24,322 nt of DNA, from NCBI GenBank assembly GCA_040289575.1, contig PSLL01000029.1, forward strand, positions 6,620 to 30,941. Reading direction: 5' to 3'. Source of the stretch: Candidatus Dadabacteria bacterium (GTDB lineage: Bacteria > Desulfobacterota_D > UBA1144 > Nemesobacterales > CSP1-2). The position numbers and the translations under genes were made by a program. Positions 1 to 24,322 of the stretch are shown one piece after another (position 1 is the stretch's first letter; every line of letters begins with the position of its first letter). Below the pieces are notes generated by a model that saw nothing but the letters and a program-made list of their open reading frames with translations, did not search any database and was not told where the DNA came from.

Positions 1-36
1 TTAATAAATTTCTCTCATATTTTTTAATCATGGCTC

Positions 37-1482
37 TTATGATGCACTCCTAATCTCTATTCTGATTTTCCCTACTAATTTTATAATCTCCGAGCCTCTG
101 CTGAGATCTCCTTCCAAAAACCTTATATGCGATGCATCGGCGGGAAACTGCCCGAATGTCGGATCAACCGCCATCCACCTCCCTACAAAAACCTCATCCC
201 ACGCATGGTAATAGAACTTTCCATCAAGGTACACAATGCCAAAAGCAATCTTCGTAGGAATCCCCGCGGCGCGGGCGAGAGCGGCAAAAAGTGTGGCGTG
301 CTCATTACAGTCTCCTCTTCTGATTTTAAGAACATCGAGCGCATTTGGGATGCTTACAGTTGGAACCTTCTCAAGATTATTATAAACCCAGTTGTTGATC
401 TCCTCCGCTGCTCGAAGAGAATTCCTCTCACCCTTTAAGATCTCTTTTGATTTCTCGACTATCCTTGGATCATTGCTCTGAATCAGACTATTGGCTTTGA
501 TATACATATTATACTCATTGCCTGAGTATGGAATGGAGTAGGGGGTGAATCCGGATATATTGGGTTGCCTCACCTCAATTATGCCATTTGCGAATGATTG
601 ACCACTCCCGCCATTGAGATCAAGCCCTTGAGTGGAATCTATTCCATCAATCTTTACACGAAGCAGTTTTAGTGTCCTAGGGTTATCTAACAAAACATTA
701 GAAGAGATAGCGGTTTTCTGTATAATGTCCAGGCTTGAAAGAGATCCGCCTAGAGCTTTATCCCTGGCCTCCCTTAGCGATACGAGCCCCGGAGGAGAAG
801 CCTCTTTTATGACTTCGCCATCATGGGTTATCCAGCTTGTAGACTCAGAACCCATAAATACCATCTTGATCCTATAGGTTTTAAAACTGCCTAGTGGAAT
901 CTTTACCTCTTCTTCCCCTTCAACGGTGAGCATTGCTTTTGAATCATGCGCCTCGCCTCCGGTTAAAGCCAGGGTCGGATCAAAAAGGGATACATCGTAT
1001 CTCTTGCCCACTTTGGGATTTTGGTCGGTAAGCCACTTAAAAATCATAGAGGGCACCAGAGGCTCATCTTTAAGCGGAAGGGAGATCTCGCTCTTGCCAG
1101 AAGCTGAGTATATTTGCACCTTGAGCTCCTTCCCTTCTTTTCTACCATTGGCTTGGAGTCCTACAAAACCGGCTTTCATAGAAAAATCAAAGGACTGGAT
1201 ATTGTATTTATTCAGGATATAATTGGATTTGACCTCTACGTCTTGATCACTACCCAGTATATTTATACGGAGATTGGTTTCTTCGGAGACCTTCGTGTTT
1301 TGGTTTATTGGTTCAATGATGGTGTGGGAATAGCCGATTTTATCCCCTCCAGAATAAATCCCCATCCACTCTTCTTTCGATGAAATCTTTGTATCTACGG
1401 ATTCAGAAGCGCTTGATAGATAATAATGAAAGGAAAGGAAAAATATCAGTGCAGAAAATAACAGAAGAGCACTCAATTTCAT
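37..1482 (-). CDS. Exported/membrane-anchored transglutaminase-like domain protein
   Basis: 481-aa ORF; hydrophobic N-terminus; C-terminal GDCNEHA...YHAWDEV...VDPT Cys-His-Asp triad of the transglutaminase-like superfamily. Confidence 0.85.
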   Translation of the reverse strand: MKLSALLLFSALIFFLSFHYYLSSASESVDTKISSKEEWMGIYSGGDKIGYSHTIIEPINQNTKVSEETNLRINILGSDQDVEVKSNYILNKYNIQSFDFSMKAGFVGLQANGRKEGKELKVQIYSASGKSEISLPLKDEPLVPSMIFKWLTDQNPKVGKRYDVSLFDPTLALTGGEAHDSKAMLTVEGEEEVKIPLGSFKTYRIKMVFMGSESTSWITHDGEVIKEASPPGLVSLREARDKALGGSLSSLDIIQKTAISSNVLLDNPRTLKLLRVKIDGIDSTQGLDLNGGSGQSFANGIIEVRQPNISGFTPYSIPYSGNEYNMYIKANSLIQSNDPRIVEKSKEILKGERNSLRAAEEINNWVYNNLEKVPTVSIPNALDVLKIRRGDCNEHATLFAALARAAGIPTKIAFGIVYLDGKFYYHAWDEVFVGRWMAVDPTFGQFPADASHIRFLEGDLSRGSEIIKLVGKIRIEIRSAS

Positions 1483-1606
1483 CTAAATAATCTACACTTG
1501 TTTAAATGTAGTCTCAAGTGGTGAATTTATACACATCCGCTGCATCACGTGGTATTCCAAATATAAATTGACACTGACATCATAATTAGGTTGAATAAAT
1601 TAGGAA

Positions 1607-2683
1607 ATGACAGCTGATGAAATCTACAATAGAGCCGATAGAAAAGAGCGGATAACCCCTGAAGAAGCCCTCCTGCTTCTTCGCAGAGCCGACCTACTGG
1701 AACTCGGATCGCTGGCAGACTCAGTAAGAAGAAGGTTCCATCCTGAAGGGATAGTCACATTCGTTGCTGACACAAATCCGAACTATACAAATGTCTGTGA
1801 TACGGAGTGCCTTTTTTGTGCATTCTGGAGACCTGCCGGGGCTTCAGATGCCTATACACTAACTATTGACGAGCTTTTGGGAATCATGAAGGCATCGTTT
1901 CACAATGGTGCGACTACTGTGCTTCTCCAAGGCGGCCACAATCCGGAGATTAAGCTCAACTATTACATAGAGCTTGTAAGGCGCGTAACAGCGGAAATCC
2001 CAGACCTCCATCTCCATGCATTCTCCGCTCCTGAAATCGGTGCTATAGCAAAGTATTCGGGGATTAGTACAAAAGAGGTGCTTGAAAAACTCTGGGAGGC
2101 AGGGCTGAGGACAATTCCCGGGGGCGGCGCTGAGATTCTGAGCAATAGAGTTAGAAAAAGGATAAGCCCTCTCAAGATTGATGCCGACCAGTGGATTCGA
2201 ATTACGAAAGAGGCCCACAAAATCGGATTTAAGACCACAGCCACAATGATGTTCGGTCATGCGGAAGAGGATGAAGACATAATCGAGCACCTTGAGAGGA
2301 TTAGAACCCTCCAGGACGAAACGGGCGGGTTTCTCGCATTTATTCCCTGGACATTTAAGCCCAGGAATACATTTCTTGAAAAGAGGATTCCCCATGAGGT
2401 CGGCGGAGACAGATACCTTCGCGTTCTTGCGCTCTCGAGGATCTACCTCGACAACTTCACACACATTCAGGGTTCATGGTTTACACAGGGGAAGAAGATG
2501 GCCTCAGTTTCACTCCACTTTGGAGCAAGTGATCTAGGCGGCACGCTATATGACGAAAACGTTCTCGGCTGTACTGAAAATAAACTGAGAGCTACAATTG
2601 GCGAACTCGTCCACATGATAAAGAGCGCGGGGTTTAGACCGGCACAGAGGGATACGTTTTATAGAATCATAAAGTACATGTGA
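1607..2683 (+). CDS. mqnC: Dehypoxanthine futalosine cyclase (radical SAM, futalosine menaquinone pathway)
   Basis: NYTNVCDTECLFCAF CxxxCxxC motif; LLQGGHNP, PGGGAEIL, TATMMFGH and AFIPWTF motifs of the CofH/MqnC/MqnE family. QGG and FIPW favour MqnC. Confidence 0.85.
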   Translation: MTADEIYNRADRKERITPEEALLLLRRADLLELGSLADSVRRRFHPEGIVTFVADTNPNYTNVCDTECLFCAFWRPAGASDAYTLTIDELLGIMKASFHNGATTVLLQGGHNPEIKLNYYIELVRRVTAEIPDLHLHAFSAPEIGAIAKYSGISTKEVLEKLWEAGLRTIPGGGAEILSNRVRKRISPLKIDADQWIRITKEAHKIGFKTTATMMFGHAEEDEDIIEHLERIRTLQDETGGFLAFIPWTFKPRNTFLEKRIPHEVGGDRYLRVLALSRIYLDNFTHIQGSWFTQGKKMASVSLHFGASDLGGTLYDENVLGCTENKLRATIGELVHMIKSAGFRPAQRDTFYRIIKYM

Positions 2684-2696
2684 TAATTCTAATCAA

Positions 2697-4127
2697 TCAA
2701 AAACACTCCCTCAAAGCGGCTTTTGCCGCATGATGGCCACACATCCCGTGTACACCTCCGCCAGGAGGTGTAGACGAAGAGCAGATGTAGAGACCTTTGA
2801 CGGGGGTTGAATAGGGCACGAGCCGCGCCACAGGCCGTGTAAAGAGCTGACCTATATCCTGAACACCACCGTTTATGTCGCCGCCTATATAATTAGGGTT
2901 GTATTGCTCAAACTCAAACGCCGATCTGGTGCTACGCGCAATTATGCAATCCCGGAACCCGGGCGCGAACCTCTCAATCTGGGATTCAATCCGCTCTGTC
3001 ATGTCGAGCCTTGATCCATTGGGAACATGGCAGTATGCCCATGCTGTATGCTTTCCTTCTGGGGCGCGCGTCGGGTCGAAGAGGCTCTGTTGGGCGACGA
3101 GGACGTAGGGTTTTTCGCAATGCCTTCCCTCCCACACCTCGTGCTCGGATCCTGCGATCTCCTCCAGAGTTCCGCCTATGTGCACTGTGCCCGCGCGTGT
3201 GCATTCTCTTGCCTTCCATGGGATCGGGTTGCTGAGTGCCCAATCGATCTTGAAAACACCGGGGCCATAGCGGTAACCCTCGAGCCTGCGTCTGTATCCA
3301 GGCGGCAAACGATTTCCCGCAATCTGAATCAATTGTCTTGGCGTCACATCAAATAGGATGGCGCGGGCAGAAGGTAGATTGTCAATGGAATCAACGGGCG
3401 CACTTGTGATAATTTCACCGCCGAGCGAACGGAGGTATAAGCCGAGAGCGTCAGCGATCTTCTGCGATCCGCCGCGGGGAATCGGCCAGCCAACGGCATG
3501 TCCGAGAATGCCGAGAATAAGCCCAAATGCCGCTGTCAGAGGCTTATTAAGTGGCATGATTGAATGCGCTGCCAGCCCTGCAAAAAAACCTCGGGCACGT
3601 TCGCCATTAAAAAGGCCCTTTGCCAGGCTAATGGCAGATCGAATTGCGATTAGACCAAATCGCGCCAGCCCAATCGGGTGCTTTGGCAGATGCAAGGGGC
3701 TTAGCAAATCGGCTGCAAGATTGTTCCAATCTGGAACAAGCGATCCCATGAGCTTCCGGTAAGCAGCGGCATCCTGACCACCGAGCGTCTCGCTTGTAGT
3801 GTCAATCGAGCGCTCAAGCATAGCCGCTGTGCCGTCATCAAATGGGTGAGCAAGGGGAGCTAAAGGGTGAATCCATTCGAGTCCGTATTTTGCAAGGGGG
3901 AGCATGCAAAAAAATGGCGAGCCAATGCCGAGGGGGTGTATTGCGGAGCAGATGTCGTGCACAAAACCGGGCAGAGTCAGTTCAGCCGAGCGTGTGCCTC
4001 CGCCTATGGTGCTTTTGGCCTCGAATACGACTACGGAGAGACCTGCCTGCGCGAGTGTAATTGCGGCGGCAAGGCCATTTGGTCCCGATCCAACAACAAT
4101 AGCGTCATATGTGCGGTATTCGGTCAT
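2697..4127 (-). CDS. FAD-dependent oxidoreductase, phytoene dehydrogenase-like (COG1233-type)
   Basis: DAIVVGSGPNGLAAA Rossmann motif, HDICSAIHP, C-terminal CSSSTPPGGGVHGMCG. Start placed at MTEY (4127); the ORF is open to 4148. Confidence 0.85.
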   Translation of the reverse strand: MTEYRTYDAIVVGSGPNGLAAAITLAQAGLSVVVFEAKSTIGGGTRSAELTLPGFVHDICSAIHPLGIGSPFFCMLPLAKYGLEWIHPLAPLAHPFDDGTAAMLERSIDTTSETLGGQDAAAYRKLMGSLVPDWNNLAADLLSPLHLPKHPIGLARFGLIAIRSAISLAKGLFNGERARGFFAGLAAHSIMPLNKPLTAAFGLILGILGHAVGWPIPRGGSQKIADALGLYLRSLGGEIITSAPVDSIDNLPSARAILFDVTPRQLIQIAGNRLPPGYRRRLEGYRYGPGVFKIDWALSNPIPWKARECTRAGTVHIGGTLEEIAGSEHEVWEGRHCEKPYVLVAQQSLFDPTRAPEGKHTAWAYCHVPNGSRLDMTERIESQIERFAPGFRDCIIARSTRSAFEFEQYNPNYIGGDINGGVQDIGQLFTRPVARLVPYSTPVKGLYICSSSTPPGGGVHGMCGHHAAKAALRECF

Positions 4128-4174
4128 GTCTACTATCATTATAAACATTTTTTGTGAAGGCGCATTGTATATTT

Positions 4175-4192
4175 GTAGGGGTGAACCTTGTG
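4175..4192 (+). repeat. Possible degenerate GTAG-type REP half element
   Basis: Intergenic GTAGGGGTGAACCTTGTG resembles the 5' half of GTAGGGGCG-type REPs; the complementary arm is missing. Confidence 0.3.
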
Positions 4193-4320
4193 ATACTGTT
4201 TAGGTATTGAGAATTGGGCGGGAATTTCCATTTCTGCATTAGCAAGATTGGATTTTTTCTTTCTTGACTTTCTGGTTATTTGTGAAAACCTTTTTCTAAA
4301 TTTATTTACGGAGGGGAGTT

Positions 4321-4842
4321 ATGCCGAGAAAAGTAGATATTACATCTCTATTTTGTGGTCTTATGATAGCCGGAATAATCCTTTTTACCGCTTCATGTGG
4401 AAGTCAAAGGACTTTTCAAACCAAATCATCTCCCACGGGATTTAGGAAATACATAATTGTTGAGATTCCGGATTTTAAAATGTCTTCGAGTTCTGCCCCG
4501 ACAGATGCCACATGGAAGATTCCTAATGAAATAGCAGAGAGGCTGAAAAAGGAAGACATCTTTACAGGAGTGAGTCGTTCCCCTGTGAGTATAAACGATG
4601 GAGTCCTTGTTGTGGATGGAACACTAGATTTTACACCGGCGCCGTGGTATGAAAGAATAGTTGCCACACAAAGGATTATCGCTCATGTGCGTTTTATCAA
4701 TAAATCCGACAACAGCATTATAGCCGAGGCGACCTTTGAGGGGACGTCTAAGGGGGGGATTGTAAGCGGTGGTTTATATTTTGCCTATATGCGCTTAGCC
4801 GATGAGATTGTAGATTATATAAAACTAAATTACTCCTCCTAG
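4321..4842 (+). CDS. Lipoprotein of unknown function (DUF4410-like)
   Basis: GGAGGGG RBS; signal peptide with lipobox-like FTASC; the family call is by resemblance only. Confidence 0.7.
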   Translation: MPRKVDITSLFCGLMIAGIILFTASCGSQRTFQTKSSPTGFRKYIIVEIPDFKMSSSSAPTDATWKIPNEIAERLKKEDIFTGVSRSPVSINDGVLVVDGTLDFTPAPWYERIVATQRIIAHVRFINKSDNSIIAEATFEGTSKGGIVSGGLYFAYMRLADEIVDYIKLNYSS

Positions 4843-4885
4843 AGACAATTAACCTGTAATCCCTTTTTATATGGCGAAGGATGAG

Positions 4886-4926
4886 GCATCACAGTATTGG
4901 GTAAACACAAACCTAAATACTGATGC
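4886..4926. other. Intergenic imperfect hairpin
   Basis: GCATCA(CA)GTATTGGGT...ACCTAAATACTGATGC pairs as a long bulged stem. There is no U-tract, so it is not a clear intrinsic terminator. Confidence 0.35.
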
Positions 4927-4944
4927 ACTGATACATAATAGTCC

Positions 4945-4973
4945 TTGACAGGATGTATTTTATGTATTACCTT
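4945..4973 (+). promoter_or_regulatory. Sigma70-type promoter of the fur/zur-znuACB operon
   Basis: TTGACA (4945-4950), 17-bp spacer, TACCTT (4968-4973). Confidence 0.7.
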
Positions 4974-4989
4974 TGAGAAAAATTCTCAA
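4973..4989. promoter_or_regulatory. Fur/Zur-type operator, copy 1 (TTGAGAAAAATTCTCAA)
   Basis: 7-3-7 palindrome starting on the last base of the -10 element; 16/17 identical to the copy at 8117-8133. Confidence 0.8.
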
Positions 4990-5064
4990 TTAGATATTGA
5001 CGGGTTTATATTGGTTTTTTGTCTATTGTTCTTAACCGGCGGATATTCTCAGTAGCTGAATAAA

Positions 5065-5544
5065 ATGGAATCTCGATGGAGCAAAGGTAAAATCAGGGTA
5101 TTTGAACACGGTCCAAGGTCAATCAAAACGCTTTTCCATAAGCGCGGGCTTAAGTGTACACCTCAGCGGCTTGCGGTGCTGAGTATTCTTGAAGAAAATT
5201 CAAGGCATTTTTCGGTAACGGAGATTCACAAGAAGGTAAAGAAGGTCCTTCCCGGGATGGGGCTTGCCACGGTTTATCGTGCACTTGAGGCGCTTGTGGA
5301 TTTGGGCTTGGTCGTAAGGGTTCACTTAGAGGATGGCTGTCATAACTATGCGGTTGCCCCGATTGGGCACCAGCACTCAATAGTGTGCGTCGGATGCAAC
5401 CGGGTGATGGATTTTGCTGAATGTCCGATTAGGAGTATATCGAGAAAATTGTCCAGACAAACCGGATTTACAATCCAGAAACATTTCTTACAACTCTATG
5501 GGAAATGCCGAACCTGTCAATTGTATGTAAGTGAAAGAAGGTAA
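5065..5544 (+). CDS. zur: Fur-family transcriptional repressor, probably zinc uptake regulator
   Basis: TPQRLAVL and LATVYRAL HTH motifs; two CxxC pairs (CVGC, CRTC); first gene of a Zn/Mn ABC operon. Confidence 0.8.
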   Translation: MESRWSKGKIRVFEHGPRSIKTLFHKRGLKCTPQRLAVLSILEENSRHFSVTEIHKKVKKVLPGMGLATVYRALEALVDLGLVVRVHLEDGCHNYAVAPIGHQHSIVCVGCNRVMDFAECPIRSISRKLSRQTGFTIQKHFLQLYGKCRTCQLYVSERR

Positions 5545-5551
5545 ATTTTAA

Positions 5552-6493
5552 ATGCCCCATATTCGTATCCCTCATAGCGTCTTTCCTCTTTCTATTATTG
5601 TTATTCTGCTTCTTGCACTTGTTGGCTATGTGCTGTTTGTAATTCCGTCAAAAGAGTCTATAAACGAGAAGAGTAAGCTACGTGTTACGGCTTCTTTTTA
5701 TCCTTTGTATTATTTTGCTACTCAAATCGCAGGAGATAAAGCGGAAGTCATTAATATAACCCCGGCAGGAGCCGAGCCTCATAATTACGAACCAACTGCG
5801 CGGGATATAGCACGAATTGAGAGCAGTGATCTTTTGATTCTTAATGGAGGCAATCTTGAGGCATGGGGGGATAAAATAAAAGACGAACTAACCGGTCGAC
5901 ATACGATAATTGTCATCGCAGGAAAGGGTCTGGTAGACAGACAGTTAATAGAAGAAGGAAAGGCAATTCAAGACCCTCATGTATGGCTCAGTCTCCCTCT
6001 CGCGAAGCAAGAAGTAGAAAAAATAGTTCAAGGATTCATTCAAGCCGATCCTGCAAATGCATCATTTTATCAGTCAAATGCGCAGTCCCTTAAGGATAAA
6101 CTCGACGCACTTGATAAAGAGTATAGGGAAGGATTACATTCATGCGTAAGCCGTGACATTGTTACCTCCCATGCGGCATTTGGCTACCTTGCACATCAGT
6201 ATCACTTAAATCAAATTGCTATTGCCGGAGTTTCTCCTGACGAAGAACCCAATACTAAGAAGCTTGCTGAAATATCCGATTTAGTAAAGGCGAAAGGCAT
6301 TAGAGTTATCTTTTTTGAGAATCTTATAAACCCCAAGTTATCGGAGACTATCGCCAACGAAACCGGTGCAAAGGCGCTTGTGCTTGACCCTATTGAGGGT
6401 ATTAGCAACAATGATATTAAGGCTGGGAAAAACTACTTCACTCAAATGGAGGCGAACCTTCATAATTTGCGAATCGCACTTCAATGCCAATAG
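5552..6493 (+). CDS. znuA: Zn/Mn ABC transporter substrate-binding protein (ZnuA/AdcA-like)
   Basis: ASFYPLY, EPHNYEP, DPHVWL, SHAAFGY and DPIEG motifs of cluster A-I metal-binding proteins; N-terminal hydrophobic anchor. Confidence 0.85.
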   Translation: MPHIRIPHSVFPLSIIVILLLALVGYVLFVIPSKESINEKSKLRVTASFYPLYYFATQIAGDKAEVINITPAGAEPHNYEPTARDIARIESSDLLILNGGNLEAWGDKIKDELTGRHTIIVIAGKGLVDRQLIEEGKAIQDPHVWLSLPLAKQEVEKIVQGFIQADPANASFYQSNAQSLKDKLDALDKEYREGLHSCVSRDIVTSHAAFGYLAHQYHLNQIAIAGVSPDEEPNTKKLAEISDLVKAKGIRVIFFENLINPKLSETIANETGAKALVLDPIEGISNNDIKAGKNYFTQMEANLHNLRIALQCQ

Positions 6494-7239
6494 CGAATCA
6501 TAAAGAAAATATCATAGAATTAAAAAATATATCGTTCTCGTATGGCGACGATACGGTTTTAAATAACCTGAACCTAGAGGTTCATAAAGGGGATTATCTC
6601 GGTATTATTGGTCCCAATGGCGGCGGAAAAACAACGCTCATTAAAATTATGCTTGGGCTTCTACACGCACGAGGGGAAATAAGGCTTTTTGGAAAAGATA
6701 TTCGCGAATTTAGGGAATGGTCAAAAATAGGATATGTTTCTCAAAGAGCCATCCAGATTGACACGAGTTTTCCCATAACCGTGACTGAGGTAGTAAGTAT
6801 GGGACGATATGCAATGAAAGGCATATTCCGCTTTCTTAATGCCGAAGATAGGAAAAAGGTTTTAGAATCATTAAGAGAAGTGGAGATGGATGGTTATCAG
6901 AACCGACTCATTGGAGATCTTTCTACGGGCCAACAGCAACGTGTATTTATTGCGCGGGCGCTTGTCGGAGAACCGGAGGTTATCGTGCTTGATGAACCGA
7001 CTGTCGGTGTTGATTTAAAAACACAAGAGCAGTTTTATGCGCTTTTGAGGAAGCTCAATCGTGAGAAGGATATAACCCTTATCTTGGCTTCTCATGATCT
7101 CGATGTGATTGAACGCGAAGCAACCGGGCTTATTTGTATCAATCGTTCTGTGGCATATTGCGGGTCGGTGAAAGGATTTAGAATGCACGAGAGCTATTCA
7201 GATTTCTATAAAGAAAGTATGAAGATTCATCATCACTAA
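6484..7239 (+). CDS. znuC: Zn/Mn ABC transporter ATPase
   Basis: Walker A GPNGGGKTT, signature LSTGQQQR, Walker B VIVLDEP, SHD H-loop, HHH C-terminus; overlaps the znuA stop. Confidence 0.85.
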   Translation: MPIANHKENIIELKNISFSYGDDTVLNNLNLEVHKGDYLGIIGPNGGGKTTLIKIMLGLLHARGEIRLFGKDIREFREWSKIGYVSQRAIQIDTSFPITVTEVVSMGRYAMKGIFRFLNAEDRKKVLESLREVEMDGYQNRLIGDLSTGQQQRVFIARALVGEPEVIVLDEPTVGVDLKTQEQFYALLRKLNREKDITLILASHDLDVIEREATGLICINRSVAYCGSVKGFRMHESYSDFYKESMKIHHH

Positions 7240-7241
7240 AA

Positions 7242-8057
7242 ATGTTTAATATCTTTCAATATGGATTCATTGTACGAGGCATAGAAGTAGGAATAGTCAT
7301 TGGTGTTATCGCGCCTCTAATAGGCATTTTTCTTATCCTTCGAAGATATGCATTAATCGCCGATGCCCTCGCTCACGTCTCGCTTGCGGGGGTTGCCCTG
7401 GGCCTCCTCTTGGGTTTAAATCCTCTTATTACTGGGATAGGTACTGCTGTTGCTTCTTCGGTTGTGGTCGAGCGCCTCCGCATTTCAAAAAGGGTGTATG
7501 CGGATTCCGCCCTTTCCATTTTTTTATCGGGCAGTCTCGCTCTCGCGATCGTTCTCATTAGCGTCGCGAAGGGCTTCAGCGTTGATCTTTTCAATTACCT
7601 TTTTGGAAGCATTGTTACTGTCAAAATTTCTGATCTCTATGTCATTTTAATATTCGGGGTTGTGGTTATCCTTTCTGTTCTCGCATTCTATAAAGAGCTT
7701 ATTTATATTACCTTTGATGAGGAGGCAGCGCAGGTTTCAGGTATCAATACTCGCCTCATTAATATGGTTCTCATAGTCCTTGCCGCATTCACCGTTTCGC
7801 TTGCGATTCCAATCGTCGGCGTCCTCCTTATTGCCGCGTTAGTGGTGATACCGGTTGTCACCGCAATTCAATTGAAAAAGAATTTCCTTGCTACGGTTAT
7901 TTATGCGGAGATTATTTCGGTACTATCGGTTATTATTGGAATTATTGGGTCTTTCTATTTTAATGTTCCCGCAGGAGGCGCGATTGTTCTTCTTACTATC
8001 ATTATTTTTGTCGTGGTGTTTTGGTATAAAACCACGGTGCATAAGGGTAAAAAGTAA
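7242..8057 (+). CDS. znuB: Zn/Mn ABC transporter permease
   Basis: DALAHVSLAG, YLFGSI and TFDEEAA motifs of the ABC-3 family; multiple TM segments. Confidence 0.85.
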   Translation: MFNIFQYGFIVRGIEVGIVIGVIAPLIGIFLILRRYALIADALAHVSLAGVALGLLLGLNPLITGIGTAVASSVVVERLRISKRVYADSALSIFLSGSLALAIVLISVAKGFSVDLFNYLFGSIVTVKISDLYVILIFGVVVILSVLAFYKELIYITFDEEAAQVSGINTRLINMVLIVLAAFTVSLAIPIVGVLLIAALVVIPVVTAIQLKKNFLATVIYAEIISVLSVIIGIIGSFYFNVPAGGAIVLLTIIIFVVVFWYKTTVHKGKK

Positions 8058-8089
8058 CGTTATTTGATGGAGAGATAGATTGTAGCTAC

Positions 8090-8117
8090 TTGACAATGTA
8101 GTTTTATACTTTATAAT
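8090..8117 (+). promoter_or_regulatory. Consensus sigma70 promoter of the second metal-uptake operon
   Basis: TTGACA (8090-8095), 16-bp spacer, TATAAT (8112-8117). Confidence 0.8.
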
Positions 8118-8133
8118 TGAGAAAATTTCTCAA
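8117..8133. promoter_or_regulatory. Fur/Zur-type operator, copy 2 (TTGAGAAAATTTCTCAA)
   Basis: Perfect 8-1-8 palindrome in the same position relative to -10 as copy 1. Confidence 0.85.
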
Positions 8134-8175
8134 ATATGAAAACTTAGTAAAAATGTGGCCAACAGACTAATATCT

Positions 8176-8529
8176 ATGGCGAAGCTAAATACATATATCT
8201 GGATAAAATTGAAAAGGGTCTCAGACATAGCTTTCTTAACCCTGATCATACTTTTTCTTCTTTCCTTGAGTTTTCATAATCATGCCTTTTGTTTTGATAC
8301 CTCTTCTATTAAGAAGGTTTCCCAATCAGAATCCAAATATCCAGGGCACTCTGAACAATTCTGTTCTGCATGTCGTCTATATGGAAATGTTAAATTACAT
8401 AACCCAATCAAGAATATTGATTTTGGCTTTTTTGGAATTGTAATAGCCTTTTTAAAACCTGATGTTTTAATCCCATCTTCATTTTTATCCCTAAAAAATT
8501 TCCCCCGTTCACCTCCGGTAATCCTCTGA
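8176..8529 (+). CDS. Small membrane protein with HxH, CxxC and C-terminal RSPP (DUF2946/CruR-like putative arrest peptide)
   Basis: TM segment IAFLTLIILFLLSLSF followed by HNH; HSEQFCSAC; ends FPRSPPVIL. Start is ATG 8176 or GTG 8155. Confidence 0.7.
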   Translation: MAKLNTYIWIKLKRVSDIAFLTLIILFLLSLSFHNHAFCFDTSSIKKVSQSESKYPGHSEQFCSACRLYGNVKLHNPIKNIDFGFFGIVIAFLKPDVLIPSSFLSLKNFPRSPPVIL

Positions 8530-8604
8530 GCGGTTCCGCTATTAATCAAGACTCAGACGGGTTAGTTTCATACAATTAGCCACTAATTACTTATTGGAGG
8601 TGAA
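8508..8604 (+). promoter_or_regulatory. Putative anti-SD/SD mRNA structure sequestering the RBS of the downstream gene
   Basis: TTCACCTCCGGTAA (8508-8521) pairs with TTATTGGAGGTGAA (8591-8604): 14 bp including 2 G-U. Inner stems are TCTGAG/CTCAGA (8525-8557) and GGTTAGTT/AATTAGCC (8560-8581). Confidence 0.7.
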
Positions 8605-8606
8605 GT

Positions 8607-9938
8607 ATGAGAATGCGATCAAAAGCCGGACATTTCGGCTTATATACGTCTATACCTACTATAGTGATATTGGTTTTTAGTTTGTTCTTTTCTCCAAGTA
8701 TGTGCAGGGAGGCTTGGAGCGACGAAAGAGAGGATATAAAAAAGGAAATACAAGAACTCCAAGAGCAAATGCAGACTATGCAGAAAAAGCTAGAAGAGCT
8801 TGAGCAGAAGAATAAAGAGCTAGAAGATGAGGCGAAAAAACAAAAAGAAGAAAAAGTAATCAGTCAACCAACCCCTCCTCCACCTCAAGAGGGCGGATTT
8901 GTTAAAGGGCTTGTCCAGAGCCTTAATCCAGATATAAGCGCTATTGGAATATTTTCTGCCGCGTATTTTTCCACAAAACACCCCCCTCATCGTATTGGAA
9001 CCGACCCTGAGAATACGGGAATTAACCTACAGGAGGTTGAACTTGGGTTTCAGAGTGTTGTAGACCCATACTTTAGAGCTGATAGCTTTTTTTCATTTGG
9101 CAGAGACGGTGTTGAAGTCGAAGAGGCTTATTTAACCACACTATCTCTTCCACTTAATCTACAGATAAGGGCAGGTAAAATGAGGAGTAAGTTTGGAAGG
9201 ATAAACCTTCAGCATACGCACGTTCAGGATTTTGTAGATATTCCTCTTCCCTCCGCGAGTTTTATAAACGGAGAGCTAAGCCCTGTAGGGGTAGAGCTTA
9301 ATTATCTTCTCCCGCTTCCCTGGTATGCGGAATTGAGCGGTTCTATAAATAGCCCTGAGGGGCAAGAGCCTACATTTGCACGTGATCAGGATACAAACAG
9401 AATAGATAGGCTTCTATATGTAGCCCATCTTTCAAATTTCTTTGAGATCTCAGACTCATTATCCGCAATTGTAGGTGGCTCTTTTGCAACGGGCTCTAAT
9501 GGCACGGCTGAGGGTAACCGCTCAAACCTCTATGGTGCTGACCTTTTTGTCAAGTATCGCCCTTTAGAAAACTCCTCATACCAGACGGTTAAGCTACAGG
9601 CTGAGTTCTTTTATAGGCAAAGTGAGATAATCGAGGGAAGCTTTAATGATTGGGGGGCGTATGCGTATATTATCGATCGTTTTACACAGAGATGGGATGC
9701 CGGATTCAGATTCGACTTTGTAAACAGTAACAAAAGATTTCCTTCTATACAAGAGGGAGAACCAGTCCCGGCTCCAAAGGAATTGCGTTACGCTGTGCTT
9801 CTTAGATTTAGTCCATCTGAATTCTCAAGGATAGCTCTTCAGTATGAGTTTGACAATCCAAGTATCAGGAGTAATTTCCATGCTGTTTTTCTTCAATTTC
9901 AATATGCAATCGGTGCCCACGGCGCGCATCCATTTTAA
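8607..9938 (+). CDS. Putative zinc-regulated outer-membrane beta-barrel (porin-like) with N-terminal coiled coil
   Basis: Signal peptide, E/K/Q-rich coiled coil, Pro-rich linker, NPDIS...QSVVDPYFRAD, alternating beta-strand pattern, C-terminal GAHGAHPF ending in Phe; SD GGAGGTG at 8596-8602. Confidence 0.7.
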   Translation: MRMRSKAGHFGLYTSIPTIVILVFSLFFSPSMCREAWSDEREDIKKEIQELQEQMQTMQKKLEELEQKNKELEDEAKKQKEEKVISQPTPPPPQEGGFVKGLVQSLNPDISAIGIFSAAYFSTKHPPHRIGTDPENTGINLQEVELGFQSVVDPYFRADSFFSFGRDGVEVEEAYLTTLSLPLNLQIRAGKMRSKFGRINLQHTHVQDFVDIPLPSASFINGELSPVGVELNYLLPLPWYAELSGSINSPEGQEPTFARDQDTNRIDRLLYVAHLSNFFEISDSLSAIVGGSFATGSNGTAEGNRSNLYGADLFVKYRPLENSSYQTVKLQAEFFYRQSEIIEGSFNDWGAYAYIIDRFTQRWDAGFRFDFVNSNKRFPSIQEGEPVPAPKELRYAVLLRFSPSEFSRIALQYEFDNPSIRSNFHAVFLQFQYAIGAHGAHPF

Positions 9939-9957
9939 AAATAAGGAGGTCAATGTA

Positions 9958-10917
9958 ATGAGATTATATAAAGTTTTTCAATCTATAGCGTTACCCATTT
10001 GCTTAGTTTTACTCGGAGAGGCATTTCTGCTTGCTTTCGCTGAGGATGCATTAGCAAAGCCGAAGGTTGTTGGCTCACTTCCAGATTTTGCGTCAATAGC
10101 AGAGGAGATCGGAGGGGATAAGGTTGAAGTGATAAGCCTCGCAAAGGGATACCAAGCCCCCCACTTTGTAGATGGGAAGCCGAGCTTCATAGTCACTTTG
10201 AACAGGGCTGACTTGTTGATTCATAATGGTTTAGAATTAGAGATAGGTTGGCTTCCTCCGCTTATTACTGGGGCAAGAAACCCTAAAATTCTTCCCAATA
10301 ATATTGGCAATCTCGATTGCTCTACACTGATTTCAAATATCCTTGAGGTGCCTACCACAAAGATAGACCGAGGCATGGGGGACATTCATCCGGGCGGAAA
10401 TCCCCATTACATGCTCGATCCGAGAAATGGAATCGCGGTTGCAAGGGGGATTGCAGATAGGCTAAAACAAATTGACCCTAAGAATGCCTCTTACTACGAC
10501 GAACGTTTAGAGGGTTTTGCAAGGCGCCTTAGCGCAAAGATAAGGGAGTGGGATGAAAAACTCGCTCCTTATAGAGGAACCCAGATCGTTACATACCACA
10601 AGAGCTGGGTTTACTTCTCTAACTGGGCTGGATTTGAAGAGGTAGGGTATATAGAGCCAAAGCCAGGTATTCCGCCTTCGCCCTCTTATGTGGCCGACCT
10701 GATTGGGAGGATACAGAAGATGAATGTAAGGCTTGTCATAGCGGAGTCATTCTATCCCCAGAAGGTGCCGACTCTTATTGCACAAAAGGCAGGGGCTTCT
10801 TTTCTTACCCTGCCTTCAGAAGTAGGCGCGCGCGATGGGATAAATACATACTTTGATCTTTTTGATGTGATTGTTGGTGAAATTACATCTAAGTTGGCGA
10901 ATCACGGAAAAGGCTAG
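9958..10917 (+). CDS. Second Zn/Mn ABC substrate-binding protein
   Basis: AAGGAGGT RBS before ATG 9958; signal peptide; His ligand motifs PHF, DIHPGGNPHY and TYHKSW; EPKPGIPPSP. Confidence 0.85.
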   Translation: MRLYKVFQSIALPICLVLLGEAFLLAFAEDALAKPKVVGSLPDFASIAEEIGGDKVEVISLAKGYQAPHFVDGKPSFIVTLNRADLLIHNGLELEIGWLPPLITGARNPKILPNNIGNLDCSTLISNILEVPTTKIDRGMGDIHPGGNPHYMLDPRNGIAVARGIADRLKQIDPKNASYYDERLEGFARRLSAKIREWDEKLAPYRGTQIVTYHKSWVYFSNWAGFEEVGYIEPKPGIPPSPSYVADLIGRIQKMNVRLVIAESFYPQKVPTLIAQKAGASFLTLPSEVGARDGINTYFDLFDVIVGEITSKLANHGKG

Positions 10918-10927
10918 AGCTGATTTT

Positions 10928-10958
10928 GCAGAAGGGCAGGCGGGATAAGTCCTTCTGC
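10928..10958 (+). other. Intercistronic stem-loop between the SBP and ATPase genes
   Basis: GCAGAAGGGC / GTCCTTCTGC 10-bp stem (1 G-U) with an 11-nt loop and no U-tract. Confidence 0.55.
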
Positions 10959-10985
10959 GTATCATGTATTAAAAGGGAGATAAAA

Positions 10986-11750
10986 ATGGATCCATCTTTT
11001 CTAATAAAATTGGTAGGAGTTGTAATCGGATACGATAAAAGAGGATTGTTAGACCCTATAGACCTTTCTATTCAAAACAGGCAGTTTTGGGGAATAATTG
11101 GCCCAAACGGAGGCGGAAAAACGACTTTGCTGAAAACTATTTTGGGGCTTATCCCGCCTATAAGGGGAAAAGTAGAGTATGGGAAAGACCAAACTCTAAT
11201 ATTTGGGTATGTTCCCCAGCGCGAAAACTTTGATCACATATTTCCGATATCTGTTTCTGAGTTTGTTGCCATGGGGAGGTATATACGAATTCCGGTTGGC
11301 AGAAGGATTAAAAAGGAAGATCGGAGGGTTGTGATAGAGTGCCTTCGTAAGGTTGAGATTCCACATCTAAAGGACCGCCCATTCAGATCGCTCTCGGGGG
11401 GCGAAAAGCAGCGTACACTCATTGCCCATGCACTTGCCGGGGAACCGGATGTATTGATCCTTGATGAGCCCACGGCCTCAATGGATATTAAGGGGGAGAC
11501 TGCTATTATGGAATTAATAGAGAAAATAAAAGAGAAAGACAACCTCGCGATTCTTATGGTGAGTCATTTTCTGAACGCTGTTGCCAGATTTGCCGACCAT
11601 GTAGTTGTAATTGATAAAGATAGTAATATCTTTCGCGCAGGGACTATGAATGAGGTTTTTAATGATGAGACCTTAAGCAGAGTTTTTGGATTAGATGTAA
11701 CTGTAAACCAGGTTGAAGGTAAGGTGCGGATATATGCAACGGTTAGCTAA
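10986..11750 (+). CDS. Second Zn/Mn ABC transporter ATPase
   Basis: GGGAG RBS before ATG 10986; GPNGGGKTT, LSGGEKQR, LILDEP, VSH. Confidence 0.85.
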   Translation: MDPSFLIKLVGVVIGYDKRGLLDPIDLSIQNRQFWGIIGPNGGGKTTLLKTILGLIPPIRGKVEYGKDQTLIFGYVPQRENFDHIFPISVSEFVAMGRYIRIPVGRRIKKEDRRVVIECLRKVEIPHLKDRPFRSLSGGEKQRTLIAHALAGEPDVLILDEPTASMDIKGETAIMELIEKIKEKDNLAILMVSHFLNAVARFADHVVVIDKDSNIFRAGTMNEVFNDETLSRVFGLDVTVNQVEGKVRIYATVS

Positions 11751-11762
11751 AAGGAGCTATAT

Positions 11763-12248
11763 ATGACAGAGCAAACTACAATTAATCCCAATCAGCAAAT
11801 ACAGGGCTGGGTTATTGAGGCATTTAATTTGCCAAAGAAAACAGTGGTTGATATAAATAAGCGTGAATGCATCGAAGGGCAGCGCTCTTCAATGGATACT
11901 ATTATAACCGTTCATTCATGTAGAGATCACACACATGAATATACAATCCCTAAGCTTCCCAACAACATAAGATATGAGGATATAGAGCTGCTGAGAACCG
12001 GGAATGAACACGAACACCATATTTATAAAAAGAACACTGTTCTTGGTTACTTATTTCGGTTTTCCATCTGGTGGCTCAGTTTGTCGGGATTGTATATGAT
12101 GTTTGCTGCATGTCCATGTTGCGGGCAGGTTGGTTGCCCGGTTGGAGCGGGTACGGCCGGTCTTGTAGGCGGAGTCTTCGCCCTATGTAAGCAAAATTGG
12201 AGGGGGCCTATTAGATTTATATATGGTAGGTTGTTTAGAGGGAAGTAG
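11763..12248 (+). CDS. Hypothetical His/Cys-rich membrane protein
   Basis: AAGGAG RBS; HSCRDHTHE and HEHH clusters; CPCCGQVGCP between two hydrophobic segments. Confidence 0.7.
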   Translation: MTEQTTINPNQQIQGWVIEAFNLPKKTVVDINKRECIEGQRSSMDTIITVHSCRDHTHEYTIPKLPNNIRYEDIELLRTGNEHEHHIYKKNTVLGYLFRFSIWWLSLSGLYMMFAACPCCGQVGCPVGAGTAGLVGGVFALCKQNWRGPIRFIYGRLFRGK

Positions 12249-12294
12249 ATTGGGTTTGGCTAAAAAGTCTAGGTAAAGATTAGGAGCGATTATT

Positions 12295-13161
12295 TTGGAT
12301 ACTTTCTCATTTGGAGAGTTTATAAAGAGCTACTTTCTCTGGCGTGACCCTATGATTGTTGGGGCTGTATCTGGAGCTATATGCGGGTTTCTAGGAGTCT
12401 ATGTGGTTCTGCGCCGGATTGTTTTTGTAGGTGCGATGCTCTCTCAGGTCTCAAGCTTTGGTGTGGCCCTTGCCTTTTACCTTCAGGGGTTTACTGTTCT
12501 CAGTTTATTTAGGTCTTTAATTGATCCATTTACTTTGTCACTGATTATGACAGCGGTGGCCGTGCTTTTTTTTGCATTAAAGAGTGATTTTCTTCGTATA
12601 AGCCAGGAGGGAGCCATAGGGTTCGGGTATCTACTTGCTTCTGGAATCGTGGTGATTATAGGCAGCTTAATTACACGGGAGGCTCACGATATAGCCGACA
12701 TACTCTTTGGAAGCGCTGTTGTTGTGGATACGAAAGAGGTTTACATTGTGCCTGCCGTAGCCCTCCTTTCGATTGTCATTCACTGGGTGTTATTCAAGGA
12801 CTTTATATTTGTTTCTTTCGATCCCGAGACAGCAAGGTTGTTTAAGTATCCGGTGAGGGTACTAAACACAATTCTGCTTCTCACAATTGGGATTGTGATA
12901 GCCGTCACAACTCGCGCCCTCGGGGCGTTGCCTGTTTTTGCTTTAGTTGTTCTCCCTTCTCTTACCGCGCTTTTCTTAACTGAAAAGCTGAGATGGGTTT
13001 TTATACTCTCGGTTTTAATCGGAGTTTTATCTGCGGTGCTCGGTTATTATTTTTCTTTTGTCCTGTCTCTTCCAACAGGCGCTTCCATAACAACTTGCGC
13101 ATCTCTGTTTTTTATTTTAGGAACGGGATGGCAGGGGATTAGTCGTTTTATATGGACCTAA
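12295..13161 (+). CDS. Second Zn/Mn ABC transporter permease
   Basis: AGGAG RBS with TTG start; LGVYVVLRR, ILFGS and SFDPETA ABC-3 motifs. Confidence 0.85.
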   Translation: MDTFSFGEFIKSYFLWRDPMIVGAVSGAICGFLGVYVVLRRIVFVGAMLSQVSSFGVALAFYLQGFTVLSLFRSLIDPFTLSLIMTAVAVLFFALKSDFLRISQEGAIGFGYLLASGIVVIIGSLITREAHDIADILFGSAVVVDTKEVYIVPAVALLSIVIHWVLFKDFIFVSFDPETARLFKYPVRVLNTILLLTIGIVIAVTTRALGALPVFALVVLPSLTALFLTEKLRWVFILSVLIGVLSAVLGYYFSFVLSLPTGASITTCASLFFILGTGWQGISRFIWT

Positions 13162-13164
13162 AGA

Positions 13165-13695
13165 GTGGAAGGGATAAGTAACATGTCAATCATAGAATTC
13201 GTGTTTAAAACCTATAGGCCTATTCTGTTGGCACCCACCTTTGGTATGATTTTTCTTATTTTAATAGACTGTTCGAGATATGAGGATGTAAGAAAAGGTC
13301 TTTTCCCTCAATACTTCAAATGTGATGTAGTACAAGTTATTGATGGTGGTAGCTTTTACTGCCAGTTTCAGAGGGACAAAGAGATAGAAAAAATTAGATT
13401 GACTAGCATCGAGATACCGGAATCAATCAGAGAAAGGGCAACAAGGTTTACTCAATCTCTTCTCGCAAGAGGAATTCCGGTGAGAATTGAACAAGATGTG
13501 GAGGGTAGAGACGAACATGGACGCGTTCTTGCTTATGTATATTTGCCTGGTGGGAGGATGCTTAATACCTTGCTTATTCAGGAAGGATATGCCCGTGTTA
13601 TGATAAATCTGCCTAATATCAAGTATAGGGATTTATTCTTGAACCTACAGAAAGAGGCGAAAGAGCAAGGTAAAGGACTGTGGAGAATTAAGTAG
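13165..13695 (+). CDS. Staphylococcal-nuclease (thermonuclease) family protein with altered active site
   Basis: VIDGGSF, IRLTSIEIPE, DEHGRVLAYVY, LIQEGYA and KGLW motifs; hydrophobic N-terminus ending in Cys. Start is GTG 13165 or ATG 13183. Confidence 0.8.
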   Translation: MEGISNMSIIEFVFKTYRPILLAPTFGMIFLILIDCSRYEDVRKGLFPQYFKCDVVQVIDGGSFYCQFQRDKEIEKIRLTSIEIPESIRERATRFTQSLLARGIPVRIEQDVEGRDEHGRVLAYVYLPGGRMLNTLLIQEGYARVMINLPNIKYRDLFLNLQKEAKEQGKGLWRIK

Positions 13696-13745
13696 ATCAA
13701 TCCTTCCAATCTATTGTTTAAATTTTAAAATATGCGATTTACCCC

Positions 13746-13775
13746 TTTACATATCAATTCAGATAGGTATATAAT
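13746..13775 (+). promoter_or_regulatory. Putative sigma70 promoter of the LysM-NlpC/P60 gene
   Basis: TTTACA (13746-13751), 18-bp spacer, TATAAT (13770-13775). Confidence 0.5.
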
Positions 13776-13908
13776 CTGAGATATTTTTTTATTTGCTCTT
13801 TGAAAATAACTGACCTTTGAATATGGGTGGAAGGTTTCATCCGAGTTGTTTCTTCATACCTCTGGGGTGCGGCGGTTTTTCATAATCAGTTCCTGCAGGA
13901 GGTGTAAG

Positions 13909-15378
13909 ATGATAACAAAACGTTCTGCTCTTATGGTACTCTTATTTTTCCTTCCAGCTACTGCTTTTGCTGCTAAAAGATATGTTGTTAAGCAGGGGGA
14001 CAATTTATCGAGTCTTGCAAAGAGGTTTCGAGTTTCTCTTCTGAGTATAAAGAGGGTAAATGGTCTGAGTAGTGATAGGCTAAATGTCGGCGATACTATA
14101 TTAATTCTCGATTCTAAAGATGATAAGACATTGGTGGTTAATCAGACTGTAGACAGTGGCCAGGTAATTCAACAGGTTCAAAGTCAGGACATCAGCAAAG
14201 AATCTTCTCAAAATCGAGTTACTAATAGCGGACAATACATCGTCACTCAGGGTGATACGTTATCCCGAATCGGTAAAAATTTTGGAATTTCTCCCAGAGA
14301 TATAATAAGACAAAATAATTTAAGGAATACTAAACTGCAAACAGGGCAGAGGCTTACTATACCTTCTATATCCAAGTCCAATAAAATACCATTAATGGCC
14401 GGATATCCCAGTGTATCCAATGGTGCGGGTAGATCGGCAGAATCTCAAAAGGTTTCACCTTACAATGAGCCTCGCGAGTATTTTGTCAAAAGTGGCGATA
14501 CGCTGAGCGGTATAGGAAAGAGGTTCGGGGTTTCCGTTAAGAGTCTAAAGGATGCAAATGGGCTGAGATCGAGTCATCTTAAAATTGGAGCGAGGCTTAT
14601 AATTCCCAACATCCTTTCGATAAATGGCAAAACCCAGGCTGCTGGAGGAAAAGAGTCTGTTCCCCTCAATGTAAATGAAACTACCAGGTACGTTGTTAAA
14701 AGGGCTGACAATCTAACCCTAATAGCAAGAAAATTTAATGTGTCTGTAGAGGACTTAAAGAACATAAACCACATTGAGAAAAATACCATACGAATTGGTC
14801 AGGCCATAAGCATTCCGACTCAGACTAAGGTCGTAAAATTAGGCACGGATGGCATTAACGTAATTCGAGACCAAGATAAGACAGATATAAAGGCACCACT
14901 TAAGGTTAAAGATGGCAATTATAAGGAAGACGAAGACAATAACGGTGCCATCTCTAGGGATAGTATTATAAAAATAGCAAAGAGATTTCTCGGCGTCCCT
15001 TATAAATTCGGAGGAACCTCTCTTATTAAAGGCCTTGATTGCTCTGCATTTGTAGGCAAGGTATTTAGTTTTCTCAATGTTGACCTTCCAAGAACTGCGC
15101 GGGAGCTTTTCGGAGTCGGACGCCGTGTGGAAAGAAGCCAGCTTACCACGGGGGATCTCGTATTTTTTAGAACCCATGCGAGTTATCCCTCTCACGTTGG
15201 AATCTATATGGGAGATAGTGAGTTTATTCATGCATCCCCTAAAGCCCACATGGTAACAATTGACAGCATGAATCGTCCTTATTTCATAAAGAGATATATA
15301 GGAGCCCGGAGAATCGAAAAGGCCGGTTTATTTTATGAAGAGCTGTCACACGATTATAAAGGCTTTGAGAGACAGTGA
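13909..15378 (+). CDS. Secreted peptidoglycan endopeptidase: 4 x LysM plus NlpC/P60
   Basis: AGGAGGT RBS before ATG 13909; signal peptide ending AFA; four Y-x-V-x-x-(G/A)-D-x-L LysM repeats; catalytic motifs LDCSAF, SHVGIY and FIHA. Confidence 0.9.
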   Translation: MITKRSALMVLLFFLPATAFAAKRYVVKQGDNLSSLAKRFRVSLLSIKRVNGLSSDRLNVGDTILILDSKDDKTLVVNQTVDSGQVIQQVQSQDISKESSQNRVTNSGQYIVTQGDTLSRIGKNFGISPRDIIRQNNLRNTKLQTGQRLTIPSISKSNKIPLMAGYPSVSNGAGRSAESQKVSPYNEPREYFVKSGDTLSGIGKRFGVSVKSLKDANGLRSSHLKIGARLIIPNILSINGKTQAAGGKESVPLNVNETTRYVVKRADNLTLIARKFNVSVEDLKNINHIEKNTIRIGQAISIPTQTKVVKLGTDGINVIRDQDKTDIKAPLKVKDGNYKEDEDNNGAISRDSIIKIAKRFLGVPYKFGGTSLIKGLDCSAFVGKVFSFLNVDLPRTARELFGVGRRVERSQLTTGDLVFFRTHASYPSHVGIYMGDSEFIHASPKAHMVTIDSMNRPYFIKRYIGARRIEKAGLFYEELSHDYKGFERQ

Positions 15379-15532
15379 CGGGTTTTCTCTGTTCATTTAC
15401 TTTGGCTGACGGGGATTAGTAGTATCAATATAATCATTCCAAAATATTGATTAAACTGTAGAGACATATGACTGTCTGCGCCTAACTAACGGGCGCAACA
15501 AATAGAAGAGTCATATCGGACCCGTGTCAGAT

Positions 15533-15561
15533 TTGAAATGCCCAAGGCCGATATGTATATT
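15533..15561 (+). promoter_or_regulatory. Putative sigma70 promoter of xerC-hslVU
   Basis: TTGAAA (15533-15538), 17-bp spacer, TATATT (15556-15561), 8 nt before the xerC ATG. Confidence 0.55.
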
Positions 15562-15569
15562 ATTTAAAA

Positions 15570-16460
15570 ATGATTGCCTATATTAGTAGGTTTAGAGATT
15601 TCCTTATCTCCGAGAGGAATTACTCGGATCACACCGTCAGGGCTTATATGGCCGATCTTTCAGAGTTCAACGGTTTTCTAAAGGAGAGGGGAATCTTAAA
15701 CGATGGTGACAATATCTCCTGCGTAGATGAGGTCTCTATCAGGGCATATATTGGCTGGCTCTATGGAAGGAAGAATTCAAAAAAGACTATATCGAGAAAG
15801 CTCGCGTCAATAAGAACATTCTTCGAGTTTCTTATGAGGGAGGGAATTTTACGTAAGAACCCTGCAAAGCTAATTCCTACGCCGAAGGGAGAAAAAAAGC
15901 TTCCCGCTTTTTTAACCGTGGATGAGGCGTTTAAACTAATTGGAACGGCTGAAACCAAAAGGGTTCTTGGTCTCAGGGATAGGGCAATTCTAGAACTTCT
16001 TTACTCAAGCGGCATCAGGGTAAGTGAGCTTGTGGGGATAAATTTAAGCAATATAGATCTCACAGGCTCTCTTCTAAAGGTACTCGGAAAGGGAAGTAAA
16101 GAGAGGGTTGTGCCGCTTGGCTCTAAAGCCCAAGAAGCGATTCGGCAATTTATGGAAAGGAGGCACGAGCTCCATCCAAAGGGCGATTTTCTTTTTGTGA
16201 ACTCTCGAGGCGGTAGGCTTACTACGAGAAGCGTAGGAAGGATGGTAAAGAAGTATTCCATTATTTCGGGAATTCCAAAGAATGTGAGTCCCCATGTTCT
16301 GAGACACACATTTGCCACTCATCTTCTGGGGGGTGGCGCGGATCTGCGTGCAATTCAGGAGATGCTCGGGCACAGCAGTCTTTCGACGACTCAGCGCTAT
16401 ACACATACATCAATTGAAAAGATCATGGAGATTTATGATAAAACTCATCCGAGGGCATAA
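15570..16460 (+). CDS. xerC: Tyrosine recombinase XerC
   Basis: [55 protein letters not shown]-terminus; sits upstream of hslVU. Confidence 0.9.
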
Positions 16461-16461
16461 A

Positions 16462-16995
16462 ATGAATGGGTTTCATGGAACAACTATAGTTTGTGTAAAG
16501 AGAAACGGACACGTAGCTATGGGTGGAGATGGCCAGGTGACGTTGGGACAGACTGCAATAAAACACACGGCTAGAAAGGTGAGAAAGATTTATAATGATA
16601 AGGTGATAGTCGGTTTTTCAGGAGCTACGGCAGATGCCCTTACCCTTTTTGATAAGTTTGAGTCAAAGCTCGAAGAGTATAGGGGAAACCTCAAAAGAGC
16701 CGCCGTAGAGCTCGCAAAGGACTGGCGGACGGACAGGATGTTAAGGAGACTCGAAGCGCTCATTGCTATTGCGGATAAGGATAGCATGTTCCTTATTTCC
16801 GGAAGCGGAGATGTTCTTGAGCCAGATGATGACGTAATAGCAATCGGCTCTGGCGGAGCTTATGCCCAGTCTGCGGCAAAGGCTTTAATTAGACATTCCA
16901 GACTAGAGGCGAGGTCAATTGTAGAAGAGTCTCTTCGAATTGCATCAGAGGTGTGCATTTACACAAACGATAAAATCGTAGTAGAGGTTCTATAA
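16462..16995 (+). CDS. hslV: ATP-dependent protease subunit HslV
   Basis: ATG 16462 right after the xerC stop; short propeptide MNGFHG then catalytic [28 protein letters not shown]. Confidence 0.95.
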
Positions 16996-16998
16996 GGT

Positions 16999-18321
16999 AT
17001 GGGCGAAGCCTTTTTTACTCCAAGAGAGATAGTTTCAGAACTAGATAAATATATCATCGGTCAGAATAAGGCAAAAAGGGCCGTGTCAATTGCGCTTAGA
17101 AATCGCTGGAGGCGACAGCATGTCTCCCCTGAATTAAGAGATGAGATTGCTCCCAAAAATATATTGATGATTGGTCCTACAGGGGTTGGAAAAACCGAGA
17201 TTGCAAGGAGACTCGCAAAACTTGCCCAGGCTCCCTTTCTCAAGGTTGAGGCTTCAAAGTTCACAGAGGTTGGATATGTTGGAAGGGACGTTGAGTCAAT
17301 GATTCGGGACCTTACAGACATTGCTGTAAAGATGATAACTGATGAGGAAAAGCAAGCCATAAAGACAAAGGCCGAGGATTTAGCGGAAGAGAGAATTCTT
17401 GATCTCTTATATCCAAGAAGTAAGACCGCTGAAGTCACTTCGTCTAACGAGACTAGGGAGAAATTTAGAAAACTCTTGCGTGAAGGAAAGCTCGATGAGA
17501 GATACGTAGATATTGAGGTAAGTGCAAAAAACCTTCCGATTCAGGTTTTTACCCCATCCGGTATGGAGGAGATGGACGTAAACATCGCCGATATGCTGGG
17601 GAATATGTTTCCAAAGCGCACTAAAAAGAGGAAGGTAAAGGTTCCCGAAGCGATGGAGATACTGATTCAGGAGGAGGCGCAGAAACTTATTGATATGGAT
17701 AAGGTGGTTAAGCTCGCAATTGAAAGGGTCGAGCAGTCGGGGATTATTTTCATAGATGAAATAGATAAAATTGCCGGGCGTGAGGGCACAGCAGGGCCGG
17801 ATGTTTCAAGAGAAGGTGTTCAGAGGGATTTGCTTCCCATAATAGAAGGATGCACGGTGAACACAAAGCACGGTATGGTGAGAACCGATCACATACTTTT
17901 TGTTTCTGCCGGAGCCTTCCATGTCTCAAAACCCTCCGATCTTATCCCTGAGCTTCAAGGCAGATTTCCCATAAGGGTAGAGCTTGATCCACTTACAAAA
18001 GAGGACTTTATAAAGATTCTCACAGAGCCTAGGAATGCCCTTATCAGGCAATATAAAGAACTCCTCAAGACCGAAGGGATTGACCTTATATTCAAAGAGG
18101 ATGCGATAAATGAGATTGCGGAGATCGCCGCTTATGTAAACGAATCGACTGAAAATATTGGAGCAAGAAGGCTCCACACAGTAATGGAGAGAATCCTCGA
18201 TGACATCTCTTTTAACGCTCCCGACATTTCAAAGGAAAGGGTTGTGATAGATGCAAGATATGTAAGAGAGAGAATTGCCGATATTGTAAAGGATAGAGAC
18301 CTGAGCCGGTATATTCTGTAA
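16999..18321 (+). CDS. hslU: ATP-dependent protease ATPase subunit HslU
   Basis: [22 protein letters not shown] pore loop, [27 protein letters not shown]. Confidence 0.97.
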
Positions 18322-18427
18322 CCTATCGACCCCCAGCGTTTTCTCTAAAATCATTTTGTCTTTGCTCTCAAAGATATATTCGGAATTCGTGAAGACCTAC
18401 GGCGGCTTATAATTGATTCTACCAAAA

Positions 18428-18470
18428 GTCACCCTGAACGCAGTGTAGGGTCTCAAAAGGTTCTTCGCTT
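18428..18470 (+). repeat. Degenerate, truncated REP-like intergenic repeat
   Basis: GTCACCCTGAACGCAGTGTAGGGTCTC...TTCTTCGCT resembles the GTCA(C/T)CCTGAGCG-AGCGAAGG...ATTCTTCGCT class of intergenic palindromic repeats (recognised from memory); the right arm is cut off. Confidence 0.45.
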
Positions 18471-18475
18471 TATAG

Positions 18476-18509
18476 TTGCATTTTTCGTTATTTCTATTAT
18501 AATAGAAAT
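18476..18509 (+). promoter_or_regulatory. ars promoter with overlapping putative ArsR operator
   Basis: TTGCAT (18476-18481), 16-bp spacer, TATAAT (18498-18503); perfect 20-bp palindrome ATTTCTATTATAATAGAAAT (18490-18509). Confidence 0.75.
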
Positions 18510-18521
18510 GTAAAATTAAAA

Positions 18522-18857
18522 ATGTTAAATAAGGAAATTGTCCGATATGCCAATATGCTATCTGCTATGGGAACCGAGCCGCGTCTTCGAATTATGAGGC
18601 TGCTATTATCAGCACATCCACAAGGCATGGTTGTGGGCGATATAAAGACTGAACTCGGAATTGCGAACTCGACCCTGTCACATCACTTAGAGAAGTTAAA
18701 GAATGTGGGCCTTGTGACAGTTCGGCGTGACCGCCAATTCCTGTGGTATGCTGCCAATACAGAGGTATTGCAGGAGCTGCTGGCTTTTCTCTTTGCCGAG
18801 TGTTGTTCCCGCAATCGGACGATCAAGCCAGAAACCATAATTAAACTTTGTAGATAG
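18522..18857 (+). CDS. arsR: ArsR/SmtB-family repressor
   Basis: RLRIMRLL...STLSHHL...GLV winged helix; C-terminal vicinal cysteines AECC plus a distal Cys. Confidence 0.9.
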   Translation: MLNKEIVRYANMLSAMGTEPRLRIMRLLLSAHPQGMVVGDIKTELGIANSTLSHHLEKLKNVGLVTVRRDRQFLWYAANTEVLQELLAFLFAECCSRNRTIKPETIIKLCR

Positions 18858-18870
18858 AAGGGTTTTTATT

Positions 18871-19749
18871 ATGAGTCTAAGAAAAGAGTGCGAAACGTCT
18901 GAGAAAGTCTACGTGACAAACCGTGACATTGAGGAGATTGTAAAGAAAAGATACGGTCAGATTGCGTTACAGGTTGAAGGCGGAGGTGGCTTATGTTGTG
19001 GATCGGGATGTGGAAAGACACAATCGCGCGATCAGCAAGACCAAATCGCTTCTAACCTTTATGGAGTTGATGAGATTGCTGAAATCCCTGTTGAGGCTGT
19101 TCTGGCCTCTCTGGGGTGCGGTAATCCTACCGCACTAGCCCAAATCAACCCAGGCGAGACGGTGCTTGATCTTGGCTCTGGCGGCGGCATTGATGTATTG
19201 TTATCTGTCAGGCGTGTTGGACCAACCGGGAAGGTCTATGGTCTTGACATGACAGATGAAATGCTCGCATTAGCCCGTGAGAATCAGCGCAGGGCCGGCA
19301 TCGAGAATGTGGATTTTCTCAAGGGTGAAATCGAGCAGATTCCACTGCCCGATGGTTCTGTTGATGTTATCATATCTAACTGCGTCATTAATCTCTCCGC
19401 CGATAAAGACAAAGTCTTGGCAGAGGCCTTCCGTGTACTTAAACCCGGCGATCGCCTTGCCGTCTCAGGCATTGTGGTTCGAGGGGAGATGCCTCCTGAG
19501 ATTCGTCGGAATTTAGAACTCTGGATTAGCTGTATATCTGGGGCATTGGAGGAAAATGAGTACCAATCCAAGTTGGAAAAGGCTGGTTTTGTTGAGATTG
19601 GTCTGGAACCCACACATATCTACCGTGTCGAAGACGCGCGTGAATTTCTCATCAATGCCGGTATTGATGTTGATGCCATTGCGCCGCGGATAGAGGGAAG
19701 ATTCATGAGCGCATTTGTCCGTGCACGAAAACCAGATTATCGGAGTTAA
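18871..19749 (+). CDS. arsM: Arsenite S-adenosylmethionine methyltransferase
   Basis: N-terminal [20 protein letters not shown] motif, [17 protein letters not shown]. Confidence 0.9.
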
Positions 19750-19751
19750 CC

Positions 19752-20171
19752 ATGGAAAAGAAGAAGGTTCTCTTTATCTGTGTCCATAACAGCGCACGGA
19801 GCCTGATGGCAGAAGCGTTGCTGAACCAGATGTGCGGCGACGAGTTTGAGGCTCAGAGCGCCGGTTTGACGCCGGGCAGGCTGCGTGAAATCGGAATTGA
19901 CATCTCCAGGAAGGAGACGCGCAGTGTGTTTGATGTTTGGAAGTCAGGACAGGTATTTGCCTATGTTATTACAGTTTGTGATGAGGCTAGTGCGGAGCAG
20001 TGTCCAGTCTTCCCCGGGGTTACGACAAGGCTTCATTGGAGATTTCCTGACCCATCGACATTTGAGGGGACATGGGAAGAAAGATTAGAGAGAACAAGGC
20101 GTGTGCGGGATATGATTAGGGCAAAAATCGAGGAATGGTGTCGTTTAAATTGTCTCAATACCGTTGCATAA
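19752..20171 (+). CDS. arsC: Thioredoxin-coupled (LMW-PTP fold) arsenate reductase with apparent internal in-frame deletion
   Basis: CVHNSARS P-loop, TVCD...QCPVFPG, HWRFPDP; the helix between PGRL and REIGID appears to be missing. Confidence 0.8.
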
Positions 20172-20201
20172 TCTCAAGACTCCGATAGAACTCTATACCA
20201 A

Positions 20202-20260
20202 TGTAGGGCTCTTTCACCGAGCGGGCTTAAATAGGGCTGATGAGGGCATCAGTCCCTACA
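20202..20260. repeat. Inverted pair of GTAG-type REP-like elements
   Basis: Bounded by TGTAGGG...CCCTACA. The minus-strand copy (20234-20259) reads GTAG-GGACTGATG-CCCT-CATCAGCCC, a GTAG tetranucleotide followed by a hairpin. Confidence 0.55.
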
Positions 20261-20354
20261 ATACAGCGATGCCTATCTATAGAATTAATATTGAGCAAGC
20301 AACCCATAAGAAACGATGTTTGCAACAAAGCATTTGTAATTCATTATTTCAGAT

Positions 20355-20382
20355 TTGAAATAGCATAATAAGACGCTATAAT
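20355..20382 (+). promoter_or_regulatory. Putative sigma70 promoter of argBDF
   Basis: TTGAAA (20355-20360), 16-bp spacer, TATAAT (20377-20382). Confidence 0.6.
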
Positions 20383-20401
20383 TTATCTCCTCAAATAAAA
20401 T

Positions 20402-21280
20402 ATGAAAGAGCTAATTCAAAAAGCAAACACTCTGGTTGAAGCGCTTCCATACATAAAGGAATTTTATGGAAAAACGCTTGTGATAAAGTATGGAGGGAGT
20501 ATAGGTGGGAAGGAGCTTTATAACTTTGCGCGCGATATAGTTCTTATGAAATATGTCGGTATGCACCTTGTGGTTGTTCACGGCGGCGGACCTCAGATTG
20601 GGAATCTCCTGGGAAGGCTGGGGATGAAATCTCAATTCATTGCAGGACTCAGGGTCACGGATTCGGAAACGATGGAAGTGGTTGAGATGGTCCTAGTTGG
20701 AAAGGTGAATCAGGAGATCGTGACGGCAATAAATTCCCTTGGTGGGAATGCGGTAGGTGCGTCGGGCAAGGACGGAAAGATAATAGTCGCAAAAAAGGTT
20801 GACGTATCAAAGATTGCAGAAGATGGCACAGACATCCCCCAGGGCGCGGATTTAGGGATGGTAGGGGAGGTCGAGGCCGTAAATCCACATCTTATACAGG
20901 TTCTAGAGAGGGCGGGTTTCATTCCGGTTATCGCTCCAATTGGTTTCGATGGGGAGGGGAGATCTTATAACATAAACGCTGATCATGTTGCGGGGAAAAT
21001 CGCGGGGGCGCTCAATGCGGAGAAACTGATTCTCCTTACTGATGTGCCAGGGATATTGGATGCGGAGAAAAACCTCATCTCCTCGCTTACAGAGGCGAAG
21101 GCAAAGGAGTTAATGAAGAAGGGGGTAATCTCAAGCGGAATGATACCAAAGGTCAGGTGTGCGACTGAGGCCCTTCGTGAGGGGGTAAATAAGGTCCATA
21201 TAATTGACGGAAGGGTAGAGCACGCACTGATACTTGAGATCTTTACTGACGCGGGGATAGGGACGGAGATACTGATTTGA
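20402..21280 (+). CDS. argB: Acetylglutamate kinase
   Basis: EALPYI, VIKYGG, VHGGGPQI, YNINAD, GMIPK, EIFTDAGIGT. Confidence 0.96.
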   Translation: MKELIQKANTLVEALPYIKEFYGKTLVIKYGGSIGGKELYNFARDIVLMKYVGMHLVVVHGGGPQIGNLLGRLGMKSQFIAGLRVTDSETMEVVEMVLVGKVNQEIVTAINSLGGNAVGASGKDGKIIVAKKVDVSKIAEDGTDIPQGADLGMVGEVEAVNPHLIQVLERAGFIPVIAPIGFDGEGRSYNINADHVAGKIAGALNAEKLILLTDVPGILDAEKNLISSLTEAKAKELMKKGVISSGMIPKVRCATEALREGVNKVHIIDGRVEHALILEIFTDAGIGTEILI

Positions 21281-22476
21281 AGACAGAAGAGATAATTGCG
21301 AAGTTTGAAAGATACGTAATGAGCACATACAGCCGCCAGCCGATAGTGCTCATGGGTGGGGAAGGATGCTGGGTGTGGGATGTCGAAGGGAAAAGATACC
21401 TCGACTTTATCAGCGGAATTGCTGTCACCAATCTGGGTCATCATCACCCGGCAATAATTAAGGCAATAGAAGAACAGGCCGAAAGATTGATACATGTATC
21501 GAACCTCTTTCACATATTGCCCCAGGTTGAGCTTGCCGAAATTCTGGTGAAAAACTCCTTTGCGGATAAGGTCTTTTTCTGCAACAGCGGCGCGGAGGCA
21601 AATGAGGGAGCGATAAAGCTCGCAAGAAAATGGGGGGAGGCAAATGGTGGCAGATATAAAATAATCTCTGCACTCGGCTCTTTTCACGGGAGGACGCTCG
21701 GTGCGCTTAGTGCAACGGGGCAGAAGAGGTATCAAAAGGGGTTTAAGCCTCTTGTTTCGGGGTTTAAGTTTGTTCCTTATGGAAAGGTAGAACCTCTGAG
21801 AAGGGCATTGAATGATGAAAAGGTATGTGCTGTAATACTTGAGCCCATACAAGGAGAAAACGGAGTCATAATTCCTCCGGATGACTACCTGCCTAATGTA
21901 AGGGAGATATGCACAGAAAAAAACGTGCTCTTGATTCTCGATGAGATTCAGGTTGGACTCGGAAGAACGGGAAGGCTATTTGCATATGAGCACTATGGAA
22001 TAGAGCCGGATATAATGACACTTGCTAAGGCTCTTGGCGGCGGGATTCCAACAGGGGCTGTTCTTTCACGGGATGAGATTGCAATTTATCTGACCCCCGG
22101 GTCGCACGGTTCTACATTAGGAGGAAACCCCCTTGCCATGTATTCTGGATGCGCCGTGCTAAGGACTATTCTCAGCAATGGAGTATTAGATAATGCGTCT
22201 GCAATGGGAAGGTATTTCTTGGAGGGGCTCCGTGGTTTGGGGCAGGAATATAGCGGTTTAATAAAGGAAACTCGGGGCAAGGGGCTTATCCTTGGAATAG
22301 AACTCCGAACAAAGGATAAGGGAAAGGAGATCATAAGAAGGTGTTTAGAAAAGGGTCTACTTGTAAGTCTTACCAAAGAGAAGATAATAAGGATCCTTCC
22401 GCCCCTTATAGTGAACGAGAAGGAGATTGATTTTGCCTTAGAAAAACTCAATGAATCATTTAAAGAGGTTTCCTGA
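21277..22476 (+). CDS. argD: Acetylornithine aminotransferase
   Basis: [36 protein letters not shown] lysine; the TTG start overlaps the argB stop. Confidence 0.93.
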
Positions 22477-23390
22477 TGTCCAGACACTTCCTTAGTATAT
22501 TTGACCTAAAAAGAACCGAGATAGAGTTCCTTCTATATAGGGCTTTTGAACTCAAGAGACTAAAGAAAGAGGGCATCCCCCACCATACACTAAAGGGCAA
22601 ATATATAGGGATGATATTTGAGAAGCTCTCTACAAGGACGAGGATCTCATTTGAGGTTGGAACGATTGACCTTGGCGGAAGCGTAATCTATATGAGCTCG
22701 CGCGATATGCAGCTCGGACGCGGAGAGACGATTGCAGATACGGCGAGGGTTCTCTCATCATATGTGGATGGGATTATAATCAGAACATATGGCCAGGAAA
22801 GGATTGAGGAGTTGGCACGGCATTCTTCAATCCCCGTAATCAATGCCCTTACGGACCTTGAGCACCCATGCCAGATTATATCGGACTTGTTTACCATAAA
22901 AGAAAAGGGTCTTGATATTGAGAAGATGAAGCTTGCGTATGTAGGGGATGGAAACAATGTTGCAAATTCCCTTGTCGCCGCCGCGGGCATTTTGGGATTC
23001 CATCTCGCCGTAGGAACCCCAAAGGGATATGAGCCTGACAAAAAAATATTAAAAGAGGCTTTGGGATATAAGAATGGAAAGATAGAGATTACGAATGACC
23101 CGAAGGAGGCCGCAGAGGGGGCGGATGTCCTTTATACGGACGTTTGGGTCAGCATGGGGCAGGAGGATGAGATGAGAGAGAGGCTCAAGATTTTTAAACC
23201 ATATCAGATAAATGAAGAACTCCTCTCTTTTGCAAAGCCGGATGTAATTGTGATGCACTGCCTTCCCGCACATAGAGGCGAAGAGATTACAGATGAGGTA
23301 ATTGACGGCCCCAACTCGGTTGTCTTTGAACAGGCAGAAAACAGGCTCCATGTGGGAAAAGCAATACTTGAGATGTTTATTACTGACTAG
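22476..23390 (+). CDS. argF: Ornithine carbamoyltransferase
   Basis: STRT, HPCQ, DVWVSMG, HCLP, QAENRLH; TGATG coupling to argD. Confidence 0.96.
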
Positions 23391-23402
23391 CGATTTTCGG
23401 TT
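23315..23402 (+). repeat. Direct repeat copy 1 (argF 3' end plus 12 bp downstream)
   Basis: 78/88 identical, ungapped, to 23977-24064 (offset 662 bp). Confidence 0.9.
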
Positions 23403-23441
23403 GGTGAAACACGATCGATATTTATGATGGAGGACCTTCCT

Positions 23442-23963
23442 ATGGCGAGGCCCGATGATGATCATCACGACACGCGGCTGCGTCTAGTCGAAGAGCACGT
23501 GCGTCTCGAAAACGCACACGATCTCTCCGGAGTCATGCAAACCTTCGGGGAGCAGGCGGCCTACGATGACGAACCCTGGGAGGATCATCGTCGCGGCCAC
23601 GAGGCGGTGCGTGCCTATTACGAGGCGCTCCTGGCCGCGGTGCCTGATCTCCATATCGAGATCATCGAGCGCCACGTTGCCGAAAGGGCGCTCATCCTCG
23701 AGGTTGTGATCACGGGCACGCACCTCGGCCCGTGGCGGGGCGTGCCGGCCACGGGGCAACGCGTTCGGTTTCCACTCTGCGGTGTCTACACGTTCGACGG
23801 CGGCGGGCGCCTGGCGGGCGAGCGAATCTACTACGACAGGGCCAGTGTGATGCGCCAGTTGGGGCTCTTCCACGATCCAGCGACTCGGGTTGGTCGTCTT
23901 ATGACTGGACTGACGCATCCACTCACTTTAGCGTGGGCGTATGGTCGGAAGCTCTTTCGGTGA
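23442..23963 (+). CDS. SnoaL/NTF2-like ester cyclase family protein, high GC
   Basis: GGAGG RBS (23429-23433) before ATG 23442; GTHLGPWRGVPATG and ERIYYD motifs; 306/480 GC (~64%) counted over 23461-23940. Confidence 0.85.
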   Translation: MARPDDDHHDTRLRLVEEHVRLENAHDLSGVMQTFGEQAAYDDEPWEDHRRGHEAVRAYYEALLAAVPDLHIEIIERHVAERALILEVVITGTHLGPWRGVPATGQRVRFPLCGVYTFDGGGRLAGERIYYDRASVMRQLGLFHDPATRVGRLMTGLTHPLTLAWAYGRKLFR

Positions 23964-23976
23964 TATGCAACAAGGC

Positions 23977-24064
23977 CTCGGTTGTCTTTGAGCGGGCTGA
24001 AAACAGGCTTCATGTGGGAAAGGCGATACTTGAGATGTTTATTACAGGCTAGTGATTCTCGGTT
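23977..24064 (+). pseudogene. argF: Duplicated argF 3' fragment (direct repeat copy 2)
   Basis: Encodes [24 protein letters not shown] versus [24 protein letters not shown] in intact argF. Confidence 0.9.
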
Positions 24065-24075
24065 AATGGAAACTA

Positions 24076-24322
24076 TTAGAGCAAATCAACCGGACTCCGC
24101 ACCACAAGTCCTCCTCGATTCAGAACATGTGTATAAACCATCGTGGTTTTGACATCCTTATGCCCAAGCAGTTCTTGCACAGTTCGAATGTCATAACCGT
24201 TTTGAAGCAGGTGTGTGGCAAAACTATGGCGGAAGGTGTGGCAACTGACACGCTTGTTAATGCCCGCACGTTTAGCCGCTGCTCTAACGGCCCGTTGGAG
24301 ACTCGTCTCATGCAAGTAGTGA
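24076..24322 (-). CDS. intI: Integron integrase, C-terminal part (open at the window edge)
   Basis: [12 protein letters not shown]...[49 protein letters not shown] is the IntI-type C-terminus, distinct from XerC/D. The frame stays open to the window end. Confidence 0.85.

Follow-up and report, generated by a model that had tools for sequence, protein, structure and literature searches.

RSPP codons of a conserved small leader pair with the Shine-Dalgarno sequence of a porin-like gene: a candidate CruR/CutF-type nascent peptide in a metal-uptake locus

We analyzed a 24,322-nt stretch of Candidatus Dadabacteria DNA (referred to here as the window) and found that a small leader ORF, encoded directly upstream of a porin-like outer-membrane barrel gene, ends in an arrest-type motif (RSPP) whose codons are complementary to the barrel gene's Shine-Dalgarno (SD) sequence. 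This pairing is kept in homologous loci, and the synonymous sites of the motif are under selection for it. We think it probable that the leader is a divergent regulatory nascent peptide of the CruR/CutF type, whose stalling would free the porin SD and would be tuned by a metal. An earlier note on this DNA had arrived at a similar interpretation; its leader architecture, conserved pairing, Fur-family context, and porin-like fold hold up, while a match to DUF2946, a zinc/manganese assignment, and, in most relatives, the position of the leader as first ORF after the promoter do not.

To our knowledge, metal-sensing nascent leaders are experimentally documented for copper only (CruR and CutF); a wider role in metal biology has so far merely been predicted from gene neighborhoods. 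The leader family is a well-conserved candidate outside Pseudomonadota, in an uptake operon of the zinc or nickel/cobalt type that probably has a Fur-family repressor as well. What makes the RNA output of this family unusually explicit is the set of 44 natural variants of one long-range helix, the selection at synonymous sites, and a paralogue with compensating changes elsewhere in the genome; the mechanism is therefore directly testable with a few synonymous and compensatory mutants. Genome-wide searches for arrest peptides should take into account that some lineages would use RSPP, rather than RAPP or RGPP, as their working motif.

RESULTS

The leader ORF (positions 8176 to 8529 of the window, stop codon 8527 to 8529) encodes 117 aa from an ATG at 8176 or 124 aa from a GTG at 8155. 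Because two loci of the same genus (L002 and L003) carry stop codons upstream of the equivalent of this ATG, the ATG is the more likely start; residue numbers (H41, C70, R118, etc.) are counted from the GTG. All features described here lie on the forward strand, and the palindromic operators have no strand. Direct reading of the sequence bore out a small leader with a hydrophobic segment, HNH, H-x4-CxxC, and a C-terminal RSPP. Residues ~25 to 40 form an N-terminal hydrophobic helix, and H41-N-H43 (codons 8275 to 8283) lies just downstream of this helix and of a small-x-small site (SLS), where signal peptidase may cleave near H41. A putative metal site, H65-x4-C70-S-A-C73, is encoded at 8347 to 8373. 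A conserved LIPSSFL segment (LIPxSFLxLxK in the family) lies between CSAC and the arrest-type motif R118-S-P-P121 (8506 to 8517, codons CGT TCA CCT CCG), and the protein ends with VIL, so that three residues separate RSPP from the stop. An AlphaFold model of this protein (pLDDT 64.7) is too poor to judge the geometry of the metal site, and Pfam and NCBIfam scans matched the leader to no family.

The leader ORF is present in 46 of 120 genomes of the phylum and in 30 of 61 relatives. A profile search with the family returned 43 cluster representatives among 1.84 billion, and a search with the family alignment found 5 loci that are probably duplicates of genomes already covered. In an alignment of 28 sequences, H41, H43, C70, C73, R118, P120, and P121 are invariant and H65 is kept in at least 90%. 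Across 44 loci, HxH is present without exception, the RxPP motif reads RSPP in 34 and RAPP in 10, and the tail following it is 2 to 3 residues long in 41; the spacing from CxxC to RxPP is 44 residues in 40 loci, the remaining 4 having 43, 42, or 45. Conservation extends to the 18 residues preceding RxPP. Judged from sequence, the leader family is real.

The earlier note had likened the leader to CruR and CutF, and the likeness stands: the family has an export-type N terminus, a Cys/His site, RxPP at 2 to 3 residues from the stop, and a constant 44-residue spacing. The motifs of Bordetella CruR recur in the family as an invariant CxxC, R[S/A]PP in 44 of 44 loci, and a spacing of 42 to 45 residues in all. 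By the properties used as an operational filter for CutF-like proteins (Ozturk et al. 2023), the leader in the window is 117 to 124 aa long, carries PP 3 residues from its end, and is followed by an intergenic spacer of 77 nt, its signal peptide being judged from the hydrophobic helix and small-x-small site alone.

A proposed match to DUF2946 (PF11162; gathering score, 23.7 bits) failed. PF11162 matched 0 of 28 family members at an E value of ≤10, and the protein in the window had no match at an E value of ≤1. The window's own genome gave 0 matches to PF11162, and across 120 genomes of the phylum no score rose above the cutoff. Of 28 representatives scanned, just the two weakest reached PF11162, both below threshold (E value of 0.002, 19.3 bits; E value of 0.1). 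An hhalign comparison of the family profile with one such subthreshold representative gave 95.7%, and the rank-7 cluster in the ESM Atlas is 36% DUF2946. The leader family would at best be a distant relative of DUF2946, and the Pfam model under-detects the CruR/CutF-type leader class. One candidate, locus L032 in genome G007 (PF11162, 21.2 bits), was rejected as another RSPP-ending, Cys/His-rich secreted protein of which only the last 18 residues align (hhalign probability, 6%). A word-index search seeded with protein P0068 retrieved that protein and no other.

A sigma-70-type promoter, TTGACA-16-TATAAT (8090 to 8117), precedes the leader; it matches at 12 of 12 positions and is the sole such match between 4800 and 13800. 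Its −10 element and likely transcription start are overlapped by a putative palindromic operator, TTGAGAAAATTTCTCAA (8117 to 8133), the second copy of a 17-bp palindrome whose first copy, TTGAGAAAAATTCTCAA (4973 to 4989), lies upstream of a gene for a Fur-family metalloregulator (5065 to 5544). At ≤3 mismatches, the operator has 4 matches (2 sites, both strands) versus 0.25 expected, a number reached in 0 of 100 shuffles, and these two sites are the only ones in the genome at ≤1 mismatch. Similar palindromes are found downstream of TATAAT in L002 and L003. NCBIfam PerR/Fur/Zur models match the regulator with E values of 1.7e-29 to 1e-13, with scores below the curated cutoffs of all the specific models. 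With a regulator gene and a duplicated putative operator in place, the Fur-family control named in the earlier interpretation may hold. The leader is indeed the first ORF after the promoter in the window; in most relatives, it is instead coupled to an upstream ABC ATPase gene via a TAATG overlap.

The gene downstream of the leader (8607 to 9938) encodes a 443-aa secreted protein with a signal/transmembrane helix, a coiled coil, and ~16 beta strands. The protein has no Pfam family and no sequence match in the PDB; its structure model (pLDDT 57) folds like a 16-strand porin, as had been suspected, with OmpT, OprP, OprO, DcaP, and MOMP as top Foldseek matches (E values of 1e-9 to 1e-6, TM scores of 0.35 to 0.59). 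In 44 of 44 loci, the leader lies directly upstream of the same 430- to 490-aa (~450-aa) barrel gene across a gap of 60 to 215 nt; locus L043, inspected by eye, shows the same order.

Two ABC uptake systems occupy the same locus. The first (5552 to 8057) is of the ZnuA/ABC ATPase/ABC-3 permease type; ZnuA (5552 to 6493) matches PF01297 with an E value of 2.2e-82, and the ORFs at 6484 to 7239 and 7242 to 8057 are called ATPase and permease from reading of their sequences only. The second (9958 to 13161) comprises a ZnuA-family binding protein (9958 to 10917), an ABC ATPase (10926 to 11750), a 161-aa His/Cys-rich protein of unknown family (11763 to 12248), and an ABC-3 permease (12295 to 13161). 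This binding protein is a distant member of the ZnuA/MntC/PsaA family whose best PDB relatives bind zinc, manganese, or iron at similar E values, and in relatives the leader-barrel-ZnuABC module lies either downstream of CbiM-CbiQ-ATPase genes, with Ni-SOD nearby, or downstream of a ZIP transporter. An assignment to zinc/manganese is therefore not established; the gene context in relatives points to zinc or nickel/cobalt as the probable metal.

As first described, positions 8508 to 8521 (TTCACCTCCGGTAA), which overlap the RSPP codons, pair with positions 8591 to 8604 (TTATTGGAGGTGAA) over 14 bp, 12 of them Watson-Crick and 2 G-U. The SD strand includes GGAGG (8596 to 8600) within an extended SD, GGAGGTGA (8596 to 8603), and the ATG of the porin-like gene lies just downstream, at 8607. 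The anti-SD strand contains UCACCUCC, a word of the 16S rRNA 3′ tail; as the 16S 3′ end is absent from the assembly itself, the tail was taken from five relatives, all of which carry GGATCACCTCCTT. Both the minimum free energy (MFE) and centroid folds of positions 8480 to 8630 contain the helix. Two inner hairpins described within it (~8523 to 8559 and ~8560 to 8581) appear in the MFE fold; a consensus fold built from 10 relatives does not contain them. The fold of this whole 151-nt segment is unexceptional (z = −1.57; 14 of 200 shuffles fold as well), and when the start region is matched against the 431 nt upstream of it, the strongest duplex falls on the RSPP codons at −21.8 kcal/mol and is equaled in 24 of 2,000 dinucleotide shuffles. 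On these two values, the window alone goes just modestly beyond chance, and the comparative data, rather than the window alone, carry the case for the SD helix.

In those data, the pairing of RSPP codons with the SD is kept, with selection at the nucleotide level across 44 loci. An 11-bp core helix (8508 to 8518 with 8594 to 8604) persists over intergenic lengths of 60 to 215 nt, and RNAalifold on 10 sequences yields exactly this helix. In 24 of 29 loci, the RxPP codons are the partner of the SD in the MFE fold, and the ensemble probability of this pairing exceeds 0.5 in 38 of 44 (median, 0.98). Of 483 helix cells, 88.6% are paired, versus 38 to 52% when the register is slid. Other partners are favored by the SD in 6 of the 44 loci, and one clade has a competing local anti-SD. 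An Rfam search of 10 loci at permissive thresholds matched no family, which argues against a known riboswitch in the intergenic regions.

The overall covariation score (0.192) is above that of shuffles (0.140 ± 0.013; 0 of 500 reach it), but strict double-sided covariation is weak: 3 pairs changed on both sides versus 2.1 in shuffles (173 of 500 reach this number), and 16 cells did so versus 9.9 (58 of 500). Most of the helix is invariant, both strands being constrained by coding and by rRNA pairing as well, and since the GGAGG/CCUCC core never varies, it is unable to show covariation.

The synonymous sites of RxPP are strongly biased toward pairing with the SD. The first Pro is CCT in 38 of 44 loci (expected, 12.4), the second Pro has a purine third base in 40 (expected, 20.6), Ser/Ala has one in 37 (expected, 22.5), and Arg is CGN in 41 (expected, 11.5). 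When one locus per genus is counted, pairing-favoring choices for Pro1, Pro2, Ser/Ala, and Arg are made in 14, 17, 15, and 16 of 18. A control Pro 11 codons upstream of RxPP is spread over CCA (13), CCT (13), CCG (9), and CCC (3). On the other strand, GGAGGTGA is flanked by T/C upstream and by A/G downstream, and pairing of the flanking positions to the leader is seen in 38, 32, and 30 of 44 loci, with pair types CG 13, UA 10, and UG 6 and GU 15, AU 13, and GC 10. We read these flanks as probably fitted to the leader rather than to 16S rRNA, with whose tail they would not pair. GGAGGTGA itself is rare in the window's genome, where it precedes 6 of 2,036 long ORFs.

These observations bear on another explanation, namely, that a conserved Pro-Pro (CCN CCN) close to a strong SD gives rise to the complementarity as a functionless side effect. 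CCUCC is indeed a natural reading of Pro-Pro, the invariant core is unable to covary, and the significance of the window alone is only modest. Such a by-product would leave unaccounted for a codon choice that is far from background and from the control Pro, the different codons used by other RSPP leaders of the genome, flanks that pair with the leader though free of rRNA constraint, and the rarity of the 8-nt SD, and we regard it as highly improbable.

The anti-SD strand (8508 to 8521) lies within ~9 nt on either side of the putative P-site codon (8512 to 8514); in the predicted structure, an SD-sequestering mRNA helix is thus within reach of a ribosome on RSPP. With a modeled ribosome on RxPP, the energy needed to open the start region drops from a median of 13.1 to 7.5 kcal/mol across loci, where a ribosome placed 40 nt upstream leaves it at 12.7; in the window, it drops only from 15.3 to 11.0 kcal/mol. 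When the RxPP region is masked, the SD is unpaired with a median predicted probability of just 0.21.

Opening of this kind could also arise by plain structure-mediated translational coupling with no regulated stall, in which the helix is opened by any ribosome that terminates on the leader or reads through it and RSPP merely slows the ribosome. Barrel translation would then be proportional to leader translation because the helix sets the leader stop beside the SD and AUG, and the His/Cys residues would serve a separate role of the mature small protein, e.g., as a transporter accessory. In 41 of 44 loci, 2 to 3 codons lie between RxPP and the stop, which puts the anti-SD under a terminating ribosome as well, and in most relatives the leader is itself coupled to the upstream ATPase gene by the TAATG overlap. 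RSPP is weaker than RAPP as an arrest motif in the contexts tested, and the CutF authors could not distinguish a stalled from a second ribosome as the initiator. However, an invariant R-x-P-P, 18 conserved preceding residues, and a fixed 44-residue spacing are hallmarks of arrest peptides that coupling does not need, and RSPP is described as one of the tetrapeptides that bacterial proteomes avoid most (PMC12992588). We therefore consider coupling alone unlikely.

DISCUSSION

In the nascent-peptide mechanism that we infer, the leader would be exported, stall its ribosome, and bind a metal (zinc, or nickel/cobalt). A Fur-family repressor would set transcription from the promoter at 8090 to 8117, and the porin SD and start region would be held in the 11- to 14-bp helix, the partner strand being the RSPP codons of the leader. 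A ribosome on the leader would pause when Pro120 (CCT, 8512 to 8514) occupies the P site and Pro121 (CCG) the A site; its footprint would cover the whole anti-SD strand, so that the SD would be free while the pause lasts. With ~44 residues between the stall site and CxxC, a stretch that spans the exit tunnel plus translocon, the HxH/His/CxxC site would just have emerged in the periplasm. Metal binding or folding there would alter the pull on the chain and with it the length of the pause. The response would probably run in the direction expected of an uptake module with CruR-like logic: scarce metal would lead to a long pause and to translation of the porin and probably of the distal ABC genes, and metal, when present, would release the stall, the helix would re-form, and translation would drop.

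The closest architectural relative is CruR (Bordetella pertussis BP2923, DUF2946). CruR carries RAPP three residues before its C terminus with 45 intervening residues, a CxxC-RAPP spacing that is conserved within 1 to 2 residues (Roy et al. 2022, PMC9426467), and in its stalled ribosome the P and A sites hold the two Pro codons (PMC12992588). Like CruR, the leader studied here is small, has an export-type signal and CxxC followed by R-x-P-P at a 44- to 45-residue spacing, and stands at the head of an operon encoding an outer-membrane uptake protein, with the same proposed logic of metal relieving the stall and turning uptake off. It differs in that CruR has RAPP and a copper ligand, whereas the family mostly has RSPP; CruR lacks an invariant HxH and matches PF11162, whereas the family has HxH throughout and no PF11162 match; and the target of CruR is a TonB-dependent transporter, that of the family a porin-like barrel with a ZnuABC-type importer. 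The output differs as well, CruR acting through Rho-dependent termination in a 162-nt GC-rich spacer and the leader family, as proposed, through SD masking.

A CruR-type output in our family would have the stalled ribosome shield the transcript, with intergenic Rho termination upon release and the SD helix as a secondary feature. This is the demonstrated mode of CruR, likewise at the head of an outer-membrane uptake gene, and the long intergenic regions of most relatives (150 to 215 nt) are moderately C-rich (C, 0.30 to 0.34; G, 0.20 to 0.26), the median intergenic C/G over all loci being 1.44. The spacer in the window, however, is 64 nt long (C, 0.22; G, 0.17), intergenic regions are predicted to be highly structured, and synonymous-site selection for SD complementarity would be left unexplained. 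Rho termination and SD masking are not mutually exclusive; as the main account, Rho control seems to us quite unlikely.

SD masking has a close precedent in CutF of Rhodobacter capsulatus (cutFOG; Ozturk et al. 2023, PMC9973294; 2025 preprint), also an exported nascent leader on which a stalled ribosome opens an SD-shielding mRNA structure. Unlike the family, CutF has CxxxC, a PPP motif, a copper-induced stall, and a detoxifying oxidase as its target. The CutF anti-SD is in an intergenic stem-loop (the SLm mutant changes CTTC there), whereas here the arrest codons themselves would serve, across a 60- to 215-nt loop.

SecM-secA, MifM-yidC2, and VemP-secDF likewise have exported leaders with an arrest sequence at the C terminus and stall-dependent exposure of a downstream SD; unlike the leader family, they sense translocation or insertion force, regulate export machinery, and have no metal-ligand motifs. 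A monitor of this type would be freed by translocon pull alone and report export capacity instead of metal. The N-terminal hydrophobic helix of the leader would suit such a role, the first RAPP-like leaders to be found lay upstream of sec and yidC genes, and three other RSPP leaders of the genome have no Cys/His motifs. Yet HxH and CxxC are invariant, the family is linked exclusively to metal-uptake genes under a Fur-family operator, and no sec, yidC, or bam gene lies downstream, making a secretion monitor very unlikely.

With ApdA/ApdP and the leaders of the RAPP/RGPP survey (Fujiwara et al. 2024, 2025), the family shares a C-terminal R-x-P-P core, a small secreted or membrane protein, and a co-directional downstream gene. 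RSPP is counted there among the RAPP-like motifs and is described as strongly underrepresented in proteomes (Fujiwara et al.; PMC12992588). RSPP variants of ApdA/ApdP arrest only partly (PMC7897499, PMC12992588), and weaker arrest by RSPP in these contexts counts against the stall model. The survey of downstream gene classes covered RAPP and RGPP only, whereas the leader family mostly has RSPP; its available text contains 0 occurrences of zinc, nickel, or porin. Neither the family nor a zinc/nickel version was found in the titles and abstracts of the DUF2946, arrest-peptide, and CutF/CruR literature.

A more specific reading, which we put forward tentatively, is that RSPP is a dual-coded arrest/anti-SD element of a periplasm-facing, non-copper sensor that gates the porin and ABC importer posttranscriptionally, as a second tier of the Fur-family regulon. 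In it, CGY-UCR-CCU-CCR would both spell R-S-P-P and mimic the 16S rRNA 3′ tail UCACCUCC; Ser would be favored over Ala because UCA, unlike GCA, can form an additional pair with GGAGGUGA; and the sensor site might be His2Cys2(+His), with zinc, or nickel/cobalt, as its metal.

The genome encodes four other small membrane ORFs ending in RSPP, whose motif codons differ: AGG TCT CCT CCT, AGA TCA CCG CCT, AGA TCC CCT CCT, and CGT TCT CCT CCA. Three of them are those without Cys/His motifs. One of the four heads a CopC-CopD-Cu/Zn-SOD operon, and its GTTCTCCTCC pairs with its own SD, GGAGGAGAAC, over 10 bp, a TCT-for-TCA change in the codons being offset by AGA-for-TGA in the SD. With the same design reused in a copper operon through compensating codon and SD changes, it may be a general module of the phylum.

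The leader gene and its predicted pairing with the next Shine-Dalgarno sequence

The leader gene follows a sigma-70-type promoter (TTGACA-16-TATAAT, 8090-8117, + strand; the sole 12/12 match within 4800-13800) and a 17-bp palindrome, TTGAGAAAATTTCTCAA, read from the sequence at 8117-8133. In the ORF list it is the first reading frame after the promoter, open on the + strand from GTG 8155 up to a stop codon at 8527-8529. Two loci of the same genus, L002 and L003, carry stops upstream of the equivalent ATG, which makes ATG 8176 the more likely start, for a product of 117 aa. Numbered from 8155, the leader has a hydrophobic helix at approximately residues 25 to 40, H41-N-H43, H65-x4-C70-S-A-C73, and R118-S-P-P121 (CGT TCA CCT CCG, 8506-8517, + strand), followed by a VIL tail. 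Bases 8508-8521, on the RSPP codons (anti-SD strand), are complementary to 8591-8604 (SD strand) over 12 Watson-Crick and 2 G-U pairs, and the SD strand contains GGAGGTGA, ending three bases 5' of ATG 8607, the start of a porin-like gene (8607..9938, + strand; the barrel gene). An earlier note had proposed a metal-sensing ribosome-arrest switch in which the RSPP codons are the anti-SD for this channel gene; its sequence statements were all borne out on reading 7800-8900 and the ORF list, and RNAfold places the long-range helix, enclosing two inner hairpins, in the MFE and centroid structures alike. On its own, the window gives a signal only modestly beyond chance: its fold z-score is -1.57 (equalled by 14 of 200 shuffles), and 24 of 2,000 shuffles of the 431 bases upstream yield a duplex as stable as the one on the RSPP codons (-21.8 kcal/mol).

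Conservation of the leader and barrel families

A six-frame search found the leader in 30 of 61 related genomes; across the phylum, 46 of 120 genomes matched in a profile search (13/14, 29/33, 2/5, and 1/2 in families f1, f2, f3, and f6, respectively). A word-index search returned 27 metagenomic family members, and a profile search with the leader family returned 43 representatives (E ≤ 0.001) among 1.84 billion cluster representatives, 41 of which carry R-x-P-P near the C-terminal end (RSPP in 30, RAPP in 11). H41, H43, C70, C73, R118, P120, and P121 are invariant in a 28-sequence alignment with identity down to 23%, and the CxxC-to-RxPP stretch is without gaps in 27 of its rows. The CxxC-RxPP spacing is 44 residues in 40 of 44 loci (range over all 44, 42 to 45), and RxPP is followed by 2 residues in 37 loci, 3 in four, and 6, 10, and 13 in one each. 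The approximately 18 residues immediately preceding RxPP (LIPxSFLxLxK) are more conserved than the mid-protein, as expected for an exit-tunnel segment during arrest.

The gene 3' of the leader encodes the same 430- to 490-aa protein in all 44 loci, at a distance of 60 to 215 nt (median, 166); L043, judged by eye, has a like arrangement. GGAGG precedes this gene across the analyzed loci, and the full GGAGGTGA does so in most (rows counted by hand); in the window's own genome, this 8-mer lies 5' of 6 of 2,036 long ORFs and GGAGG 5' of 448. The barrel protein matches no Pfam family, nor any PDB entry by sequence. Its model, from a 29-sequence alignment (pLDDT 57), comprises a coiled coil and then approximately 16 strands, and its best Foldseek matches are the porins OmpT, OprP/OprO, MOMP, and DcaP (E, 1e-9 to 1e-6).

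DUF2946/CruR is described as having a CxxC, an RAPP three residues from its C-terminus, and a 45-residue spacing that varies by no more than 1 to 2 (PMC9426467); the leader has a like architecture, with a CxxC, RxPP near the end, and a nearly equal spacing of 44. The HMM comparison nevertheless places the family outside Pfam DUF2946 (PF11162), with no member among the leader, the 28 aligned proteins, the window's genome, and the 120 phylum genomes, and with weak bridges only. The proposed output, an SD unmasked by a stall, is like that outlined for CutF, in which a stalled ribosome melts the stem-loop that covers the cutO SD (preprint 10.1101/2025.02.05.636593; PMC9973294). Ozturk et al. report 5,334 "CutF-like" proteins in 29 clusters and, from HupE/UreJ neighbors, suggest some as nickel or cobalt sensors (PMC9973294); their cluster tables might already contain the leader family. 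Fujiwara et al. place RSPP among the RAPP-like motifs, report that it is strongly avoided in proteomes (PMC12992588), and describe it as only partly active in ApdA/ApdP (PMC7897499, PMC12992588). Given these precedents, the kind of system is already known. New are a leader family that falls outside both the Pfam model and Pseudomonadota, its invariant His2Cys2-type putative ligand set, an apparently Fur-regulated porin-plus-ZnuABC uptake context, an anti-SD formed by the arrest codons themselves in a helix that closes the whole intergenic region, and comparative evidence supporting that helix.

Comparative evidence for the SD/RxPP helix

Comparison of the loci indicates conservation of the helix and selection acting on its nucleotides. 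The SD is paired with the RxPP codons in the MFE of 24 of 29 loci; with 60 nt of additional upstream context, the ensemble probability of this pairing exceeds 0.5 in 38 of 44 (median, 0.98). RNAalifold on ten f1 sequences yields exactly the SD/RxPP helix and nothing else. Numbered from the first base of the Arg codon, positions 2 to 12 pair in 30, 37, 41, 37, 44, 44, 38, 44, 43, 38, and 32 of 44 loci, and the adjoining positions in only 1 to 23. In the alignment used for pairing counts (A3), 88.6% of cells are paired, versus 38 to 52% in slid registers. Covariation of the RxPP codons with the SD, a check set by the earlier note, held for the overall score (0.192 versus 0.140 ± 0.013 shuffled; reached by 0 of 500) but not for strict double-sided changes (3 pairs versus 2.1 shuffled; 173 of 500), nor were double-sided cells significant (16 versus 9.9; 58 of 500); because the loci are phylogenetically related, these shuffle-based numbers overstate independence.

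Synonymous sites are more telling than covariation. The first Pro is CCT in 38 of 44 loci (expected, 12.4), the second Pro codon ends in a purine in 40 (20.6), the Ser/Ala codon does so in 37 (22.5), and Arg is CGN in 41 (11.5). The motif Arg is CGT or CGC in 35 of 44, versus approximately 74% AGR among Arg codons in the same loci, and a conserved control Pro eleven codons upstream is CCA in 13, CCT in 13, CCG in 9, and CCC in 3. With one locus per genus (n = 18), which offsets kinship in part, the same four sites give 14, 17, 15, and 16 of 18 (binomial P, 5e-3 to 5e-8). Every bias runs in the direction that retains pairing with GGAGGTGA plus a purine. The SD core is flanked by T/C on its 5' side and A/G on its 3' side; these bases pair with the leader and would not extend pairing with the 16S tail (canonical GGATCACCTCCTT in five of five relatives checked; read by hand), and therefore they appear to answer to the leader, not the ribosome.

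One genus (L014, L017, L022, L041, L042, and L043) has a second, local anti-SD, CUCCGGAA, approximately 25 nt 5' of the SD; in predicted folds it and the RSPP codons compete for pairing (probability of the SD pairing to the RxPP window, 0.00 to 0.93 in the clade). In the same genus, the Arg-Ser codons (CGCUC) are complementary to bases at and after the AUG (GAGCG); together, these elements hint at a three-strand switch. The approximately 160- to 215-nt spacers of one f2 genus (L013, L015, L021, L024, L025, L028, L038-L040, and L046) share long conserved, strongly structured blocks, e.g., around CCGGAAUGGCGGUAUCGAACCCGCUUCGAUC, with no Rfam match in the three loci scanned.

Proposed arrest mechanism

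CruR was shown to stall with its two Pro codons in the P and A sites (PMC12992588). By analogy, a ribosome stalled on the leader would have codon 8512-8514 in its P site. A bacterial ribosome covers about twelve bases or more to either side, which here would take in the entire anti-SD strand. When the stalled ribosome was modelled by deletion of covered bases, opening the start region cost a median of 7.5 kcal/mol with the ribosome on RxPP, down from 13.1, versus 12.7 with the ribosome 40 nt upstream; the cost falls by more than 3 kcal/mol in 33 of 44 loci. The SD is unpaired under the modelled stall with a median probability of only 0.21, and the window's own drop is smaller (15.3 to 11.0 kcal/mol). 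A spacing of 44 residues would span tunnel and translocon, placing CxxC and HxH just past the membrane at the stall. Leader export, metal binding, and the stall are steps that we infer; among public RNA runs, none was listed as containing the window. Because the module is one of uptake, the CruR polarity, in which metal frees the stall and expression drops, would be more sensible than that of CutF, which may still apply.

Other RSPP ORFs

At least four further small membrane ORFs in the window's genome end in RSPP plus three residues (contigs C20, C28, C65, and C104; loci L064-L067); a sample of 369,900 residues from its long frames contains no RAPP or RGPP. These ORFs use other codons (AGG TCT CCT CCT; AGA TCA CCG CCT; AGA TCC CCT CCT; CGT TCT CCT CCA), and the RSPP motif alone therefore does not demand those of the window. 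The C104 ORF, His-rich past its membrane helix, lies 97 nt 5' of a gene for a 297-aa secreted protein that is followed by CopC, CopD, Cu/Zn SOD, and VKOR genes, a putative copper operon. Its RSPP codons, within GTTCTCCTCC, pair with the SD of that 297-aa protein gene, GGAGGAGAAC, in 10/10 Watson-Crick pairs (-20.2 kcal/mol). The two paralogous systems differ in a compensated way: Ser TCT with ..AGA.. in C104, TCA with ..TGA.. in the window. The remaining three duplexes have energies of -18.1, -9.9, and -9.6 kcal/mol.

The C20 and C65 ORFs precede genes for paralogous proteins of approximately 150 to 200 aa without assigned function, and the C28 ORF precedes a sulfotransferase-like protein. In another genome (G007; L032:1399-1812, - strand), directly 3' of an ORF that reads as TonB-like, a 137-aa secreted His/Cys-rich protein (CFSCCCCY) ends in VRSPPAVC; it is the phylum's sole sub-threshold PF11162 match (21.2 bits) and probably a third RSPP leader type in the lineage.

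Operon context and candidate metal

A second copy of the palindrome, at 4973-4989, lies 5' of a Fur-family gene (5065-5544, + strand; below the cut-offs of all specific models) that a ZnuA/ATPase/permease set follows; the two copies are the only sites at ≤1 mismatch in the 3.06-Mb assembly. The leader is followed by the barrel gene and then by genes for a second ZnuA-family protein, an ABC ATPase, a 161-aa protein, and an ABC-3 permease. A Pfam scan found the leader-barrel-ZnuA-ATPase-permease module kept in three of four relatives, with no ZnuA gene found in the fourth (L057). Module context was surveyed in L054-L063 (G022, G057, G015, G051, G093, G047, G028, and G023). In f2, Fur-CbiM-CbiQ-ATPase lies upstream and the leader start overlaps the ATPase stop (TAATG); in L054 (f2) a gene for a Ni-containing SOD follows the module; in f3 (L060) the upstream context is Fur-ZIP, a ZIP transporter gene replacing CbiMQO; elsewhere in f1, an unrelated dehydrogenase and a separate promoter lie upstream of the leader. 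The Zn/Mn context assumed earlier is not established, as binders of Zn, Mn, and Fe are all equally remote from the binding protein; Zn and Ni/Co are the leading candidates.

The 161-aa ORF (11763-12248, + strand), between the ABC ATPase and the permease, belongs to no Pfam or NCBIfam family, and no ORF occupies its place in the f2 and f3 relatives with listed ORFs; its middle is rich in His (HEHH, HTHE), and its C-terminal hydrophobic segment contains CPCCGQVGCP. A 173-aa ORF (4321-4842, + strand), likewise with no Pfam or NCBIfam family, lies directly 5' of the first operator (4973-4989) and promoter.
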